IMG/VR virus record: IMGVR_UViG_3300042898_004347
Span: 32,001 to 96,000 of that record
DNA from: a virus
Direction: 5' to 3' (one strand)
Length of the DNA: 64,000 bases
Shown here: in pieces, positions 1 to 64,000 of the stretch
Layout of the letters: each line of letters begins with the position of its first letter
How positions within the stretch are numbered: the first letter of the stretch is position 1
Position numbers and translations under genes: made by a program
The notes under the pieces: model-generated
The model's input: the letters and a program-made list of their open reading frames with translations, nothing else
What the model was told of the DNA's origin: nothing
Database searches by the model: none

Positions 1-1176
1 AATTCCGGTAATGATGCCGTTCGTAATTTGAACAACACTGTTACCGCATGTCACAGTTCCAGATGCGCCATTTCCGCATCTGACAGATCCATTTAGATCT
101 ATTGTTGCATAGTTTAAATTGATTCCATTGGATGTGAGACTCACAATTGTTCCATCCGTATTGTTTGCGGCTAAATTTCCATTCGATTTAAGTTTATTAG
201 TGTGAGTATTTGCAATTGTTTTTGATGAATTTATACCTCGCTCAGCATCAATGTGATCGGACTGCGCTATCTTTGATTGGCGATGACCGTGAATATATTC
301 GGTTTTATCTCCCCGCACCTCGAGATGATAATTTCCTCCAACGTACTGCCTGAGATTGCCATCAATTGTCATGTTAACATTACCTTTGCCTCCGCCATCA
401 GTTGACGAAGCTCTTACGTGTATGTAATCATCACCAATAATTACTGTTTGATTAGATCCAACGACCGTTGTTATTTTATTTCCCTTCTTATCAATTTCTG
501 TATATGTTCCTGATTTATGATAATCAAGTAATCGTTCATGGCCCGGTGTATCATCAACTTCAAAAACATGGCCCGATTCACTTTTAAAAACGTGATTTTT
601 AGGATATTCTGGTTTTACAGTATCACCGATATTCCAATTGGTCATTTTGTATGCTTCTGGTTCTGACGCCTGTCCCGTCATGGGAGGACGCTGAGCAACT
701 GGAATGTCTGTGCCTAAATATTTTTCTCTGGACTTATACGCCTCAGATTCGGCAAATTTAGTTCTGGCCTCAAGCGGAATATCAGGAGTTCCTAATTTAG
801 CTGGAAGAGGATACTTTCCGGCGGGATCAGAAAACCCCTTTGTTTTATCCGGCTGTTGTTCCGTCATTGATGGAATTGTACCAAGAACAATTGGATCTTG
901 AGCAGATGGTCCGTCGCGGAAGAAACCAATTACCCAAGAACCGGGCAGTACTCCTGTTGCGGACATTCCAATTCCAGACATTGATGCAGAATTTACAGGA
1001 GTCATAACTGAAGCCCAGGGTAGGTTTTCTGTTTTAATGAGACCCCGATCATCTGTATGATAACCAATGCAACGAACTCTTATGCGTCCCATCTGCAAAG
1101 GATCATTCACATCTTCCACGACACCGGTGAACCAGGAGAAGACGCCACCTATAAAACTATCTGGGGAGTAACTCAT
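1..1176 (-). CDS. gp5: Baseplate hub/spike protein gp5-like (OB-fold N-terminus, no lysozyme domain); stop lies outside the window
   Basis: Not in the ORF track. Manual translation from ATG 1176: MSYSPDSFIGGVFSWFTGVVEDVNDPLQMGRIRVRCIGYH...LPWA...GSWVIGFFRDG..AQDPIVLG, the gp5 N-terminal motif; also HVFEVDDTPGHERL. Confidence 0.92.
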   Translation of the reverse strand, partial: MSYSPDSFIGGVFSWFTGVVEDVNDPLQMGRIRVRCIGYHTDDRGLIKTENLPWASVMTPVNSASMSGIGMSATGVLPGSWVIGFFRDGPSAQDPIVLGTIPSMTEQQPDKTKGFSDPAGKYPLPAKLGTPDIPLEARTKFAESEAYKSREKYLGTDIPVAQRPPMTGQASEPEAYKMTNWNIGDTVKPEYPKNHVFKSESGHVFEVDDTPGHERLLDYHKSGTYTEIDKKGNKITTVVGSNQTVIIGDDYIHVRASSTDGGGKGNVNMTIDGNLRQYVGGNYHLEVRGDKTEYIHGHRQSKIAQSDHIDAERGINSSKTIANTHTNKLKSNGNLAANNTDGTIVSLTSNGINLNYATIDLNGSVRCGNGASGTVTCGNSVVQITNGIITGI

Positions 1177-2618
1177 ACACTTAAAACATCCATCGAATAT
1201 GCATCGGTATTTGCACGAACCTCGCAATAATATTGTTGTTCAAATTTATGAACGACCGAAGTGATTAAATAGTATCCGCTAAACATTGCCTGATTCTCAA
1301 CGATCTCCTTTTTATTTGGATCTTTTGTTGGCTTAAAGGTTGATCTTAATAACAATTTGACAATTTTACCCGAATGAAAATCAAGGTCACCCGTAATAGT
1401 AAAGTCATGGGATATAAATTGCATGTTTTCGTTCACTGAATTTGCAATATTTATAAATTTATTTTTTGTTGCACTATGGTAATTGTTACTGGTTCCAAGT
1501 GATTTTTCGTTTAACGAAATGTAATTGATATTGGCATTACTAAAATCTGAAAGTGCTGATCCAATTCCAGTTTCGAATAACTTTTCCTGTGCATTAATAA
1601 TTTTACCATCGAATCCGGATGTAGCTTCATTTATTTTATTAAACGGTTCGCGTGTTTCCGGAGTAAATGAATCGGAAAGCGAAGAATTTGCTCCAATTTT
1701 TGCCATCTTTGGAAATTCTACACGATAATCAAAATCAAGAGTTTCAATTTTTTTTGACGAAATATTTACATAAACAGATTTTGAAGCATAGGCTCCATTT
1801 ATACTAGACAAATATTTTGATATTCCGACGTTTGAAGCCAGATTTAAAATGCGGCCCTTTCTCTGATTAAAATCTTCAGTGGTTCCAACCTTGTACTGAA
1901 AGAACTGTCCATCAGTATATTCATTAATATTATTCTCTTTGGCTTTTGCATTAATATCCATATGCGATTCGATATGAATTTTTCCATCAAGCGTTTCATA
2001 GCAATACCATGGGCTTCCATGAGAATCATAGCAGCGGCGAAGGACCCACATAATAGCGTCTATTGGGTTTAAATTTGGAACAATAAATGAAACTAACGGT
2101 GAAGACTGTTTACTCTGAACAATATCTAATGTATTTACTTTTAAATCCTCGGTTAACGTAGTCTTAATAAAATCAGCCATAGTGCCACTAAATGCCCGTG
2201 AAATCTTTTTAAGTTTTGATAGGTAAATATGTCGAGATACTCCCTTTATAGTATAAACCTGAATTCTATTCTCCATTTTTCCATAGAGCGGATATTCAGT
2301 AACAAAAAACATTCTACTTATTGTTTTAGGCTTTTGATTAGCATCGTCTAGCTGACTACCCTGTGTTAAATTTACTGTAATGGTTTCTTGGCCTGTTAAT
2401 TCGCCAATTTCGAAAAAATTAATAGAATCTTTTATACTAATTGAAAGAATCAATCCTGCATGATATATGCTCTCGGTAATTGAAAAATCAGTTTGCATTG
2501 AAGTCAAATCATATGTTTGACCATAATGATTTTCAAGAACAATACTTGTAATTCGATATGCTTCCGGAACGTGAAGTTCGTTAGCATCTCTTTTTTCTAA
2601 ATTTGCCGTCTTACTCAT
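1173..2618 (-). CDS. Baseplate hub protein (gp27-like)
   Basis: 481 aa between gp53 and gp5; ITESIY..L.LSISIKDS at the N-terminus and SGYYLITSVVHKF at the C-terminus, typical of hub proteins. Confidence 0.7.
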   Translation of the reverse strand: MSKTANLEKRDANELHVPEAYRITSIVLENHYGQTYDLTSMQTDFSITESIYHAGLILSISIKDSINFFEIGELTGQETITVNLTQGSQLDDANQKPKTISRMFFVTEYPLYGKMENRIQVYTIKGVSRHIYLSKLKKISRAFSGTMADFIKTTLTEDLKVNTLDIVQSKQSSPLVSFIVPNLNPIDAIMWVLRRCYDSHGSPWYCYETLDGKIHIESHMDINAKAKENNINEYTDGQFFQYKVGTTEDFNQRKGRILNLASNVGISKYLSSINGAYASKSVYVNISSKKIETLDFDYRVEFPKMAKIGANSSLSDSFTPETREPFNKINEATSGFDGKIINAQEKLFETGIGSALSDFSNANINYISLNEKSLGTSNNYHSATKNKFINIANSVNENMQFISHDFTITGDLDFHSGKIVKLLLRSTFKPTKDPNKKEIVENQAMFSGYYLITSVVHKFEQQYYCEVRANTDAYSMDVLSV

Positions 2619-3808
2619 GAGGCATTTTTATTAATTAAACTGTAGTACAGCTGAACAAACTTATAGATGTAATTAGGATGGATGATTCGAATCTTTGATC
2701 TTTGTTCATTTACTTCAATTTCATATGCTCGGTTTGAAACTGCAGTAAGATCCGCATCGCCTGTTCCAACTTGATTTCCTGGGCCGACATCATTGATTCC
2801 TTGTTCATCAACATGCACACTATTATAGGATATTAATCCCTCACTATTTAAATAGTGATGCGGGGCATCCGGAGAACTATAAACTTTATATGATGTAATT
2901 TTATCACCTGAATTCTGGCCAGTAATGATTTCGGTATCCTGGAACAACCTCTCAACCTGAGTAATTGATACATGCGCTCTGGAGCATTTTGACGTGGCTC
3001 CAATGAGAGAAAGACCTGCCGTAAAACCCCCAGATACGTATCCAACCATGAGACTTGTTTGTGATTCAACTTCAAAAATAAGAGCGGATCGAATTGTTCC
3101 GTTTGGCAGAGTCATAGAAATACTTTCTCCCACAGTATATGTGGGATGAGCAGTTCCAGTTCCAGTTCCAATTCCAGTTGCTGTAAAAACAGAGCCAACA
3201 GTGTTTATTACTGCCCCTGGAAATGTTGTATTCCCAACTGTTACAATTTTATAATTTGCCCCTATAACGAAGGAACCCGCAGTTACTGCAACAGGTGCAG
3301 CAACAGTCAGGCGAAATTGAGCAAGAGTAACTGCCTGAAGCTGACTTTGTTGGATATTTTTACTTATTACAATCCCGCGTGCACTAGAGGTACTTCCAAA
3401 AATCGTTTCACCAAACAGAAATCGATTGGCTAAAGAATTTGGTTGGTCAAAAATTAAGCCATCGCCGGTTCGAGATATGTATGGACGAGTTTCAATTATA
3501 ATTCCTGGATATTCCTCCGCAATATATTCAATTAATTCTTGGTCTGGCATTGGCCAACCTGAGATTCCATTCTTTAGATGTTCGTTTATCAGAAAAAACA
3601 CCCAGTAATATTCCGATGTACCATAAAGCGAATTAGATACAATGTCTGGACGTTCACCGTCTCTAATCTGATAATTAATATACGTTGTAATCTCATCGAA
3701 ATATTGTTCATTCGCCTTTACAAATCTAAACAAATCGACGATATTTGTATCGATGCCGTTAGAATCAAAATCGTATGGTATCTTAGGGAACTGTTGAAAG
3801 AATGGCAT
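2615..3808 (-). CDS. gp53: Baseplate wedge protein gp53
   Basis: FFQQFPKIPYDF...YQIRDGERPDIVSNSLYGTSEYYWVFFLIN and C-terminal YEIEVNEQRSKIRII. Confidence 0.88.
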   Translation of the reverse strand: MPFFQQFPKIPYDFDSNGIDTNIVDLFRFVKANEQYFDEITTYINYQIRDGERPDIVSNSLYGTSEYYWVFFLINEHLKNGISGWPMPDQELIEYIAEEYPGIIIETRPYISRTGDGLIFDQPNSLANRFLFGETIFGSTSSARGIVISKNIQQSQLQAVTLAQFRLTVAAPVAVTAGSFVIGANYKIVTVGNTTFPGAVINTVGSVFTATGIGTGTGTAHPTYTVGESISMTLPNGTIRSALIFEVESQTSLMVGYVSGGFTAGLSLIGATSKCSRAHVSITQVERLFQDTEIITGQNSGDKITSYKVYSSPDAPHHYLNSEGLISYNSVHVDEQGINDVGPGNQVGTGDADLTAVSNRAYEIEVNEQRSKIRIIHPNYIYKFVQLYYSLINKNAS

Positions 3809-3817
3809 GAGAATAAA

Positions 3818-4987
3818 TTAGGATTTTCTTCCTTCGGACAATTTTTCAATATCCGCAAGAGTAAGCGCTCTGGTTTCTTCGAATGTTAACTGAACATCTG
3901 TTTCGACTGGATGTCCATCCGCGTGAAACATATTACCGCTACTGTTATACACCGAGCTCATTCCTGTAAGGTAACAGTCATATATCCCTGGAAGTTTTGT
4001 ATTTTCTGAAGCCGTGGATCCATCGTAAAAATGTATATTCCATATTGGAGGATATGTTAAAATTAAATCATTTCCCATCGGATACATATTTTGCCGAAAT
4101 CTTTTTATAATTTCAGTAATTGCATCTGCTTCTTTTTTATCCTTTGGCATCATTTTAAATGAAAACTGAAACTGTCTTATTGTACTATTCTGAAATGCCG
4201 TATTTGTATTTGGAGCAACAACCTGACGAGAACCAAAATCTATAAAATTGCTAACATTGTCAAATCCTGTAATTTTAGCCGCAAGTGATGCAACTGCAGC
4301 ACCATTTGCGCTTCTCATTTTATTCATCAGTGTTCCGGCAGCAGCACCAATTGCTCCGCCAGCTCCAGACATAAATCCACCTTCATTCACGGCTGCCGTT
4401 GTTGCTTTTGCGATTGTGGAACCAATAATTCCAAGATCAATGGCGGAATACTGCATATTGTCCGAAAAGGAAATACCTGGAGGAATTGGAAGATAGATAG
4501 ATCTTTCTCCAGAAGCACCCTTTCGGGCAACAAAACCTATAAAGGGAAGCGCGCGAGCGGTAGTAGTAAGGTTAGATGGAAATAGAAGAGGTGGTTCTGA
4601 TCTTGTCCATATCTTTGGGTCGCCCGCATATTCTGAAATTGATGTTCCATTCTGTTGTCGAAGCGTCACCCCGTCAGTATTCTGTCGTTCTGTTAATGCG
4701 GCAGGTGACGCGGTGTTTGGTGGGTCACCTGCTATATTGCCTTCATTTTCGTAACTACGGTCATCATTACGATTAATCTTAGACTCATTAACACTTGGAG
4801 GCGGTGCCTCTGCAATTATAGGGGCCGTTTGCGCAGCTTTTATGGCCGCAGTTTTGTTTACCATCGCCTGAGTATTGCTTGTTGCATCTGCAATATTTTC
4901 AAAGAAGTTACCCAGGGATTTGACCAGAGCTCCAGCAGGATCCGATGGATTCGTGGTACTAACTGGCATGAAATACAAGCCTGGCAT
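3818..4987 (-). CDS. gp48: Baseplate tail-tube cap gp48-like
   Basis: IYLPIPPGISFSD, NTNTAFQ..IRQFQFSFKMMPK..EA..I..II..FR, PVETDVQLTFEE. Confidence 0.85.
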   Translation of the reverse strand: MPGLYFMPVSTTNPSDPAGALVKSLGNFFENIADATSNTQAMVNKTAAIKAAQTAPIIAEAPPPSVNESKINRNDDRSYENEGNIAGDPPNTASPAALTERQNTDGVTLRQQNGTSISEYAGDPKIWTRSEPPLLFPSNLTTTARALPFIGFVARKGASGERSIYLPIPPGISFSDNMQYSAIDLGIIGSTIAKATTAAVNEGGFMSGAGGAIGAAAGTLMNKMRSANGAAVASLAAKITGFDNVSNFIDFGSRQVVAPNTNTAFQNSTIRQFQFSFKMMPKDKKEADAITEIIKRFRQNMYPMGNDLILTYPPIWNIHFYDGSTASENTKLPGIYDCYLTGMSSVYNSSGNMFHADGHPVETDVQLTFEETRALTLADIEKLSEGRKS

Positions 4988-5044
4988 TAGAGTGCACTCC
5001 TAACTTTAAATTTGGTTTGCATAAATAGCATTTTAACTATTTAT

Positions 5045-5485
5045 ATGGCATACCGAGGTCGATTCAGCCCAAAGAACCCAAGTAAGTACAGAGGTGACGT
5101 GATTGGCATTGTCTATCGCTCGCTCTGGGAACGACAACTTTTTCGGTGGTTAGACGAACAATCTTTTGTTGCATCATGGTCATCCGAGGAGGTTGTAATA
5201 CCATACCGATGCAAAACGGATGGTCGAATTCATAGGTACTTTGTGGATGTCAAGTTTGAATTTACGGATGGTCGCATTATGTTAATTGAGGTGAAACCGT
5301 CAAAGGAAGTGAGTCCGCCAAAGAATACTGGAAGAAAGACTCGTAGATACATCACAGAGGTTATGACGTATGCAAAGAATATCTCAAAATGGGAGGCGGC
5401 CACTGAATATGCTGCGGATCGGGGATGGATCTTTGAAATCTGGGATGAAAACATGTTAAGGAAACTGGGTATGAAGATCCTTTAG
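5045..5485 (+). CDS. gp4: Head completion nuclease gp4
   Basis: MAYRGRFSPKNPSKYRGD..IVYRSLWE, HRYFVD, IEVKP; start moved to ATG 5045, downstream of CATAAATA (5020-5027). Confidence 0.92.
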   Translation: MAYRGRFSPKNPSKYRGDVIGIVYRSLWERQLFRWLDEQSFVASWSSEEVVIPYRCKTDGRIHRYFVDVKFEFTDGRIMLIEVKPSKEVSPPKNTGRKTRRYITEVMTYAKNISKWEAATEYAADRGWIFEIWDENMLRKLGMKIL

Positions 5486-5493
5486 GATTGTGA

Positions 5494-5501
5494 TATAAAT
5501 A
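5494..5501 (+). promoter_or_regulatory. T4-type late promoter TATAAATA
   Basis: Exact consensus 8 nt before the gp2 ATG. Confidence 0.8.
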
Positions 5502-5509
5502 GATGATCT

Positions 5510-6109
5510 ATGGCAGTCTCACTCTTCACTACTCTCGAAAAAGAGTTCACCACGACGGGATTCGAAAAGCGTTCCGCCCAGGCTCGAGCCTGGTTCACTG
5601 AAAGAGTTAAAGAACTGAATGGTAGAATTAATAGAGTTAAACTGTTAAAAGATGAAAATTTAACAGTTCGATCGATGCCAATATGGGGATCAATGTACAT
5701 GTTTGCATATGATCCCAAGCTAAAGAAAGAATTACCCTATTACGACCGTTTTCCTTTAGTATTAGTCATTCAGCCAGCAGAAGGCGGGTTTCTGGGTCTC
5801 AATCTTCACTATCTACATCCAAAAATCCGTGCAAAGTTTCTGGACAAATTGATGGGAACAATCTCGGATGATAAACTCACAGAGAAAACTCGTTTAAAGG
5901 TTCGTTATAGCCTCCTTGCTTCGGCAAAGAGACTTCGTGAATTTGCGCCATGTTTAAAGCATTACCTCAAGAGCCACATGAAAACCCGAGCTTCCCAGGT
6001 GTTTGCTCCGGAATGGGAGACGGCAATATTTCTTCCAACCGAACACTTTAAAGGTGCCACGAAGAATAAGGTATGGCTCGAATCACGCAAACAATTTCAG
6101 AAAATTTGA
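5510..6109 (+). CDS. gp2: DNA end protector gp2
   Basis: MYMFAYDPKLKKELPYYDRFPLV, GFLGLNLHYL, EWETAIFLPTEHF. Confidence 0.93.
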   Translation: MAVSLFTTLEKEFTTTGFEKRSAQARAWFTERVKELNGRINRVKLLKDENLTVRSMPIWGSMYMFAYDPKLKKELPYYDRFPLVLVIQPAEGGFLGLNLHYLHPKIRAKFLDKLMGTISDDKLTEKTRLKVRYSLLASAKRLREFAPCLKHYLKSHMKTRASQVFAPEWETAIFLPTEHFKGATKNKVWLESRKQFQKI

Positions 6110-6114
6110 TCTAA

Positions 6115-6819
6115 ATGGCAACACTAGTCGACAATATTCTTGGATCCAAAATCGGTAACGCCATTCTTGGTAACTCGATTGACAATTTAAAGACCTCGCT
6201 CATTAAACATGGGGGAGTTGCTCATGAAAATCGGTTCACTGTAAATTTTTCTCCGCCAAAACAGTCCTTGTTTAATTTAGATCTACGTAATATTGTCACA
6301 TCCGCTCTTTCTGGGACATTTAATGCAAAGAATCTGATTAACGATTACAGAGACATTACAATCCTGTGCGAATCCTGCTCATTGCCCGGAAGACAAATCA
6401 TGACTTTGGATTATCAGTTAGAAAAACACGCGGTAAAGCGGCCCTACAGTTTCTTTAACGAAGAGGTCAATTTTACCTTTATTCTCACTGGCGATTATTA
6501 CATGAAGAAAATTTTTGATAAGTGGTCTGAAGAAATCATGGGATTTAATAATTATCGTCTTAACTACATTAAAGACTTTGCAGTTGACGTTACAATAACC
6601 CAGTTAAATAAGAAAAATCTTCCCATCTATACTGTGGTCTTGCACAACGCATATCCAGTTACATTTAATTCAATTGTACTTGACAACACCGCGGAAAATT
6701 CAGTTCAAAAGTTTTCCGTGACCATGGCCTACGAAAACTTCTTCGTGGACAAAGTTCCTACAAGCAAAAACGCAAGCGTAACACTTGGACCTCTTAAGGT
6801 TTTAGAACTTGGAGTGTAA
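6115..6819 (+). CDS. gp54: Baseplate tail-tube initiator gp54 (gp19 fold)
   Basis: LCESCSLPGR, FDKW, VTITQL, LHNAYPV..SIVLD, FSVTMAY. Confidence 0.8.
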   Translation: MATLVDNILGSKIGNAILGNSIDNLKTSLIKHGGVAHENRFTVNFSPPKQSLFNLDLRNIVTSALSGTFNAKNLINDYRDITILCESCSLPGRQIMTLDYQLEKHAVKRPYSFFNEEVNFTFILTGDYYMKKIFDKWSEEIMGFNNYRLNYIKDFAVDVTITQLNKKNLPIYTVVLHNAYPVTFNSIVLDNTAENSVQKFSVTMAYENFFVDKVPTSKNASVTLGPLKVLELGV

Positions 6820-6873
6820 AAATTTTACATTTTATAATACTTTTCGATTGATTAACAACTAAATCATACCTAT

Positions 6874-7614
6874 ATGCCACTACCGATTATTGAAACACCG
6901 AAATATGAAACAAAGCTTCCTTCCACCGGAAAGAAGGTTTTTTACCGTCCATATCTCGTCAAAGAAGAAAAGATGCTCATGATTGCACTTGAGTCTGCTG
7001 ATTCAAAGCAGATCATGCAGGCAGTCAAAGATACGATTTCAGCATGCACATACAATAAGGTGGATCCGGGTGAACTACCTATTTTTGATCTGGAGTATAT
7101 GTTTCTTCGGCTTCGGGCAAAATCTGTGGGAGAAATCTCGAAGCTCAATCTAAAATGTACCAGCTGTGAAAAGAACACTCGTGTTGATGTAAATTTAGAT
7201 GAAATTAAGATTGATGTAAAGAATCTTCCTTCTAACACAATTCAACTGACTGACACAATTGGAATCACAATGAATTGGCCCAAAGTTGATTTAGTTGCTG
7301 AGTTTAGTGGTGAAGGTGATCTGGAGAAACAGAATAAAGCAGAATTGGCTTTTAATATCATTGCTGGATGTATTGAATCTATCTTTGATAGCAAGAGGGT
7401 CTATCCCGCAAAGGATCAAACCAAAGCAGAATTACACGAATTCCTCGAGTCATTGAATCAGAATCAATTCAAAAAGATTCAAGAATTCATTGAGGCTATG
7501 CCAAAATTAGAACATAATGTTGAGTTTGAATGCGCACATTGCAAGACTAAAAATTCTGTACTCATCAAGGGTATTCAAAGTTTTTTCTCATCGCCCTCTC
7601 CCACGACAGTTTGA
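6874..7614 (+). CDS. gp26: Baseplate hub assembly protein gp26
   Basis: MPLPIIETPKYETKLPSTGKKVFYRPYLVKEEK, FDLEYMFLRLRAKSVGE, two CxxC motifs. Confidence 0.92.
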   Translation: MPLPIIETPKYETKLPSTGKKVFYRPYLVKEEKMLMIALESADSKQIMQAVKDTISACTYNKVDPGELPIFDLEYMFLRLRAKSVGEISKLNLKCTSCEKNTRVDVNLDEIKIDVKNLPSNTIQLTDTIGITMNWPKVDLVAEFSGEGDLEKQNKAELAFNIIAGCIESIFDSKRVYPAKDQTKAELHEFLESLNQNQFKKIQEFIEAMPKLEHNVEFECAHCKTKNSVLIKGIQSFFSSPSPTTV

Positions 7615-7778
7615 TGAATCATTATCAGACTAATTTCGCCCTTATGCAACATCACAAATACAGTCTATCAGAATTAGAACTGATGTTGCCGTGGGAGAGG
7701 GAAATCTACGTAGCGCTCTTAGTGGATCATGTCAAAGAGGAGAACGAAAAGGCTAGGAAGAGAACTACATCTAAGTAA
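7614..7778 (+). CDS. gp51: Baseplate hub assembly catalyst gp51 (possibly expressed by -1 frameshift from gp26)
   Basis: Below the ORF-track cutoff; MNHYQTNFALMQHHKYSLSELELMLPWEREIYVALLVDHVKEENEK. Confidence 0.88.
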   Translation: MNHYQTNFALMQHHKYSLSELELMLPWEREIYVALLVDHVKEENEKARKRTTSK

Positions 7779-7792
7779 AGAAACATACCATC

Positions 7793-9676
7793 ATGGCTGA
7801 AGCAAAAGACAAAAACGAAACATTCAAGAATATCCTCCTTGAGCTCATGGTCTCGAATGAGACTCTTGATAAGATTAATGCGAACACACTCAATGCCTCT
7901 GAGATGGGACTTGAGGCTGCCGCTAGTCTTGAATCATTAGTCGCAAATCAGTCATTAAGCAACTCAGGAGGATCTGCAGCCAACGAGGGCGGTTCTCAGC
8001 CGCAGATGGAGTTTCTGACTGAGGGTATGATTTCTATTTTAAATCTTATTGCAACAGATTCGCTCAGAACAGTGGTTGCGTTAAATGCTATAAGCCAGTT
8101 AATGAGCGACACGTTTGAACTGAACAAATCTGAGGCTTTAAAAAACGAGGAAGCTCGGCGCGAGGCTGAAAAGAATAAAAACCGAAATGCTGTGGCTGAC
8201 GTAATTGAAACTCCAGAAATGGAAAGCAGCTTTGGAATAATGGGAACTCTTGCTGCAATTGCTGGACTTGTAGTTGGATTTGTTACTGGAGTCGTCAGTG
8301 CTTTAGTGAGTACCTTTACAAAGGTCATGACAGCAATTGGTAAATTCTTAAAATTGGATGTTCTTCTTGCTAAAATTGGTCTGAGTTCGGCTAAAATTGC
8401 TGAGTTTTTTAAGCCATTAACTGACGGTTTTAAAAAGATATCCACGAATATAAGTGAGGCATTTACATTTGTAAAAACTGCCATTTCAGAATCATCCTTG
8501 GTCAAAAATATCAAAAAATTCTTTGAACCATTAAAAGATCTATTTGCATTCTTCTCAAAGGAAGGATCAATCATTAGCAAAATTACTAGTCTGGGTGGAA
8601 AGGTGAGTTCTTGGTTTTCAAAATTAACAGAAATATTTGGTCTATTCTTCCGAGTTGGAAAGGTATTCGGTAAGCTTTTTGGATATGTTGGAATTGCAAT
8701 ATCAGTATTCGAATCAATCAGCAAGGCCTTTGAAGTCTTCCAAAAGACTGGCGATATTGGTGCCGCGCTTGAAGTTGGAGTTGTCGGTTTCATAAATGCC
8801 TTTACAGGAGAAATCCTAGATCTATTAAAGGATGCTGTCTCCTGGATCGCAGGTGCACTTGGATTTAAAGATGTAGAAAAGTTCCTTGATTCATTTAGCT
8901 TTACTGACATTATTGCGGAATTATTTCATCGGTTCATTAAAGCGGGCAGGGATATGTTTGAGAAATTCTTTCAAAATTTTGTCGACATATTTGACGATAT
9001 TTCGACAAAATTCAACGAAGGGGATATTATCGGAGGTATTGCAGAAATTTTTAGGGGGTTTTTAAAAACTGCGGCAACGCTCCTTCTAGATATACCAAAA
9101 AACCTTTTGGCCAGTGCTGCGGAAGGTCTTGGTTTTGCTTCATTTGCAAAAGATGTAAGAGATTTTAGTTTTTCTTCATTGTTCGGCGGCACAAACACAA
9201 AAACTGGAGGAGACGTTCAGACAGATACGAAAAGTATTACTGCTGCAGCGGGCGACACAACGGCAGCAAAGGCAGCAGCAAAGGTTCTTGAGAAAACAAA
9301 AGATCAGCAGAAAGGCGCGGCTGGGGAAAGCGCAGAAGAAAGCAATCCTCTTGTGAATCTTTTTGGATCCGATCCATTTGGTGATTTTAATAAAGCAGTA
9401 TTAGAAAACTTTAACAGGACGACAAATCCTTCAGGAGCTGCAATTACTCCAGCCACGGTCGAAAATGTTGGTGCTCAGATTGCTGCACTTGGCACTAATA
9501 CATCCGATATGGTACAGGATGCGGCAGGGCGAGCAGCATCTTCAGTCGTGGCTCCAGTAACTAATACTAAAAATAACACAACAAACAATAGCAGCGTTAC
9601 AATTCAGCAATCGAATCTGCCGGATAAGACTGCGCTTTCTCTTCGTCCATCTTGGGTATTCCCAGGCGGATACTAA
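7793..9676 (+). CDS. Tail tape measure / baseplate hub gp29-like
   Basis: 627 aa amphipathic helical repeats, hydrophobic segment, N/T-rich C-terminus; follows gp26-gp51. Confidence 0.72.
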   Translation: MAEAKDKNETFKNILLELMVSNETLDKINANTLNASEMGLEAAASLESLVANQSLSNSGGSAANEGGSQPQMEFLTEGMISILNLIATDSLRTVVALNAISQLMSDTFELNKSEALKNEEARREAEKNKNRNAVADVIETPEMESSFGIMGTLAAIAGLVVGFVTGVVSALVSTFTKVMTAIGKFLKLDVLLAKIGLSSAKIAEFFKPLTDGFKKISTNISEAFTFVKTAISESSLVKNIKKFFEPLKDLFAFFSKEGSIISKITSLGGKVSSWFSKLTEIFGLFFRVGKVFGKLFGYVGIAISVFESISKAFEVFQKTGDIGAALEVGVVGFINAFTGEILDLLKDAVSWIAGALGFKDVEKFLDSFSFTDIIAELFHRFIKAGRDMFEKFFQNFVDIFDDISTKFNEGDIIGGIAEIFRGFLKTAATLLLDIPKNLLASAAEGLGFASFAKDVRDFSFSSLFGGTNTKTGGDVQTDTKSITAAAGDTTAAKAAAKVLEKTKDQQKGAAGESAEESNPLVNLFGSDPFGDFNKAVLENFNRTTNPSGAAITPATVENVGAQIAALGTNTSDMVQDAAGRAASSVVAPVTNTKNNTTNNSSVTIQQSNLPDKTALSLRPSWVFPGGY

Positions 9677-9707
9677 AAAAGAGGCTCCCTTTCGAGAGCC
9701 TCCTTTT
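9675..9707. terminator. Bidirectional intrinsic terminator
   Basis: A6-GAGGCTC...GAGCCTC-CTTTT between convergent genes. Confidence 0.8.
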
Positions 9708-9733
9708 GCATTATATGGTGAATGAATTTCGGA

Positions 9734-10669
9734 TTAATCTTCCTTTGCAAGTTTTGCAAAGTAGCTGAGGGTATCATCCTCTTTTCCTTCGTCATCGTCA
9801 CTGCCTGCCTCAACAGGCTTAAATGATTCCCTCTGCGGTGCTGCTGCAGGAGTTGCGGCATACCGAGGAGCAGAAGCAGTGGTATCAAGCTCAACCGATT
9901 CAGCGGTTGAAAGAACTTGACCTTCTTCACCCAGGACTTCAAGAAGCTTACGCTTCAATTCATCATAGGACTTGTAATTCTTTGCATCAGTGAATTCCTT
10001 CAGCTGATTCAATTGATTATAGATCTGTTCAAGCTTTGCTTCATCACCGCCAAAGAGGGGTGAAATCGAAGCGAATTCGGATTTGTCATAGTTACGGTAA
10101 CCTTCGACATTACGAATCTTCAGTTTAAAATCCGCACCGGCCCAGAAGTCAAATGGATTGACTGGCTTTTCATCTTGGAAAGATGGCTGCATAAGATCCA
10201 GCATCTTGTCAAAGATTTTCTTACCGAATTTGTAAAGGAAAACCTTTCCATCATTTGCAGGATTGGCTGGATCGGAGATTACCAGAATGTTTGTGACATA
10301 GTGGAGACGGCGCTTACGTGAACGTACGAGATCTTGATCTTCCTGACGTCCAGTTGCCCAGAGTTTAGTATTCAGCTCGCCAACAGGATCAGGCTGGCCG
10401 ATCGAGGTGAGAGAATTTTCGATGTACCAACGACCGCTTGGGCCTTTGAAGCCATGGTCCCAATAACGGACCCATGGAAGTTCTTCACCTTTTGGGGTGG
10501 GAAGGAAACGAATAACGGCATAACCATTACCCGCCTTGTCTACGACTGGTGACCAGAAACGATCATCGTTATAGGATTTCTTCTCTTGGCTTCCTCCAAC
10601 TTTTTGGGCCTGGGCGGTAAGCTTAGTGATTTCGTTTGCACGATTCTTTTTGAGATCTGCGAATGACAT
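9734..10669 (-). CDS. gp32: Single-stranded DNA-binding protein gp32
   Basis: DDRFW..DKAGNGYAVIRFLP, WYIENSLTSIG, FDFWAGADFKLK, acidic tail ending LSYFAKLA. Confidence 0.97.
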   Translation of the reverse strand: MSFADLKKNRANEITKLTAQAQKVGGSQEKKSYNDDRFWSPVVDKAGNGYAVIRFLPTPKGEELPWVRYWDHGFKGPSGRWYIENSLTSIGQPDPVGELNTKLWATGRQEDQDLVRSRKRRLHYVTNILVISDPANPANDGKVFLYKFGKKIFDKMLDLMQPSFQDEKPVNPFDFWAGADFKLKIRNVEGYRNYDKSEFASISPLFGGDEAKLEQIYNQLNQLKEFTDAKNYKSYDELKRKLLEVLGEEGQVLSTAESVELDTTASAPRYAATPAAAPQRESFKPVEAGSDDDEGKEDDTLSYFAKLAKED

Positions 10670-10718
10670 AGTATTTTTAGTATTGAGGTTGTATGAGTAA
10701 CGTATATGATAGTATCAC

Positions 10719-11339
10719 TTATTCCCTATTTGTAAACCCTAAAAGCACGATTTCTCGCAACTTTTTTATGTCTACTTTCTGTTTGAGGAATGGCTTAAAC
10801 TTCAGAACTTTCTTGGAAAACTCGGGCCATAGAATGGTCTCTGTAATCTTTGAGCGTTTCATAAAGCCCACCATAATGTCTAGAACTACCAAGGTTTCAA
10901 GCTCAATAGTTTTGTCCATCACCAATGTGGCAATTCGTGGATGAGCACCATTCTCAGACTTAAATAAGTCATCGAATGAAAGCCCACTACCCTTACATTG
11001 CCCCACCAGTCTGTCTACTTGATCCGCAAAGAAATAACTCATCGATTCTATCCTTTTCAGATAGAACTTGTAGTTATCCTCTGCAGACTGTTCGACTAGA
11101 TTGCCCGCCCAGCACTTACTCGTATCCAAGGATGCGAAGTTTGCGACCAGGAAGTCAATCAAAATCTGTTTGTCAGGATACTTCTTGGCCAATTTAGCAA
11201 AGAAGTATTTGTCCTTACGTTGAAAGAACGACTTCTGAGTTGCAGAAGTCTTAAAACTGTATTTGATCGCGTCATAAGAATCGCTCTCAAAATGTAGTTT
11301 GATACTATTATATATCAGGTAGGCGTCCCAGGGCTGCAT
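10719..11339 (-). CDS. gp59: Helicase loader gp59
   Basis: AYLIYNSIKLHFESDSYDAIKY, RKDKYFFAKL, IELETLVVLD. Confidence 0.9.
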   Translation of the reverse strand: MQPWDAYLIYNSIKLHFESDSYDAIKYSFKTSATQKSFFQRKDKYFFAKLAKKYPDKQILIDFLVANFASLDTSKCWAGNLVEQSAEDNYKFYLKRIESMSYFFADQVDRLVGQCKGSGLSFDDLFKSENGAHPRIATLVMDKTIELETLVVLDIMVGFMKRSKITETILWPEFSKKVLKFKPFLKQKVDIKKLREIVLLGFTNRE

Positions 11340-11893
11340 TTTATTGGATTGCTTTCGACACTGTAACTTTTACTTGGGCTTTTCCACTTAAAATTTACTT
11401 CTGGGTTAATCCAGCTATTATCTGGCCAAACTGTTTTATTGTTAGGATAGGCCACCCATTGACCAGTATTTAAACTGATAATATGGTGATTTTTATGCTG
11501 ATCCGGTATTTCCGACCATCCATCTTTCGCCCAGTCAATTGTAAATATGTAATTGCCCCTACGAGTTATTTTATCTCTTCCATAACAATCAACGGGCATA
11601 TTTTTTAGAAAGTTAAACTGATGGACGGTACTGCATCTACTAAAACCATCCCACCATACGCATATATCCAGTGGTAATGGATCGCATGGTTTACTGCAGA
11701 TCATGTGCACTGGCACTCTGGCCCATTGTGCTCCATTTTCAAGCATGACCTGAAACACTGGTACGCCGTGCGGCTCTGCTCTAAATCCAAAAACAAAACC
11801 ACGGGTAAATTCACCATGACCTTCTTGCTCGTCAAAGAAGAATTGATTTCTTATAAAGCACGGAGTGTAAGGCGTGTCTAATAGAAAAGACAT
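11315..11893 (-). CDS. Conserved phage hypothetical protein
   Basis: 192 aa with overlap coupling to gp59; motifs ENGAQWARVP, YIFTIDW, QHKNHH, GQWVAYPNN. Confidence 0.7.
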   Translation of the reverse strand: MSFLLDTPYTPCFIRNQFFFDEQEGHGEFTRGFVFGFRAEPHGVPVFQVMLENGAQWARVPVHMICSKPCDPLPLDICVWWDGFSRCSTVHQFNFLKNMPVDCYGRDKITRRGNYIFTIDWAKDGWSEIPDQHKNHHIISLNTGQWVAYPNNKTVWPDNSWINPEVNFKWKSPSKSYSVESNPIKCSPGTPT

Positions 11894-11895
11894 TG

Positions 11896-12126
11896 TTAAA
11901 TAAAACTCGAAAGTGAATTGTTCTTTGGAAGTAGATTTGCAGACATTGCTTCTGCCTCAATCTTTGCTTTAATTGTGGGACCAATCAACTTGCCAATGTC
12001 TAATGGATCAATGAGGCGTTCGTTACAGATATGCAGGACAGCCTCCATATAGGTCATCTTCTCGGTGTGAACAAGGTTCTCCACAAGTTGTGTTACGATG
12101 GCTTTTGTCAGGATGTTGTCGAGCAT
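11896..12126 (-). CDS. gp33: Late transcription coactivator gp33
   Basis: VENLV...MTYMEAVLHIC...IKAKIEAEA..NLL; upstream of gp59. Confidence 0.88.
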   Translation of the reverse strand: MLDNILTKAIVTQLVENLVHTEKMTYMEAVLHICNERLIDPLDIGKLIGPTIKAKIEAEAMSANLLPKNNSLSSFI

Positions 12127-12133
12127 GGTAGTA

Positions 12134-12481
12134 TTAGCGGTGAAGTTCTACGCGCTGAATTCTGTAAGTCCGAACGTCTTCTGGAATATTCATATCTTTT
12201 GCCATTTGAGTCATCTCGGGAGTTGATTCCGACTGATGGTAATACATAATGCCATAGACAAAATGACTATTCTTATACTTATTAAAGTTTAAAAGTTTAT
12301 TTAACTGAGCCTCAAAGCTCATATCGGAATAGAACTTCGGCGTTGGATTTGCGTCACTCTTGACTTCAAGAGGATACAATTCGTTCAGTTTTGATAGCAC
12401 CGATTCTTTACTACCGACGATCACGGATGCCATTCGAGCAATGGCCATAACGTCGGGTGGTTGTGTTACTGGAGTATCCAT
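12134..12481 (-). CDS. Hypothetical protein
   Basis: 115 aa ORF tightly packed in the operon. Confidence 0.6.
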   Translation of the reverse strand: MDTPVTQPPDVMAIARMASVIVGSKESVLSKLNELYPLEVKSDANPTPKFYSDMSFEAQLNKLLNFNKYKNSHFVYGIMYYHQSESTPEMTQMAKDMNIPEDVRTYRIQRVELHR

Positions 12482-12484
12482 AGT

Positions 12485-13732
12485 TTATAGTATTCTGAGG
12501 AGCACAATGTCGCCATTGATACGCCCATTTGGTTTTGCAATCTTTGTGGTGAGTTGAGTCCACGCCTTTTCAAGTTGTTTCTCTGTGCTTCCTACAGCAA
12601 TAGGAATGAATTCATCGGGCTTACGGAGACGGATACAGCGGGAGGCTACCTCATCATAGTTCTGGATTGTAGTACCTTTGATGATAAAACCACCTGTCAC
12701 AGTGGCAACATAGTCAAACAATATCCGAGTCTTTACGTTAAAGGCGAGGAGCCGGTAGGCGCCGACAATCCGAATAGGATTGATTGAGGTAATCTTGAAT
12801 TCCTCGCTATGCTTAAGGTACTGGAGCTTTGCAATCTGCTTTGTGGCAGCCGTGGGTTTCTTCTCACGCGGCACCTTGGCAGCCTTGACGCTCGTTTTAA
12901 ACATTGTGAGATCATCAATCATTGTGGCCAGAGCATCAATGCGCATGAGCAGTTGCTTCTTCGTATAAAAACTATACGCTTCAGCAAGATACTCACTGGC
13001 GCCCGTGTGGGCATCAGTCATTTCATTCAGCAACTTCTTAAGATAGTCTTCCACAAAAGTGCATGCTGCAGCAGGAAGTTCATACTGCTGCATCGTCTTA
13101 TAGACTGGAATGACTCGTACTTCATTAGCAGAGTCGCACCATTCGTCCATAAGCACATCAAGATCCATAATCATGGTCCTTGTGCATTTGGCCTTGAGGC
13201 GATCCATCGGAGAAATACCAGCTGGCTTTTCAGCAATAATAGTTTCCACTGCATCTCGATGTTTCAGCTTTTTGCCTTCAAAGATTGAAGTGGCAATTGC
13301 TTCTTTCACAAAGATGTCGCAGGCAATCTGAGGTAATGCATCGCTCCGAAGTGACTTAAGGTAGTCATTGATTCCAGGATGAAATGTTGGCATTCCTTTA
13401 TTCATGCAGGTACAAAGAGTACCTGCCGTCATACCAGGAGAATAATCTGGAGCAGCTTTCACTGCAGAAATATCTTCCTTCGTGTAACCATTGTTGACCA
13501 TCCATTCTAGCACGGCTGGCTTGCTGTCCTTTGCGGTGGAGTAATAGTTGTAGAAATTAAAGGACCGAGAATACTCCTTCCAGAATTGTTCTACTGGCCA
13601 GGTCTCCCAACCATCCCAGATTGGCTCCTCACCTGTGTAGCGGGAGTCGACCGCAGCAATGCCATGGTTCGACTTTCGACCTTTCTTACGGTTCTTTGCC
13701 GCAGCAGATTTGAGTATGTGATCGACGGACAT
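12485..13732 (-). CDS. Conserved T4-like hypothetical protein
   Basis: Start moved to MSVDHILK; C-terminal IKGTTIQNYD...LRKPDEF...PNGRINGDIVLLR motif of aquatic T4-like phages. Confidence 0.75.
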   Translation of the reverse strand: MSVDHILKSAAAKNRKKGRKSNHGIAAVDSRYTGEEPIWDGWETWPVEQFWKEYSRSFNFYNYYSTAKDSKPAVLEWMVNNGYTKEDISAVKAAPDYSPGMTAGTLCTCMNKGMPTFHPGINDYLKSLRSDALPQIACDIFVKEAIATSIFEGKKLKHRDAVETIIAEKPAGISPMDRLKAKCTRTMIMDLDVLMDEWCDSANEVRVIPVYKTMQQYELPAAACTFVEDYLKKLLNEMTDAHTGASEYLAEAYSFYTKKQLLMRIDALATMIDDLTMFKTSVKAAKVPREKKPTAATKQIAKLQYLKHSEEFKITSINPIRIVGAYRLLAFNVKTRILFDYVATVTGGFIIKGTTIQNYDEVASRCIRLRKPDEFIPIAVGSTEKQLEKAWTQLTTKIAKPNGRINGDIVLLRIL

Positions 13733-13733
13733 A

Positions 13734-13997
13734 TTAGAGGGTCTCAATAGAGGTAACTGAATCCACTCGGAAAGAGCGCCAGCCCTCATTATCGACGTCG
13801 TACACGCGAACTGTGTCTTCCGACAGATTCAGATTCAGTTTCTTCTCACCCTTGGGCATAAGGTCACCAGGAATAATAGAAGCATCCAGAGTTCCACGAA
13901 GTGCCCGAGCCGTACCATCAACCTTAGTAAAGTTGATCAGTACCAGATTATTATTTTTCAGCGTATCCTTGATTTCAGCGTATGTGTATTTTTTCAT
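13734..13997 (-). CDS. WYL_2/DUF2693 SH3-like protein
   Basis: FTKVDGTARALRGTLD...VYDVDNEGWRSFRVDSV. Confidence 0.8.
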   Translation of the reverse strand: MKKYTYAEIKDTLKNNNLVLINFTKVDGTARALRGTLDASIIPGDLMPKGEKKLNLNLSEDTVRVYDVDNEGWRSFRVDSVTSIETL

Positions 13998-14040
13998 TAT
14001 GTAGATATATTAAAGTGAATTCAGTCAAATGTAAACAACA

Positions 14041-14165
14041 AAAGCATCGTTTCAAAGGAGCCTACTCAAAGAAGATTCTTTATAAGAGATAAACCACCAT
14101 GAGTGGTCGTAGTTGATCGATGATCTACTTCTGAGTGAAAGTAAGCTCTTTTGAAACGATGCTTT
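14041..14165. ncRNA. Candidate rod-like structured RNA
   Basis: AAAGCATCGTTTCAAA / TTTGAAACGATGCTTT perfect 16-bp arms, extendable to about 26 bp, with inner helices. Confidence 0.5.
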
Positions 14166-14178
14166 CAGAGGTTATTTA

Positions 14179-14616
14179 TTACTTTAGGTTTTTGTAGACC
14201 TTGGCCCAATAGGCTTCAAGGTTCTTTTGCTTGGTGTCGGACATTGGAGAAGCCACTCGGCGCCAAGAACCACCGCCACCGTTCCAGATGAAGCCGAGTT
14301 CTTTCTCAGTGGCTTTACGGTTCGTGGTTTTTTCAATGTGTTTCGAGTAAAAATTCAGAACCCCTTTGGCGACTTCACGAGATGTGATTTCGTCAAACAT
14401 GTCCGCATGCCTGTAATTCTTACCCGTGATGCGGTTGAAGTCCTGGACCATCACCGCGTGAATCTGAAGGATTCCAAGCGCCTTACCGCGGTCGCCGATG
14501 GCAGCAGCGTTACCGTTGCTTTCGGTACGAACCAGCGCTTCCACCAAGCGGTCAATATTTTGACCCGAAACGGTAGCGGTAAGGGCAAGAATTGCGACGA
14601 TATGTTTGACTTTCAT
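14179..14616 (-). CDS. Secreted lysozyme-like / transglycosylase protein
   Basis: Signal peptide; ALVRTESNGNAAAIGDRGKALGILQI, WNGG, YWAKV; start moved to 14616 because upstream codons are promoter sequence. Confidence 0.75.
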   Translation of the reverse strand: MKVKHIVAILALTATVSGQNIDRLVEALVRTESNGNAAAIGDRGKALGILQIHAVMVQDFNRITGKNYRHADMFDEITSREVAKGVLNFYSKHIEKTTNRKATEKELGFIWNGGGGSWRRVASPMSDTKQKNLEAYWAKVYKNLK

Positions 14617-14682
14617 TATGGTACAATCATACAACACCCAGCGCGAAAGTAAATCACAAAGAATTACCTAAGTTGTTGATAT
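14617..14682 (-). promoter_or_regulatory. Early sigma70-type promoter with upstream IHF-consensus box
   Basis: TATCAACAACTTAGG-N13-TTTACT-N16-TATGAT-N9-ATG. Confidence 0.75.
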
Positions 14683-14684
14683 CC

Positions 14685-14960
14685 TTACATCGTCCAATAA
14701 AGTTCGCCGGAAGGGTCGCAGGAATGAGGAGTATCCACTGGAATCTTGACGATAGTACCTGTCATTAGATTTTTGACTTCCTTGTAATCCGTATGAGTCA
14801 CATTCCGCTTAAGCATTTTCTGCTGGCGAGAAGAGAATTCCTTGTAACTGACGATCTGAGTGCTGCCTTTCGCATCGCCCTTTGCGACGATGATCGTGAT
14901 GGCAATACCGTTGTTCTTGACGATTGGAGAATAAACTCCCTTGTAGGTGATGGCTTTCAT
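14685..14960 (-). CDS. Hypothetical protein
   Basis: Start MKAITY behind an early promoter; C-terminal NLMTG..V.IPVDTPHSCDPSGELYWTM. Confidence 0.7.
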   Translation of the reverse strand: MKAITYKGVYSPIVKNNGIAITIIVAKGDAKGSTQIVSYKEFSSRQQKMLKRNVTHTDYKEVKNLMTGTIVKIPVDTPHSCDPSGELYWTM

Positions 14961-15031
14961 TATGATACAATCATACAACACCCAGACTAAAAGTAAAACA
15001 CTAAGAATGTCCTAAGTGATTGATTGACAAC
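14961..15031 (-). promoter_or_regulatory. Early promoter with IHF-consensus box (repeat family)
   Basis: AATCAATCACTTAGG-N13-TTTACT...TATGAT; near copy of 14617-14682. Confidence 0.75.
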
Positions 15032-15033
15032 GG

Positions 15034-17073
15034 TCACTTTGAAGTAGCTCTAAAAACTCCATCCCAGGATGGTCCAGGATCCGCTTTTTCTAGGTCAGCA
15101 ATGCGTTCCAGCATCATGTCGTAGTAATCATTGAGGAAATCCATGTGAGCTTTTAAATCAACTCCCAATTCTTTTGCTTTTTTCCAATTGCGCTCCCGAT
15201 AGTAAGTCATGAAACTGTCATGGGATTTGCTGTAGACGCGTGTGCCCTTTTCAAATACCGTGTAAATCTTCACACCTTCTTTCTTACCCTTTACCGCGAT
15301 GCAATCTAGTTCTAGCGTGGGATACACGTCCTTCACATATTCTCGCGTGATGGGACCAATTACAAATTTGACGCCGTAGGGCTTCGACTGACCTTCCAAG
15401 CGAGAGGCAAGATTCACCGAATCTCCGAGGCAGGTATAATCGAACCGTTGAGTCGAGCCCATATTACCCACAACAACGGTACCAGTATTCACGCCGAGAC
15501 CCATTCCGAATGCAGGAATACCTTCCTTCGTCACCTCATCGTTGAATGCTTTCAGACTTCCTAGCATTGTGAGACCCGTTTCAACCGCATGAAGAGCATG
15601 GTCCTTGTCGTCGAGTGGTGCGTTCCAGAAAGCCATCTGTGCATCACCAATGTACTTGTCCAGCGTTCCCTGACTATCCAGAATGGCCTGTGTCATTGCC
15701 GTCATATACCGATTCATAATCTTTGTGAGACCCTGAACGTCCTTGCCATAGTGTTCCGAGATTGCGGTGAAGCCACGAACATCTGTAAACATGATTGATA
15801 GCTCTCGAGACTCGCCTCCCAACTGTAAGAGGTCGGGATTCTTTTGCAGTTTCTCAACCATGGCTGGAGATAGGTACGTTCCGAACTGTTTCTTGATCTG
15901 CTGCTTGAGTTTAAACTCCATGACGAACCGCATGAAGAGAGAACCAGTCCATACAAGGGATGCGGTACCCACAACCCAGGTATAGTCGGCAAGGAGTCCT
16001 TTATCGAATAAATGAAAGCCGTAATACACTGGAAGGCATACGGCAATAAGATAGATGCCAAGATTTAAGGCGTAGCCCAAAAAGGAGATTGCTCCGATTA
16101 GAATAAGTGCTGCACCCACACCAATTGCAATCTCGTAAAGATCGAACTCTGCTGGGCGTTCAAGTCGGTTACCATCGAGCAACATCTGAAGTGTTTGGAG
16201 ACTGAGTTCGTGTCCGTACGCCGTACCCAATGGAGTCGCAACGGTATTTGCAAGCCCCTCGGCCGTAAGAGCGATCACTACAATCTTGTCCTTCACGTGC
16301 CATTCATCATCGGTGTATGGAACTGATTTAAAGGTATATTTAAAGTTGATCCAGACGCGACCATTGCCATCAGTCTTAATTGGCGGCGTACCAGGGACGC
16401 GAATGGCAGACACTCCCGATTCTGTTACCTTAACCTGAAAGCTGGGTTGGTTACCAAAGACACGGAGGATTTCCAGTGGCATTGTGGGATACTTTTCTTT
16501 TTCAATCTGAATCATGAGCGGTAATCTACGCACCACGCCATCAAGCTCTGGAGCCGTCAATAACATACCCACGCCCGTGGACGCCTCACCAATCTCTTTG
16601 AGTGGTCCGATTGCAGCTGGGTAATCAAATAGCCAGTCATCCGTCGTGCCGCCGATTGTTGCAACGCCTCTTGGAATTGGAACGCCTTTACCCTTTAATG
16701 ACGCCGATTGACCCGTAATTACAGGAGCCTGACTCAGCATCTCAATAAATTCCTTATCTCCGCCAAGACGGTCGGGTTCCGCGAAAATAATAGGTAGCAC
16801 AACACCGGTGGCGCCTGACTCCATGGCTTTTCTGATTGCGCCTGCCAGTTCGGTACGCTTCCATGGCCACTGTCCGTTCTTTTCCAGTGCCTTTTCATCA
16901 ATTTCCACGATCACAATGTTATCCGATACCACCTTGTCCTGCTTTCTCTGATAGTAATCCAGACCTTTGAGACGCATTACCTCGATTGGATACGGGTTTG
17001 CAATGCGGAGACCCACGGCAACTGTGAGAAGCATAAGACCAACAAGAAGGATTCTGAATGTGTGTTTGTTCAT
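15034..17073 (-). CDS. CHASE2-domain class III adenylate cyclase
   Basis: IVIVEIDE..L...GQWPWKR, DGVVRRLPL, three TM helices, FTDVRGFT, DKYIGDAQMAFW, DYTCLGDSVNLASRLE. Confidence 0.95.
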   Translation of the reverse strand: MNKHTFRILLVGLMLLTVAVGLRIANPYPIEVMRLKGLDYYQRKQDKVVSDNIVIVEIDEKALEKNGQWPWKRTELAGAIRKAMESGATGVVLPIIFAEPDRLGGDKEFIEMLSQAPVITGQSASLKGKGVPIPRGVATIGGTTDDWLFDYPAAIGPLKEIGEASTGVGMLLTAPELDGVVRRLPLMIQIEKEKYPTMPLEILRVFGNQPSFQVKVTESGVSAIRVPGTPPIKTDGNGRVWINFKYTFKSVPYTDDEWHVKDKIVVIALTAEGLANTVATPLGTAYGHELSLQTLQMLLDGNRLERPAEFDLYEIAIGVGAALILIGAISFLGYALNLGIYLIAVCLPVYYGFHLFDKGLLADYTWVVGTASLVWTGSLFMRFVMEFKLKQQIKKQFGTYLSPAMVEKLQKNPDLLQLGGESRELSIMFTDVRGFTAISEHYGKDVQGLTKIMNRYMTAMTQAILDSQGTLDKYIGDAQMAFWNAPLDDKDHALHAVETGLTMLGSLKAFNDEVTKEGIPAFGMGLGVNTGTVVVGNMGSTQRFDYTCLGDSVNLASRLEGQSKPYGVKFVIGPITREYVKDVYPTLELDCIAVKGKKEGVKIYTVFEKGTRVYSKSHDSFMTYYRERNWKKAKELGVDLKAHMDFLNDYYDMMLERIADLEKADPGPSWDGVFRATSK

Positions 17074-18224
17074 TTCTGAATGATGTTTACTTTAAGTTTG
17101 TCTCCGAAGTTGAGTGGATATACCGTAGTTCCATTCGAGTCGGTAATCTTAAACGTTGCGCTTGTGTCTGCTTTTAATTTATAGTGAATGACTCCTTTGG
17201 ATGTGGAAAGATTCATTATTGCGTTTGTGCCGTCCGTAGTAAATCCATTATTGACCGTTGACGTCACAATGAGCGATGGTAATGGACTTGCCGCTGTTGC
17301 AACCGTGACCTCTGGATTTTTAAAAATGACTTCTGCTACGGCCTGAAGTAGCTCGGGCTGCATTGCCTTTACATCGATGATGGCTGTTTTAGTTTCTTCC
17401 ACAGGCTTTTCTTCAGCCTTAACCTGAGTAGACGTACTAGGTTCAACCTGAGCAACCGCAGTAGCGGAATCACTCTTGCCGCTTGATTTTTTGTTTGGTT
17501 TATCATCGGCCGATTCGGATGTGTTTGCCTGTGTCTGCTTTTTGGCTTCCTTTACCGCACTTGTGACGGGTTTCGGAGTCTCAACAAGAATCAGGTTATT
17601 GATTTTGCTTTCATCTTGAAAGTTAAGTATGACGGGATTTGTAGGAGCGGACTGCATTGACGCAATAAAGGTCGCCTGATATGCCTGAGTCATAAGGACA
17701 CTTCCTGCTACATTTGACACCTCGATAACTCCCACGGTTCCAGGAGTTGCGCTATATTCGGGCCGCGAAGGAAGTAGAATGATGAGACTCTTACCATCCT
17801 CGGAGACGGTCATTGAAAAATCCGTACCACGAACAGAAATCTTTGCGGTAGGAGTTTGAACCTTAATGTTCTCTCTACTATTCTTTGCAATCATACCCGA
17901 TGCATAACGAACGGTACCGAATGCCGTCTTCATTGAGACCTTACCCTTACCGCTCGCAGGATCATACACGAATTCATCAATCTTGAGCTTCGAGAACTCA
18001 GTGATCTGCATTACTGTATGATCCTCGAATTCAATGGATACCCGAGCCTTTAAGGTCTCGATGGTATCATCCTGCTCTATCTCCGTGCCAACCTTACCTT
18101 CTAACTTATCCTTGCCACGAACAATCTGAGTGGGACCAGTAACCTCGGTCAGTTTCCCGACCGAGGCACTGGCTTCAGATATAAAAATAACCGCAAACAA
18201 AAACAGTGCTGCGGCTATGCGCAT
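17070..18224 (-). CDS. Exported FecR-domain protein
   Basis: Signal peptide; IEFEDHT..ITEFSKLKIDEFVYDP, VQTPTAKISVRGTDF. Confidence 0.88.
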   Translation of the reverse strand: MRIAAALFLFAVIFISEASASVGKLTEVTGPTQIVRGKDKLEGKVGTEIEQDDTIETLKARVSIEFEDHTVMQITEFSKLKIDEFVYDPASGKGKVSMKTAFGTVRYASGMIAKNSRENIKVQTPTAKISVRGTDFSMTVSEDGKSLIILLPSRPEYSATPGTVGVIEVSNVAGSVLMTQAYQATFIASMQSAPTNPVILNFQDESKINNLILVETPKPVTSAVKEAKKQTQANTSESADDKPNKKSSGKSDSATAVAQVEPSTSTQVKAEEKPVEETKTAIIDVKAMQPELLQAVAEVIFKNPEVTVATAASPLPSLIVTSTVNNGFTTDGTNAIMNLSTSKGVIHYKLKADTSATFKITDSNGTTVYPLNFGDKLKVNIIQK

Positions 18225-18227
18225 ACA

Positions 18228-19028
18228 TTAGGGAGTCGGAGGCGAAATCGTCGCTGTTGGATTTGCGGCGCCGTAGTTCGAGGATCCCGTAGTCATAATA
18301 GGAGCAGCAGCCGTTGTGGTCTGGATAATCTGAACGGTATTATTACTACCAGTTAAATTATAGACGAGCTTCTGCTGTTCTATTCCAGCTTGATAGACGG
18401 TGAGGTTATTCGTGCTACCCAGGATGGTAACATCTTGATAATGTCCGCCTTTCTGAGTTGATGCGCCAACGCTTCCGATCTGAGTTGATTTTACGATATT
18501 TGAACTACCGGTAATGTTATAATCAATCCAGTTGAATGAAGCATTTTCGAATCCGAATTTCATCGTGTTCGAGCTACCAACAACATCAATGGTGACATCG
18601 CTGTCCGCAATGGTCGCCTTTGACGTATCGACCTCGGAGGTATGATCCACGGTCACATCTTTATTCACGGTTATTGAATTCGTGCTTCCGACCAACGACA
18701 CGTTGAATGTGTTGTTGGCACCGTTCATGAAGTATTTCTGAGTGTTCGTATTACCCGTGGCAACAGCGAGCAAGCTCAGATTGTTGGCTCCGATAATAGA
18801 GAAGTCAGTACTGTTGCTATTTCCCATCTGACGCGTTTCAAAGGTAATGTTATCGCCAGTGATGTCGCTTGCAACTCCAGAGGAGCCGATTCGATTCAGG
18901 CTGCCGACCTGAATTAGGGTTGTGGAACCCGCGGTTGTGATTTGATTCACATATATCTGATTCTGGGCAAAGGCTGGAGTTAATAGCATAAGCCCAAGAA
19001 TGAATCCTAGTTTTAGTTTTGTTTTCAT
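18228..19028 (-). CDS. Curlin-like beta-repeat exported protein
   Basis: Signal peptide; N/S/T/G-rich repeats of Q-x-G-x-x-N and (I/V)-x-G-S-x-N type; next to csgG. Confidence 0.7.
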   Translation of the reverse strand: MKTKLKLGFILGLMLLTPAFAQNQIYVNQITTAGSTTLIQVGSLNRIGSSGVASDITGDNITFETRQMGNSNSTDFSIIGANNLSLLAVATGNTNTQKYFMNGANNTFNVSLVGSTNSITVNKDVTVDHTSEVDTSKATIADSDVTIDVVGSSNTMKFGFENASFNWIDYNITGSSNIVKSTQIGSVGASTQKGGHYQDVTILGSTNNLTVYQAGIEQQKLVYNLTGSNNTVQIIQTTTAAAPIMTTGSSNYGAANPTATISPPTP

Positions 19029-19840
19029 TTCTTTTTAGCGTTATTGTTGGTTGTGTCTTTGAATTGCCAAAGACCTGCTGTTTGCCCCTGTTTTACGATT
19101 TCGATGACTGCCTGATCAATAGCGCTCCGGACGGCAATGCCATTCGGTTCATTTGCAGTGAGACCAAGTTCTGACTCAATCGGGGTTGTTCCGTGATCAT
19201 AAAATTTAAATAGATTGCCCGAGAGGGCAATACTCGTAATTGTTTTAGTAACAGCTACGCTCAGAAGGACCTCTCCTGTTTGAACGCTTACAAGCCTCAG
19301 TGACACTGTTACTACGTCCTTACGATATTGAGTGCTGCTGGAGATGCCAAGAACACTGGCGCCCGCGCCTCCCGTAAGGATATTGCTATCATATCCGATA
19401 ATACCGCCCTGCGCAATAACGCCGGCAAATAACATCGGGGTGAGTTTCTCGGCGTCTTTACCGAGGAAAGTTTCTCTTGTCTGTGAAATAAGTTGGCGTT
19501 CCTTAATAATGTCGTCAAGGCTCGCACGTTCGAGTACCTGAAACCACGTGCCATTACTTGCAAGACGTAATGCATCAATGAGCCAGCTCTCTGCGCCCTG
19601 CGTGACGGCAGAAGAGAATGTGGCATACGCGTCTGCGGTCTTTCTCTGTCCCGTTTTATCCGCAAAACCATAGACTGCAATTGTCATCCGAGGACCATCA
19701 ATTGGAGGAAGTTCTAATAGCTGTTTCGCCATTGGAGACATTTGTACCTTCGGGGTCTCGAGGATGCCGGGCTTGGATGGAACCGAAGCACAACCCCCGA
19801 ACAACAAAGATAGTAAGAGTATGGAGAGGAATTTAACCAT
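19025..19840 (-). CDS. csgG: Curli secretion channel CsgG
   Basis: Lipobox FGGC; IAVYGFADKTGQRK, FSSAVTQGA, WFQVLER, GGIIGYDSN, QYRKDVVTVSLRLVSVQTGEVL. Confidence 0.95.
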   Translation of the reverse strand: MVKFLSILLLSLLFGGCASVPSKPGILETPKVQMSPMAKQLLELPPIDGPRMTIAVYGFADKTGQRKTADAYATFSSAVTQGAESWLIDALRLASNGTWFQVLERASLDDIIKERQLISQTRETFLGKDAEKLTPMLFAGVIAQGGIIGYDSNILTGGAGASVLGISSSTQYRKDVVTVSLRLVSVQTGEVLLSVAVTKTITSIALSGNLFKFYDHGTTPIESELGLTANEPNGIAVRSAIDQAVIEIVKQGQTAGLWQFKDTTNNNAKKK

Positions 19841-19843
19841 TGA

Positions 19844-20302
19844 TCAGCCACCGCCTGGATTCAATGTTCCTACGGGAACTTGAATAGTTGTAGTATTGCC
19901 GGTTACAGGATCAACAATGTAGAGAGTCACCATATCGCCATTCTTTTGCCATGTGACGGTAGATCCGCCTTGAAGATTAATGATGCCAAAGTTTGCTCCG
20001 TTGGAGTTAAAGATGGCATCCGTGACCTGAGAAGCTAGTTGAGAATAGATTCGAGCCTGCAGGTTATTAATGAATGCATTAAGCGGGGTATTCTGTGCCG
20101 TAACTTTTGCAGTTTCAGCATCTGCTTTTGCCTGATCTTTGAATGATTGCTTTCGGGTGCGTGCAAGGTTCTCAATGGTGATTTCATGGGAAGAAAACCC
20201 AATGCCGTTAAACATTGGAGACTTAAAACCATGCACCATATCCGATGCAAAGACGACCTCAGGGAGGAGGCAGAGAAGTAGAAGTAGGAGCAGGTTTTTC
20301 AT
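19844..20302 (-). CDS. csgF: Curli assembly protein CsgF-like
   Basis: Signal peptide; MVHGFKSPMFNG, FINNLQARIYSQL, GNTTTIQVP; directly upstream of csgG. Confidence 0.85.
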   Translation of the reverse strand: MKNLLLLLLLCLLPEVVFASDMVHGFKSPMFNGIGFSSHEITIENLARTRKQSFKDQAKADAETAKVTAQNTPLNAFINNLQARIYSQLASQVTDAIFNSNGANFGIINLQGGSTVTWQKNGDMVTLYIVDPVTGNTTTIQVPVGTLNPGGG

Positions 20303-20573
20303 TGGTGATTGATGCGGGTGGCACAATATGTGGACCCCCGCGTTGCATTTCGATAGCTGTATTAATTTTTTGTTCTAGTCTAATTAAATCATTATCAAGC
20401 ATACGAATTCGGTCAATCAACGCAATCATAGTTTTCTTTGCTTCCGACAGCTCAGAATTAATGTTCTCCGTCACAAATTTCCAAACAAAGTAAATAAAAT
20501 ATCCCATACCAGCGGCAGCCATCATTGGCATACCGTACTGGTTGATCATCTGTTTTAGTTCAATAGGATCCAT
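20259..20573 (-). CDS. Small membrane protein
   Basis: One TM helix plus ALIDRIRMLDNDLIRL. Confidence 0.75.
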   Translation of the reverse strand: MDPIELKQMINQYGMPMMAAAGMGYFIYFVWKFVTENINSELSEAKKTMIALIDRIRMLDNDLIRLEQKINTAIEMQRGGPHIVPPASITNEKPAPTSTSLPPP

Positions 20574-20575
20574 AA

Positions 20576-20860
20576 TTAATCCCTTCTTGCATCCGTTTTA
20601 CCATCACTGCGTGCTAGACGTTCAAGGTCGACACGTAATCCGAACCGTGATGAGATGAGTGCATCAATCCGAACAAGATCATTGTTCATTGTACGCACAC
20701 GGTTGTTCAACATTCCAGCAAGACCATTCAAAGATTTTACATCGTCAACAACTCCTGCAAGAATATACTTGAGGAGAATGACAATGAAGACTCCACCAGC
20801 AATAACTGCGGCAACTGAGAATCCAAGGTCTGCAAATGATCTAAGTGTTTCGAAACTCAT
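20576..20860 (-). CDS. Small membrane protein, paralogue of the downstream gene
   Basis: One TM helix plus LNNRVRTMNNDLVRI. Confidence 0.75.
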   Translation of the reverse strand: MSFETLRSFADLGFSVAAVIAGGVFIVILLKYILAGVVDDVKSLNGLAGMLNNRVRTMNNDLVRIDALISSRFGLRVDLERLARSDGKTDARRD

Positions 20861-21123
20861 TAGCCGTTTACAATGCTATCGATCTGAGCTTCGAATTCCT
20901 CAACCTTTTTAATTCGATTCGGCCATTTAATGTATTCCTTCTCAGGATTCTTTTTGAGATTCTGAAGGAGTGGACGAATTGCCTGATATAAACGGTTTAG
21001 TTTATCTTCATGGTGAGCCGCAGCCCTCTCGGCTACGTCTACCTGTTTTGTAACGTCAAGTTCGTCTTCGTCAACGACAGTAAAACCGAAATCGAAGATT
21101 GGTGTAGAATTATTTGTGGCCAT
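20860..21123 (-). CDS. Conserved T4-like hypothetical protein
   Basis: FDFGFTVVDEDEL...LLQNLKKNPEKEYIKWPNR. Confidence 0.75.
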   Translation of the reverse strand: MATNNSTPIFDFGFTVVDEDELDVTKQVDVAERAAAHHEDKLNRLYQAIRPLLQNLKKNPEKEYIKWPNRIKKVEEFEAQIDSIVNG

Positions 21124-21450
21124 ATTCAAAAGCAAGAATAATGATAGATGCGATAGTGGATCCCAGAAATATACCGGTTACTAAGCACCAGAACATATTA
21201 CAGTTGGTCCATATACGACCTTGCAATGAAGTAATCGCATACTTCTCAGCTAGACATGTTGATTCCGACTGTTTCATAGGATGTAAATAAAAAATGCCGC
21301 CTCATCATAAGATAAAGCAGCATTCAGTATAGCTATTTATATAAAACTAGATATGGTAATCCTAGGAGTAACTGTCTATCCCTGACCCAAATAGTCTTTG
21401 TTGGTCTGCAGAGATAGATTATACCGCTCCGCAGCCTAAAAGTACATCCT

Positions 21451-22035
21451 TTATTTGGTCTTAATGAAAGTACCAGCTTCTACTGGTTTGAATATGTTTT
21501 TGATACCGCGGGTTTGAATGGCACGGAAAACGAAATATGGCCACCAAATGATCTTCGGGACCTTGACGACCTTAATGTTAGAGTCCGTAATGTTTGGCAT
21601 TTCTGCATCCCATAGTTTGAGAACGAGCGGTTTACCGCTTACTGATTTAGTAAGACCGATTTTACCGTTACGAGTTGGTTTACGGCCGATGTACCAATAG
21701 TTGTCGTATTGGCCAAATTCCATATCACAGTCGGAACCTGATGTAATAAACGACACGGCGTTAATGAAGTAACCATCGACTGAACCCTTGATGGTGATGC
21801 CATTCTTATGTGGAGCCAGGATGGTATTTTGGAATGTGTAATTTGAACCTCTTACCGCGTCGATACAGTCTTCCTTGCCCCCTTCAATGGTGCAACCATC
21901 GACGGTAATGTTAGTGCAGTTAGAGAACTTAAGAACGTCGGAGGTTTGAGTCCAGTCAGCCGGCGCAATAACGCGGTCTGAAATTACTGTTCCATCTTCG
22001 CCCGCGTGGGATTCTAGATTTTTATCGGTTGCCAT
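21451..22035 (-). CDS. Right-handed beta-helix (pectate-lyase-like) protein
   Basis: DVLKFSNCTNITVDGCTIEGGKEDCIDAVRGSN; late promoter at 22044-22051. Confidence 0.6.
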   Translation of the reverse strand: MATDKNLESHAGEDGTVISDRVIAPADWTQTSDVLKFSNCTNITVDGCTIEGGKEDCIDAVRGSNYTFQNTILAPHKNGITIKGSVDGYFINAVSFITSGSDCDMEFGQYDNYWYIGRKPTRNGKIGLTKSVSGKPLVLKLWDAEMPNITDSNIKVVKVPKIIWWPYFVFRAIQTRGIKNIFKPVEAGTFIKTK

Positions 22036-22043
22036 AGTGCACC

Positions 22044-22071
22044 TATTTATAATTTCCCAGTATTATAAATA
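22044..22071. promoter_or_regulatory. Back-to-back late promoters
   Basis: TATAAATA on minus (22044-22051) and plus (22064-22071). Confidence 0.8.
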
Positions 22072-22076
22072 GCCAT

Positions 22077-23036
22077 ATGCGTTTTGTAATTATATTCTGT
22101 ATGTCACTGATTTTGACTGGATGCAGCATGATGGGTGGCTTTAAACTCCCAAATCTTAACTCTAATAAGACAGGAGATAGCGCTGGAACCGTAGCCGCAG
22201 CAACCGCAACATCAGCCGCTGTGGATCGTATGGCAGAAATTAACAGGCGGAATGAAGAGACTCGGGCGGCAATGGAACTGGAATATGCCAAGTTTCGTGA
22301 ACAGCTCGCGGCTGCATATAACAATCGAGAGAAGCTCGATAACGATAACTTCGATCGGATCTCCGAGATTAATTATGGTATTTTTAAAGCCACTGAAGAA
22401 CTTGTAAGTGTGGACACTCGCGTCCTCATTGCAAATCTAAAGTCCAAGGAGAATATGGCTCGCCTTATGCCAATCACAGAGGCAATGAAGAAGACGATTA
22501 TTGCTGAAATTGAAGCGGACCGTAAGAAGCTAGAAGCAGACATTACAAAGAAATACGAAGCACGAGTCAAGGAAGGCGAAGCGGCTGCAGCTGCGTTTGA
22601 AGCTGCAGACAAACTCGTCAAAGAGAAAGAAGCGGAAAAGATTAAACTCCGAGACCAGCAGACTGAACTTCTAGCTAAGCTCAAGGCGAGTCAGGATGCT
22701 GAGCGAGCAAAGCTTCAGAAGGAAGCAGCAGATGCTGTGGCAGTTGCCAAAGAGAAGCAACGCCTCGAGATGGTTGGCTGGATTGTCAAAGCCTTATTAG
22801 GTGTGGGCATAGTAATCCTTGTGATCGGCTTTCTGATGAAGTCTCCCACATTTATCGTATCGGGAATTGCAATGCTAGGACTCGCCTACGTTGCAGCAAC
22901 CATTCCATTCTGGGTCGTGGCAAGTATCATGGGTGTCTTTGTAATCGTGATGGTAATGATGGATCCAAAGACGGGCAAGATCTCAATGCTTGGTAAAAAG
23001 AAAGAGGAGCCAGTAACGGCTCCTCCGAGTGCTTAA
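22077..23036 (+). CDS. Lipoprotein with coiled coil and C-terminal TM helices (unimolecular-spanin-like topology)
   Basis: ATGCGTTTTGTA reads on the plus strand at 22077, so the ORF-track strand label is wrong; lipobox LTGC, long helical region, about three C-terminal TM segments. Confidence 0.8.
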   Translation: MRFVIIFCMSLILTGCSMMGGFKLPNLNSNKTGDSAGTVAAATATSAAVDRMAEINRRNEETRAAMELEYAKFREQLAAAYNNREKLDNDNFDRISEINYGIFKATEELVSVDTRVLIANLKSKENMARLMPITEAMKKTIIAEIEADRKKLEADITKKYEARVKEGEAAAAAFEAADKLVKEKEAEKIKLRDQQTELLAKLKASQDAERAKLQKEAADAVAVAKEKQRLEMVGWIVKALLGVGIVILVIGFLMKSPTFIVSGIAMLGLAYVAATIPFWVVASIMGVFVIVMVMMDPKTGKISMLGKKKEEPVTAPPSA

Positions 23037-23055
23037 TTTATTACCTTTTGGGTAA

Positions 23056-23534
23056 TTATTTGTTGTCGACTAGTGCGGCAACAATCTTCTCTGCATTCTC
23101 CTGGATAGATGGATAGTGAAGAGTATTAAACGAGTCACCGTGTTTTGCAATGAATTTATCCCAATCTTTCTTTTCTTCGGGAGTAAGAGCAATTTTGGTA
23201 GGACGAGCCGCTGATGCCTCGCGAATAATTTTAATAAGTTTTTCTTCCATAAGACGAGCGGCAGCAGTAATTGCAGACTTTTCTGGATGAATTTGCTGAC
23301 GAATAGAAGTGCATCCTTCTTTAATATGAATGAGCCAAAAGCCTTCGCGCAGACCATCGTAGCTGTAAGGATCGTTTGCAGGAATGAACTTCTTGCCCAC
23401 CTTGCGGTAAAGGCGCTGATCTTCTTTGTTGGCTGCGCTTGCGGTTACAGGGTCAATCTGGAACTTATAGTTAAGCTGGAAACGAAGACGCTCGCATTCG
23501 TTCTTGTAATGTTCTAAATCTTTATTCTTTTTCA
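23056..23534 (-). CDS. Hypothetical protein
   Basis: ORF in early gene run; LYRKVGKKFIP motif; start approximate (MKKNKD). Confidence 0.6.
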
Positions 23535-23539
23535 TTTTA

Positions 23540-23749
23540 TTAAGTAAACATTGGCATTTTCGAGCGGTCATAATCACTCGGACCCTTAATGTAAGGTTCG
23601 TGCAGAGGGGTTATAATAGGCGTACTGTATGTAATTACAGATATCTTACCGAGTTCTTCTCTTAAAATATCAGTTTCCTTCGTGCAAAGGTAATCTTTGC
23701 CAGCAATAAAACCTCGAAGCCAATAGATGAATTGTTCTTGCGACATCAT
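23540..23749 (-). CDS. Hypothetical protein
   Basis: MSQEQFIYWLRGF start motif common in small phage proteins. Confidence 0.65.
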   Translation of the reverse strand: MMSQEQFIYWLRGFIAGKDYLCTKETDILREELGKISVITYSTPIITPLHEPYIKGPSDYDRSKMPMFT

Positions 23750-23970
23750 TTTAAGTTACCTCCGTAATAGTCGAACACCTCTTCCATGGCATTCAAAGAT
23801 ACAATAAGCTCGGCCAATTCACGTTTTCGATAATCCTCAAGTTTCTTTGTTTTCTTAAGGACTGTAATGTCTTTGCGAAGGTATTCGATGGTTTGTTTTA
23901 AGGAAGCGCGAACAATACCGTCGGCTGTTTCTGGGTCAATTTCTACATTCATGTTGTTATTCTTTTTCAT
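23746..23970 (-). CDS. Hypothetical protein
   Basis: Start moved to MKKNNN; EIDPETADGIV motif. Confidence 0.6.
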   Translation of the reverse strand: MKKNNNMNVEIDPETADGIVRASLKQTIEYLRKDITVLKKTKKLEDYRKRELAELIVSLNAMEEVFDYYGGNLK

Positions 23971-23971
23971 A

Positions 23972-24247
23972 TTAATTCCAAATTCTATGTGTTTCAGCGA
24001 CCCATTCGACGCCGTCATACTCTTCAATCTGCCATTGAACATCATCGGGAATCTTTACAACTTTAAGTTTTGCAAAACCCCCGTTAGCAGTTTCCCCTAT
24101 TTGCTCCACGATTTCTACTAGAATAGGATCGTTGCGCTTAATGTCATCTTCATTGGTAATAATCGCACCAGTGCGTTCGTTAAAAAGAGCAAGAGCAGTC
24201 TTAGAAAGACCAAAGCCACCATGGCAGGTATTAATTACAATTTTCAT
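23972..24247 (-). CDS. Conserved phage hypothetical protein
   Basis: MKIVINTCHGGFGLS...RNDPILVEIVE...WQIEEYDGVEWVAE. Confidence 0.8.
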   Translation of the reverse strand: MKIVINTCHGGFGLSKTALALFNERTGAIITNEDDIKRNDPILVEIVEQIGETANGGFAKLKVVKIPDDVQWQIEEYDGVEWVAETHRIWN

Positions 24248-24564
24248 TTTTTATTGGATACAGCTGATTTTATCGCGAGTGCAGCCGCGCACGGAAACTG
24301 TTCGCCTTTCTTAAAACTAAGTTTGTTAAGTTTAAATGGTTTCAGAACTCTATCTCCGTTCCAGTATGTAGGCTCGATAAAGATATAACCCAGCTCACAA
24401 AGTTTATTGCGCAACTTTGTAAATTCTGGATGATCCTTGCAGGCATACGAGTCACCTTGAACGATAATTTTACCAACCAGATCGCTCAGAACCAGGTACT
24501 TGTCATCGGGTACCGAACTCAGGTATTCTTTTTTGAGTCTAAATTGTTTAATTGGTTTCTTCAT
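24244..24564 (-). CDS. Hypothetical protein
   Basis: Start moved to MKKPIKQF; coupled to neighbours. Confidence 0.6.
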   Translation of the reverse strand: MKKPIKQFRLKKEYLSSVPDDKYLVLSDLVGKIIVQGDSYACKDHPEFTKLRNKLCELGYIFIEPTYWNGDRVLKPFKLNKLSFKKGEQFPCAAALAIKSAVSNKK

Positions 24565-25144
24565 TTTTAGGAATCTCCGAGTAAGGAACGTAGTTGCGGT
24601 CTGCCAAAGCCGTCTTGGCATGTTCTTTGCTCACAGTCTTTAACCATCCCATTCGAGTACCGCCTGTTGCGTGTAGCTCGCCGGGTTGACCAGTTTCTTC
24701 GCAGGTTCTACCAGAAGCAGTCTCGGCAAAGTGAATAATACCATTAATGTAATCCGAATAGCGATCGATAATCCTTTGAAGATCAGGATACTTTCCCGTC
24801 TCAATAAGAGACATGATTTCTTCATTATAATCTTCACGGTAATAAAACCGAAGTGTACCGTACTTTTCCTTGACCTGAGTGGCGATCACCTGTGGCGGCT
24901 CTACACAAAAGTAATAGCTGTCTGCGTATGGTTTAACACCAAGACGTTTACCATCTTCTTCATCTACCTGTACGCCTGTACTATAAGTGTAGGTAAGAGC
25001 TTGACAGAGGGTATCAATAAGATCGTACCAACCATCACCAACTTCAAGACCCCAGAACATACACGACTCGGTCTTTGGCTTGGTACGATCGGCGAAAATC
25101 TTTGGATACTTCTCAAATAGTTTTTGTTGTAGTTCTGTTTTCAT
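24548..25144 (-). CDS. Conserved phage hypothetical protein
   Basis: GLEVGDGWYDLI, QVKEKYGTLRFY, TCEETGQPG, GWLKT. Confidence 0.8.
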   Translation of the reverse strand: MKTELQQKLFEKYPKIFADRTKPKTESCMFWGLEVGDGWYDLIDTLCQALTYTYSTGVQVDEEDGKRLGVKPYADSYYFCVEPPQVIATQVKEKYGTLRFYYREDYNEEIMSLIETGKYPDLQRIIDRYSDYINGIIHFAETASGRTCEETGQPGELHATGGTRMGWLKTVSKEHAKTALADRNYVPYSEIPKNEETN

Positions 25145-25341
25145 TGGAATAATGTGGTGGTATTTAAAAATTTAGCAAGAGGTTTAATCCAAAATGGAAG
25201 AGCCAGTATAAAAAGCCAGATCATTTGAATAACGATAATATCTGTAAACCTATAGATGAATCCGTTATAGAGACCTACACAAAGGTACCCGAACGTAACC
25301 CAAACGGCGTAATGGACTAAAGAGCGTTGAAATAGTTTCAT
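25141..25341 (-). CDS. Small membrane protein
   Basis: Two hydrophobic segments. Confidence 0.55.
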   Translation of the reverse strand: MKLFQRSLVHYAVWVTFGYLCVGLYNGFIYRFTDIIVIQMIWLFILALPFWIKPLAKFLNTTTLFQ

Positions 25342-25343
25342 AA

Positions 25344-25556
25344 CTATTCCTCGACCTGATGAAGAGCATTTCCTGCTTCAGTGCGAATATATTGTGCTAG
25401 TTGTTCTACAGTTTTATAATCGCTGGTACCATGCTTCAATATATTGCGACACAAGGAATCAATTTCATACAATGACGCCCAAGCTTGATTGCAATGAACG
25501 GCTCGCATATGCTCATAGTTATCTTCGGGTAGGTTGAATTCCAGTATTGCTTTCAT
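25344..25556 (-). CDS. Hypothetical protein
   Basis: Likely start MKAILEFNLPED. Confidence 0.7.
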   Translation of the reverse strand: MKAILEFNLPEDNYEHMRAVHCNQAWASLYEIDSLCRNILKHGTSDYKTVEQLAQYIRTEAGNALHQVEE

Positions 25557-25560
25557 AGGG

Positions 25561-25827
25561 TTATTCCAGTTCAACCATCCATTTTGAATCATTGTAAATG
25601 TAGTCCCATACGATGGTATCTTCTGGTTCTTTACCCAAGAATCCCATAGACTCAATGAAACCATCAACAAGTTTATCTTGCTCTGCGAGATGAGCAAAAA
25701 TTATCTTGCGAATCTTTGCGATTTCCTTCTGCTGCTTTTTAGTGAATTTGACTTTTAGTTTATGGTCCATTGCTGAAACGGAATACATTTGGTCGATTGC
25801 TTTTTGCTGGTTTTTAGTGGTTTTCAT
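25561..25827 (-). CDS. Hypothetical protein (apparently leaderless early gene)
   Basis: TTTACT-N16-TAGGAT-N6-ATG directly upstream. Confidence 0.65.
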   Translation of the reverse strand: MKTTKNQQKAIDQMYSVSAMDHKLKVKFTKKQQKEIAKIRKIIFAHLAEQDKLVDGFIESMGFLGKEPEDTIVWDYIYNDSKWMVELE

Positions 25828-25869
25828 AATACAATCCTATACTGAAAGTGCTGAAAGTAAACAACAAAA

Positions 25870-26286
25870 TTATTCTTTCGGTGCATCAAATACCATTCCT
25901 CTAGCTTCTTTGATGATTTGATTCATTCTTTGACCGTCTAATGCGCGGCAAGAACCAATATAATTTGGACGAAACCTGTTGCCAGAGTCGCTTTCTTCTG
26001 TGATCTCAAGCAAATCAATAAACTCTTTCCAGAGTTTCTCCGCTTTCTCGGCGCGGGCGTTGGCTTCGTTGCATCGTGGTTCTTGTCTTTCAATGATGTC
26101 GTATCGGTGCGCCATAACAAATTCACAATCGGCAATTCGTTTCTTTGCGGCGGCGAGTTCAGCCTCGGCTTTCTGGGCGCGGGCAATTAAATCAATCTCG
26201 GCCATCCCTTGTTTGAAAGAATGAGGAATCTCATCGTCCGTAATTGTGTAATCGGTGTTTGTTGCCGTCAGTGGTGTGGTGCTCAT
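25870..26286 (-). CDS. Hypothetical coiled-coil protein
   Basis: ARAQKAE / ARAEKAE repeats. Confidence 0.6.
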   Translation of the reverse strand: MSTTPLTATNTDYTITDDEIPHSFKQGMAEIDLIARAQKAEAELAAAKKRIADCEFVMAHRYDIIERQEPRCNEANARAEKAEKLWKEFIDLLEITEESDSGNRFRPNYIGSCRALDGQRMNQIIKEARGMVFDAPKE

Positions 26287-26287
26287 T

Positions 26288-26488
26288 TTAGTTAGGATTG
26301 TTTTTAGAGAATTCCATAGTGTCTTTATTCACCCGAGTAATTTCGTCGGCAATGAACTGTTCGAAGGCTTGGGGGTCGGTGATTTGCACACCTGGAATGG
26401 ACCAGCCATAGGTCATAGCCTTGAGGACGCCTTCCATGGCACCAGATTTGTAAGCGTAGTTGACTGAGTAATTAGTAGTGTTATTCAT
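26288..26488 (-). CDS. Hypothetical protein
   Basis: Start MNNTTNY just behind the early promoter. Confidence 0.65.
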   Translation of the reverse strand: MNNTTNYSVNYAYKSGAMEGVLKAMTYGWSIPGVQITDPQAFEQFIADEITRVNKDTMEFSKNNPN

Positions 26489-26560
26489 TATGATACAATC
26501 ATACCAAAAACACCTAGAAAGTAAATCACAAAGATACGCTCTAAGTGACTGACCTTCAAC
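26489..26560 (-). promoter_or_regulatory. Early promoter, repeat family
   Basis: Degenerate IHF-like box, TTTACT...TATGAT. Confidence 0.7.
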
Positions 26561-26562
26561 GC

Positions 26563-27654
26563 TCACTCATAATTTCTGATAGAAGTAACGTACGGAAACC
26601 GCGGAACGCCGTCCGGAGTGAGATGAAAGTACTGCACCGTGGCTTTTTCGCCCATAAGTTTAAACTTATGGGTCAAGAGTTCTGTGAGAAAATCATGGCT
26701 CCCCTTAATGTTAGACTTAAATTGAGAACCATCATGATTTTTAAGAATGGCAAATCCTGCCATTCCTGTACGGTTACCCGAGCCTTCACAAATTTCAATG
26801 ATTTCGTATTCTGCATCCTGAAACTCTTTGCGCTTTAAAAGGGTCTTCGACCGCTTTTGCTCGTAGCATCCATCTGTACGTACCATCTGACCTTCGTATC
26901 CAGCAGCAAGAAAACCTTCGTACAATCGATCGAGTTGCTCGATTGATTCTACGCGTGCAGTCATGACAAGGCGAATCACCGTTGTTGTTGCAATACGGTT
27001 TTCAAGCCAATGCGACCGCTCAGGGAAGGCCTTTGATGTATCCACAATGTCGTAGATGTGATATTGAATCGTCTTCTCAGACTCTTCAAGATCTTTTGTG
27101 GATGGTTTGGTTTTCTTTACCAAAGAGGTGATCTTGTTAAAATCATTCGCAAGCTTATCGCAGTACAACTCTCCATCGAGAATTGCATCAGGATTCTCCT
27201 TGAAGAAATCCTGAAGCGCAACAGACACGTGAGGCACAGACTTAAACTGTTTGCCAGCACGACTAAAGAGACCTTTTGCAGTTGCGATACACCGAATGCC
27301 GTCTAGCTTTGGCTGAGTCCATACTGGCCATTCAATTTCATCCTTGCGGTCCTCATACTTCTGAGCAAGCATCGGTTCAATAAAGGCTGGACGATCGATG
27401 TCCTTGATGTTCTCGTAGTAACCAGCCTCCGACTTCTTTTTCCAGATGGCCTTTGCCTCGAACTCAGCCTGAGCGTTAATGTCACGTTGATTCGCTCTAC
27501 CGACATTGGTAGATTCGGCAACCATCCATTCCGTCGCGGTTTTCTTACCATCGATCTGACCGTATTCTGTACGGTACCGGCCACCATCAATTTCGATGGT
27601 CCAGGTCTGAGTAGCGCCCGTAGAGGTGCGGGAATAAAGTGTTGGAAGTTTCAT
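26563..27654 (-). CDS. gp30: ATP-dependent DNA ligase
   Basis: PMLAQKY, QPKLDGIRC, LDGELY, YEGQMVR, LLKRKEF, DGVPRFP; start MKLPTLY. Confidence 0.95.
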   Translation of the reverse strand: MKLPTLYSRTSTGATQTWTIEIDGGRYRTEYGQIDGKKTATEWMVAESTNVGRANQRDINAQAEFEAKAIWKKKSEAGYYENIKDIDRPAFIEPMLAQKYEDRKDEIEWPVWTQPKLDGIRCIATAKGLFSRAGKQFKSVPHVSVALQDFFKENPDAILDGELYCDKLANDFNKITSLVKKTKPSTKDLEESEKTIQYHIYDIVDTSKAFPERSHWLENRIATTTVIRLVMTARVESIEQLDRLYEGFLAAGYEGQMVRTDGCYEQKRSKTLLKRKEFQDAEYEIIEICEGSGNRTGMAGFAILKNHDGSQFKSNIKGSHDFLTELLTHKFKLMGEKATVQYFHLTPDGVPRFPYVTSIRNYE

Positions 27655-27655
27655 A

Positions 27656-28015
27656 TTAAGCCGCGTAAGCGTTCTGTAATTTATAGGGAGCCTTGGTCGT
27701 TTCCTTGACCGAACCGTGCCACTCAACCTGTTGCTTCTCCTCGTGGGTCAGCTCGCCCACGGGAAGGAAGTACCAGTCAATGACGTACTCTTGCCACGAG
27801 TCATCGTTGCGGGTCACCGCGGTACGAAGCTCTTCCACAAAGGAATTGACCTTTGACCGATCCTGGACCTCGCCGAGGTCTAGAGCGATCGGATGGCGGT
27901 ACTCATAACCACCCTTGGCTTTCCAGTACTGAGGGCACTGGCCTTTGCCGTCCCAATCATGGGCTCCGTAGTTTTCGTGAACCTGAGTAGAAATAACGAT
28001 GTTGAACTTGATCAT
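27656..28015 (-). CDS. Conserved phage hypothetical protein
   Basis: TQVHENYGAHDWDGKGQCPQYWKAKGG. Confidence 0.8.
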   Translation of the reverse strand: MIKFNIVISTQVHENYGAHDWDGKGQCPQYWKAKGGYEYRHPIALDLGEVQDRSKVNSFVEELRTAVTRNDDSWQEYVIDWYFLPVGELTHEEKQQVEWHGSVKETTKAPYKLQNAYAA

Positions 28016-28115
28016 GCATATATCCTACATCAATCCACTTAAAAGTAAATCACTAAGAATTACCTAAAACGTTGATGGCCAACACCATTTAAGATATTGG
28101 CCATCAATGATTTAA
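28016..28115 (-). promoter_or_regulatory. Early promoter with paired IHF-like boxes
   Basis: CATCAACGTTTTAGG-N13-TTTACT...TAGGAT; inverted second box near 28095-28113. Confidence 0.7.
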
Positions 28116-28127
28116 AGAACTACAGGA

Positions 28128-28364
28128 TTATTCTGTAGATTCCGTCTGGTCACCTTCAACGAAGGCATACAGTTTCTTTGCAATCTTCAGAGCATCACGA
28201 ACTCGCTTATCCTCTGGGAGTTCGTATGGTCCTTTTTCATCTGGACGGGCAGACCGAATACGGTCAACCTCCTGATAGTAAGCGGACTCGGTTTGACCGA
28301 TTGCCATTTGAAGAACCTCGAGACGAATCTCGTAGGCGTTTTTGCCACTGTTGTTATTTGACAT
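28128..28364 (-). CDS. Hypothetical protein
   Basis: KNAYEIRLEVLQMA...AKKLYAFV. Confidence 0.7.
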   Translation of the reverse strand: MSNNNSGKNAYEIRLEVLQMAIGQTESAYYQEVDRIRSARPDEKGPYELPEDKRVRDALKIAKKLYAFVEGDQTESTE

Positions 28365-28592
28365 GATGTTATCCTTTTCTTTGTGTCTGTGTGTGTTTGT
28401 GTGTAGATTCAGAGAGACAGACGTTCTCCCTGAAACAAATTTAATTCCGGTCTTTCAATTTAGGCTTCTGTCTTCCATCAGCCGGTTCCGGATTTGCTTT
28501 GGGAAGTTTTTTAAAGATGTTATCCCAGGTCTTTTCAAACTCCTCGCGAGGTACCGAAAAGGGTCGCGTCTTTGATCCTTTGCCATTTGTGC

Positions 28593-28826
28593 TCATTTTA
28601 GTTTCTTACCGTAAAAAGCCCCGACCGCGCGGATTGCTGGTAATAAGCCTTCAAGGTATTTAAGTTCTTCGATGTAAACCCGCTTTCCGGATTTCTTTAC
28701 TTCCTTGCGAAGTTTTCGGATGTCCTCCGACATTAACGTATAATGGTCTTGAAGGTCATCTGCCACAATGTTATCCCATACCTCAATCTTAAGCTCAAAA
28801 TCCATCTGTAAAATCTTCTTTTTCAT
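28593..28826 (-). CDS. Hypothetical protein
   Basis: 77 aa ORF in operon. Confidence 0.55.
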   Translation of the reverse strand: MKKKILQMDFELKIEVWDNIVADDLQDHYTLMSEDIRKLRKEVKKSGKRVYIEELKYLEGLLPAIRAVGAFYGKKLK

Positions 28827-28831
28827 ATTAA

Positions 28832-29056
28832 TCAGTACATTCCATCACCGGGTACATTCATATCAAGGTACTCTTTAAGTTCAATGTTTTCATAATACAG
28901 TTCTTCTAATCTTTGCGCGGCTTCAAATATGGCTGCATTGGCTACACCATCCTCACTCTGTATATCTTTTACGAGTATATACATGGCCTTTATTAGAGTT
29001 TCTGTGGATGATTTCACAGCTTCGTCCACTTTGTGCCAAGAAATAATCGTTGGCAT
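28832..29056 (-). CDS. Hypothetical protein
   Basis: DIQSEDGVANAAIFEAAQRLEEL. Confidence 0.6.
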   Translation of the reverse strand: MPTIISWHKVDEAVKSSTETLIKAMYILVKDIQSEDGVANAAIFEAAQRLEELYYENIELKEYLDMNVPGDGMY

Positions 29057-29232
29057 AGTCTACGGAACCAATTCGGCATATGCTTTTTTTCATAGATAAA
29101 ACAGACCATTGTCCAATTATCTCCAAACACATCGCACTTATAGATGGGCTCCTTTGGCTTTGATATCGGCACACTGGTACTGTAAGTATAGTTTACGGTA
29201 TTGTCTGCGCGAGTTTCAGTTTTGTTATTCAT
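29014..29232 (-). CDS. Hypothetical protein
   Basis: PNWFRRLCQRLFLGTKW motif. Confidence 0.6.
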   Translation of the reverse strand: MNNKTETRADNTVNYTYSTSVPISKPKEPIYKCDVFGDNWTMVCFIYEKKHMPNWFRRLCQRLFLGTKWTKL

Positions 29233-29356
29233 AAAATTTAATCATAAAAACCGTCATCCTTGAGATCTTTTTTCATCTTGTCCGAAATATAACCAACGCA
29301 TACTACGCATATCAGTGATACCAACAGTATGATCCCAAGAACTATCAGGACTATTT

Positions 29357-29596
29357 TCATTGCATGGTTTCTGTAAATATTGGCTTAAAACAATTAATCA
29401 CGCTATCTAACTCACTCCGCTGATCGTTGGTAAGAGCAATCTTATAGGAAAGTCCTCTCAATGAGGTGTAGGCAGAAAATGCAGCTGCAATTTGCAATGG
29501 CGAAATCTCCTGGATATTTTGCTTAATATCCGCTACTCGCTGTTCAGTCAGCCGAGTTTGTTTGTTGGAAAATGACCAGTCCTGAGATGAGCTCAT
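29357..29596 (-). CDS. Hypothetical protein
   Basis: 79 aa ORF in operon. Confidence 0.5.
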   Translation of the reverse strand: MSSSQDWSFSNKQTRLTEQRVADIKQNIQEISPLQIAAAFSAYTSLRGLSYKIALTNDQRSELDSVINCFKPIFTETMQ

Positions 29597-29600
29597 ATTT

Positions 29601-30095
29601 TTATTCGGTTACAAAAGTCACAATTTCTTGGATCATTTCTAAAGTAAGGTCCTGAGATTCATAGCCGTAATAGGGCTTAATGTTAAAATACTTCGGAACA
29701 GAATCTACTTCACGAAGGAATTCAATCTTGGAACGATTCTCGTGTCTCGGAAGATTGTCAATCAGATATGTCTGAGCATTCGGAAATTTTGACTTTCCAA
29801 TCACGCGATCTGCGATGTCCTTTCTATGGTAAATTTCGAATTCATCAAAGCCGAGTTCGAACACTTTATTCCAGCCTTCTGCATAATTCTGAACTGCAGC
29901 AGTAAGGATGTAACAGGGAGCAATCGCTCTCAGAGCCTTCAATAGTTCATGAACTCCTGGGCGGAGTACCGCCCGATAGGTATCGTTATGCTCAAGAGTA
30001 ATAACCTTAGAATTTTCGACAGGTTCATCGTTCCATGGATTACAGTGAATCAGTGTCTCGTCAAGATCGACAAAAATGTATTTGTTTTTTTCCAT
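29601..30095 (-). CDS. HAD phosphatase, FCP1/NIF-like
   Basis: FVDLDETLIH, LRPGVHELL, ILTAA..YA, LIDN. Confidence 0.85.
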   Translation of the reverse strand: MEKNKYIFVDLDETLIHCNPWNDEPVENSKVITLEHNDTYRAVLRPGVHELLKALRAIAPCYILTAAVQNYAEGWNKVFELGFDEFEIYHRKDIADRVIGKSKFPNAQTYLIDNLPRHENRSKIEFLREVDSVPKYFNIKPYYGYESQDLTLEMIQEIVTFVTE

Positions 30096-30131
30096 AAAAG
30101 AATACTACATTACTTATCAAAATTTGTAAAC

Positions 30132-30172
30132 AAAAAAGGCTCAATGAATTTATTTTTTTCATTGAGCCTTTT
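30132..30172 (-). terminator. Intrinsic terminator after tRNA-Ala
   Basis: AAAAGGCTCAATGAA / TTCATTGAGCCTTTT inverted repeat with T tract. Confidence 0.85.
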
Positions 30173-30175
30173 AAG

Positions 30176-30251
30176 TGGTGGACCAGACAGGGATCGAACC
30201 TGCGACCTTCTGCTTGCAAAGCAGCTTCTCTACCAACTGAGATACTAGCCC
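30176..30251 (-). tRNA. tRNA-Ala(TGC)
   Basis: Cloverleaf, loop TTTGCAA, encoded CCA. Confidence 0.93.
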
Positions 30252-30258
30252 GAATTAA

Positions 30259-30927
30259 TTAGAACTTGAGGGTAACAGCCGAACGGAGACCAACCGTGGT
30301 CTTGTCAAGATTACCGTCCTGGAGGACAACAAATCCAGCCGAGAGGACTTTCCATGAAGCATCAAGTGAACCGCCGTAGTAGGCATTGGTGTACTTGATT
30401 TCCTTGATGGTACGTGGGAGAGCATCATTTGCGTCGGTATAACCGGCAAATACTGCACCCGTGAGACCGCAGTTCTTACCAAACTTTACAGCCTGGGAGA
30501 ATTTAGCTTCAAGGTTTGAAAGGTCAGATTCAACATCGTAACGACCAGTAACGGACAATGGTCCTTTACCGACCGAAACGAATGGACGGAAGTGTCCATT
30601 TGAATCCTTACCTGGGCTATTCAACATCGAATACTCGGAGCCAACTTTTACGTTAGCAAGAGTCGAGAAGAATGTGTAACCACCAAGGAATTTGACCTGA
30701 TAGAAATCAACAGAATCAATACCGTTGAGATGGGTATCAGCTGATGCTCCAACATTAAAACTACCGATGGAATAGTCGACTGCAGTCACAGCGGATCCTT
30801 TTGCATCAGTAACTTTGCCAAAGTCAATTCCCTTTTCCTGGTAACCTACTGTAAGGGTTCCTGCCGCAAAAGCGGAAACGGAAGCAGTTAGAATTGCGAG
30901 TAACGTTAGTTTGATTAGTTTGTTCAT
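30259..30927 (-). CDS. Outer-membrane beta-barrel protein
   Basis: Sec signal peptide ending AFA, alternating amphipathic strands, C-terminal Phe (VTLKF). Confidence 0.72.
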   Translation of the reverse strand: MNKLIKLTLLAILTASVSAFAAGTLTVGYQEKGIDFGKVTDAKGSAVTAVDYSIGSFNVGASADTHLNGIDSVDFYQVKFLGGYTFFSTLANVKVGSEYSMLNSPGKDSNGHFRPFVSVGKGPLSVTGRYDVESDLSNLEAKFSQAVKFGKNCGLTGAVFAGYTDANDALPRTIKEIKYTNAYYGGSLDASWKVLSAGFVVLQDGNLDKTTVGLRSAVTLKF

Positions 30928-31013
30928 ACTTTACTATTTATCTTATTTTTCTCCACTTGAGTATTGCCCTGACCCTTTGGGCGGTGGAGTAATGCTCAGG
31001 TCAAACCGAAAAA

Positions 31014-31109
31014 TGAATCACGTGTAAGGCTCGAACTTACATCTTCAGTTTCGTTCAGGATGTACTTGTCCTGTAACACTGAAATCTTATCCTTTAGACG
31101 AACGTGATT
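31014..31109 (-). ncRNA. tRNA-like RNA with expanded anticodon arm
   Basis: Acceptor AATCACG/CGTGATT, D arm, T arm GTAAG-TTCGAGC-CTTAC; 30 nt in place of the 7-nt anticodon loop. Confidence 0.6.
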
Positions 31110-31337
31110 TTTACTACTTTGTGATCTTCTATAGCCTCGTATTACTGATCTATTTTTAGTTGCACCGCGTTTCGTCGAAGCGCGCGAGGTTCAGTTGACA
31201 AGAAGCTTTTGTGCTATCCATGGTTTCGCTAAATTTCCTAGGGGATTATCCCACTAGGAAAGTCAAAATTAAATGTAAAAGAACTGAATTAACTATCTCT
31301 ATCCTAACAAAGCTGCATCAAAAGTAAACAACAAAAA

Positions 31338-31574
31338 TCACTTTTTGTGCAATTCAATGAGTTTATCTAAAATGTAAAGAGCCAGTTGAAAACTTCCAGC
31401 ATCGATTGCTGCAATTAGTTCTTTTTTCAAATTGTGGACCTTTTCAGCGTTGGTCCACGCATCCATGCTATACGCAAGGGAATTCGGTGAGAGTGGAGAG
31501 TTATTTGCGTATGCCGTAGCAACCGTCTTCATGGACGGATTCATTGCCATTGGCTGTACAGGTGCTATCTCCAT
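31338..31574 (-). CDS. Hypothetical protein
   Basis: 78 aa; CATAAATA 5 nt upstream. Confidence 0.6.
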   Translation of the reverse strand: MEIAPVQPMAMNPSMKTVATAYANNSPLSPNSLAYSMDAWTNAEKVHNLKKELIAAIDAGSFQLALYILDKLIELHKK

Positions 31575-31606
31575 CTATCTATTTATGGTATCGTAACACT
31601 TAGAGG

Positions 31607-31683
31607 TGGTGCTCATTGTAGGACTCGAACCTACGACCTATTGAATGTAAATCAATTGCTCTAACCAACTGAGCTAAACGAGC
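31607..31683 (-). tRNA. tRNA-Val(TAC)
   Basis: Cloverleaf, loop TTTACAT, CCA. Confidence 0.9.
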
Positions 31684-31695
31684 ATAAATAACACT

Positions 31696-31875
31696 ATGAA
31701 ACTCAAATTTTGCGATTATACCTTTACCCTAATGTCGAATGGTGATATTGTCATGGATGACGCAATCACTGCAGATAAACTTGAAGTTAAATCTGGGGAT
31801 TTATTTGAAACTGTTATTACCCCGGATGGGGTCGTAGTATTTCAAAAGAAAAATGGTGGACCTGAGGGGAGTTGA
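31696..31875 (+). CDS. Small protein, possibly AbrB/MazE-like
   Basis: MKLKFCDYTFTLMSNGDIVMDDAITADKLEVKSGDLFETVITPDGVVVFQKK; CATAAATA at 31683-31690. Confidence 0.55.
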   Translation: MKLKFCDYTFTLMSNGDIVMDDAITADKLEVKSGDLFETVITPDGVVVFQKKNGGPEGS

Positions 31876-32222
31876 ACCCCTGTGTTCAGTACTTTTCCGA
31901 TAATTTTCTACAAGCTTAGTATTACTTAACAGTCCCCATGATACCGTAATACTGTATCATGATTGTTTTAGTGAGGATACGCATCTTGTACACCACTTCA
32001 AGATGGTCTCGCTTTTATGACGAGTGTAACACTTAGCGAGAATCCGTGTTATCTACTCGATCACAGTTTTTAGGCTGCGAGTGGCATTTCTTCGGCGAAA
32101 CCGAAGAAGTTGCTGAGGGCTTTATTAATGCCGTTTAACTTTTTACCAGTTTTTAAAAGGTGTCCGGAGAACCTTGCTTGCTTACTATAAGTCTATTACT
32201 GAGTCGAATCCAGTACAGGCCC
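31854..32222 (-). ncRNA. ssrA: tmRNA
   Basis: 5' GGGCCTGTACTGGATTCGAC, 3' GGGGTTCAACTCCCCTCAGGTCCACCA, internal tag frame GINKALSNFFGFAEEMPLAA*. Confidence 0.95.
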
Positions 32223-32317
32223 ATAAATTTAAAAGAACGAAATTCAATTGTTTAATCCGTCCACGTTCACCGCGTAGCCCAAATCCCTTTTTGAAAAAGG
32301 ATACAGTTAAACAAAAT

Positions 32318-32391
32318 TGGATGCTGGGGATGGAATTGAACCATCAGCTCCGCGTTATGAGCGCGACGAGTTACCGTTACTCTACCCGGCA
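32318..32391 (-). tRNA. tRNA-Met(CAT), initiator-like
   Basis: Loop CTCATAA, D arm AGAGTAACGGTAACTCG, T loop TTCAATT, CCA. Confidence 0.85.
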
Positions 32392-32399
32392 ATAAAATG

Positions 32400-32805
32400 A
32401 ATTTGGGAGGGTTAATGATTACCTCCATCTAACAATTGTGTTTTCAGTTATTCAGTCATATGGTGCCGTCGCACCTTAATAGTCCGCTTGTCATTGTATT
32501 TCAGGCTTACAAGACTATACCTCTGGTTGCTTAGGTTGGCCGACCCAAGTTTTCAGCGTAGTACCTTACTTACTTACACATTGTAGAACTGAGTGATGTT
32601 CTTCACACCACCCATGCGTTAGCCCCATTAGAAAGGCTTTCTTCCGCCACAAAAATTTCTCTCATGTTACGGCAACGTCAGCATACAGTCCCGACCAGTG
32701 CCTATTCCACTATTATCGAGATTTTACAACTGTTGCAGACCGTGGTGACAATAGGTTCGTGAAACCAGTTGCCGCATGAGAGTCCAAGGTGATCAAACCT
32801 TGGAA
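32400..32805 (-). ncRNA. Candidate large structured RNA(s)
   Basis: No ORF of 60 aa or more; follows an early promoter and boxA-like motif; several long-range helices such as CTCTCATG-CGGCAAC / GTTGCCG-CATGAGAG. Confidence 0.55.
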
Positions 32806-32879
32806 AGTATTTAAAAGAACGAAATTGACTATGGTACAATCATACACATGTCACATCAAAAGTAAACAACAAAATGTGA

Positions 32880-33503
32880 TTATGGCATATATGTTTTACA
32901 TTCATCTAATGATAAAATTATCTTTAAATTGGGCATAAGTTTTTTAATAACATCTAATTTTGTTTTTTGAACATTCGCCGCGTGCGGATTTTTAGGATCG
33001 AGATATATGTCATGATCCGGCAGATAAAAATCAGGAAAATAATTATGAGTTCTACCATCAATCATTACATATGAAATAGGAACTTTGGGACGAATCCAAT
33101 TGATTCCTATTTCATCCAACCGCATTGCTAGAATTTCTTCCCAGGATGAATCTAAAGTGACAATAGTTCCATCTTTCTTTGTATATTTTCTTATAGATCT
33201 AACTAAACGTCTATGTTTTGATGCTAGTGCTTTTTGACTCATTAATGCCTTACTTTCAGGGCTATGAGTTTTTCCTAAATTTGGACTTGAATAATCGACA
33301 TTATCATATTTCCCATCAGCATGAGCTTTTTTAATTCCAGCAATACGCTTTGCTTTAGCTTCAGGAGTGCACATTTGAGTGCAGTTGTTACTCATTTGAT
33401 ACGAAGATCGTTTTGGGTTTTCTTTACACCACCTACTATGATTTGCTTTATTAGCAGTTGATAGACCTTCAAAATCCTTTTTACAGTATTTACATTTAAA
33501 CAT
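32880..33503 (-). CDS. Free-standing homing-type endonuclease (Zn finger, NUMOD3-like, PD-(D/E)XK)
   Basis: CKYC..HSRWC, GKTHSPESKALMS, DSSWE, NYFPDFYLPDHDIYLDPKN; AT-rich. Confidence 0.8.
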   Translation of the reverse strand: MFKCKYCKKDFEGLSTANKANHSRWCKENPKRSSYQMSNNCTQMCTPEAKAKRIAGIKKAHADGKYDNVDYSSPNLGKTHSPESKALMSQKALASKHRRLVRSIRKYTKKDGTIVTLDSSWEEILAMRLDEIGINWIRPKVPISYVMIDGRTHNYFPDFYLPDHDIYLDPKNPHAANVQKTKLDVIKKLMPNLKIILSLDECKTYMP

Positions 33504-33516
33504 ATTTTATAGAATT

Positions 33517-33591
33517 TGGTGCGTCTACCAAGACTCGAACTTGGAACAGGAGCTTAGAAGACTCTTATGATAGCCGTTTCACCATAGACGC
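33517..33591 (-). tRNA. tRNA-Arg(TCT)
   Basis: Loop CTTCTAA, CCA. Confidence 0.9.
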
Positions 33592-33613
33592 TTATATGTT
33601 TATTTATAACAAT

Positions 33614-33648
33614 GAAGATTTCTGTCCTATCCGTTGAACGATCGAGGC
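33614..33648 (-). pseudogene. 5' half of a tRNA, probably Arg(TCT)
   Basis: GCCTCGATCGTTCAACGGATAGGACAGAAATCTTC, broken in the anticodon loop and followed by TATAAATA. Confidence 0.7.
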
Positions 33649-33652
33649 AGAA

Positions 33653-33727
33653 TGGAGCGGAAAAAGAGACTCGAACTCTCAACATCTTCGTTGGCAACGA
33701 AGTGCTCTACCATTGAGCTATTTCCGC
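33653..33727 (-). tRNA. tRNA-Gly(GCC)
   Basis: Loop TTGCCAA, TCCA end. Confidence 0.95.
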
Positions 33728-33748
33728 GTGGAGTATAAATACATTCCT

Positions 33749-34168
33749 ATGTACCAATATTCTTGCAAAATTAATAAAGTGATTGACGGCGATACTGTTG
33801 AGATCGACCTCGACCTCGGATTCAATATCGTTCTTGCTGGCCAACGAGTCAGAATGGTTGGAGTAGACACTCCTGAGTCCCGTACTGCTGATAAAGAAGA
33901 AAAGGCTCGAGGCCTCTTATCAAAGAAGAAACTTGCTGAAAAACTTCCAGCGGGTTCCTATCAAAAGATCAATACTCAGAAACCCGGAGCAAATGACGAT
34001 AAGTTTGGCCGTATTCTCGGTATCTTCATCCTGGAAGATGGAACAAATGTTAACGAGTGGCTCATCGAGAACAATTACGCGGTAAAATATCTTGGCGAGA
34101 ATAAAGAACTCGTCCAAGAAGCCCATGCAGCAAATAAGAAAATTCTTATTCGCCGTGGCGAACTTTAA
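33749..34168 (+). CDS. Thermonuclease (SNase-like)
   Basis: KVIDGDTVEIDLDLGF, RVRMVGVDTPESRT, DKFGRILG; TATAAATA at 33734-33741. Confidence 0.9.
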   Translation: MYQYSCKINKVIDGDTVEIDLDLGFNIVLAGQRVRMVGVDTPESRTADKEEKARGLLSKKKLAEKLPAGSYQKINTQKPGANDDKFGRILGIFILEDGTNVNEWLIENNYAVKYLGENKELVQEAHAANKKILIRRGEL

Positions 34169-34171
34169 GCC

Positions 34172-34420
34172 TTAGTAGCCCACAGATACCATGCGGCAAG
34201 ATGTCGCAGCGGTAATTGTAGAAAGGGGTGACTTTTCGAGATAGAGAACTTCACCCGGAGCAATCGTCACTGTGGTCGTGGCGGCGTCTGCAGTCGTAAC
34301 CGTAAGAAGTACCGCTGTGCCGTTGTTATTATAAACGCGTACGAGTGAGGCGGATCCGATAGTTGATGCTGTTGAAACTGCAGCGTCTGTTCCCTGAAGA
34401 TTGAGAATTGTTGAAATCAT
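34172..34420 (-). CDS. Small late, beta-rich protein
   Basis: TATAAATA at 34446-34453; ASLVRVYNN motif. Confidence 0.7.
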   Translation of the reverse strand: MISTILNLQGTDAAVSTASTIGSASLVRVYNNNGTAVLLTVTTADAATTTVTIAPGEVLYLEKSPLSTITAATSCRMVSVGY

Positions 34421-34457
34421 TGAATTTTAGGATTAAGGTGTAATCTATTTATATGAA

Positions 34458-34535
34458 TGGTACCCACGGTGGGAGTCGAACCCACAGTTGAACACATTTT
34501 AAGTGTGTTGTGTCTACCAATTCCACCACGAGGGC
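34458..34535 (-). tRNA. tRNA-Leu(TAA), short variable arm
   Basis: Loop CTTAAAA, D arm GGTGGAATTGGTAGACAC, CCA. Confidence 0.9.
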
Positions 34536-34545
34536 ATAACATAAA

Positions 34546-34620
34546 TGGTACCACTACGGGGAATCGAACCCCGATTACTTGGATGAAAACCAAGTGTCCT
34601 AACCGTTAGACGATAGCGGC
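34546..34620 (-). tRNA. tRNA-Glu(TTC)
   Basis: Loop TTTTCAT, CCA. Confidence 0.93.
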
Positions 34621-34625
34621 AAAAT

Positions 34626-34699
34626 TGGCTCCCCGACCAGGTTTCGAACCTAGACTAGATGAGTCAAAGTCATCTGTGCTACCATTACACAATCAGGGA
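34626..34699 (-). tRNA. tRNA-Gln(TTG)
   Basis: Loop CTTTGAC, CCA. Confidence 0.93.
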
Positions 34700-34702
34700 A
34701 AA

Positions 34703-34779
34703 TGGTGGACCCGGTGGGATTTTAACCCACGATCTAGGGATTATGAGTCCCTTGCTTTAGGACACTAAGCTACAAGTCC
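34703..34779 (-). tRNA. tRNA with CAT anticodon (Ile2 or Met)
   Basis: Loop CTCATAA; atypical T loop TTAAAAT; CCA. Confidence 0.85.
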
Positions 34780-34785
34780 TTAAAA

Positions 34786-34860
34786 TGGCTGGCAAAGTAG
34801 GACTCGAACCTACAACCCTCGCATTAACAGTGCGATGCTCTGCCATTGAGCTATATGCCA
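34786..34860 (-). tRNA. tRNA-Asn(GTT)
   Basis: Loop CTGTTAA, CCA. Confidence 0.93.
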
Positions 34861-34864
34861 AAAA

Positions 34865-35095
34865 TTATCCGTCGTTGCCAATGGCACTTACGGGACAGCC
34901 CTCGAGGGCTTCCATACACATGTCAATGCCTGCTTGTGTTGTGGGTTGAGTATGTACATATGAAAAGCCGCCATCTTCTTCACGAGTAAAGAAGTCTGGA
35001 GCAGTTTCACGGCAAAGGTCGCAGTCGATACACTGAGTGTCGACATAAAACTTCCCTGCTGCGTTCTGTGAATATCTATCCGTATTGTTTGCCAT
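34865..35095 (-). CDS. Monocluster ferredoxin
   Basis: GKFYVDTQCIDCDLCRETAP...CMEALEGCPVSAIG; start MANNTDRY. Confidence 0.92.
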   Translation of the reverse strand: MANNTDRYSQNAAGKFYVDTQCIDCDLCRETAPDFFTREEDGGFSYVHTQPTTQAGIDMCMEALEGCPVSAIGNDG

Positions 35096-35117
35096 AATGT
35101 ATTTACGATTTGATAAT

Positions 35118-35194
35118 TGGTCGGGGCGATAGGATTCGAACCTACGACCTTCTGGTCCCAAACCAGACGCTCTACCAAGCTGAGCTACACCCCG
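35118..35194 (-). tRNA. tRNA-Pro(TGG)
   Basis: Loop TTTGGGA, CCA. Confidence 0.95.
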
Positions 35195-35199
35195 AGAAA

Positions 35200-35319
35200 T
35201 TACTTCTTCAGTTTAGACTGAACGACTTCAACTGCAGCATCAACCTTTGCTTTGTTTTTGCGAGCAACAAGAAGACCAGCAACGAAACCGACAATGAGTG
35301 CGAGGAGTAATGAGAACAT
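35200..35319 (-). CDS. 39-aa single-TM late protein
   Basis: MFSLLLALIVGFVAGLLVARKNKAKVDAAVEVVQSKLKK; TATAAATA at 35353-35360. Confidence 0.7.
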   Translation of the reverse strand: MFSLLLALIVGFVAGLLVARKNKAKVDAAVEVVQSKLKK

Positions 35320-35367
35320 ATGTTTATTGAGTTGAGGTTAACCGTACATATCTATTTATATGTAAAA

Positions 35368-35445
35368 TGGCGGGATGGACGGGACTCGAACCCGCGACCT
35401 TCTGCGTGACAGGCAGACGCTCTAAACCAGCTGAGCTACCACCCC
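35368..35445 (-). tRNA. tRNA-Asp(GTC)
   Basis: Loop CTGTCAC, CCA. Confidence 0.95.
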
Positions 35446-35909
35446 TAAAGTTTCACACAGCCATTATTGCCATTGATGTAAATCAAGAGGACTACTGTGT
35501 ATGTTAAATTATTTGAATAGATGTAGCTTTGCTTTATATGACCACACTTCAGCGAGTTTCTTATTTACGCATAAGCTCCAACACGTTTAATGTTTCCCAA
35601 TAAACGTACTGTTATGAACTCAGAGGCTTTTCGTTACTTCCATGTTTTTCCGCTGACGGTTAGACCCCGTGCTCGTACCGAAGATGGAAACAATCTTCTA
35701 CATTCCGAGCTGCTATTCAAAATTGGATCCTTCTGCCATACAAGTCTTCCAGAACATTTCCAGAAGATGAATGCACTTGTATGCGTTACACTCTTAAACC
35801 CCCTAAAGGAACGCAACCTTTTAAATATGTGATTGCCCAGTTTCTTAGCAACATGGAGCTTTACCTTAGCGCCGGCGAATGTAACGGTCTGCATAAACAC
35901 AGAAGAAAT

Positions 35910-35984
35910 TGGCACGGATGGAGGGAATCGCACCCTCATAAGGCAGTTTTGGAGACTGCTGCACTACTAATGTACCACATCCGT
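35910..35984 (-). tRNA. tRNA-Trp(CCA), divergent D and T loops
   Basis: Loop CTCCAAA; D loop lacks GG; T loop TGCGATT. Confidence 0.8.
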
Positions 35985-36066
35985 AAAAATTAAAGCAGCG
36001 GTAACCTAATCCGCGGATGGACGAACCGATTCCAGGGTTCAAACATGACCCATACTTTAAAATAAA

Positions 36067-36144
36067 TGGGGCGATCAACGGGGCTTGAACCCGTAACCCC
36101 GAAAATCACAATCTCGTGCTCTGGCCAATTGAGCTATGATCGCC
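36067..36144 (-). tRNA. tRNA-His(GTG)
   Basis: Loop TTGTGAT; G-1:C73; CCA. Confidence 0.92.
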
Positions 36145-36149
36145 GTAAA

Positions 36150-36226
36150 TGGAGCGCCAGACAGGGATCGAACCTGCATGTGACTGTTTTGCAAACAGAA
36201 GTTTAGCCTTTCAACAACACTGGCGC
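36150..36226 (-). tRNA. tRNA-Cys(GCA), divergent
   Basis: Loop TTGCAAA, U73 discriminator, CCA. Confidence 0.78.
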
Positions 36227-36232
36227 TTAAAA

Positions 36233-36308
36233 TGGTAGTAGCGGTGGGAATTGAACCCACATAAAAGAGCTTATGAAACTCTTGCCTTGACCAATCGACC
36301 TCGCTACT
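36233..36308 (-). tRNA. tRNA-Met(CAT)
   Basis: Loop TTCATAA, CCA. Confidence 0.85.
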
Positions 36309-36431
36309 GTAAATTAATTATTCGGTCGGAACTTCAATCGAAGGTCTTATCGACCCGCGCGGCTCACTAAGCCGTCCTTCACGTCGTTAAGTGGTACGAC
36401 AACACGGACTTCTACCGTTAACCGAATAAAA

Positions 36432-36507
36432 TGGTGGGAGCTTCTGGTATCGATCCAGATTCTTGCCGTCTTCAGCGGCACGTGAGCACCTGCTTCACCA
36501 AACTCCC
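36432..36507 (-). tRNA. tRNA-Phe(GAA)
   Basis: Loop CTGAAGA, CCA. Confidence 0.85.
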
Positions 36508-36512
36508 TAAAG

Positions 36513-36588
36513 TGGTAGACCCGGAAGGATTCGAACCTTCAATACAACGTTCGTAGCGTTGCGTGATAATCCGTTTCACTACGGGTCT
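36513..36588 (-). tRNA. tRNA-Arg(ACG)
   Basis: Loop CTACGAA, CCA. Confidence 0.92.
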
Positions 36589-36695
36589 ATAAAAATGAGT
36601 AGTACCGATTGTTCCGAGCACGGTTACCTGTTGTTCAACATACTGAATGATAACACCGACTCCTGTTTTACGAACAACTGGATTTCTACTCAAAA

Positions 36696-36781
36696 TGGTG
36701 GGCACGCTTGGACTCGAACCAAGGGTTATCCGAAGAGGGGACATTTACAGTGTCCTGCAATAGCCGCTATGCGACGCGCCC
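36696..36781 (-). tRNA. tRNA-Tyr(GTA)
   Basis: Loop CTGTAAA, long variable arm, CCA. Confidence 0.92.
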
Positions 36782-36837
36782 GAAAAATTGTCATTTGAGT
36801 CAACCTCAATTTCGCCAATGACGTGGCGTTTGCAAAA

Positions 36838-36912
36838 TGGAGCGGTATCCGGGTAACGATCCCAGAACTCAAGTTTGGAAAACTCGCGTGTATCCATTAA
36901 CACCTATACCGC
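36838..36912 (-). tRNA. tRNA-Gly(TCC)
   Basis: Loop TTTCCAA, TCCA end. Confidence 0.88.
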
Positions 36913-36917
36913 AAAAC

Positions 36918-36991
36918 TGGTGCCTTCGACAAGAATCGAACTTGTGACTAGCGCTTATCAAGCGCTGGTTATACCGTTTAACTACAAAGGC
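36918..36991 (-). tRNA. tRNA-Ile(GAT)
   Basis: Loop TTGATAA, CCA; 5' end overlaps the endonuclease stop codon. Confidence 0.9.
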
Positions 36992-37583
36992 TTTTAATAT
37001 ATTCCACATTTATATCTTTATTTAAAAGAATGATTATTTTTACAGAATTCTGTTTTGCTGCTAATTGTATTTTTTCTGCATCCAAAATGGCTTTATAATC
37101 GTTTTTAGGATCTAAATATAAATCATATTCTGTTAGATAGAAATCAGCAAAATATCTTTTATTGTTGTATTTTAATGATTTCGGTCGAATCCATTTTATA
37201 TTCAATTCATTTAATAATGAACTACATCTTAATTCATATGTACTCTGTAGTGTAACTTCATTACCATATGAATCATTTACTTTAAATTTTTTACTTCTTC
37301 CAGCCAAAGGTTGGTAACCACCTAAACCTCGATCTTTTGCTATTTTTGATAATAGTGATTTAGTTTCTTGAGTATGCGCAGTTCCTGTACCGGGACCAGT
37401 TTTTGGTCTAAAACATCTAACATCGGACAATACAGTTTTACCTTTATTCCATGCAACCCTCTCTACTTTAGGTTTAATGACTTTAGGTTTATCGTGCCAC
37501 TTTAAATGACGATTGAATGCGAAAAGCGATACGGCATTTCCACATTTAGGACAAATAGATGTTGTTGTTTTACCTTTGGGCAT
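36978..37583 (-). CDS. Free-standing homing-type endonuclease, paralogue of 32880-33503
   Basis: Start MPKGKTT; CPKC..HLKWH, AWNKGKT, HTQETKSLLS, QSTYE, YFADFYLTEYDLYLDPKN; AT-rich; TATAAATA at 37589-37596. Confidence 0.8.
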   Translation of the reverse strand: MPKGKTTTSICPKCGNAVSLFAFNRHLKWHDKPKVIKPKVERVAWNKGKTVLSDVRCFRPKTGPGTGTAHTQETKSLLSKIAKDRGLGGYQPLAGRSKKFKVNDSYGNEVTLQSTYELRCSSLLNELNIKWIRPKSLKYNNKRYFADFYLTEYDLYLDPKNDYKAILDAEKIQLAAKQNSVKIIILLNKDINVEYIKSLCS

Positions 37584-37602
37584 TAATCTATTTATAGAGG
37601 TA

Positions 37603-37634
37603 GACGATGCTCTAACCAACTGAGCTACTAGACC
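37603..37634 (-). pseudogene. 5' half of a tRNA, possibly Ile(GAT)
   Basis: GGTCTAGTAGCTCAGTTGGTTAGAGCATCGTC ends just before the anticodon loop. Confidence 0.72.
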
Positions 37635-37639
37635 GAAAA

Positions 37640-37729
37640 TGGCGGAAATAGAAGGATTCGAACCTTCGGGGCTTTTGAGGACCCGAGACTTTAGCAAAGT
37701 CTTGCCTTAAACCACTCGGCCATATTTCC
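37640..37729 (-). tRNA. tRNA-Ser(GCT)
   Basis: Loop TTGCTAA, long variable arm, CCA. Confidence 0.93.
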
Positions 37730-37734
37730 TAAAT

Positions 37735-37824
37735 TGGAGGAAGGGGTGGGATTCGAACCCACGGTCGTTTTTAGGCGACTCAAGTTTTCAAGACTAGCGC
37801 CTTAAACCACTCAGCCACCCTTCC
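37735..37824 (-). tRNA. tRNA-Ser(TGA)
   Basis: Loop CTTGAAA, long variable arm, CCA. Confidence 0.93.
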
Positions 37825-37830
37825 TTAAAA

Positions 37831-37906
37831 TGGAGCCCTCGGACGGGATCGAACCGACGACAACCAGTTTACAAAACTGGTGCTCTACCAACTGAGCTAC
37901 AAGGGC
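37831..37906 (-). tRNA. tRNA-Thr(TGT)
   Basis: Loop TTTGTAA, CCA. Confidence 0.95.
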
Positions 37907-38224
37907 GAAATTGAATCCCACCATGCACCTAGAAGCATTGCTGCTTTCACGGATGAACCCGACATTCAGTGCAGGTAGGAAAATTGGAAAGGTAACGATA
38001 GCTCAGTGTTCTGGCTGCATATCGGTGCAGACGGCATTTCGTTTTTATCTAACACTTAGACCTTAAAAGAGCCCGGCAATTTATTTAAAGACGTCCGGGG
38101 CTCGTCTATTTTTATTTGAAAAAAGAACTAATTTTACCCCTCTCAGCTTGTGCTGGTTTGGATACCCGTTATCGGACGTTTGGACTCCTTAAAGCCGGAG
38201 TCTGGCAGTGAAACTGAAAGTGAT

Positions 38225-38257
38225 AAAAAAACCTCTGAGCTTTATGGCCCAGAGGTT
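38225..38257 (-). terminator. Attenuator terminator in the tRNA-array leader
   Basis: AACCTCTGGGC-CATAAA-GCTCAGAGGTT running into a T7 tract. Confidence 0.85.
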
Positions 38258-38290
38258 AAAGATAATTTCGATTTTAGATCGACCTTATTT

Positions 38291-38383
38291 TTAACCCCTG
38301 TAACCTGTTCCGCGTACGGACCAGAACAAGCCACAGCTATGTGGATTTTGTTCTGTATCTGATTTAATCTGTACCGTAAGCAT
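38291..38383 (-). CDS. Candidate leader peptide (30 aa)
   Basis: MLTVQIKSDTEQNPHSCGLFWSVRGTGYRG*, between promoter and terminator; last codons overlap the antiterminator arm. Confidence 0.7.
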   Translation of the reverse strand: MLTVQIKSDTEQNPHSCGLFWSVRGTGYRG

Positions 38384-38401
38384 TTGAAGTGTTTGTTGAT
38401 T

Positions 38402-38445
38402 TATTTATAGGACTATCATACTTAGTTTTGGTACAAAGTAAACAA
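38402..38445 (-). promoter_or_regulatory. Tandem early (TTTACT-N17-TATGAT) and late (TATAAATA) promoters of the tRNA array
   Basis: GTTGTTTACTTTGTACCAAAACTAAGTATGATAGTCCTATAAATA. Confidence 0.8.
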
Positions 38446-38455
38446 CAAAGCGCAA

Positions 38456-39154
38456 TTAGTGCATAAAAAGATATGGTTTCCATTCCTCGCGGATACCCAT
38501 ATCCTCGGGGATTTGAACGCCGATCTGGACACGGTTCTTTGGAACCACTTCCTTACCATTAATGTCAAAATACGGGAAAATGTTGTCCTTGGCAGCATTA
38601 CAGTCGCGGCAGGCAAGAACAAGGTTGAACCCGTCATTGGTACCACCCTTTGACTTGGGATGCACGTGATCCTTGGTGGCAACGCAGAAAGGTATCTTTT
38701 TGAGGCAGTACTGACAGGTGCCCTTATAGATGCTGTAAAGACTCCGAAGTGAGGTTTGCTGACCACGACGAACAGTATGTCCGAAGTGAGTAGTGCAGAC
38801 AACGATGGTCGGAATTGCCCATTGCTTTTCTTCGCCACTGATACGGTCCGGAGCGGAACGCAGACATGGCTGGTTGTCAAAGAGTTCTATGGTGTTCTTC
38901 GACCACGAATAACCGTCATTGTCCTCACGACCGTCCCATGGAATTGTGTTACCACTCGCGTCGATACCGTGAGCCCTACCATTCATCATGTGACGCATGC
39001 ACGCACGGGCCGTGAAGAAGGCATAGGCTTGGTAGGAACCGTCGAGCACCAGTGTGGTACGCGCAGAAGCATCAACAGGAGTCAATACATTAACCTGTAA
39101 TTGATTTAACAACTGAAGTGAAGCCTTTTCGTGGTACGTTGTATTTGCGAGCAT
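38456..39154 (-). CDS. HNH endonuclease (McrA-like)
   Basis: CQYC...TKDHVHPKSKGG...NLVLACRDCNAAK; start uncertain. Confidence 0.88.
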   Translation of the reverse strand: MLANTTYHEKASLQLLNQLQVNVLTPVDASARTTLVLDGSYQAYAFFTARACMRHMMNGRAHGIDASGNTIPWDGREDNDGYSWSKNTIELFDNQPCLRSAPDRISGEEKQWAIPTIVVCTTHFGHTVRRGQQTSLRSLYSIYKGTCQYCLKKIPFCVATKDHVHPKSKGGTNDGFNLVLACRDCNAAKDNIFPYFDINGKEVVPKNRVQIGVQIPEDMGIREEWKPYLFMH

Positions 39155-39316
39155 TAGAGTAAGATTCACCGTTGAGCACTTGGCAGTGACCAGCGGTTTT
39201 GTGGTCCCAGATCATGATACCAAAGCGGTTGACCTTGGTCTCACGTGGGACAAAGTTGGGGTCGGGTAGAATACCAGACCGAATAAGACTTTGAATGATT
39301 TTATCGTTGGACATTT

Positions 39317-39511
39317 TTAGAAAGTAGACATACAAACACCCCAAGCTGGTGCGTTTTCATCTTTTTTAAAACCTGGGTAACCTGGATAAACAGGATGGAT
39401 ACGCACAACTGTATCATAGTTAGCATACTCAGGATTGTAGGCTACTGCTTCGACGTCTCCATGTTTGTCCTTGACAGCATTGAGTTCGTTAATTAATTCG
39501 GAGATTCTCAT
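39317..39511 (-). CDS. Hypothetical protein
   Basis: MRISELINELNAVKDKHGDVE motif. Confidence 0.65.
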   Translation of the reverse strand: MRISELINELNAVKDKHGDVEAVAYNPEYANYDTVVRIHPVYPGYPGFKKDENAPAWGVCMSTF

Positions 39512-39517
39512 AAAATT

Positions 39518-39757
39518 TTAAGAACCTTGAAAAGAAGTTTCTAAATGAAGGGCATCAAAGTAACCCTTGCGCCATGCATCCATAAGTTTCATTAATTTCT
39601 TAGGCTCTTTGCGATACTCTTTCACGAATGCGTGGAAGTGAATGTCGCATTGCGAAGCAGCCATGATTCCGTTTTGGTAAGCCTCTTCGCCAAGTTTGAC
39701 AACGAACTTTAGATCCTGAGCGTAATAGTATCGTTTCATTTGTTTTGCGGTATTCAT
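39518..39757 (-). CDS. Hypothetical early protein
   Basis: Directly behind a repeat-family promoter. Confidence 0.65.
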   Translation of the reverse strand: MNTAKQMKRYYYAQDLKFVVKLGEEAYQNGIMAASQCDIHFHAFVKEYRKEPKKLMKLMDAWRKGYFDALHLETSFQGS

Positions 39758-39825
39758 TATGATATAATCCTAAACTAAATTGGCTAAAAGTAAATTAATT
39801 AGATTGTCCTAAGTTGTTGATTATC
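39758..39825 (-). promoter_or_regulatory. Early promoter with IHF-consensus box
   Basis: AATCAACAACTTAGG-N13-TTTACT...TAGGAT. Confidence 0.75.
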
Positions 39826-40069
39826 ACTTGTTGTCCAGCTTGTTCATGGTCACCCACTTGGCGCGGTTGATCAGAAAGCGGACGCGAAGATCATTTTGAG
39901 GGTCACCCATAAGATGTTGAACATCAGAGAGAAGGGACATCACAATGTCCTGACCTGCAACGCGGTATTCATTAACAAATTCGTACCAACGGTTAATATC
40001 GGCGACGCCAAACTGTTCCATGTCGGTAACAGTTGATTCATACTTTTTAAAGGTTGGGTTGTTTAACAT
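39824..40069 (-). CDS. Hypothetical early protein
   Basis: MSLLSDVQHLM...FLINRAKW; behind a repeat-family promoter. Confidence 0.65.
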   Translation of the reverse strand: MLNNPTFKKYESTVTDMEQFGVADINRWYEFVNEYRVAGQDIVMSLLSDVQHLMGDPQNDLRVRFLINRAKWVTMNKLDNK

Positions 40070-40180
40070 GCTACTATCCTACAACAAACCGCCAAAAAGT
40101 AAACAAATACGATTTACCTAAGCTGTTGATTACAAACAGCCGCTTAAAATAACCCCAGGTTATTGAATACCAATAACTTA
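40070..40180 (-). promoter_or_regulatory. Early promoter with paired IHF-like boxes
   Basis: AATCAACAGCTTAGG-N13-TTTACT...TAGGAT; pseudo-palindrome AGGTTATTGAATACCAATAACTTA further upstream. Confidence 0.72.
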
Positions 40181-40798
40181 CTCGATGCCTTTTGTGGCTT
40201 TTTTCTTCTTCTTTTGAAGAATCTTTCTCCGAGCGTTGAGTCGATTCACAACCTCATTACCAGTCATCCAAATATCTTTGTTATCAAGAATTGATTGAAT
40301 CTCATCGGGCTTCAAAAAGTCCGAATAAATTTCCTGGAGTAATCCTTCAGACCATTTGCGTTCATGCTTGATCTGGTCGATCATCTCTCCGCCTTTACCC
40401 ATTGTGCCACCCGAATAATTGTGGAACATAAACATTGAATGAGCAGAGATTTCAAAGCTATCTGACATTAAAAAGACGATAGTTGCTGCAGACATACAGG
40501 CGCCCTCAACGGAGGCCATGACTGGAGCTTTGCATTCACGGATCACCCGCATGAACTGAATTGCTGACCATAGATCGCCACCCGAAGAATTGATGTAGAT
40601 TTTCACGAGATCATTTGGAGGACAATGACGAATCTGATTAAACCACTCGGTGTATTTCGAAGCTTCTTCAATTTGTCCCACGAGATAATACTCATGGATA
40701 TGCCCGAGGGGTTTATCTGTAAAGGCACATGTGGGTTTTTTTTCCTGATTTAGCATATCGAATAGGGGATGATCTAATTTTTTAACATCAGTCTTCAT
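40178..40798 (-). CDS. clpP: ClpP-like serine protease
   Basis: IYINSSGGD, GACMSAAT, FMFH, KDIWMT. Confidence 0.88.
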   Translation of the reverse strand: MKTDVKKLDHPLFDMLNQEKKPTCAFTDKPLGHIHEYYLVGQIEEASKYTEWFNQIRHCPPNDLVKIYINSSGGDLWSAIQFMRVIRECKAPVMASVEGACMSAATIVFLMSDSFEISAHSMFMFHNYSGGTMGKGGEMIDQIKHERKWSEGLLQEIYSDFLKPDEIQSILDNKDIWMTGNEVVNRLNARRKILQKKKKKATKGIE

Positions 40799-40810
40799 TG
40801 GTAGTATGTA

Positions 40811-41488
40811 TCAGTTTCCGAAGATTTTTCTGCGCTTATATTCCTGGATGGTTTCTAGGAGTGGTTTGACCCAATTATCACGGTGTTCTTTAAACACTTT
40901 GGGTTCATTGTCATCGATTCCCATAATTGTCACGATGTTTGTAATTGGAAGTTTTGTGCGTTCCTCAAACATAATCGCATAGGCAGTTTCCTGCATGAAG
41001 TATGTATGAATATCTTCCTTCTCTTTGACTCGTCGAGATGTTTTGATGTCAATAATTGACCGGACACCGTCAAAGTCAGCAACAAGATCCACACGACCTG
41101 CAAGGCCCAGATGATCTGAATACAAAGGTTTTTCCTGCAGAATAATGTTATTGACTCTGGATTCCAGAATCGGACGAATCGTACTAAACATCTGCCAGAT
41201 ATGAGGGAGGAAGTTTTTAGATTCAAGGACTTCGTTATTTAGAAATCTCTCAGCAACCTTATGAATCTCTTCCCCACGGGCACACGCCCGCCGGGAGATA
41301 CGATTCGCCTCTTCTTCACCCACCTTCTGACGCCATTCACGAATACTATTCTCGCTTAGAATCCCAAGAACCGTGGTAATCGATGGATACTTAGGTCCCC
41401 TCGGAGTAGCATACGTGCGTCCACTTTCAAGGGTTTCGCACACGAGATCATTGTATCCTAGATCTATGGGATTATGAATAAATGTCAT
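40811..41488 (-). CDS. PD-(D/E)XK exonuclease
   Basis: YPSITTVLG, AGRVDLVA, IIDIKTS, YFMQETAYA. Confidence 0.9.
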   Translation of the reverse strand: MTFIHNPIDLGYNDLVCETLESGRTYATPRGPKYPSITTVLGILSENSIREWRQKVGEEEANRISRRACARGEEIHKVAERFLNNEVLESKNFLPHIWQMFSTIRPILESRVNNIILQEKPLYSDHLGLAGRVDLVADFDGVRSIIDIKTSRRVKEKEDIHTYFMQETAYAIMFEERTKLPITNIVTIMGIDDNEPKVFKEHRDNWVKPLLETIQEYKRRKIFGN

Positions 41489-41661
41489 TCGTCTAGGTCT
41501 TCAAAGTCTTCAAGAATATCTCCAGCATCAATTGGTCCATTGACCCGATAGTATTGTTCATCCTCATTGTTATTTTTTGATGGATGAACATTTTTCTTTC
41601 GCTGATGCTTTTGAGCTTCACGATCAAATCGATTTTGTTTTTCTTCTCGGTTCCTATTCAT
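41485..41661 (-). CDS. Small hypothetical protein
   Basis: 58 aa filling the gap, overlapping both neighbours. Confidence 0.5.
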   Translation of the reverse strand: MNRNREEKQNRFDREAQKHQRKKNVHPSKNNNEDEQYYRVNGPIDAGDILEDFEDLDE

Positions 41662-42377
41662 TATTCGTTCTTTTTTAAGAATTCTTTTGTCATAATATAA
41701 TCTCGCACAATACCCGATCGAACAATATCCTGCCAGGTAAATTCAACAGAATAGAAATATTTCATCTGAGAGATGATCTTCATGAAGTCAATGATACCGC
41801 TTTTATCCTTGGATTTCTCCAGGTCTGATTGGTAGTAATCACCACACATGATGAACCGGCAATCCTCACCGAGACGGGTAATGATTGAATCTAATTCGTG
41901 AAAAGTAAGATTCTGCATTTCATCCACAATTACGATGGATTTACGAAGAGTAATACCACGGATAAATGAAGTAGCAAGGAATTCAACTGTGCCTTTGGCC
42001 ACAAGTTTATTCCATGCCATCTTATCTCCAAAGAGTTCTGATAGAATCGAAATGTACGGAGACAGATATGTTGCTTCCTTTTCCGCACGGTCGCCCGGGA
42101 GGAATCCAATATCACGTGTAGGAACGATGGAACGTACAATAATGATTTTTTCATATGGAGATTCCCCCTTCATGACTTCTTCAAGGGCAAGGTATAGCGC
42201 CATAAACGTTTTACCAGTACCAGCTGCACCAGAAAGGCAGAGATGATTTTTTTTCTTATAGGCAGCAAACACTTTCTTTTGAGTTAGCGTGAGAGGTTCA
42301 ATTTGCTTTAGATTCTCGTAGCGAACCGAAGGAATTGACGCAATAATTTGTTTTTGTTTAGATTTTTGTTTAGCCAT
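41661..42377 (-). CDS. phoH: PhoH-family ATPase
   Basis: GAAGTGKT, RDIGFLPG, FIRGITL, VDEMQN, CGDYYQSDL, DIVRSG. Confidence 0.96.
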   Translation of the reverse strand: MAKQKSKQKQIIASIPSVRYENLKQIEPLTLTQKKVFAAYKKKNHLCLSGAAGTGKTFMALYLALEEVMKGESPYEKIIIVRSIVPTRDIGFLPGDRAEKEATYLSPYISILSELFGDKMAWNKLVAKGTVEFLATSFIRGITLRKSIVIVDEMQNLTFHELDSIITRLGEDCRFIMCGDYYQSDLEKSKDKSGIIDFMKIISQMKYFYSVEFTWQDIVRSGIVRDYIMTKEFLKKNE

Positions 42378-42381
42378 GAGA

Positions 42382-42642
42382 TTATTTTGTCCGAATTGTG
42401 TTGCCTCTTCCTGAGCCTCCCTTTATTTTCTGCTGGACTTCTTTCCAACCGTCACCCCCACGCGAGTACATGGATTTAAAGCCAGAATAGCTCAGTTGCA
42501 CTGCAGTGACTCCACGTAGGACTGCTCCAACCTTATGGCAGGATGGGCATTCATCGATCGTAGGTTTATCTCGATCAGCCATGGGCACCAATTGAGTGAA
42601 CTCGTGGTGGCATTCTTTACAATGATAGTCGTAGTTTGGCAT
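42382..42642 (-). CDS. FmdB-family zinc-ribbon protein
   Basis: MPNYDYHCKECHHEF...CPSC. Confidence 0.85.
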   Translation of the reverse strand: MPNYDYHCKECHHEFTQLVPMADRDKPTIDECPSCHKVGAVLRGVTAVQLSYSGFKSMYSRGGDGWKEVQQKIKGGSGRGNTIRTK

Positions 42643-42643
42643 T

Positions 42644-43219
42644 TTATTTTGTAACGAACCAAGAAGGCGTGTTTCGTTTGGTCCAGACCATTTTGAATCT
42701 GCCTTGTTTTGTTTGATAGAATTCTTGATACGACCGCACAGGATCATCTGGATACATGCATTCCGGAGTTGATTTCATTGCAAGTTTGAACTGAGTCATT
42801 GGTACATCCGGAATGTTTTCTGGCGGATCTATGAGATCTTCTAGCAATAATGTTTCACTACTATGGATCTTACCATAACGGTAGGTGTATTCGTTGCAGA
42901 GCGCCTCAAAGTGCTGATGATGCCATTCATAGTTCTCAACGCTTTCCATGGTCCATACAGTACATGGATGATTCATATGAACCGCTTTGTAGAATTTGTC
43001 GTCTTTTTCGGGATTCGGAAGTAGCCATTCCTTACCTTTGCGCCAACGTGCAGGAAGAGAACCCGCAACATATTTCTTTGTTTCGCGCATCGTACCATCG
43101 AGTAGGCGATGCGCAGTCGAAAGCATCTGAGCTGATTCGACGATCATTTTGACCACGTGCTTATCGCATTGCAATTGCGCAGCAATCACGGGGTTTTTAT
43201 CCAGGACAAATATGTTCAT
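42644..43219 (-). CDS. Pyrimidine-dimer glycosylase (DenV)-like protein
   Basis: MNIFVLD..P..AAQ.QCDKHVVKMIVESAQMLSTAH, HMNHPCTVW, EYTYRYGKIH. Confidence 0.85.
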   Translation of the reverse strand: MNIFVLDKNPVIAAQLQCDKHVVKMIVESAQMLSTAHRLLDGTMRETKKYVAGSLPARWRKGKEWLLPNPEKDDKFYKAVHMNHPCTVWTMESVENYEWHHQHFEALCNEYTYRYGKIHSSETLLLEDLIDPPENIPDVPMTQFKLAMKSTPECMYPDDPVRSYQEFYQTKQGRFKMVWTKRNTPSWFVTK

Positions 43220-43271
43220 AATCTAATGGTGTATATCCTACACCTACTTCAACGAAATGTAAATCTTTTTA

Positions 43272-43451
43272 TTATGCCACCTGAAGTTCGGGTTCTTCAA
43301 CCTGAAGAGATTCAATCACTCCTTGCAGAAATTTCTGTTTTCTCTGCATTCCCGTAATTGATGTAATATTGCCTTCTTTCTGGAGACGCTGGATGTAATA
43401 ATCCAGCTCTTGATAATCTTGTTTAAGTCGGTCCAGCTGTGAGATGATCAT
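43272..43451 (-). CDS. Small coiled-coil protein
   Basis: MIISQLDRLKQDYQELDYYIQRLQKEG, 59 aa. Confidence 0.55.
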   Translation of the reverse strand: MIISQLDRLKQDYQELDYYIQRLQKEGNITSITGMQRKQKFLQGVIESLQVEEPELQVA

Positions 43452-43503
43452 TTTTTTCTATAATTAATATAGAAGATACCGTGTTGGTTCTTTCAGGAAA
43501 TTG

Positions 43504-43938
43504 TTATTTAAGAATAAGGCCGGGCCAGGTCTGCTTTACTAAATCTCGAGTAATTCCCGGATAAAGAGTTTCTAGTTTCTTATCCTTCATTGCAAGGATC
43601 ATGTCAGCATCTTTAGGATGAATAGTCTCTAGGATCTGTAGAAACATGTTTTCTCTCTTTGCCGGTTTCATTGCATCGCCCTGGCCACCTTTTACAAAAT
43701 AGTGGAATATTTTAATCTTTAATCTAAGAGAGGAAGAAGAATGCCCGGATTTGGAAAGTCTTCCGTCATATGTGGGTTTTCCTAATGGTAGATTCCATTG
43801 AATGCAATCGTCAAAAGATCCTCGAAGGACATCGCGCAATTCAAGTGAATCGTGCTGTTTCAGGAAAGCAGTTTTCGACTCTGCACTTTCCATTGCTGAA
43901 ACCTTCTGCAGTATTTCGTGTACGAGTAATGAGATCAT
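43504..43938 (-). CDS. Conserved T4-like protein downstream of rnh
   Basis: FDDCIQWNLPLGKP, KRENMFLQILETIHPKDA. Confidence 0.8.
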   Translation of the reverse strand: MISLLVHEILQKVSAMESAESKTAFLKQHDSLELRDVLRGSFDDCIQWNLPLGKPTYDGRLSKSGHSSSSLRLKIKIFHYFVKGGQGDAMKPAKRENMFLQILETIHPKDADMILAMKDKKLETLYPGITRDLVKQTWPGLILK

Positions 43939-44783
43939 TGTGAATTAAATTCTTCAGCGCATTCAATCAATTGTGTGCAGCGTTTAGAGATCAGATAATT
44001 AAGGATATTTGAATTCGGTTTGGCCGAATCAAATGTATTTATAATAGAGTCCTTCTTGTCCTGGGGAACTTTGCTCAGATCAATAAGAGCGGTATTGCGC
44101 TGGAAATTGCGGTATGTTTCTTGATTCATTACCGTATCCAGGGAAGAACGTGAGGCATACCATGCATCAACTTTTTTAGCAGAAACTGGCTTTTGGCGAA
44201 TCTTATCCACGAACGTATTGTCTGGAGAAAGAATGTTTGGAATACCGTCTCCACTATCTCCACGAACCGTATGGTCAAACAGATATTTGACTGGATCCTT
44301 CTCCTTGATGAAAGACTTAATCATAGGTGAGAACTGTTTTACATTGGAATACTGTTGAAGCTGGATGAAATCTTTATCCGAAGAAATGATCATCACTGGC
44401 TCGTGTTGACCAAAGTTCTGTGTCTTTTCTGTAAGAGTTCCAATGATGTCATCAGCCTCAATGTTGTTAATGTGAACAACCTTGTATGGAAAATTCTCTG
44501 CAATTTCATTGCGCACCAGAGTTAGAATGCGAAAGAATTCAGTCCAATCAAGACCGCTATCGTCTCGGTTTGCCTTTCGGTGAGCCTTGTACTGAGGATA
44601 GATCTGCTTGCGCCACGAACCTCCGTCACAGGCAATAACCATCTGACCGTATTCCTTACGATGCTTGAGGTTATACATCCTCAAGGAGTTTAGAATCATG
44701 TGGCGTATCAAATGCTCTGAAACATCCATCTTCTGTGTGAAGATGTTGGAAATTGCAATACCCGAATAGTCGACTAAGATCAT
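43935..44783 (-). CDS. rnh: T4-type RNase H (5'-3' exonuclease)
   Basis: MILVDYS, IRHMILNSLR, EADDIIG, SSDKDFIQL, GDSGDGIPN. Confidence 0.95.
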   Translation of the reverse strand: MILVDYSGIAISNIFTQKMDVSEHLIRHMILNSLRMYNLKHRKEYGQMVIACDGGSWRKQIYPQYKAHRKANRDDSGLDWTEFFRILTLVRNEIAENFPYKVVHINNIEADDIIGTLTEKTQNFGQHEPVMIISSDKDFIQLQQYSNVKQFSPMIKSFIKEKDPVKYLFDHTVRGDSGDGIPNILSPDNTFVDKIRQKPVSAKKVDAWYASRSSLDTVMNQETYRNFQRNTALIDLSKVPQDKKDSIINTFDSAKPNSNILNYLISKRCTQLIECAEEFNSQ

Positions 44784-44819
44784 GTACCAATCATACTACG
44801 CTAACGTCAGATGTAAACA

Positions 44820-45239
44820 CTAAAGTAACGTTTTGCGGTATTTTGTCAACTGGTTTCTCGTGACTCTTACCCGAATCTGGTCGTTATAATACTCATCGGA
44901 AAGAATAGCTTTTCTTTCTACCTGTTCCTTCATCTCTAGGTAAGAACATTCGCTCTTACTGGTGCATAGGTGCAGAATAACCCTACGAAAATTTATTTTA
45001 CCGATTTCAGCGATATCCTTTTGAAGTGCATTGCTGGAACCATAATAGGTCTTCCAGTCCGACTCAACAAGGATGCGCTTCTTTTTCTTCTTGACCGTTT
45101 TAAAGCCCTTGAAGAAAAAGAGTTTCTTTCCGACGTACTTACGACCATTTACTAGGTTCTCTATTAAATAGACGAACCCGTAAATTTTCTTTGGGTCTAA
45201 TTCAATTGGTTCAAACGGAGAGTCATGATGAAGCCACAT
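44820..45239 (-). CDS. GIY-YIG-like nuclease
   Basis: YGFVYLIENLVNGRKYVGKK, ESDWKTYYGS. Confidence 0.8.
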   Translation of the reverse strand: MWLHHDSPFEPIELDPKKIYGFVYLIENLVNGRKYVGKKLFFFKGFKTVKKKKKRILVESDWKTYYGSSNALQKDIAEIGKINFRRVILHLCTSKSECSYLEMKEQVERKAILSDEYYNDQIRVRVTRNQLTKYRKTLL

Positions 45240-45252
45240 AATGGCTTATTTA

Positions 45253-45435
45253 TCACTCCTCGTCGATGTCGCCTTCTTCGCTGCAATGGTTGCCGCATAT
45301 TGGGCAATACTCGGGATAACTTTCCACCGAGGTATTATCCTCGTTCTCATCCACATCAGGATCAACAATATCCTCCGTGAATGAAATGGTAGAAATGCAA
45401 CCGCAACAATAGCAATTAATTTGTACTTTAGGCAT
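45253..45435 (-). CDS. Small zinc-finger protein
   Basis: CYCC...YCPICG, acidic. Confidence 0.65.
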   Translation of the reverse strand: MPKVQINCYCCGCISTISFTEDIVDPDVDENEDNTSVESYPEYCPICGNHCSEEGDIDEE

Positions 45436-47093
45436 TAGGCTTCGCATGACGCGCAGTTAAGTAGGTTACGTCCCAGCTCTTGGGCCGGATGCGTTCCACG
45501 TTGGTAATAGAGGGTTTTGATGTTATTTTCCCAGGCAAAAATCATGAGTTGATTTACTTCTTTCGGAGAGGTCTTTGGATGAACCATAAGATTCAGTGAT
45601 TGACCTTGGTCAATGTACTTCTGACGAGCAGAAGCCTGAATGATGATTTCTTTCTGAGAAATTTCTCCGAAGGTCTTAAAGACTTCTTTCTCTTCAGGAG
45701 TCATAAACTTCAGATGAAGAACGGAACCGCCATGAGTAAGAATTGACTTCCACGTATCCTCGTCGTTCTTATCATGCTTCTTAAGTACGTCTTTGAGATA
45801 GGGATTTTTATAGGCAAATGAACCCTTTGCCAGCTTCTTCATGAAGTAATTTGAATTCAACGGTTCAATCGAAGGTGATACCTGACCCAGAATAAAGCTC
45901 GACGACGTTGTTGGTGCCACAGCAAGAGTTGTGACATTACGACGACCCGTGCCCTTTAGAAGTTCCGGCTCACCAAACTTCTCTGCCAGTTCCATTGTTG
46001 CTTTATCTGCGCGTTCACGAATGACGCGCCAAATGCCAGTATTCAGCAACTTAGCCTCCATTGATTCAAAGCCAATCATCTTGGATTGAAGTAATGAATG
46101 CCAACCAAGAACGCCGAGACCCAATGCACGTTGATTCTTTGCAAAACGATGTGGAGCCTCCATGAACTTCATGCCAACAGTCTTGTCCACAAACTCCTGA
46201 TTTACGGAATCAAGGAAGTAGATCATCGTCTCGACGGCATCCGTTTCCTTTATTTCTTCCCAATGAAGAAGATTCAGAGATGAAAGGACACATACAAATG
46301 ATTCTTCGTCATTTGATGAAAGACAGATTTCAGAGCAAAGATTGGATGAATTGATCTTACGTTTCTTTTCTTTGTAGATTGCAGGAGCACTCTTATTCAC
46401 GGTGTCTGTAAAGAAGATGTAAGGATAACCAGTCTCAAAGCGTTTCTTAATCACCTTTGTCCACGTCTCGCGCTTCTCTTTATCACCTTCAATCATTGAC
46501 TTCATCCATTTGTCCGTAATTGTAACACCAATCGACATGTTCTGAATGGCATGGCCGTCTGAACGGATCTGAAGAAATTCTTCAACATCTGGATGTTCAA
46601 CTGGAAGATACGCAGCAAAAGAACCACGACGAGCAGAACCCTGTGAGATGACTTCTGCAATGGTGTCAAACAGTTCCATGAAATGCACTGGACCCGAAGA
46701 TTCGCCTCCCACGGAGATGGGCGTGCCACGTGCACGGAGGTCACCGAAATAGCCCGAAGTACCGCCACCATGTTTTGACATGATGCCAACCTCAGCCGCC
46801 TTATTCAAAATATCTTCCATCTTGTCGGAAATATGAGAATTAAAGCACGACACTGGAAGACCGCGGTCATTACCGTAGTTAGTCCATACAGGAGTAGAAA
46901 GTGAATAGAATCCACGCGCCATATAATTCTCAAACTTATCCGCAAATCCCTTCATGCCTAAAAGCTTTTCAGCATGCTCCGCAATCTGGCCGATACGCTT
47001 CTCAGGAGTCATTCCTTCCTTCAGGTATCCTCTTTCAAGGAATTGACGCGAGTGCGTGTTTAGCCAATAGTATTTTTCTTGTTCGGAACTCAT
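45435..47093 (-). CDS. nrdA: Class I ribonucleotide reductase alpha subunit (short, no ATP cone)
   Basis: GLPVSCF, SNLCSEI, VCVLSS, APTTSSS, IDQGQSLN, TLYY, C-terminal CASCEA. Confidence 0.96.
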   Translation of the reverse strand: MSSEQEKYYWLNTHSRQFLERGYLKEGMTPEKRIGQIAEHAEKLLGMKGFADKFENYMARGFYSLSTPVWTNYGNDRGLPVSCFNSHISDKMEDILNKAAEVGIMSKHGGGTSGYFGDLRARGTPISVGGESSGPVHFMELFDTIAEVISQGSARRGSFAAYLPVEHPDVEEFLQIRSDGHAIQNMSIGVTITDKWMKSMIEGDKEKRETWTKVIKKRFETGYPYIFFTDTVNKSAPAIYKEKKRKINSSNLCSEICLSSNDEESFVCVLSSLNLLHWEEIKETDAVETMIYFLDSVNQEFVDKTVGMKFMEAPHRFAKNQRALGLGVLGWHSLLQSKMIGFESMEAKLLNTGIWRVIRERADKATMELAEKFGEPELLKGTGRRNVTTLAVAPTTSSSFILGQVSPSIEPLNSNYFMKKLAKGSFAYKNPYLKDVLKKHDKNDEDTWKSILTHGGSVLHLKFMTPEEKEVFKTFGEISQKEIIIQASARQKYIDQGQSLNLMVHPKTSPKEVNQLMIFAWENNIKTLYYQRGTHPAQELGRNLLNCASCEA

Positions 47094-47095
47094 AA

Positions 47096-48067
47096 TTAAA
47101 ATAGATCAGATTGACTGAAGCTCTGCCCTTTCTTGGAATACTCAATGGGACGTGAATGGAAGAAGTCCGTCATATTGTTGCCTAGAATCTGTTCATCGAA
47201 CCAAACGGTTTTCTTGACCATTTCTTTATCAACTTCAAATAGCTTCTCAAAGCCAATCTGAACCAATGATTCATTCATACGGTTCTTGATGAACTCACGA
47301 AGTAAAGGCGTGTTGAGGCTTTCAACACTGTAACCATTCACGATCCAATCAATGATCTTGCACTCATATTCAATGGCGAGAAGGGACTCGGAGATAATCT
47401 TCTCATTGAGCTCAGCATCAAATAATTCAGGATGTTCATCGCGAATGGTATTGATGAGCTTGATGCCAATCATGGCATGAAGATTCTCCTCACGAGAAGT
47501 GTACTCCACCTGCTTGTTCGTATCCTTCAGAAGATTGCGGAAACGACCAAAGTAACTAATGGTGTAGAACTGACTAAAGAGTGCGATGTTCTCAACAAAC
47601 AACGTGAAGAGAATCAGAGAATAAACGAACTGCTTCTTTTTGTCCGGAGTAAATGGCTGGAGGTACTTGCGAAGATATGTCACGCGACCCCGGATAATAT
47701 CTTCTTGGAGAATACGATCAAATGAGTCATCAATGCCCAGAACGTCAAGAAGGCGTTCATATGCATCTCCATGGACCACCTCAGAATTTGCCATGACATA
47801 ACCCAGATCCGTGATAGTAGGATGTGGAAGATTTTCTCCAACCCTGGCCCAGAACTTCTTCACGGAGATTTCTAGTTGGCCGATTGTGGAAAGAGCCCGC
47901 ACGATGATTTCACGTTCCTGAGGAGTGAGGGATACTTTATAATCCTGAATATCACTTTGGAAATTAAATTCCCGATGGGTCCAAAACCCATTCTGCATTG
48001 CCTCAATGTAAGCCTGTGTCCATGGATAATAATCAGGTTTACGTGAAATTTGTTCTTCGAAAATCAT
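47096..48067 (-). CDS. nrdB: Ribonucleotide reductase beta subunit
   Basis: FWTHRE, SEVVHGDAY, ENIALFSQF, EENLH, DFFHSRPIEYSK. Confidence 0.96.
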   Translation of the reverse strand: MIFEEQISRKPDYYPWTQAYIEAMQNGFWTHREFNFQSDIQDYKVSLTPQEREIIVRALSTIGQLEISVKKFWARVGENLPHPTITDLGYVMANSEVVHGDAYERLLDVLGIDDSFDRILQEDIIRGRVTYLRKYLQPFTPDKKKQFVYSLILFTLFVENIALFSQFYTISYFGRFRNLLKDTNKQVEYTSREENLHAMIGIKLINTIRDEHPELFDAELNEKIISESLLAIEYECKIIDWIVNGYSVESLNTPLLREFIKNRMNESLVQIGFEKLFEVDKEMVKKTVWFDEQILGNNMTDFFHSRPIEYSKKGQSFSQSDLF

Positions 48068-48232
48068 AATTGGTTAAAGATTGATTGTAGGTTAAGTCCA
48101 GATCTAAGGTCGAGTATTATACTAACCTAACTATCTCGAACTGTACACACCAAAATAAATGATAACGAAGTTATGTGTGGTAGCCTATCTATACCAAGGG
48201 ACACTTCCAGCCCCTAACTATTTTATTTATTT

Positions 48233-48550
48233 TTAGCCCCTACGGATCGCTCTTAAAGCTCCGTTATCCGAATTGCGAAGAACAATCACATGGTTAGGAT
48301 TCTTCTTGGCGTATTCATAAATGCTGGTGTGACCTTCATTTTGCATATCAAGGTACTTGGACCAATGTTCAAACTTAACTTTACCAGATTCAAATTTACG
48401 AAATAATTGTGAGTCAACGTCGAATGACTTATATTTACGGCGCATAAGACCACCAGATGTTGGTGGCATGGCAATATTTTCGCTATCACCCGTTACATTT
48501 ACGGGAGTTGCTACCGCATCTTCTGCAACACTTTCTAGGAATGATTTCAT
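48233..48550 (-). CDS. Hypothetical virion-associated protein
   Basis: MKSFLESVAE N-terminus. Confidence 0.65.
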   Translation of the reverse strand: MKSFLESVAEDAVATPVNVTGDSENIAMPPTSGGLMRRKYKSFDVDSQLFRKFESGKVKFEHWSKYLDMQNEGHTSIYEYAKKNPNHVIVLRNSDNGALRAIRRG

Positions 48551-49137
48551 CGTGTGATATCCTCGGTGGAAATGTAAATATGCTGATTCGTGGATTCGTG
48601 TAGAACTTTAAAAATTGGAGTGCCCAGAAATTTACCTGATGGGACGATTGCTTCTGCCACTTTAATCTTGCTACCTTTATGAGCAAGAAATTCAGCAGTA
48701 TGAATCAACGCGGTATCGCAACGGAGAGTATAACGACCCGGCTGGAGTTCTCCATTCTTCGTGAGAAACCAGGTGTTTTCATTTAAAACCATGTCAACCT
48801 CAACATCCTCGAGACGCTCGAAGATTTTCTGAAGTCCCTTCTCGGACATTCCAGTTTCCTCCTTGATGAGATAGAGTGCCGCAGCATAAGAGGCAATACG
48901 AGTGCGCCCGAATGGAAGCTTATTCAATAGTTTCTTAATATTGAATACCAGTCGGTGAAACATCGTGTAGGATGACTTTTCCTCCGATGTTTTGAGTTCC
49001 GAAGCTTTCTTTAGAATATTACCTTCTTTGTCAACGATGCCATACTTAAAGGCCTCCATTTTTTCCCACGGAGTGACAAGGATTTTTAAGAATCGAAAGG
49101 TATAATAGAGGTCCGCGGTCCTTGAAATGATGCTCAT
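48547..49137 (-). CDS. Conserved T4-like hypothetical protein
   Basis: DLYYTFRFLKILVTPW...AFKYGIVD.EG, FHRLVFNIKKL, ASYAAALYLIKE. Confidence 0.8.
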   Translation of the reverse strand: MSIISRTADLYYTFRFLKILVTPWEKMEAFKYGIVDKEGNILKKASELKTSEEKSSYTMFHRLVFNIKKLLNKLPFGRTRIASYAAALYLIKEETGMSEKGLQKIFERLEDVEVDMVLNENTWFLTKNGELQPGRYTLRCDTALIHTAEFLAHKGSKIKVAEAIVPSGKFLGTPIFKVLHESTNQHIYISTEDITR

Positions 49138-49502
49138 AGTGATCTGAGAGTTTTTACAATGTATTCGTCCAGGGGAATTTCTACTTTTTCTTTTTCGGGT
49201 AGGTAATTAAGAAAGACCAAAAAGGGTTTTAATGAAGGCCATAACTCTTTTTCGATCTTGTAGAAGACCATGCGATTTGAAGCTTCGATTCCGAATACGT
49301 TATAGAGAACAATGAGGTGGTTAAGAACGAGTCTTTCTTGAATAAGTCCCGACTGCTGATACTTTCTCAGAAGCCTTTTGATGTATTTGAATCGGGCTAG
49401 ATCATCATAAAATTCTTCAATGTCCAAACACTGAGGGTTATTATAATTTTTAGAGGCGAATAGTAGGAAATTTTCTTCGGTTAGATCGTCAAATATTCTC
49501 AT
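49134..49502 (-). CDS. Conserved T4-like hypothetical protein
   Basis: LTEENFLLFASKNYNNPQC, EFYDDL.RFKYIKRL, ERLVLNHLIVLYNVF. Confidence 0.85.
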   Translation of the reverse strand: MRIFDDLTEENFLLFASKNYNNPQCLDIEEFYDDLARFKYIKRLLRKYQQSGLIQERLVLNHLIVLYNVFGIEASNRMVFYKIEKELWPSLKPFLVFLNYLPEKEKVEIPLDEYIVKTLRSL

Positions 49503-49517
49503 TATGTATATATGTCA

Positions 49518-49943
49518 TTAGCAGTTCCATTTCCTAAGAGCCAGAGCCTTTCGGCTTGGTTCTCCATTGGGCTTCTTCATTGGCCCTTTCACCCCGGACA
49601 TGCGGGCGCAGAATGACTTGCGGCGATTTGCGGCCTTGCTGCCCTTCTTTAATTTAGAAGGAGATGTTGTTACCGGAGCTTTAAGATTACCGCCCGTCTT
49701 GCGATTATAATGATCCCGACCTTTCTGAGTTAAACCGCCCGTGGAGCTTTTGTGCCCTTTAGCATCAATTGCAGCCTCGAGAAGTTCATGATCGTCTACG
49801 GATTCAAAATCTTCCCAGATCACATCAGAGTCTACGCCGTTCTTTTCGGCAATATTCTCGACCATTTCTTCGATGATATCAAACTGCGATTCAAGGAGAG
49901 CCGTCTCTTCAAGAAATTGACGATATACCGAAAATGGATTCAT
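49518..49943 (-). CDS. Conserved phage protein (DUF6321-like)
   Basis: GGLTQKGR, RRKSFCARM, ALRKWNC. Confidence 0.8.
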   Translation of the reverse strand: MNPFSVYRQFLEETALLESQFDIIEEMVENIAEKNGVDSDVIWEDFESVDDHELLEAAIDAKGHKSSTGGLTQKGRDHYNRKTGGNLKAPVTTSPSKLKKGSKAANRRKSFCARMSGVKGPMKKPNGEPSRKALALRKWNC

Positions 49944-49947
49944 TCAC

Positions 49948-50331
49948 TTATAGCGCCGATTTAACAATTTTATTGACAATCTGCTGTTTGTTTTCTTTGC
50001 CACTAAGCTTGACACCTTCATTCTCAGCAATCACTTGAAGTTCTAATTTAGAAAGACCCTTGAGTTGTGCCTTCGTGCGAACAGGTTCAGCTGATTCTTC
50101 TTGGCTTTCTTCAACCGCAACTGGTTCTACTGCAGCAGGCTCGAGCAGATCTTCTTCATAGGAAGACTGAGGAACTGCTACTTCGGTATTGCACGTGCAT
50201 TCTTCTTCGTGACAAGGCATCTTTTGAACATCCTTGTTAGCGTCTAGTCTATAATAATAGTCAGGCTTCTGGTTAAAGAGACCGATAAAGTCTGCCCAAT
50301 GTAGTTTAATGGATTCAATCAATGATTTCAT
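49948..50331 (-). CDS. Hypothetical protein with Rho-N/SAP-like C-terminus
   Basis: LKGLSKLELQVIAENEGVKLSGKENKQQIV. Confidence 0.6.
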   Translation of the reverse strand: MKSLIESIKLHWADFIGLFNQKPDYYYRLDANKDVQKMPCHEEECTCNTEVAVPQSSYEEDLLEPAAVEPVAVEESQEESAEPVRTKAQLKGLSKLELQVIAENEGVKLSGKENKQQIVNKIVKSAL

Positions 50332-50350
50332 ATAGGTGTTGGTTTAAGTA

Positions 50351-51556
50351 CTATTTTAATTTAACAGGAGAATCAACAATGGCAACCTTTGGAAGAGCAG
50401 CTGATGAATTGGCAGGAGCTGGTTTTTCAGCAGAATCAAGTTTATCCGCGCCGTCTTGCGCAGCAGTTGGAAGCATGTCTACAACTTCTGTTTCATCATC
50501 AGCATCATCTTTCATTTTCTGTGTTGCAGGATCCATGACTTCTGGACCCGCTTCTGCATCAGCCGCGGTACCTTCCTCAACTGATTTCTTTCCGTAGTGT
50601 TTTGCTGCTGCATCGCTTGCCTCTCTGTCTTGATCTGCCGAAACAAGATGAAGCATATGATGGTTGTACATACTCCGATGGAATTCATGATGGATATTAG
50701 CTGCACTTCGAATCTGTGGATCGCCTGCGTGGTGAGCGTACACGCGATAGTGTTCTGCTGCTAGATTGTGAGCATGCTGAGCATCCTCATGATGCGTGTC
50801 CGACCCGGACGAGTGAGCCAGGGCGGTTAACCCGTTTGCTTTGTTAGTGAGGTTATGTGCATGAGGATCTCCTGCAACATTCTCATTGACCATTGAAGCA
50901 TAGGTAGCAGCAACGGAAGCAATAGTTTGTTCGCCGGTCATTTTTGGCTTCTCATCTTCATCCTTCTCATCTTCTTTGTCTGCATCCTGATCGTTTGGCT
51001 CGTCCATGCCATCAGCATCGGGTTCTGCATCTTTCTCATCAGAATCTTCTTCCTTTTCTTCACTGCGGAGTTTCTTTAGATCATCTCCATCAACCTTGCC
51101 GTTTTTATTGACATCAAGCTTATGCTGATTGCCGACAAGCTCTTCTTCTACTTTGTCATCATCGAGTTTTGGCATTTCGTCAGCCTTTACTTCTTTCTCG
51201 TCGTGATTGTCCATCTTAATCTCTTCTGCATCCTCTTCCTTAACTTCCGCAGGAACTTCATCAGAAGGTTGCTTTGGTGCATTTTCTACTCCTGCGTCCT
51301 GAATCTTCTTGGCCTGGCCTTGATCTTCTTCCGAGGCCTCTTCCTTGATGCTCTTGATACCGTATTTCTTACCATTAAATTCAAAAGAAGCTTTCTTAGA
51401 ATTAGCAGCTTCAGTCACAGCCTGAACGAATGCAGTTACATTCTCTTCAGTAATTGATGTGGGTACCCATTTTGGACGAGCACCTGATGCTGCGGCTTTG
51501 GGCTTGAGCATTGCGAGGTATGATTCTGCGACTGACTGAAGTGATTTTAAGTTCAT
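50351..51556 (-). CDS. Acidic probable internal head protein
   Basis: EF-hand-like HKLDVNKNGKVDGDDLKKLR, acidic tracts, His-rich helix module; TATAAATA at 51583-51590. Confidence 0.7.
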   Translation of the reverse strand: MNLKSLQSVAESYLAMLKPKAAASGARPKWVPTSITEENVTAFVQAVTEAANSKKASFEFNGKKYGIKSIKEEASEEDQGQAKKIQDAGVENAPKQPSDEVPAEVKEEDAEEIKMDNHDEKEVKADEMPKLDDDKVEEELVGNQHKLDVNKNGKVDGDDLKKLRSEEKEEDSDEKDAEPDADGMDEPNDQDADKEDEKDEDEKPKMTGEQTIASVAATYASMVNENVAGDPHAHNLTNKANGLTALAHSSGSDTHHEDAQHAHNLAAEHYRVYAHHAGDPQIRSAANIHHEFHRSMYNHHMLHLVSADQDREASDAAAKHYGKKSVEEGTAADAEAGPEVMDPATQKMKDDADDETEVVDMLPTAAQDGADKLDSAEKPAPANSSAALPKVAIVDSPVKLK

Positions 51557-51585
51557 GATTGTTTAAGAAGTGAAAGCTACCCTAT

Positions 51586-51933
51586 TTATAAGGCTTTAAT
51601 GTTATGGTTTGTACCGTAAAAGCCCTTTCCAGAAGCTGTACGATTTACTTGAAATTGATGGCCCGTGGCTTTATGAGTATAGATGGATGTACCGGATCCG
51701 CCAAAGCCTGATCGAGTATGATCCACGCTATAGTCGGAATGAAATTTTTCTGCATCTTTCTGATGTTTTTCTGTGGGGCTAGTGGAGTGCTCGTGTTTAT
51801 GCCCAGAAACATAATGTTTTGCAAACTCAGCTGATCCTGCATCGTGTTCAACCCGATCGTCTGGGCTTAAGTTATATGCTTCGGCCATCTGATTATATTC
51901 AGAAACAAGAGAACGAATAAGTTGTGGTTTCAT
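51586..51933 (-). CDS. His-rich small protein
   Basis: 115 aa in late operon. Confidence 0.65.
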   Translation of the reverse strand: MKPQLIRSLVSEYNQMAEAYNLSPDDRVEHDAGSAEFAKHYVSGHKHEHSTSPTEKHQKDAEKFHSDYSVDHTRSGFGGSGTSIYTHKATGHQFQVNRTASGKGFYGTNHNIKAL

Positions 51934-51938
51934 ATGAA

Positions 51939-52238
51939 TTAGGGTTGGCGCATTAAATACGCGCCGATGAGAGTTGCAATGGTGCCGGAAAGAGCGATCC
52001 AGAAGATTCGATTGATTGCGGAGATTGTCGTTGAATTCTCGCTCAATGTTCGTTCCGTCTTTTCCATCCGTTCTTCTAACTTGATCATTTTGCCCATGAG
52101 AAATTTCTTATCTCCTTCAAGTTGCAGCAGCTTTTCTTCAGCTCGCGCCAGGGAGATGATCGCTTCCGCAAGTTTATCGATTTTGGCTTCAATGCGATCG
52201 AGGCGGTGGTCATTTTCAATTGATTTTGGAGAGGCCAT
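51939..52238 (-). CDS. Coiled-coil protein with C-terminal TM helix
   Basis: RLDRIEAKIDKLAEAIISLARAEEK...FWIALSGTIATLIGAYL. Confidence 0.75.
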   Translation of the reverse strand: MASPKSIENDHRLDRIEAKIDKLAEAIISLARAEEKLLQLEGDKKFLMGKMIKLEERMEKTERTLSENSTTISAINRIFWIALSGTIATLIGAYLMRQP

Positions 52239-52249
52239 AATTGTTGCGG

Positions 52250-53956
52250 TTATTTACGAATGACTGAGGAGCGAACCTTTGCGAATACGCTAGTGTCTCC
52301 AGTTATAATTGATATGAGACTCTGTAATAGCTCGAAGAGTGCCATTTTCTCAGCAATGTTATTAATTGGCATTTCGGTATCAAGCTTCTTGATTGCACGA
52401 GAAATAGTAGGAAGACTTTGCCGATCAAGGAGACCGAGGCGAATTAGAGCCTGGAGACGAGCCAAGGATTTCTTGTCATCATCCGACATTCCTGCAGTTT
52501 CTTCACCATCCTCGGTTTCCTCTGCAATGACCGATTCATCCATCGGAGTATCTTTGTCAGCTGCATCGTACTTCTCATCCTGAAGATCCTCATCATATTC
52601 GACATAGGAATGTACGTCATCTAATTCGTTATATGCAGTCGTGATCTTGTTTTGAATCCATGCCTCGAGTTCATCCTCGTCATCCATGGCTGCTGCAAGG
52701 TCTTTTGCCATGTCCACTACCTTAAGGAGCTGACTCTTTGCCATTGAAACTTCTTCCGAACCATCTGTTTCTTTTGTAGCTTCTGTTACTTCGACCGATT
52801 CATTCTTCAACTTTGAGACAATTGCAAGATGAAATTGCTGAGCCTGCTTGTCTCCACGTTTTTCAGCAGCGATTGCTTCCTGAGAATGTTGTGTGATCTT
52901 TGCATTCTTCTTTAAATCGATGGCCTCGGCAATTTCAACAGCCTCGTTCATATGTTTCTTGATGAGACGGTGAGCCATGAACTTATGCATAACTACCTGT
53001 TTATCGTGCTGCTTCACCATTGTCTCATGAGGAGTTAAATCTGCCGCGGAGGCTTTGTTACGAATGAGTTTATCCAGCTTCCGAGAATGAGAATTAGAAG
53101 CCTTCTCATGAGAATTTGCAGCCTTGATATGAGTGGAAATCGAAGGATTGTCCTTGGCCGCCTGAGAATGCATTGCGGCGGTACCGCTATGCTGCTTATA
53201 TCCGCTCGCCTCATTTAAATCAGTGCCACTTGCGCTATTGACATTTTCACCAATTTTTACTACTGGCTTCTTTGCGTTCTCCGCATCGCGCTTCTTGGCA
53301 ACTTCGAACTTGGCGTCCATGTGTTTATGAAACGCGTCATTGTCTCCTGCTTTCTTTGCAGCCTGAGCAGCATCATGATGCATTGCCATATCTTCTGATG
53401 CACCTTCTTTTGGTACGCAATTTGGAACTTTGCGGCCGTCTTTCATTTTCATGCCGACTTGTTTATAATCGCTCCAGCAAGCTTCATCAACTTCTTCATG
53501 CATTGGTTGACTATCCCATACTGTAAACTTTCCATTCGGATGAGCCTTCTGATGAAGAGACATCGCCTGATGATCAGCATCATTTTGATTCTTTGCTTTG
53601 ACAACATACTCATGTTTCTTTTCGCCCTCAGGATGTTCATGAGCAAATGTAACTTTAAAATTATTTTCCTCAGTCACATTAGAACTCTGGCCAGGAGTTG
53701 CATTCTTGTACTTGTTCGTTAACTCTGCGGTACCGAATTCTCCTGCGCCGTGTTCTTCTTCTTTCACTAGATTCTTATAGAGCCCACCCGGACCAGCAAG
53801 ACTTTTCTTGGCTGGCTTCTTCCATTTAGAATCAAATTCTGATTTAGACATGGCTCCAGCGTTAACGCGGGCCATATCCGAGCTCTTTTTCTTTGATGCT
53901 TCATCAATGTGTTCTTCAGCAAGCGCGGCGGAACGAATTTGTTTGAGGTTTTTCAT
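52250..53956 (-). CDS. Modular probable internal head protein
   Basis: Modules CWSDYKQVGMK..GRKVPNCVP and MAKSQL...LEAWIQNKIT.A separated by hydrophobic-x-E sites. Confidence 0.72.
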   Translation of the reverse strand: MKNLKQIRSAALAEEHIDEASKKKSSDMARVNAGAMSKSEFDSKWKKPAKKSLAGPGGLYKNLVKEEEHGAGEFGTAELTNKYKNATPGQSSNVTEENNFKVTFAHEHPEGEKKHEYVVKAKNQNDADHQAMSLHQKAHPNGKFTVWDSQPMHEEVDEACWSDYKQVGMKMKDGRKVPNCVPKEGASEDMAMHHDAAQAAKKAGDNDAFHKHMDAKFEVAKKRDAENAKKPVVKIGENVNSASGTDLNEASGYKQHSGTAAMHSQAAKDNPSISTHIKAANSHEKASNSHSRKLDKLIRNKASAADLTPHETMVKQHDKQVVMHKFMAHRLIKKHMNEAVEIAEAIDLKKNAKITQHSQEAIAAEKRGDKQAQQFHLAIVSKLKNESVEVTEATKETDGSEEVSMAKSQLLKVVDMAKDLAAAMDDEDELEAWIQNKITTAYNELDDVHSYVEYDEDLQDEKYDAADKDTPMDESVIAEETEDGEETAGMSDDDKKSLARLQALIRLGLLDRQSLPTISRAIKKLDTEMPINNIAEKMALFELLQSLISIITGDTSVFAKVRSSVIRK

Positions 53957-54879
53957 GCGATTCTATTTTTACGGATTAAGCTAATTGGTGTTCCCTGGAG
54001 AGAAGGGGTGCGCACCGCAATCTCGGGAGATGATGTTAAAATGACTGGAAGTAATTGGCTTTCAAGAGTGATCTCTTTCTTTTCAAGGAGTTCAACCGCG
54101 GATAACCATTTACGAACTTTCTTTCCATCATTGAGTTCAACGATGAGGTAGTTGGATCCACAGTGAGTGATCTTGCCGAGTTCCTCGGATTCTTTAATGA
54201 CTACTTCATTGCCAACTTCAAATAAGTTTCCGGAGACGTAGGCCTCTCTGCGGTCACCCACAGATTCAAGTTGAATGTGTTTACGGAAGTTGCGAGACTC
54301 TTTGAGACCCATGCCATTTCGAACAGCATTAAAGAGTTCTTCGTGATCCTGGAAAGAAGAAGGGAGATTTTTTGCAAACGCCTCAAGATCATTCGACTTT
54401 GCGGCAGTATGCATTGCCGACTCGGATAGCTGCAGTGAGGAATTCTCAGATCCAACAACCTTGACACCTTCTTTAAAATTATAAAAGCCGTCATTTGTTT
54501 GAACACCGTTATGTCCATTAAGCAAAGCCTCAAATTCAAGGACGCGTGAATTTTCCGCCATCATTGTTACGCGAGTAAATCCCTGTTCGTATAATTTCGA
54601 ACATATTGAGAACACCGTGTTCACATCATCGCTCATTACATTTCGCGCATATTTCGGAAACACTTTGCGCATCCATTTTACCTTCTCTTCCAACTTTAGT
54701 GGATTCTTTTTGGCGTCTTCAAAGTGAGAACTGTAAATTCGATAGGCTGATCCCGCTGCAATTTCTGCGACTTGTTCAAGCAGTTTTTCGTGGGCTATTG
54801 TTGGAGGATTGAATCGCTCAAATACGAATACAACATCCTTGGGCGTTAGATCACTTACAAATTGTGTAAAGGACTTCAT
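53953..54879 (-). CDS. Cytidyltransferase-like (HIGH superfamily) protein with degenerate motifs
   Basis: FERFNPPTIAHEKL, KKNPL, REAY..G.LFEVG, C-terminal SH3-like part. Confidence 0.8.
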   Translation of the reverse strand: MKSFTQFVSDLTPKDVVFVFERFNPPTIAHEKLLEQVAEIAAGSAYRIYSSHFEDAKKNPLKLEEKVKWMRKVFPKYARNVMSDDVNTVFSICSKLYEQGFTRVTMMAENSRVLEFEALLNGHNGVQTNDGFYNFKEGVKVVGSENSSLQLSESAMHTAAKSNDLEAFAKNLPSSFQDHEELFNAVRNGMGLKESRNFRKHIQLESVGDRREAYVSGNLFEVGNEVVIKESEELGKITHCGSNYLIVELNDGKKVRKWLSAVELLEKKEITLESQLLPVILTSSPEIAVRTPSLQGTPISLIRKNRIA

Positions 54880-54882
54880 TAA

Positions 54883-55458
54883 TTAGATTGTTCCCGTCTT
54901 CACATTGTGTTCAACGCCACCGGCTCCAATATCAGCAATACGATAGCCCATTGGCTTCGTTACAGAAACCTTGACCATGGGTTTTTTCTTGAGACGGTTC
55001 CGCTTCTTTGTGCGGGCATCTGTTTCCTCTGCAAGACCAAAGTGTTTTGCCACGTGCGTGTCTCCGTGACGATGACGGAGGATATCGGCAATCATTCCTT
55101 TTTTACCGCCAACATCCGCGGGAGTATATTTTGATTGCACCTTTCCCTGAATGTCCCGATGAATCTTGTGGACTTCATCCGTGGATTTACCCATTAGGCT
55201 CTCGTGATCCTTTTTAATGTCGGCCTGTCTACGAGTATCAAGGGCATCGTTTGCTTCATCCACTGGCTTTGCCGCCTCAGCCTCTTTTACGTTATCCGCA
55301 ACCTTTAACTGTGGGTGCCGTGATTGCTTAAAGTTTGCCCGAATCTTCTCGGTGCCTTCTTCTGCAAGCGACCTCTTGCGTTTATACGCATAGAAATCTT
55401 GCATTTCGGTTTCGCCACCAGCATACTGGACTGTACTGAAATCTTTAAAACTGTACAT
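54883..55458 (-). CDS. Hypothetical probable internal head protein
   Basis: MYSFKDF start; TATAAATA at 55518-55525. Confidence 0.65.
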   Translation of the reverse strand: MYSFKDFSTVQYAGGETEMQDFYAYKRKRSLAEEGTEKIRANFKQSRHPQLKVADNVKEAEAAKPVDEANDALDTRRQADIKKDHESLMGKSTDEVHKIHRDIQGKVQSKYTPADVGGKKGMIADILRHRHGDTHVAKHFGLAEETDARTKKRNRLKKKPMVKVSVTKPMGYRIADIGAGGVEHNVKTGTI

Positions 55459-55567
55459 AATTGTTCGAGGTTCCCATTACCCGGAAAGTAGTTTTCCGAG
55501 TCGTTAATGTAGAATACTATTTATACTATCAACACTTTGAATTAGTGTAAACTATAAATATGTTCCT

Positions 55568-55876
55568 ATGCAATACTCAAAACATATTCTATCGGCAGTT
55601 GTTATTTCTGCCCTTCTCACCGGTTGCGGCACAGTCGATTCAGCTTATCAATCCACAAAGGGAATTGGTTCTGCTGCTATTGGTGGCGTTGGCAATATCG
55701 TAGGTAACGGAGCCTCCGATGCTTCCAAGACTCTTGGAGTTGCTTCGGATGCTGCTGGCAAAGTTGTCAGTGGCGCAGGCAAGGTTCTCGGTGGAGGTCT
55801 CGATCTCGTAGGTGGTGTCGTTAAAGGCACTTCCGATATCGTAGCTCCATCAGCTCCGGCTCCTAAGTCCTACTAA
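55568..55876 (+). CDS. Gly/Ala-rich small lipoprotein
   Basis: Lipobox LLTGC; TATAAATA at 55553-55560; own terminator. Confidence 0.8.
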   Translation: MQYSKHILSAVVISALLTGCGTVDSAYQSTKGIGSAAIGGVGNIVGNGASDASKTLGVASDAAGKVVSGAGKVLGGGLDLVGGVVKGTSDIVAPSAPAPKSY

Positions 55877-55900
55877 GACTGATTACAATTTAGCTCGATT

Positions 55901-55927
55901 AACCCTGAGAGAAATCTCGGGGTTTTT
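55901..55927 (+). terminator. Intrinsic terminator
   Basis: AACCCTGAGA-GAAA-TCTCGGGGTTTTT. Confidence 0.85.
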
Positions 55928-55969
55928 CATGAACGCAATAAGTTCGGATTATATAAATAGGATATCACT

Positions 55970-57211
55970 ATGTTTTATCTGGAATCTCTTCGCTCAATTG
56001 CCAATACGTATTTAGAAATGATTTTGGAAAGTGCAGAGCCGCAAAAGCTCAAGCATATCCATCATGCTGAAGACCGTCCGCTTTTGCACGGATCCCAAGG
56101 TTTTGAACATGCTCATTCTGCACTCATGCATGCACACGAGCATATGAAGGCGAAGAAGTCTAGCTCGGATCTAACGATGAAATACGATGGAGCTCCATCG
56201 ATTGTTTTCGGTCATCATCCGGTAACTAAGAAGTTTTTCGTTGCAACGAAGTCCGCTTTCAATAAAGATCCAAAGTTAGCACACACTCCGGCAGATGTGG
56301 ACAAACACTATGGTCACGCTCCGGGTCTTGCTAGCAAGTTAAAAACAGCTTTAAAGCATCTTCCAAAAATCACTCCGAAGCACGGAGTATATCAGGGAGA
56401 CGTTATGCACTCACGTGAGGATCATAAGTTGCATGAGGCAGTTTCTTTTACTCCAAATACCATTACCTATACGGCTCATGGAGACGAAGAGAAGAAAGTA
56501 AAACGTTCTCATGTTGGAGTTGTGGTGCATCAGCAGTATCATCCGAATCCTACAAAACCAGGATTCGAACATATGTCTGTCAGTGCACATCCAGACACTC
56601 ACAATTTTACTCAGCATCCTGACGTTCATATGAAGACGGCAGAACACGATACGAGCAAGATCGATTATCCTAAGCATGATCAGGATGCTTTCCATAAACA
56701 CATGGCAGCTGCAAAGGCGATCCATGACAAACATGGACCAAAGATGTATGCAGCAACCCAACGCCATCAGGGCGAAAGCGGCCATCTTGCCACATACATT
56801 AACCATACGGTTCGCCACGATCAAACTCCAAATGCGTCTGGATTTAAGTCTCATCTAGCGGCACATCATGAGAAGATTGCTAGCAAATTAAAAAGTTCAG
56901 GTGGAATTCAAAAGGCAAAAGCAACTGGCGCAGAACATGCAGCTCATGTTCAAAAGCATGCTGGACATTACAACAATCTGTTGGCAATGCATGGACATCT
57001 TGCAGCGGCAAAACACACTTTGGTTAGAAACCTAGAAAAGCATGAAGGTGGTCTGGACCATCATATCAACGGCATAAAGTCAAAACCAGAAGGATTCGTC
57101 ATTAACCATACGCACGCTGGACATACGGAACCAACTAAATTAGTGAATCGTTCAGAATTTGCAAAGGCGAATCTATTAAAGGTTAAACCTTGGGCTGCTA
57201 AAAAACCGTGA
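55970..57211 (+). CDS. His-rich ligase-like nucleotidyltransferase (DUF6267-like)
   Basis: TMKYDGAPSIVFG (KxDG), FFVATKSAFNK, YQGDVM, PNTITY, PEGFV, KLVNRSEF; TATAAATA at 55952-55959. Confidence 0.75.
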   Translation: MFYLESLRSIANTYLEMILESAEPQKLKHIHHAEDRPLLHGSQGFEHAHSALMHAHEHMKAKKSSSDLTMKYDGAPSIVFGHHPVTKKFFVATKSAFNKDPKLAHTPADVDKHYGHAPGLASKLKTALKHLPKITPKHGVYQGDVMHSREDHKLHEAVSFTPNTITYTAHGDEEKKVKRSHVGVVVHQQYHPNPTKPGFEHMSVSAHPDTHNFTQHPDVHMKTAEHDTSKIDYPKHDQDAFHKHMAAAKAIHDKHGPKMYAATQRHQGESGHLATYINHTVRHDQTPNASGFKSHLAAHHEKIASKLKSSGGIQKAKATGAEHAAHVQKHAGHYNNLLAMHGHLAAAKHTLVRNLEKHEGGLDHHINGIKSKPEGFVINHTHAGHTEPTKLVNRSEFAKANLLKVKPWAAKKP

Positions 57212-57831
57212 AGTCGTTCCTGGAGTTTTTAGCTGAGGCGGCTGAGCATGGCACTCTGCATTCATTTGACGTGGATGAAACGCTGTTTAAAACCAATGCA
57301 AAAGTTCACGTGATGCACGGACAGAAACACGTTGCATCTTTGAGTAATTCGGAATACAACACTCATAAATTATCTCCTGGTCACCACTACAATTTTAGCG
57401 AGTTTGAAGATTCTAAGAAATTTCATGATGAATCCCATCCAATCCACAAGATGTTGGCAAAAGTAAAAGCAATTCATAGTAACATTAAGAATTCGCCACA
57501 TCACAAAATTATCATTAATACGGCAAGAAGCGATATGAATGATAAAGAAACATATCTTGCTAAATTTAAAAAGCATGGTCTTCCCATGCACGACATTCAC
57601 GTTCACCGTGCGGGTAATGACAAGACTCCTGGTAGTGTTGCCCAAAAGAAAGCCCGTGTGATCGACCATCAGATTACTACTCACAAATTTAAAAACGTCC
57701 ACGTGTATGACGATAGCACTGAGAATTTAGATCACTCTTTGGCTCTAGGTGCAAAGCATCCGAATACAAAGATTCACGCATGGCACGTTCATCACGATGG
57801 AAGCGTTAAGGCATATCACGGAGCAAAATAA
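57208..57831 (+). CDS. His-rich HAD phosphatase
   Basis: FDVDETL, NTARS, KK, YDDS..NL. Confidence 0.82.
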   Translation: MKSFLEFLAEAAEHGTLHSFDVDETLFKTNAKVHVMHGQKHVASLSNSEYNTHKLSPGHHYNFSEFEDSKKFHDESHPIHKMLAKVKAIHSNIKNSPHHKIIINTARSDMNDKETYLAKFKKHGLPMHDIHVHRAGNDKTPGSVAQKKARVIDHQITTHKFKNVHVYDDSTENLDHSLALGAKHPNTKIHAWHVHHDGSVKAYHGAK

Positions 57832-57833
57832 TC

Positions 57834-58454
57834 ATGAAATCGTTTAAACAATTTCTAAAAGAAGCAGCAGCCTCCGAATCGCATCACGTGTTGGCATTCG
57901 GACGTATGAATCCTATTACTAACGGACATGAAAACGTAGTGAACAAGGTCCACGAAATTGCAAAGAAGCATAATGCAGGACATACTGTTATTGTGTCCCA
58001 CTCGCAGGACACAAAGAAAAATCCTCTCACGGGCGCGCAGAAAGTAAAGCACGCCAAGCACGCCTTTCCAGGAACGAATATAATTTCATCCAGCAAAGAA
58101 AAGCCAACGATCCTTCACCATGCCGCAGATCTTTCTGACAAAGGCGTTCAGCATTTACACGTTATAATGGGATCAGATCGTGCAAAAGACACCCGCGCTT
58201 TACTTCATAAGTATAACGGAGTGTCTTCTTCGAGTGGCCATAAGGGTTACAAATTTAAATCAATTACCGTACATTCTGCAGGAGAACGTGATCCTGATGC
58301 GGAAGGAACTGCGGGCATTTCGGCTAGCAAGATGCGTGCACATGCAGCATCTGGAAATAAAAAAGCTTTCCATGCGGGTGCACCTTCAAAAATGACTGCT
58401 GCACATAAAGACGCCATGTATCATGACGTTCGTAAGGGAATGGGAATAAAGTAA
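57834..58454 (+). CDS. His-rich cytidyltransferase-like (HIGH superfamily) protein
   Basis: FGRMNPITNGH, KKNPL, MGSDR, SAGERDPDAEG..GISASKMR. Confidence 0.88.
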   Translation: MKSFKQFLKEAAASESHHVLAFGRMNPITNGHENVVNKVHEIAKKHNAGHTVIVSHSQDTKKNPLTGAQKVKHAKHAFPGTNIISSSKEKPTILHHAADLSDKGVQHLHVIMGSDRAKDTRALLHKYNGVSSSSGHKGYKFKSITVHSAGERDPDAEGTAGISASKMRAHAASGNKKAFHAGAPSKMTAAHKDAMYHDVRKGMGIK

Positions 58455-58460
58455 CATCCG

Positions 58461-59729
58461 TTACTTTTTTAGTTTAAACCCAATCTTATTGCCGCCAGGA
58501 TTTGCGGCATTCGAGTGATATTCAAATATGAATTTACTCTCGGCAAATCCGCGAAGTTCGTATTCGGTACTACCCGGGGATAGGTAGATATAAAGCTGCT
58601 GGATATTATTTGAACTGACGACGTCTGTCAGGAATTTAGTATATTTTGGATTTTGATTTACTTCATCCACAAGTGCGTATGCCATTGGAGAAAGTATTGC
58701 GCCAGATTTCTTTTGGCTTGGCGACTTCCACATTTCGATTAATGTATTGACATTTGCGGCACGCTTAATTTTAGAATAGAGGTGTTGATCCAGAGCGGCA
58801 AAGGCTGCATTTCCGTCTTTAAAAACTTTTAACCATTCCTCAAGATCTGCTGCATTATATTGTGGTTTTCCAATAATGGTACCAACTCTACGATATAAAT
58901 CTGAATTGATTGCTTTGGCCGCCATGATAATTCCATCAGTACCGGAATTTTCCGTAATGGCTCCAATGAACTGATACATCAGTTTTTCATCACGATCATT
59001 GAAGTTTTTCCCCTGAATCATTGACCACACTGAAGAAATTGATGGGGCTGCACCGCCTCCAGCTTTAGCAGATACTGAAACCTTTAGTTTGTTCTTAAGT
59101 ACTCCGTAATAATCCACGAGCCGTTCATTGCTCTTTGACGGAAATTCAATGGCAATCACATCGGTATTCGTATAGTTATTTAAAAACCACCAAGCTCCAC
59201 TGATTTCTCCAAAGTCTTTTGCAATAATGGCAAGATCTTTATCGGAAATTTCTTTTGCGGCTTTTGGTGTAGAAAATTTAGACTTATCGCTATTTTCGGC
59301 TAGTTCCTTTAAGAACTCTTTAATATGTGGAGGTACTAAGTTATTTCTATCAATTGCCAGTCTAATTTCCTTTAGATAGTTAGACTTTAAAATAGTTTTT
59401 CCACCCAGGCCGAATCCATCCGGAGTAAGTGATTTGTTTGCGATCGTTTTAGCATTATCCGAACTGGTTTTACTTTTAACTCCAGGCTTCTGCAACATAT
59501 CAAATTTAACGCGGACTTTGCAAATTTTTCCACCAAATTTATAGATTACGCGCGGTTTTGGATCGTAAGTTTTAACCGATGGAACAGTTACTTCCTGACC
59601 TTGTTTAATGATACCAATCTCTTTTCCAGTTTTGTCATCGAATGCCTCAGCATCTTTCTTGATAACAGTCGAGACATCTCCTGCGAATTTGTAGTATTTT
59701 TCCCACGCTGATTTCCCGGTTGTTGCCAT
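58461..59729 (-). CDS. Putative PD-(D/E)XK nuclease-fold protein
   Basis: KDFGEISGA, FPSKSNERLVDYY, VSAKAGGG. Confidence 0.55.
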   Translation of the reverse strand: MATTGKSAWEKYYKFAGDVSTVIKKDAEAFDDKTGKEIGIIKQGQEVTVPSVKTYDPKPRVIYKFGGKICKVRVKFDMLQKPGVKSKTSSDNAKTIANKSLTPDGFGLGGKTILKSNYLKEIRLAIDRNNLVPPHIKEFLKELAENSDKSKFSTPKAAKEISDKDLAIIAKDFGEISGAWWFLNNYTNTDVIAIEFPSKSNERLVDYYGVLKNKLKVSVSAKAGGGAAPSISSVWSMIQGKNFNDRDEKLMYQFIGAITENSGTDGIIMAAKAINSDLYRRVGTIIGKPQYNAADLEEWLKVFKDGNAAFAALDQHLYSKIKRAANVNTLIEMWKSPSQKKSGAILSPMAYALVDEVNQNPKYTKFLTDVVSSNNIQQLYIYLSPGSTEYELRGFAESKFIFEYHSNAANPGGNKIGFKLKK

Positions 59730-59758
59730 ATGATCTATTTATCAGCCTCAAAAAAGTA

Positions 59759-60265
59759 TTAGATAATATAATCAGTGTCTCTGATGTACCACCGTTTCTT
59801 GCTATACCGCTTATTGTGCACAAACATTTCGTATAGGCCGGTTTCTCTGCCATAAGCTTCAATTTCCCAGGGTAACTCCCAATAATTACCTTTATCCGTA
59901 TGATAGGATTGACCTTTCCATTTTGTGATGTAACAGTTGCCCGTATCACACATCTCGCGTTTCACAAACTGTTTGACGTGGACACACTCATGGGCCAGAG
60001 CTCTGAGCAAGCCGTGCATATTCATGCTAGAATCGGCTGTGATGTTAAATTCTCTTGGCTTATTCCGGTCATCTTCCCAGATACAATCTGCTTTAAGGCT
60101 TTCCTTTTTAAATAGATCCTTCCGCAGTTTGATTAAAACCATTACGCTATGTCCAGGGATGAGGTCTTTTAAATAATAATGAGCCGCCTCATTCACTAAT
60201 TTCTTCTGCAGCTTCGATCCTCCTGATACGATAATCTCGTTCATGTTTATGGTAGAGGCTGCCAT
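59759..60265 (-). CDS. Zincin-like metalloprotease
   Basis: LAHECVHVKQF and LPWEIEAY. Confidence 0.85.
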   Translation of the reverse strand: MAASTINMNEIIVSGGSKLQKKLVNEAAHYYLKDLIPGHSVMVLIKLRKDLFKKESLKADCIWEDDRNKPREFNITADSSMNMHGLLRALAHECVHVKQFVKREMCDTGNCYITKWKGQSYHTDKGNYWELPWEIEAYGRETGLYEMFVHNKRYSKKRWYIRDTDYII

Positions 60266-60762
60266 TTAATGGGTTGAGTTGAATTGACGCGAAATACCGC
60301 ATAGGTTCTATCAAAGAATTCCCTAGCGTTTATTTTCTCTCGATAGAATTGACCGACAGAAACTGTATGCAGGATCATGTAATCGTCATCCGAGGCCATG
60401 ATCAGAATCGCTGCATGCGCAGTATCCTTATTTACTCCGGGTACCTTTGCCTTTAATTCATCCGGAACAAGACCCACCCAGAAATAAGGCATGCCATACT
60501 GAATGTTGCAGTCAAATACTTCGGGTCCCTTTACAACCACATAGATGCATTGAAGCTTATCGCTCGGCATCCGTTTGTTCCATGCCTGCGTAGAGTCGTA
60601 GAGGGTTGGAGGCGTATTCTTATCCGGTACCAATCTCTTCATCCATTCCGCATACGATATCTGCACACCCATAAGACCCGAAAGAGTCTGGTAGGTAAGC
60701 GGTACGCAGTCATTTGCCCGTAATGAGCCAATGATGAATAGAATGCAGAGAAGGAGTCTCAT
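60247..60762 (-). CDS. Exported hypothetical protein, possibly papain/C39-like
   Basis: Signal peptide, NDCVP, AHAAIL. Confidence 0.5.
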   Translation of the reverse strand: MRLLLCILFIIGSLRANDCVPLTYQTLSGLMGVQISYAEWMKRLVPDKNTPPTLYDSTQAWNKRMPSDKLQCIYVVVKGPEVFDCNIQYGMPYFWVGLVPDELKAKVPGVNKDTAHAAILIMASDDDYMILHTVSVGQFYREKINAREFFDRTYAVFRVNSTQPIKWQPLP

Positions 60763-60947
60763 TTAGTTTTCTTTTTTTGTTCTGGCTTTGCGGTCCATAG
60801 AGAGTCACCTTTGTAGAGGAGGACCATGGCGGAACCAAACAGAGTCAGTCCCACCCATTTTTCATCAGACCTGCCCATAAGCCACATTGAGAGTAGGAAT
60901 AGACCAGCGGCAAATATATCAAATAGAATTGAATAGATTTTGTTCAT
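60759..60947 (-). CDS. Small membrane protein
   Basis: Start MNKIYS, two TM segments. Confidence 0.55.
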   Translation of the reverse strand: MNKIYSILFDIFAAGLFLLSMWLMGRSDEKWVGLTLFGSAMVLLYKGDSLWTAKPEQKKKTK

Positions 60948-61118
60948 TTTTTTGCAGACATATAATTGATGACTGAGATGAGTAACCACAGAAACCAGCA
61001 CATGAGAACAAACTTAAACGCAATTACCGATATGGAGTAGAGAAGAGTCGCAATTGCAAGCGTACAGGCAAATGCAATTAAGCTCAGTGTTACAATTGAT
61101 AGGAAGTGGATCATAACA

Positions 61119-61382
61119 TTAGATTCCGTGTTCTTTACGCCAAAGACCAAACAGATCGTGCGAATCAAGTGGACCAGCACCAATGCGGTTGGGCATGCGC
61201 AGATTGATCCAGAGGCGAATATCCTCAGGGGCCATCATCTCATATGGCGAAAAGTCACACGAGACGATGGTACCGTTTTCGTGAACAAAATCATGCCAGA
61301 TTTTGCTGCAGTCCGTATCGTAATCCTCGTAGGGTTGATACGTCCAACCCATGTAGCTATAATTTTCAGTTGCGGTAATCAT
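61119..61382 (-). CDS. Hypothetical protein
   Basis: Start MITATEN; YEDYDTDCSKIWH, DFSPY. Confidence 0.6.
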   Translation of the reverse strand: MITATENYSYMGWTYQPYEDYDTDCSKIWHDFVHENGTIVSCDFSPYEMMAPEDIRLWINLRMPNRIGAGPLDSHDLFGLWRKEHGI

Positions 61383-61383
61383 T

Positions 61384-61707
61384 TTAGTATTGTGTTTCGC
61401 TTGTGTAATTTGTTCCGAAGAGGCGAGTGCCGACTTCGGGTGGCATCCAGACACTTAGTTGGTTGAATTTAAGACTTTTTTTATAGTCCCAGATGGAACA
61501 TGGCACCTCACGGGCGCCTGCCATTGGAATGGCAGAAGGAACAGTGGCTTCAAATTGCCATTGAAACATCACCTTGCCGTCTCCGTCACCTACAGCAAAT
61601 GTAGCTGGAGGAAATCCAAGGATCTTAGTGACTTCATCGGCCGAGATATTGGATAGGATGCCAGTCCGATGCGATGAATAAAAGCCATGAGTTTGTTTGA
61701 TCTTCAT
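61384..61707 (-). CDS. Conserved phage hypothetical protein
   Basis: ILGFP...DGKVMFQW...IWDYK. Confidence 0.7.
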   Translation of the reverse strand: MKIKQTHGFYSSHRTGILSNISADEVTKILGFPPATFAVGDGDGKVMFQWQFEATVPSAIPMAGAREVPCSIWDYKKSLKFNQLSVWMPPEVGTRLFGTNYTSETQY

Positions 61708-61710
61708 GTT

Positions 61711-61914
61711 TTATTCCTCGTTGGTGTTGATGAAGTTGTCAACGTTGTACTTCGTCATCTCAGAGACGACCGAAGCGGTCTCACGATCGCCGACCTGGAT
61801 AACTCCAAGGGCGAGAGCCTCGTGCTTAGCCTTGAGGGTTTTGCGAAGCTTCGCAATGACTGCAGCTTTGTTGACTTGGAATTTTCCGTTTGGGAGCTTC
61901 TTTGTTAATTTCAT
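61711..61914 (-). CDS. Hypothetical early protein
   Basis: Directly behind a repeat-family promoter. Confidence 0.65.
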   Translation of the reverse strand: MKLTKKLPNGKFQVNKAAVIAKLRKTLKAKHEALALGVIQVGDRETASVVSEMTKYNVDNFINTNEE

Positions 61915-61981
61915 AAGATAATAGTACTAAATTCTGGGTAAAAGTAAATAACTACGATTTGCCTAAGTGATTGATTACCAA
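61915..61981 (-). promoter_or_regulatory. Early promoter with IHF-consensus box
   Basis: AATCAATCACTTAGG-N13-TTTACT...TACTAT. Confidence 0.75.
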
Positions 61982-61998
61982 TAGGGGCTAAAAATACT

Positions 61999-62352
61999 TC
62001 AAGGTTTAGTGACAATCTGAGCGTATTCTTCACCGTTTTTGGATAGGATGTACTTTCCATCCACGAGGCGGGCTTCGTAGCTGGTCGTTGATACCTCCGA
62101 GCTAGATTCACCCTTTGGCTTGTTGAAAGAAGCAACCGATTGCTCCTTCGTCTGTTTCACCTTTACGAACTCAGTCGATGCACTGGCAGAACCTACGCGT
62201 TTGCCTTTTTTAGACCTGAAGGTCTTTTCAAGCAGCTCTAGCGAGCCAGCCTTTTCGATCCGTTTCGAAATGTAGTCCCAACCACGATAGGTAACCAGCT
62301 CGCCGGTCACGGTGCATTTCAAAGTAAGTTTATTAATTTGTGTGTTATTCAT
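61999..62352 (-). CDS. Hypothetical early protein
   Basis: 117 aa directly behind a repeat-family promoter. Confidence 0.7.
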   Translation of the reverse strand: MNNTQINKLTLKCTVTGELVTYRGWDYISKRIEKAGSLELLEKTFRSKKGKRVGSASASTEFVKVKQTKEQSVASFNKPKGESSSEVSTTSYEARLVDGKYILSKNGEEYAQIVTKP

Positions 62353-62478
62353 TATGGTACAATCCTACATTAATTCCTAGAAAAGTAAATAACTACGATT
62401 TACCTAAGTCGTTGATTACCAACACGAGACGAAAATACTTTCAGAAACAATAAGTGGCTGGTCCCCAATAACTTAGGA
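62353..62478 (-). promoter_or_regulatory. Early promoter with paired IHF-like boxes
   Basis: AATCAACGACTTAGG-N13-TTTACT...TAGGAT; inverted box at 62451-62477. Confidence 0.75.
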
Positions 62479-62515
62479 AACCAGCCACCTATGAATGAAC
62501 GACCTATGTCGTAGT

Positions 62516-62800
62516 TTACTTGCTCAGCTGATAGAGCTTTGCCGCAGGACCGCGGGAACCCTTCGCCTTAGGAGCATCGCCAACGATCTTACCGTTGGTC
62601 TTGACGTACTCGTAGATGTACCAGTGGTCAGCACCAATCGCGGTGACAATCTCTTTCAGAGTGAAAGGATTGGCTGGGAATTGGAACTTGCTGACGAGCG
62701 AAACCGCTTCAGACTTCTTGACACCACGACGAGGAGTCGTGGAGGCAGTTGCGCTGGCGGTGACGGTGGTATTAGACGAGGCGGTGTTATTAACTTTCAT
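62516..62800 (-). CDS. Small basic protein, possibly winged-helix DNA-binding
   Basis: FTLKEIV...KGSRGPAAKLYQL. Confidence 0.6.
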   Translation of the reverse strand: MKVNNTASSNTTVTASATASTTPRRGVKKSEAVSLVSKFQFPANPFTLKEIVTAIGADHWYIYEYVKTNGKIVGDAPKAKGSRGPAAKLYQLSK

Positions 62801-62955
62801 GATGTATTTTATTGTTGTTGATTTGAAGAGAAAGGCTAACCGTATTGGTCAGTCGTCTCAATCGATACTGATAACAATACTTAGTTCCTGCTTGGTGTAA
62901 ATAACAAAATGACCTATATGTGATCTAAAAAACTAAACCGTTGATCATCAACAAC

Positions 62956-63654
62956 TTAGGAAGTTTTGATTTCCGCAAATTCTGAGATCATTGGAAAGAT
63001 TGGAGCAAGGGCAAGAGCCATATTCTGCGCCAATTCCATATGTTCCTTCTGCGTCCCATTGCCCGAACGAACCTCGATGTAATGGATAAAGCTACGCAAC
63101 GTTCCAGAGACGTAAAGGCGCGAGACAGTATTACCCTCAGGTAGAATTGCGCGGGCTTGTTCCTTGGCAATACCGCGTTCCAATGCAGCTTTATAAGTTG
63201 TTGTTACTAAATCAATTACCTCTTGCTGTTTGTTTTCCCACCACAATTTTGTGGCGTCATCAGCAGTATTCAAGGAATTCTGACGATTCTTATCATCCTG
63301 AAGGCGAGCTTCACGCGTTACAAAGTCCAACTCTTTCACGGGATCCGCATAACGCTGGCTGAATTCTTGGAAAGAGAACGAGCGGTGCCGAAGAAGCTGA
63401 CGAGCAATATCCCGCGTCGTATTAACTTCTACGCAGGCAGACACCATCTCAAGTGGAGACCAATGCTTGTTGCGAATAAGGTAACGAATCAGTTTGTCCG
63501 AAGTCTCGGTATTGAACTGGTTCTTCGGATTCGAAACTCGTGCGCAAAATGCAATGAGATCCTGAAGGTCCATACTGAAATCTTCGATTCCAAGTGGTTT
63601 TAGGCCATCCGCCATCTTAGAGTGACTAATGAGTTTTACTTTTTTACTTATCAT
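62956..63654 (-). CDS. thyX: Flavin-dependent thymidylate synthase
   Basis: FCARVSNP, HWSPLE, RQLLRHRSFSFQEFSQRY, AKEQARAILP, TQKEH. Confidence 0.97.
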   Translation of the reverse strand: MISKKVKLISHSKMADGLKPLGIEDFSMDLQDLIAFCARVSNPKNQFNTETSDKLIRYLIRNKHWSPLEMVSACVEVNTTRDIARQLLRHRSFSFQEFSQRYADPVKELDFVTREARLQDDKNRQNSLNTADDATKLWWENKQQEVIDLVTTTYKAALERGIAKEQARAILPEGNTVSRLYVSGTLRSFIHYIEVRSGNGTQKEHMELAQNMALALAPIFPMISEFAEIKTS

Positions 63655-64000
63655 GATTGATTTTATGAGTGAGATAGTACCCAAGCATTTTTACGTTTTT
63701 CTGAGTAAAGTTAAACTGATCGCTGTAAATGCCACCATTACGTTGGATGAACTCTTCCGAGAAACCTTCCTTGCGCATACGGTTAATCATACCCCTATTG
63801 AGGATATATGCGCTAGAGCTCTTTTTCCCAAAATTAGGGAATACCATTATGGTACCCAGATCGGAATTGATTCTGGCTTTTGCAGCAATAAATGTTTGAT
63901 CAGAATTGATCGCCGTATCAAAATCAATGGATACCTTAATGTCTTTATTTTGAAGTTGCGCAGAATGAATAATGTCGTGAGCAAACTCCAGAACACACGC
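63644..64000 (-). CDS. Hypothetical protein, 5'-truncated by the window edge
   Basis: Frame stays open from 64000 to the stop at 63644. Confidence 0.55.
   Translation of the reverse strand, partial: ACVLEFAHDIIHSAQLQNKDIKVSIDFDTAINSDQTFIAAKARINSDLGTIMVFPNFGKKSSSAYILNRGMINRMRKEGFSEEFIQRNGGIYSDQFNFTQKNVKMLGYYLTHKINHDK

Follow-up and report, generated by a model that had tools for sequence, protein, structure and literature searches.

A probable homing-endonuclease cassette that overwrites a phage tRNA-Ile gene and brings a complete tRNA-Ile of its own

We analysed 64,000 nt (hereafter the window) of a 140-kb IMG/VR virus record, 84% complete, and found a tRNA-Ile(GAU) gene that is broken off in its anticodon loop and followed by a nuclease gene whose end overlaps a second, complete tRNA-Ile(GAU). 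We consider it likely that this stretch represents a free-standing homing-endonuclease cassette, one that replaces the tRNA it targets with a resistant copy. The window and a closely related array form a filled/empty site pair, the encoded protein has a nuclease fold with conserved catalytic residues, and the architecture recurs throughout the family of this nuclease.

The cassette lies in an array of 24 tRNA and tmRNA genes called by ARAGORN (window positions 30176-37906), and all of its features are on the minus strand. The preceding gene, tRNA-Ser(gct), ends at 37640 (minus strand) and is followed, after a 5-nt spacer, by the dead 5' remnant of the original tRNA-Ile(GAU), that is, its nucleotides 1-33 (37602..37634, minus strand), which comprise the acceptor strand, the full canonical D arm, the 5' strand of the anticodon stem and one loop base. 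When the remnant was aligned locally to tRNA 5' halves, the best score reached z = 9.1 against shuffles. The first-pass annotation of this DNA had described a tRNA half truncated at the anticodon stem; the truncation is real, but tRNA-like sequence stops one nucleotide later, at 37602, which is the first base of the anticodon loop. Five bases beyond the break, a T4-type late-promoter box, TATAAATA (37589..37596, minus strand), marks the left end of the inserted cassette, and five more bases lead to the ATG at 37583 of a nuclease gene of 201 aa plus stop (36978..37583, minus strand). Its stop codon lies within the next tRNA, the complete replacement tRNA-Ile(GAU) (36918..36991, minus strand), which was called by ARAGORN and scored 65.3 bits with the Rfam tRNA model. 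The TAA at 36980..36978 corresponds to positions 12-14 of this tRNA, in its D loop, which yields a 14-nt overlap and bears out the earlier reading that the nuclease stop codon sits inside the 5' end of a divergent, complete tRNA-Ile(GAT). The cassette tRNA is the sole tRNA-Ile(GAU) of the array. The G+C content of the cassette is 23-33%, as compared with 45-50% in the flanks.

The phage itself is T4-like, as indicated by a homologue of the baseplate protein gp53. The octamer TATAAATA, the T4 late-promoter consensus, is found 17 times in the window, where 2.9 occurrences would be expected, a sixfold enrichment, and boxes similar to it follow the break in most relatives of the cassette. The 201-aa ORF has no Shine-Dalgarno sequence; since, in addition, only 5 nt separate the box from the ATG, it is uncertain whether this particular copy is expressed, and the gene may be read from a leaderless message or poorly expressed.

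The uninterrupted form of the target gene was uncovered by scanning viral contigs for exact matches to the 32-nt half tRNA. A single contig matched, IMG/VR UViG 3300034105_003378 (locus L001), which carries a closely related array. There, at L001 5887-5963, an intact tRNA-Ile(gat) stands right after tRNA-Ser(gct), from which it is separated by 5 nt as in the window, and over its first 33 nt it is identical to the window remnant. Because of this 33/33 identity at the same array position, the half can be assigned to tRNA-Ile(GAU), an identity that had previously been inferred, and L001 can be regarded as the uninterrupted allele; the empty-site comparison suggested on first pass thus places an intact gene where the window has a half gene plus cassette. 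The two arrays are 95-99% identical in the left flank and 87% in the right flank, and differ further at several other places. By blastn, the left block of homology ends at 37602, and the right block starts at 36887, within the anticodon arm of tRNA-Gly(tcc). The whole tract differing from the empty site (36888..37601, minus strand) therefore measures 714 nt, versus 153 nt in L001, where it comprises the last 44 nt of tRNA-Ile, 84 nt of spacer and 25 nt from the start of tRNA-Gly. Nowhere in the window does a 3' half of the former tRNA-Ile survive. The cassette is accordingly present in one and absent from the other of two close relatives, the latter having an intact target at the empty site, and the full identity of the remnant to the intact allele argues for a recent gain in the window rather than a loss in L001.

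The right-hand crossover lies in the anticodon arm of tRNA-Gly(UCC) (36838..36912, minus strand), the 5' part of which falls within the replaced tract and is not homologous to the L001 gene. This tRNA-Gly is itself unusual: it has an odd D arm, similar to that found in L045/L046, scores only 38 bits with Rfam while still folding as a cloverleaf, and has a T loop that reads ATCGTTA in place of TTCGAAT, as if positions 54 and 58 had been exchanged. This tRNA may be a crossover chimera, or else a variant that escapes nucleases reading the T arm, such as SegB. On the other side, just upstream of the array, there is an HNH endonuclease gene (38456-39169, minus strand) with a 92% identical copy in L001, which is hence not polymorphic. 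L001 also contains a family cassette of its own (1097-1812, minus strand), made up of a half tRNA, TATAAATA, a 199-aa nuclease and a tRNA-Thr(ggt) that overlaps the stop codon; its TATAAATA box and 5-nt spacer are the same as in the window, from which tRNA-Thr(ggt) is missing.

Searching 5.8 billion proteins returned 370 homologues at E up to 0.001, all unnamed and essentially without Pfam domains, and contig P0001 was found to encode a 98% identical nuclease. The AlphaFold model has a mean pLDDT of 85, exceeding 90 over residues 100-201, and it reveals, together with structural matches, a C-terminal PD-(D/E)XK nuclease domain (residues 97-201; 36981..37295, minus strand). This domain matched TnsA (Z 8.4), I-Bth0305I (Z 8.1), Bax1 (Z 8.0) and Vsr (Z 8.0) in a wide structural search, and a match to I-Ssp6803I was also recovered (Z 4.8). 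The matches given by Foldseek were all PD-(D/E)XK nucleases, none of them, by Foldseek alone, at E up to 0.001. At the N-terminus, residues 11-30 (37494..37553, minus strand) correspond to a C2H2-like zinc finger of the pattern C-x2-C-x11-H-x3-H, as supported by conservation, a pLDDT of 90-94 and weak profile matches to C2H2 fingers. In an alignment of 56 sequences, E117, D147 and K160 are invariant, and D158, C11, C14 and H26 nearly so.

Profile comparisons pointed in the direction of T7 endonuclease I (PDB 1m0d), with which a three-sequence profile aligned at E 0.08, superimposing the S..E, PD and ExK motifs. In Pfam, the endonuclease I family (PF05367) scored 23.8 bits with the paralogous nuclease of the window, below the cut-off of 29.1, and was not listed for the 201-aa protein, while NUMOD3 reached 11.7 bits with the 201-aa protein and 20.0 bits with the paralog, against a cut-off of 20.4; a GIY-YIG domain gave no Pfam match at E up to 1. 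PHROGs returned unnamed families plus others termed 'endonuclease' and 'Holliday junction resolvase'. From the model and the conserved residues, it is plausible that the ORF encodes an active DNA nuclease with a separate DNA-binding head, like modular homing endonucleases.

The source record holds only two members of this nuclease family. The second one is part of a paralogous cassette (32880..33648, minus strand), delimited by tblastn and sequence inspection, with a half tRNA, TATAAATA, tRNA-Arg(UCU) and a 207-aa nuclease (33503..32880) that is 33% identical to the 201-aa protein (tblastn, E 4e-16). The paralogy of the two endonucleases had been recognised from the letters alone, and the fold can now be specified as PD-(D/E)XK with a zinc finger. 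Gene order differs in this cassette, in which the half tRNA, TATAAATA and tRNA-Arg(tct) all precede the nuclease, as in L008/L009. A staphylococcal-nuclease-like gene (33713-34168, plus strand) lies opposite to the array strand and has a TATAAATA box of its own (33734-33741, plus strand); the L001 homologue is on the array strand, so that this gene looks like an inversion adjoining the tRNA-Arg cassette. Downstream of the paralogous nuclease, an ORF-free, G+C-richer segment (32396-32675, minus strand) matched manA-RNA with 19 bits, far below threshold. Other features recorded in the window are a phage tmRNA within the tRNA array (31854-32222, minus strand), a weak tRNA between tRNA-His and tRNA-Met (36155-36224, minus strand; Rfam 32.4 bits, not called by ARAGORN) and, at 15034-18224 (minus strand), a gene for a 679-aa CHASE2 plus adenylate/guanylate cyclase protein with an adjacent one for a FecR-domain protein.

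We then surveyed the genomic surroundings of the family in 19 viral loci, 7 contexts obtained through exact-protein look-ups and 80 metagenomic loci, which together encode 86 distinct proteins. Complete tRNA genes were called with ARAGORN, and remnants were scored by local alignment to 576 tRNA 5' halves, calibrated on shuffled controls, because Rfam reported no half tRNAs at E up to 1. Of the 86 distinct relatives, 82 have one or more tRNA genes in their locus. A same-strand tRNA starts between -60 and +40 nt from the ORF end in 52/86, the ORF ends inside a same-strand tRNA in 45/86, and a tRNA stands just upstream, which is the other gene order, in 16/86. Significant 5' tRNA-half remnants were detected at most 60 nt upstream of the module in 33/86. 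The half-plus-tRNA layout is missing in some members, among them L006, L010, L013, L098 and L103. The first-pass annotation had conjectured a general strategy from only two cassettes with different gene orders; the 52 relatives with a 3' tRNA and the 33 with a half strengthen that conjecture.

The tRNA downstream of the nuclease is most often Ile(gat), in 30 cases plus one mutated copy that ARAGORN called Asp, followed by Thr(tgt) (5), Met (4), Gly(tcc) (3), Thr(ggt) (2) and Val (2), with single instances of Arg(tct), Arg(cct), Gly(gcc), His and Ile(tat). Significant halves accompany 21-22 of the Ile cassettes, and shorter relics are visible in others, including L002, L028, L035 and L053. Breaks map to positions 32-36 of the anticodon loop, in many cases immediately after the anticodon GAT, and wherever the half still shows anticodon bases these agree with the cassette tRNA (GAT or the start of it for Ile, and likewise for Arg(tct) and Thr(tgt)). 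The association of this nuclease family with a half tRNA and a full tRNA of the same anticodon, which had been predicted for such a survey, was thus found, with matching anticodons wherever these are visible.

Cassettes are distributed sporadically over many unrelated arrays, and the neighbouring tRNAs were all different in ten Ile cassettes inspected by eye. Among nuclease pairs at least 80% identical, none occupies different array contexts and all share their context, so recent jumps between arrays are not documented in this set, and much of the family distribution could reflect vertical inheritance plus array reshuffling. The search turned up only distant relatives in cultured phages, namely Bacillus phage G gp525 and proteins of Aeromonas phage phiWae14 and Stenotrophomonas phage Bhz51. 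In the latter (L039; vB_SmaM_Bhz51, OR797040.1, 80049-80700), an unannotated family ORF lies between tRNA-Ile and tRNA-His, with its stop codon in the tRNA-His anticodon arm and no visible half upstream.

Comparison of the cassette tRNAs with the broken halves set the former apart. The window cassette tRNA is only 50% identical to the resident L001 gene, as opposed to 78-86% to the cassette tRNAs of L002, L004, L028, L031 and L036, which lie in unrelated arrays. Nuclease and cassette-tRNA distances are correlated across 22 cassettes (Mantel r = 0.33, p = 0.0005) and, modestly, across all 31 (r = 0.18, p = 0.01), whereas the correlation between half and nuclease distances was not significant (r = 0.14). 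By these sequence comparisons, the tRNA belongs to the cassette. The halves and the cassette tRNAs also differ in their D arms: this arm is canonical in 18 of 22 halves and in only 6 of 31 cassette tRNAs, and the D stem is rewritten by paired changes in 25 of the 31. Even the shortest relics keep the 3' strand of the D arm. We infer that the nuclease would read the gene from its D arm to its anticodon stem and that the cassette copy would be immune owing to its rewritten stems; the prevalence of canonical D arms in the halves, and their scarcity in cassette tRNAs, suggests how the cassette escapes its own nuclease.

Two further cases illuminate the insertion event. In L069-L072, a cassette-type tRNA-Ile, of which both halves are kept, contains a family member about 40% identical to the window nuclease: the 35 nt before this nuclease and the 33 nt after its tRNA match the two ends of the L004 cassette tRNA in full, and only 6 nt were lost, around tRNA positions 37-42 (insert at L069 1433-2240). 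The tRNA invaded in these loci has no upstream nuclease of its own. L014, of the Met type, has also kept a 3' remnant, complementary to its 5' half. Retention of the 3' half in both cases indicates that insertion into the anticodon loop comes first and that the missing 3' half in the window reflects a secondary loss or a by-product of repair. As judged from its sequence, L069 shows that a nuclease lineage may be able to retarget a formerly 'immune' tRNA.

These observations can be assembled into a putative cycle, of which cleavage, its site and specificity, homing and the immunity of the cassette tRNA are the deduced steps. Late in a mixed infection, the nuclease would cut, in or close to the anticodon loop, those tRNA-Ile(GAU) genes of co-infecting relatives that have no cassette, and repair of the break from the cassette-bearing genome would copy in the promoter, the nuclease and the resistant tRNA. 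The left crossover would fall in the 5' half common to both genomes and in the tRNA-Ser that precedes it, and the right one in downstream array sequence, which in the window would be the inside of tRNA-Gly(UCC). The recipient would gain the cassette and lose the 3' half of its own tRNA-Ile, and AUY decoding would persist because the cassette supplies a complete tRNA-Ile, leaving the phage with exactly one working tRNA-Ile(GAU). In the cassette tRNA the cloverleaf and the anticodon loop are kept while the D and anticodon stems are rewritten, which probably protects it from the nuclease, and the 14-nt overlap between ORF and tRNA would stop recombination from separating the two genes. Free-standing endonucleases can cleave far from their insertion point, so the junction in the anticodon loop is no proof of a cut there.

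The same data may be read in other ways. The nuclease and its tRNA could form a domesticated unit that benefits the phage, rather than a purely selfish homing element. Breaks in the array would then drive its tRNA genes to recombine, amplify or be exchanged, which could, for instance, help the phage to evade anticodon or tRNA nucleases of the host. SegB, which promotes amplification of tRNA genes neutralising Septu defence (PMC13096335), provides a precedent. Near confinement of the family to tRNA arrays, the long retention suggested by the shared context of all nucleases at least 80% identical, and the conservation of catalytic residues over 56 aligned members fit this reading as well. Nevertheless, benefit alone leaves the dead 5' halves, the like-for-like anticodon and the presence/absence polymorphism unexplained, and it is compatible with a homing origin rather than opposed to it; we regard it as an unlikely account in its own right. 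An accident of array evolution, in which tandem duplication or recombination left a truncated tRNA-Ile and a second copy with an unrelated ORF in between, is more improbable still. Phage tRNA arrays are mosaic, and the additional differences between the window and L001 arrays accord with such a history, but the order of half, promoter, nuclease of this family and full tRNA of the same anticodon, with the ORF ending inside the tRNA, is found again in dozens of unrelated contexts and with tRNAs for Ile, Thr, Arg, Met, Gly and Val, the breaks cluster in the anticodon loop, and L069 represents insertion into a single gene.

We give hardly any credence to a still-functional interrupted tRNA gene, with either an intron in the anticodon loop or two parts joined as RNA. 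The position of the break would suit it, and group I introns, some with homing endonucleases, occur in the anticodon loops of bacterial tRNAs (PMC3984707). However, the window contains no matching 3' half, the insert consists of an ORF and a complete tRNA, and the half shows no complementarity to the acceptor strand of the cassette tRNA. A group I intron or split tRNA was rejected, as no Rfam intron family was found in 32300-38100 and no matching 3' exon in the window. Rejected too were a transposon, as the cassette ends have no terminal inverted repeats and the TnsA match is at fold level only, and an integrase island, as the nuclease is the only ORF in the insert, the remnant is a 5' and not a 3' half, and terminal repeats are absent. 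The preferred reading therefore remains a homing cassette that replaces its target tRNA.

Its closest functional parallel is SegB of T4/T6, a free-standing GIY-YIG homing endonuclease in the phage tRNA cluster, which recognises a T-arm motif of many tRNA genes and drives the co-inheritance of neighbouring tRNA genes (PMC2330249; PMC13096335). Both are free-standing endonuclease genes inside T4-like tRNA arrays, and SegB undergoes intronless homing with co-conversion in mixed infections. SegB, though, belongs to the GIY-YIG enzymes, has its gene between other genes, leaves behind no half gene and has no fused replacement tRNA, whereas the cassette encodes a PD-(D/E)XK protein with a zinc finger, breaks one specific tRNA gene at the anticodon loop, of which a dead half stays behind, and provides a tRNA of the same anticodon that overlaps the ORF. 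I-Ssp6803I and I-Bth0305I use the PD-(D/E)XK restriction-enzyme fold for homing, as predicted for the cassette nuclease, and I-Ssp6803I targets a tRNA (fMet) gene at the anticodon region. These two enzymes are encoded in self-splicing group I introns that restore the host gene as RNA; the cassette, in contrast, has no intron and replaces the gene, and its nuclease has no detectable sequence homology to them. The best sequence-level relative of the nuclease core, at a score below the Pfam threshold, is T7 endonuclease I (PF05367), a structure-specific junction resolvase that has neither a zinc finger nor a NUMOD-like region. In fungal mitochondria, free-standing endonuclease genes insert in protein-coding genes and carry a substitute 3' end, as in Allomyces atp6. 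The cassette resembles these elements in bringing a copy of what it displaces, in a disrupt-and-replace manner, but they supply part of a protein-coding gene in frame, whereas the cassette supplies a whole RNA gene, and does so in a phage. The kind of element, a homing endonuclease, is thus known, while the tRNA-replacing strategy is apparently undescribed: full-text searches of open-access papers and preprints found no published description of it.

More tentatively, and with the odds against it, a serial arms race might shape phage tRNAs, and the overlap of stop codon and tRNA might couple nuclease output to tRNA processing. Lineages would overwrite a canonical tRNA with a D-stem-rewritten copy, which new nuclease variants would then retarget; L069-L072, with a nuclease inside a cassette-type tRNA-Ile, can be cited as such a case. 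As for the overlap, an RNase P cut at the 5' end of the tRNA would remove the stop codon and generate a non-stop nuclease message, which is why the tmRNA of the phage would be relevant. Were the arms race real, homing endonucleases would be a main reason for odd D and T arms in phage tRNAs.

Homing endonucleases are thought to invade essential genes by means of self-splicing introns or inteins, or to sit between genes. The cassette would follow a different route, in which an RNA gene is destroyed and a resistant working copy is supplied, with no intron involved. This architecture is common in uncultured T4-like and other large phages, extends to at least six tRNA isotypes and is linked to a nuclease family whose unnamed members number in the hundreds. 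If the proposed mechanism is correct, it would explain the orphan tRNA halves and oddly wired tRNAs of phage arrays, would provide a route for horizontal flow of tRNA genes between phages, and would reveal natural nucleases that tell closely similar tRNA genes apart, with predicted pairs of target and immune sequences.

Follow-up and report, generated by a model that had tools for sequence, protein, structure and literature searches.

The tRNA array of an uncultured freshwater phage is preceded by a leader in which an antiterminator and a terminator are, as a comparison of related sequences indicates, conserved and covarying alternative structures. The comparative evidence argues well for an attenuator at this place. 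With moderate confidence, which we draw from sequence comparison and structure modelling, we assign the leader as a ribosome-operated, whiB7-like transcription attenuator that would head a stable-RNA operon composed of a boxA-like element and the tRNA array. Three parts of this model, namely the translation of the leader ORF, its coupling to the polymerase and the physiological signal, are what we infer. Little is known about the timing and dosage of tRNA-array expression in phages. If the model is true, it describes a simple feedback in which slower decoding leads to more phage tRNA as the host tRNAs decay or are attacked, and it extends ribosome-mediated attenuation from protein-coding operons to those of untranslated RNAs. 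At about 185 nt the switch is compact, and it can be tested outside the uncultured host.

The window that was analysed comprises 64,000 nt (bases 32001-96000) of a 140-kb IMG/VR virus record, and all features discussed here are located on its minus strand. The phage is T4-like, as it encodes a gp32-type single-strand DNA-binding protein (phrog_224, E 8.5e-115), and further T4-like genes code for baseplate wedge and tube-cap proteins, a ribonucleotide reductase and PhoH. A blastn search of the leader region against 50,697 phage records gave no match. In the phage collection no cultured close relative could be identified by protein search either, the identities being at most 55% for PhoH and below 40% for the ClpP-like protein.

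Related loci were collected from viral and metagenome contigs, 80 of them by means of the neighbouring gene for the ClpP-like protein and more by a motif of the downstream element; the related contigs are metagenome-derived. The retrieved loci represent 30 distinct versions of the region, which we sorted into lineages according to their sequences. A leader is present in 25 of these versions: 23 can be aligned with the study phage (19 distinct sequences from eight lineages), and two belong to a diverged ninth lineage. The remaining five versions, from four lineages, lack the leader, and there a promoter is situated directly 5' of the downstream element. The more distant ClpP-linked tRNA arrays (L035, L037, L042 and L044) do not possess such a leader, and plain promoters or the end of a gene are found before their first tRNA. 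A relaxed motif search did not reveal additional leader copies.

Promoters and alternative structures of the leader

The order on the minus strand is an HNH endonuclease gene, the promoters, the leader ORF, the switch, a conserved structured element and finally the tRNA array. Early and late promoters before the ORF were already proposed in a sequence-only reading of this DNA, and both motifs could be located. A sigma-70-type promoter-like site (TTTACT-16 nt-TATGAT, 38415-38442) has its -35/-10 pair at the same position in the relatives, and a T4-type late promoter motif, TATAAATA, is found 18 nt before the ATG (38402-38409). Taken by itself the sigma-70-type match does not exceed chance, as 2.7 sites are expected and 2 were found, though the paired arrangement of an early-type and a late-type promoter is retained in the relatives. 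The late motif is over-represented on the gene strand of the genome, where 24 occurrences face 5.7 expected ones. Most of the other lineages carry [T/G]ATAAATA 5-9 nt upstream of the start codon, and in the diverged lineage (L085 and L104) the promoter has TTGACA in place of the -35 hexamer seen elsewhere.

The HNH endonuclease gene (38456-39169) stops 13 nt short of the -35 hexamer in the study phage and in L009. The close relatives L008, L010 and L011 do not have it at the matching place, and their similarity begins just before the -35 hexamer. This gene is probably a mobile insertion.

The last codons of the leader ORF and two in-frame stop codons lie within the 5' arm of the antiterminator (38285-38300). 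This arm pairs with the 3' arm (38250-38265) at 15 of 16 positions, including one G-U pair and leaving one A-C mismatch, and the helix is capped by a small hairpin (38268-38282) with a covarying stem and a loop of non-conserved sequence. The 3' arm overlaps the 5' arm of an intrinsic terminator (38225-38257), which consists of a stem of 11 pairs (38257-38230), six of them G-C, with a 6-nt loop, followed by seven T. Both the pairing of the ORF end with a segment overlapping the terminator and the strong intrinsic terminator before the tRNA array had been noticed from the DNA of the study phage and are confirmed here, the pairing being the core of the minimum-free-energy fold. The full leader folds better than its shuffled versions (z = -5.9), and its minimum-energy fold holds the antiterminator.

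The covariation was examined in alignment A1, which contains the 19 distinct leaders of the eight alignable lineages. The antiterminator and its cap comprise 21 pairs, for which 91.5% of the cells are paired and compensatory changes are found at 12 pairs. When the partner was slid by 1-3 columns as a control, only 33-47% of the cells remained paired. For the terminator 98% of the cells are paired, with compensatory changes at 3 of the 11 pairs. In L119 a changed base in the shared arm is matched by changes in both of its alternative partners, which is the outcome expected from selection on two mutually exclusive structures. The diverged leaders of L085 and L104 show a different pair of competing helices at the same place, and the stop codon is again located in the 5' arm.

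In the eight lineages that were folded the energies range from -22 to -36 kcal/mol for the antiterminator and from -12 to -18 kcal/mol for the terminator, and the minimum-energy fold of the full leader is the antiterminator form in all eight. With about double the stability of the terminator, the antiterminator is also the first of the two to be transcribed. The unaided RNA should therefore read through, and the terminator should act only if the 5' arm is masked. A conserved anti-antiterminator pairing, by which the RNA itself could provide this masking, was searched for in the leaders and not found, and most of the 5' arm stays unpaired until the partner has been transcribed. An alternative pairing of the arm is seen in the clade of the study phage alone and concerns ribosomes stalled at codons 7-9.

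Conserved nucleotides in loops or bulges of the switch are not found in alignment A1, which makes a ligand pocket as in riboswitches or a fixed protein site unlikely. The best Rfam match of the leader, a PyrR site, was rejected, since it reaches 23.8 bits at a threshold of 54 (E = 0.51) and no pyr genes are encoded nearby.

The leader reading frame and its possible translation

The leader ORF of the study phage (38291-38383) has 30 codons followed by TAA, and a second in-frame TAA is found two codons on (38287-38285). The latter is the old stop, as in the clade of this phage a point change created the earlier one. Homologous leader ORFs of 23-35 codons are present in nine lineages; their homology is clear and their conservation is poor. 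In eight of the nine lineages the first ATG downstream of the promoter opens the ORF, and L021 offers a TTG only. In all nine the stop codon lies inside the antiterminator 5' arm. The length differences among the leader ORFs are multiples of three, and a comparison by eye of L031 with L119 revealed two 1-nt indels, six bases apart, after which the frame is restored.

The leader peptide has no Pfam match. Within clades we counted 8 synonymous and 14 non-synonymous substitutions in the leaders, distributed as 10/3/9 over the three codon positions. The peptide thus evolves almost neutrally. A regulatory ORF would be expected to behave in this way, but such a pattern hardly proves that the ORF is coding. 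As few stop codons occur in any of the three leader frames, an open frame alone is weak evidence, and it is the argument from frame-keeping that carries weight. An antisense ORF of 70 codons (38150-38362, plus strand) was also considered and discarded, as it has no Pfam match and is not retained in L020.

No Shine-Dalgarno site precedes the leader ORF. We do not take this as an argument against its translation, because the genes of this genome lack the signal too: upstream of the starts G is depleted and A is enriched genome-wide, and an SD-like word is found in only 25 of the 126 long ORFs. Genes without Shine-Dalgarno sites together with nearly leaderless leader ORFs hint at a host which initiates without such a signal. 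The end of the phage tmRNA tag resembles alphaproteobacterial tags. T4 late transcripts start about 6 nt after the late promoter motif. If this rule is applied here, the late-promoter transcript would be nearly leaderless in several lineages, which counts against the ribosome model, as it would need a host capable of translating such RNAs.

According to this model, transcription would start at the overlapping early-type and late-type promoters, and the nascent RNA would bear the short ORF near its 5' end. The ORF includes a hairpin, P1 (38322-38355), which is found at the same place in every lineage with a different sequence and is possibly a polymerase pause hairpin. If no ribosome is present, P1 and the long antiterminator helix would form first and the polymerase would read through. 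A closely following ribosome at the last codons or the stop would cover the antiterminator 5' arm and free the 3' arm, which could then pair with the next segment, so that the terminator would form and the transcript would end at about 38225. Late initiation or a stall at most of the upstream codons would leave the antiterminator intact and permit read-through. As a net outcome, slow translation would lead to more RNA synthesis toward the tRNA genes.

The positions of the ribosome were modelled by masked folding with a footprint of 28 nt, which describes equilibrium folds and not kinetics. The terminator is predicted for an A site positioned on the stop or within the last 6-10 codons, and the antiterminator for most upstream stalls, which in the study phage means 22 of the 30 codons; this logic holds in every lineage. 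Only in the clade of the study phage would a stall at codons 7-9 free the 3' half of P1 to pair with the arm, for which termination is predicted. From the study phage alone it was proposed that a ribosome reaching the stop causes termination and that stalling at almost any codon allows read-through. Masked folding agrees with the first part, and the second has to be narrowed to the 22 codons.

It may be asked if a ribosome is needed at all. The switch could be real and set by an RNA-binding protein, by a small RNA or by the speed of the polymerase, which may differ between the early host enzyme and the late modified one, and the ORF would then be incidental. We consider this rather unlikely. 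The rarity of stops in every leader frame, the poor conservation of the peptide, the lineage without an ATG and the feeding of the leader by two promoter types would all agree with it, but it does not account for a stop codon within the 5' arm in nine of nine lineages nor for a frame that survives indels. Furthermore, a factor would find no conserved unpaired nucleotides to read and no conserved anti-antiterminator to stabilise. The points that speak against the ribosome model itself include, besides the TTG start in L021, the four related lineages which do without a leader.

Composition of the leader and the possible signal

The leader ORF of the study phage (38383-38291) contains 19 distinct amino acids, with Ala missing, and 27 distinct codons among its 30. 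This composition, including the codon counts for the individual amino acids, had been reported correctly in the sequence-only reading, as our recount indicates, and had led to the idea of an all-codon design. At least 19 amino acids are reached by 0.12% of the stop-free 30-codon windows of the genome in six frames and by 0.2% of the windows inside genes, and at least 27 codon types by 0.8% of the latter, figures for an unusual property that was picked after the fact. Each of the nine lineages exceeds the null mean of amino-acid diversity, by 0.2 to 2.4 SD, with a combined empirical P of 2e-4, or 2e-3 without the study phage, for which the lineages were treated as independent although they are not fully so. 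The leaders in the clade of the study phage contain 17-19 amino acids; those of the other lineages contain 14-17, each lacking 3-6, often His, Leu and Tyr. Within the clade single substitutions are enough to bring 19 amino acids down to 18 or 17, which means that diversity falls freely. Tandem codons are almost absent from the leaders.

The all-codon design is therefore weakly supported: diversity exceeds the expectation in every lineage, but the composition of 19 out of 20 amino acids is confined to the clade of the study phage. It had also been suggested to look in relatives for diverse short ORFs combined with competing hairpins, with an absence of this layout speaking against the proposal. 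A short ORF with competing hairpins is present in nine lineages. A diverse leader without codon runs appears to be a trait of the leader family and would fit a general sensor. Since there is no conserved run of a single amino acid, the signal is most likely the general translation capacity or the tRNA supply and not one amino acid.

A further-reaching version of this idea is a gauge of the whole tRNA supply. Selection would have favoured many codons, mostly those read by phage tRNAs, and a lack of almost any tRNA, its cleavage or its failure to be charged would turn the operon on, a feedback that would also answer an anticodon-nuclease defence. Codons matching phage tRNAs make up 26 of the 30 in the study phage, or 27 if the tRNA-Cys described below is counted, compared to a baseline of 70.5% (P ~0.03), and at the synonymous level the excess of such codons has z = 3.3 over eight lineages. 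This match may be compositional, given the kinship of the lineages and the A-rich 5' part of the leader, and we do not build upon it. We regard the gauge as doubtful, and the pan-codon design and its link to anticodon nucleases as speculative.

We also looked for codons that are conserved among the leaders. A CCA codon for Pro is invariant, at codons 12-16, in nine of nine lineages (38342-38340 in the study phage), and a single TGG codon for Trp follows 2-7 codons later in eight of them (38323-38321). Both codons are at or near the apex of P1, in pairing contexts that differ between the lineages. The exception is the diverged leader (L085:9100-9340 and L104:1570-1810), whose homologous ORF of 26 codons is without Trp.

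Such codons could carry a specific signal. Together with a Thr near codon 10 they might serve to sense one tRNA, or the nascent peptide might act as an arrest peptide, of which TnaC is an example. The differing structural contexts of the Pro and Trp codons would be in line with this, as would a share of Thr and Ser of 19-32% of the leader residues compared to 15% in phage genes, the array opening with tRNA-Thr and then tRNA-Ser in most relatives. However, CCA and TGG are often P1 partners or apex bases, so that a constraint at the RNA level can explain them, and the richness in Thr, Ser, Gln and Asn follows from the A/C-rich unstructured 5' part. With tandem codons nearly absent, and a Trp stall that in several lineages would mask the arm and so terminate transcription, we think it very unlikely that the leader responds to a specific codon or peptide.

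The downstream operon and comparison with known systems

Directly after the terminator follows an element of about 150 nt (38065-38219) which is conserved in every relative, leader-bearing or not, and which contains covarying helices. Its motif GTTCTTT (38128-38122) is invariant in 15 relatives and differs by one base from the core of the E. coli rrn BoxA. Further copies of this motif stand at 32238, 32820 and 31284, upstream of the tmRNA and of other RNA genes. As a boxA-like motif heading a stable-RNA operon, it would resemble the rrn-type boxA antitermination leaders with their NusB/NusE site (PMC3177189), and this likeness concerns the downstream element and not the attenuator. Should Nus-type antitermination take place at the boxA-like element, the attenuator would form the final checkpoint that the polymerase passes before becoming resistant to termination.

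Within the downstream element the segment CCCCGGACG pairs with an upstream CGNCCG...GGG. By eye an alternative partner of CCCCGGACG can be seen in a downstream GCCGGG, behind which many relatives have a T run; it is possibly a second switch or a weak terminator. In L004 (5850-6460 and 6400-6930) a promoter and GTTCTTT are located directly before an apparent tmRNA gene, judged by its 5' end. An endonuclease ORF interrupts the first tRNA-Thr gene of L004, after which an intact copy of the gene is found.

The array itself extends from 37906 down to 30176 and includes 23 tRNAs found by ARAGORN with default settings, one additional tRNA-Cys and the tmRNA. Its first gene encodes tRNA-Thr(TGT) (37831-37906). 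The tRNA-Cys(GCA) (36150-36226) was missed by the default ARAGORN search and is weak in Rfam (32 bits), and it differs very little from the tRNA-Cys that was called in L010. The study genome contains no tRNA-Lys, of which the relatives have one or two. Five late-promoter motifs are found within the array (37596, 35360, 34453, 33608 and 30942), so that the switch would gate with certainty only the conserved element and the genes at the head of the array, those for tRNA-Thr and two tRNA-Ser. A control of the whole array was originally suggested; most of its genes may escape the switch by way of the internal motifs.

Between the terminator and the conserved element there is no room for a promoter, and the leaderless relatives have theirs exactly where the leader-bearing phages go straight from the one to the other. 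That the leader is instead a separate small unit of about 160-185 nt, a small RNA or small-protein gene with its own promoter and terminator and with read-through into the tRNAs as mere leakage, is hardly probable: the compact layout from promoter to strong terminator would suit it, and attenuated leader RNAs can act in trans in other bacteria, as with rnTrpL of Sinorhizobium, but a covarying antiterminator stronger than the terminator would be pointless for a simple terminator, and the downstream element of the leader-bearing phages would be left without a promoter of its own.

Compared with known systems, the ribosome-operated attenuator proposed here shares several properties with the leader-peptide attenuators of enterobacteria, such as trpL, hisL, thrL and ilvL. 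Sequence layout and masked folding indicate a leader terminator, a mutually exclusive antiterminator sharing an arm with it and a short ORF that ends in the antiterminator, where a ribosome would favour termination. Unlike in these systems, there is no run of regulatory codons, as the commonest residues of the leader, Thr and Ser, occur at most five times and scattered, and the regulated genes are tRNAs. The upstream 1:2 pairing, which causes termination without translation, is not conserved in the phage leaders either, so that an untranslated leader should read through instead of terminate.

T-box riboswitches of Gram-positive bacteria recognise uncharged tRNA by direct binding and work without an ORF. 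The phage leader resembles them in a decision between terminator and antiterminator that would be tied to the status of tRNAs, but it has no conserved bulge or specifier loop. The Rfam search of the leader gave no match to a T-box or an amino-acid-leader family.

The closest likeness in logic is that to the whiB7 (wblC) attenuator. For whiB7 it has been shown experimentally that efficient translation of the uORF leads to a rho-independent terminator, and translation stress to an antiterminator and read-through (PMC10274678). The uORF of M. smegmatis encodes every amino acid except Cys, and its response to Trp deprivation is weaker once the only Trp codon has been taken out, so that one codon suffices for sensing (PMC10274678). 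The sequence-only reading knew of no description of such a system, which cannot be maintained, because with whiB7 a general sensor of translation stress with a diverse uORF has been published (PMC10274678). A literature search revealed no account of leader-peptide control of phage tRNA genes. A general sensor of many amino acids is hence of a known kind, and it is its use on phage tRNA genes that we did not find described.

The phage leaders and whiB7 have in common the logic of termination and read-through, which for the phage is derived from structure modelling, and a diverse uORF that varies between relatives. They are not related in sequence, and the whiB7 uORF is rich in Ala, which is missing from the leader of the study phage. 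The phage ORFs are shorter (23-35 codons) and start 0-30 nt from the 5' end of the RNA. While whiB7 controls the gene of a bacterial transcription factor in Actinobacteria, the leader described here would control untranslated RNA genes of a phage. In our modelling the phage leader would work like whiB7 and is yet not a member of that family.
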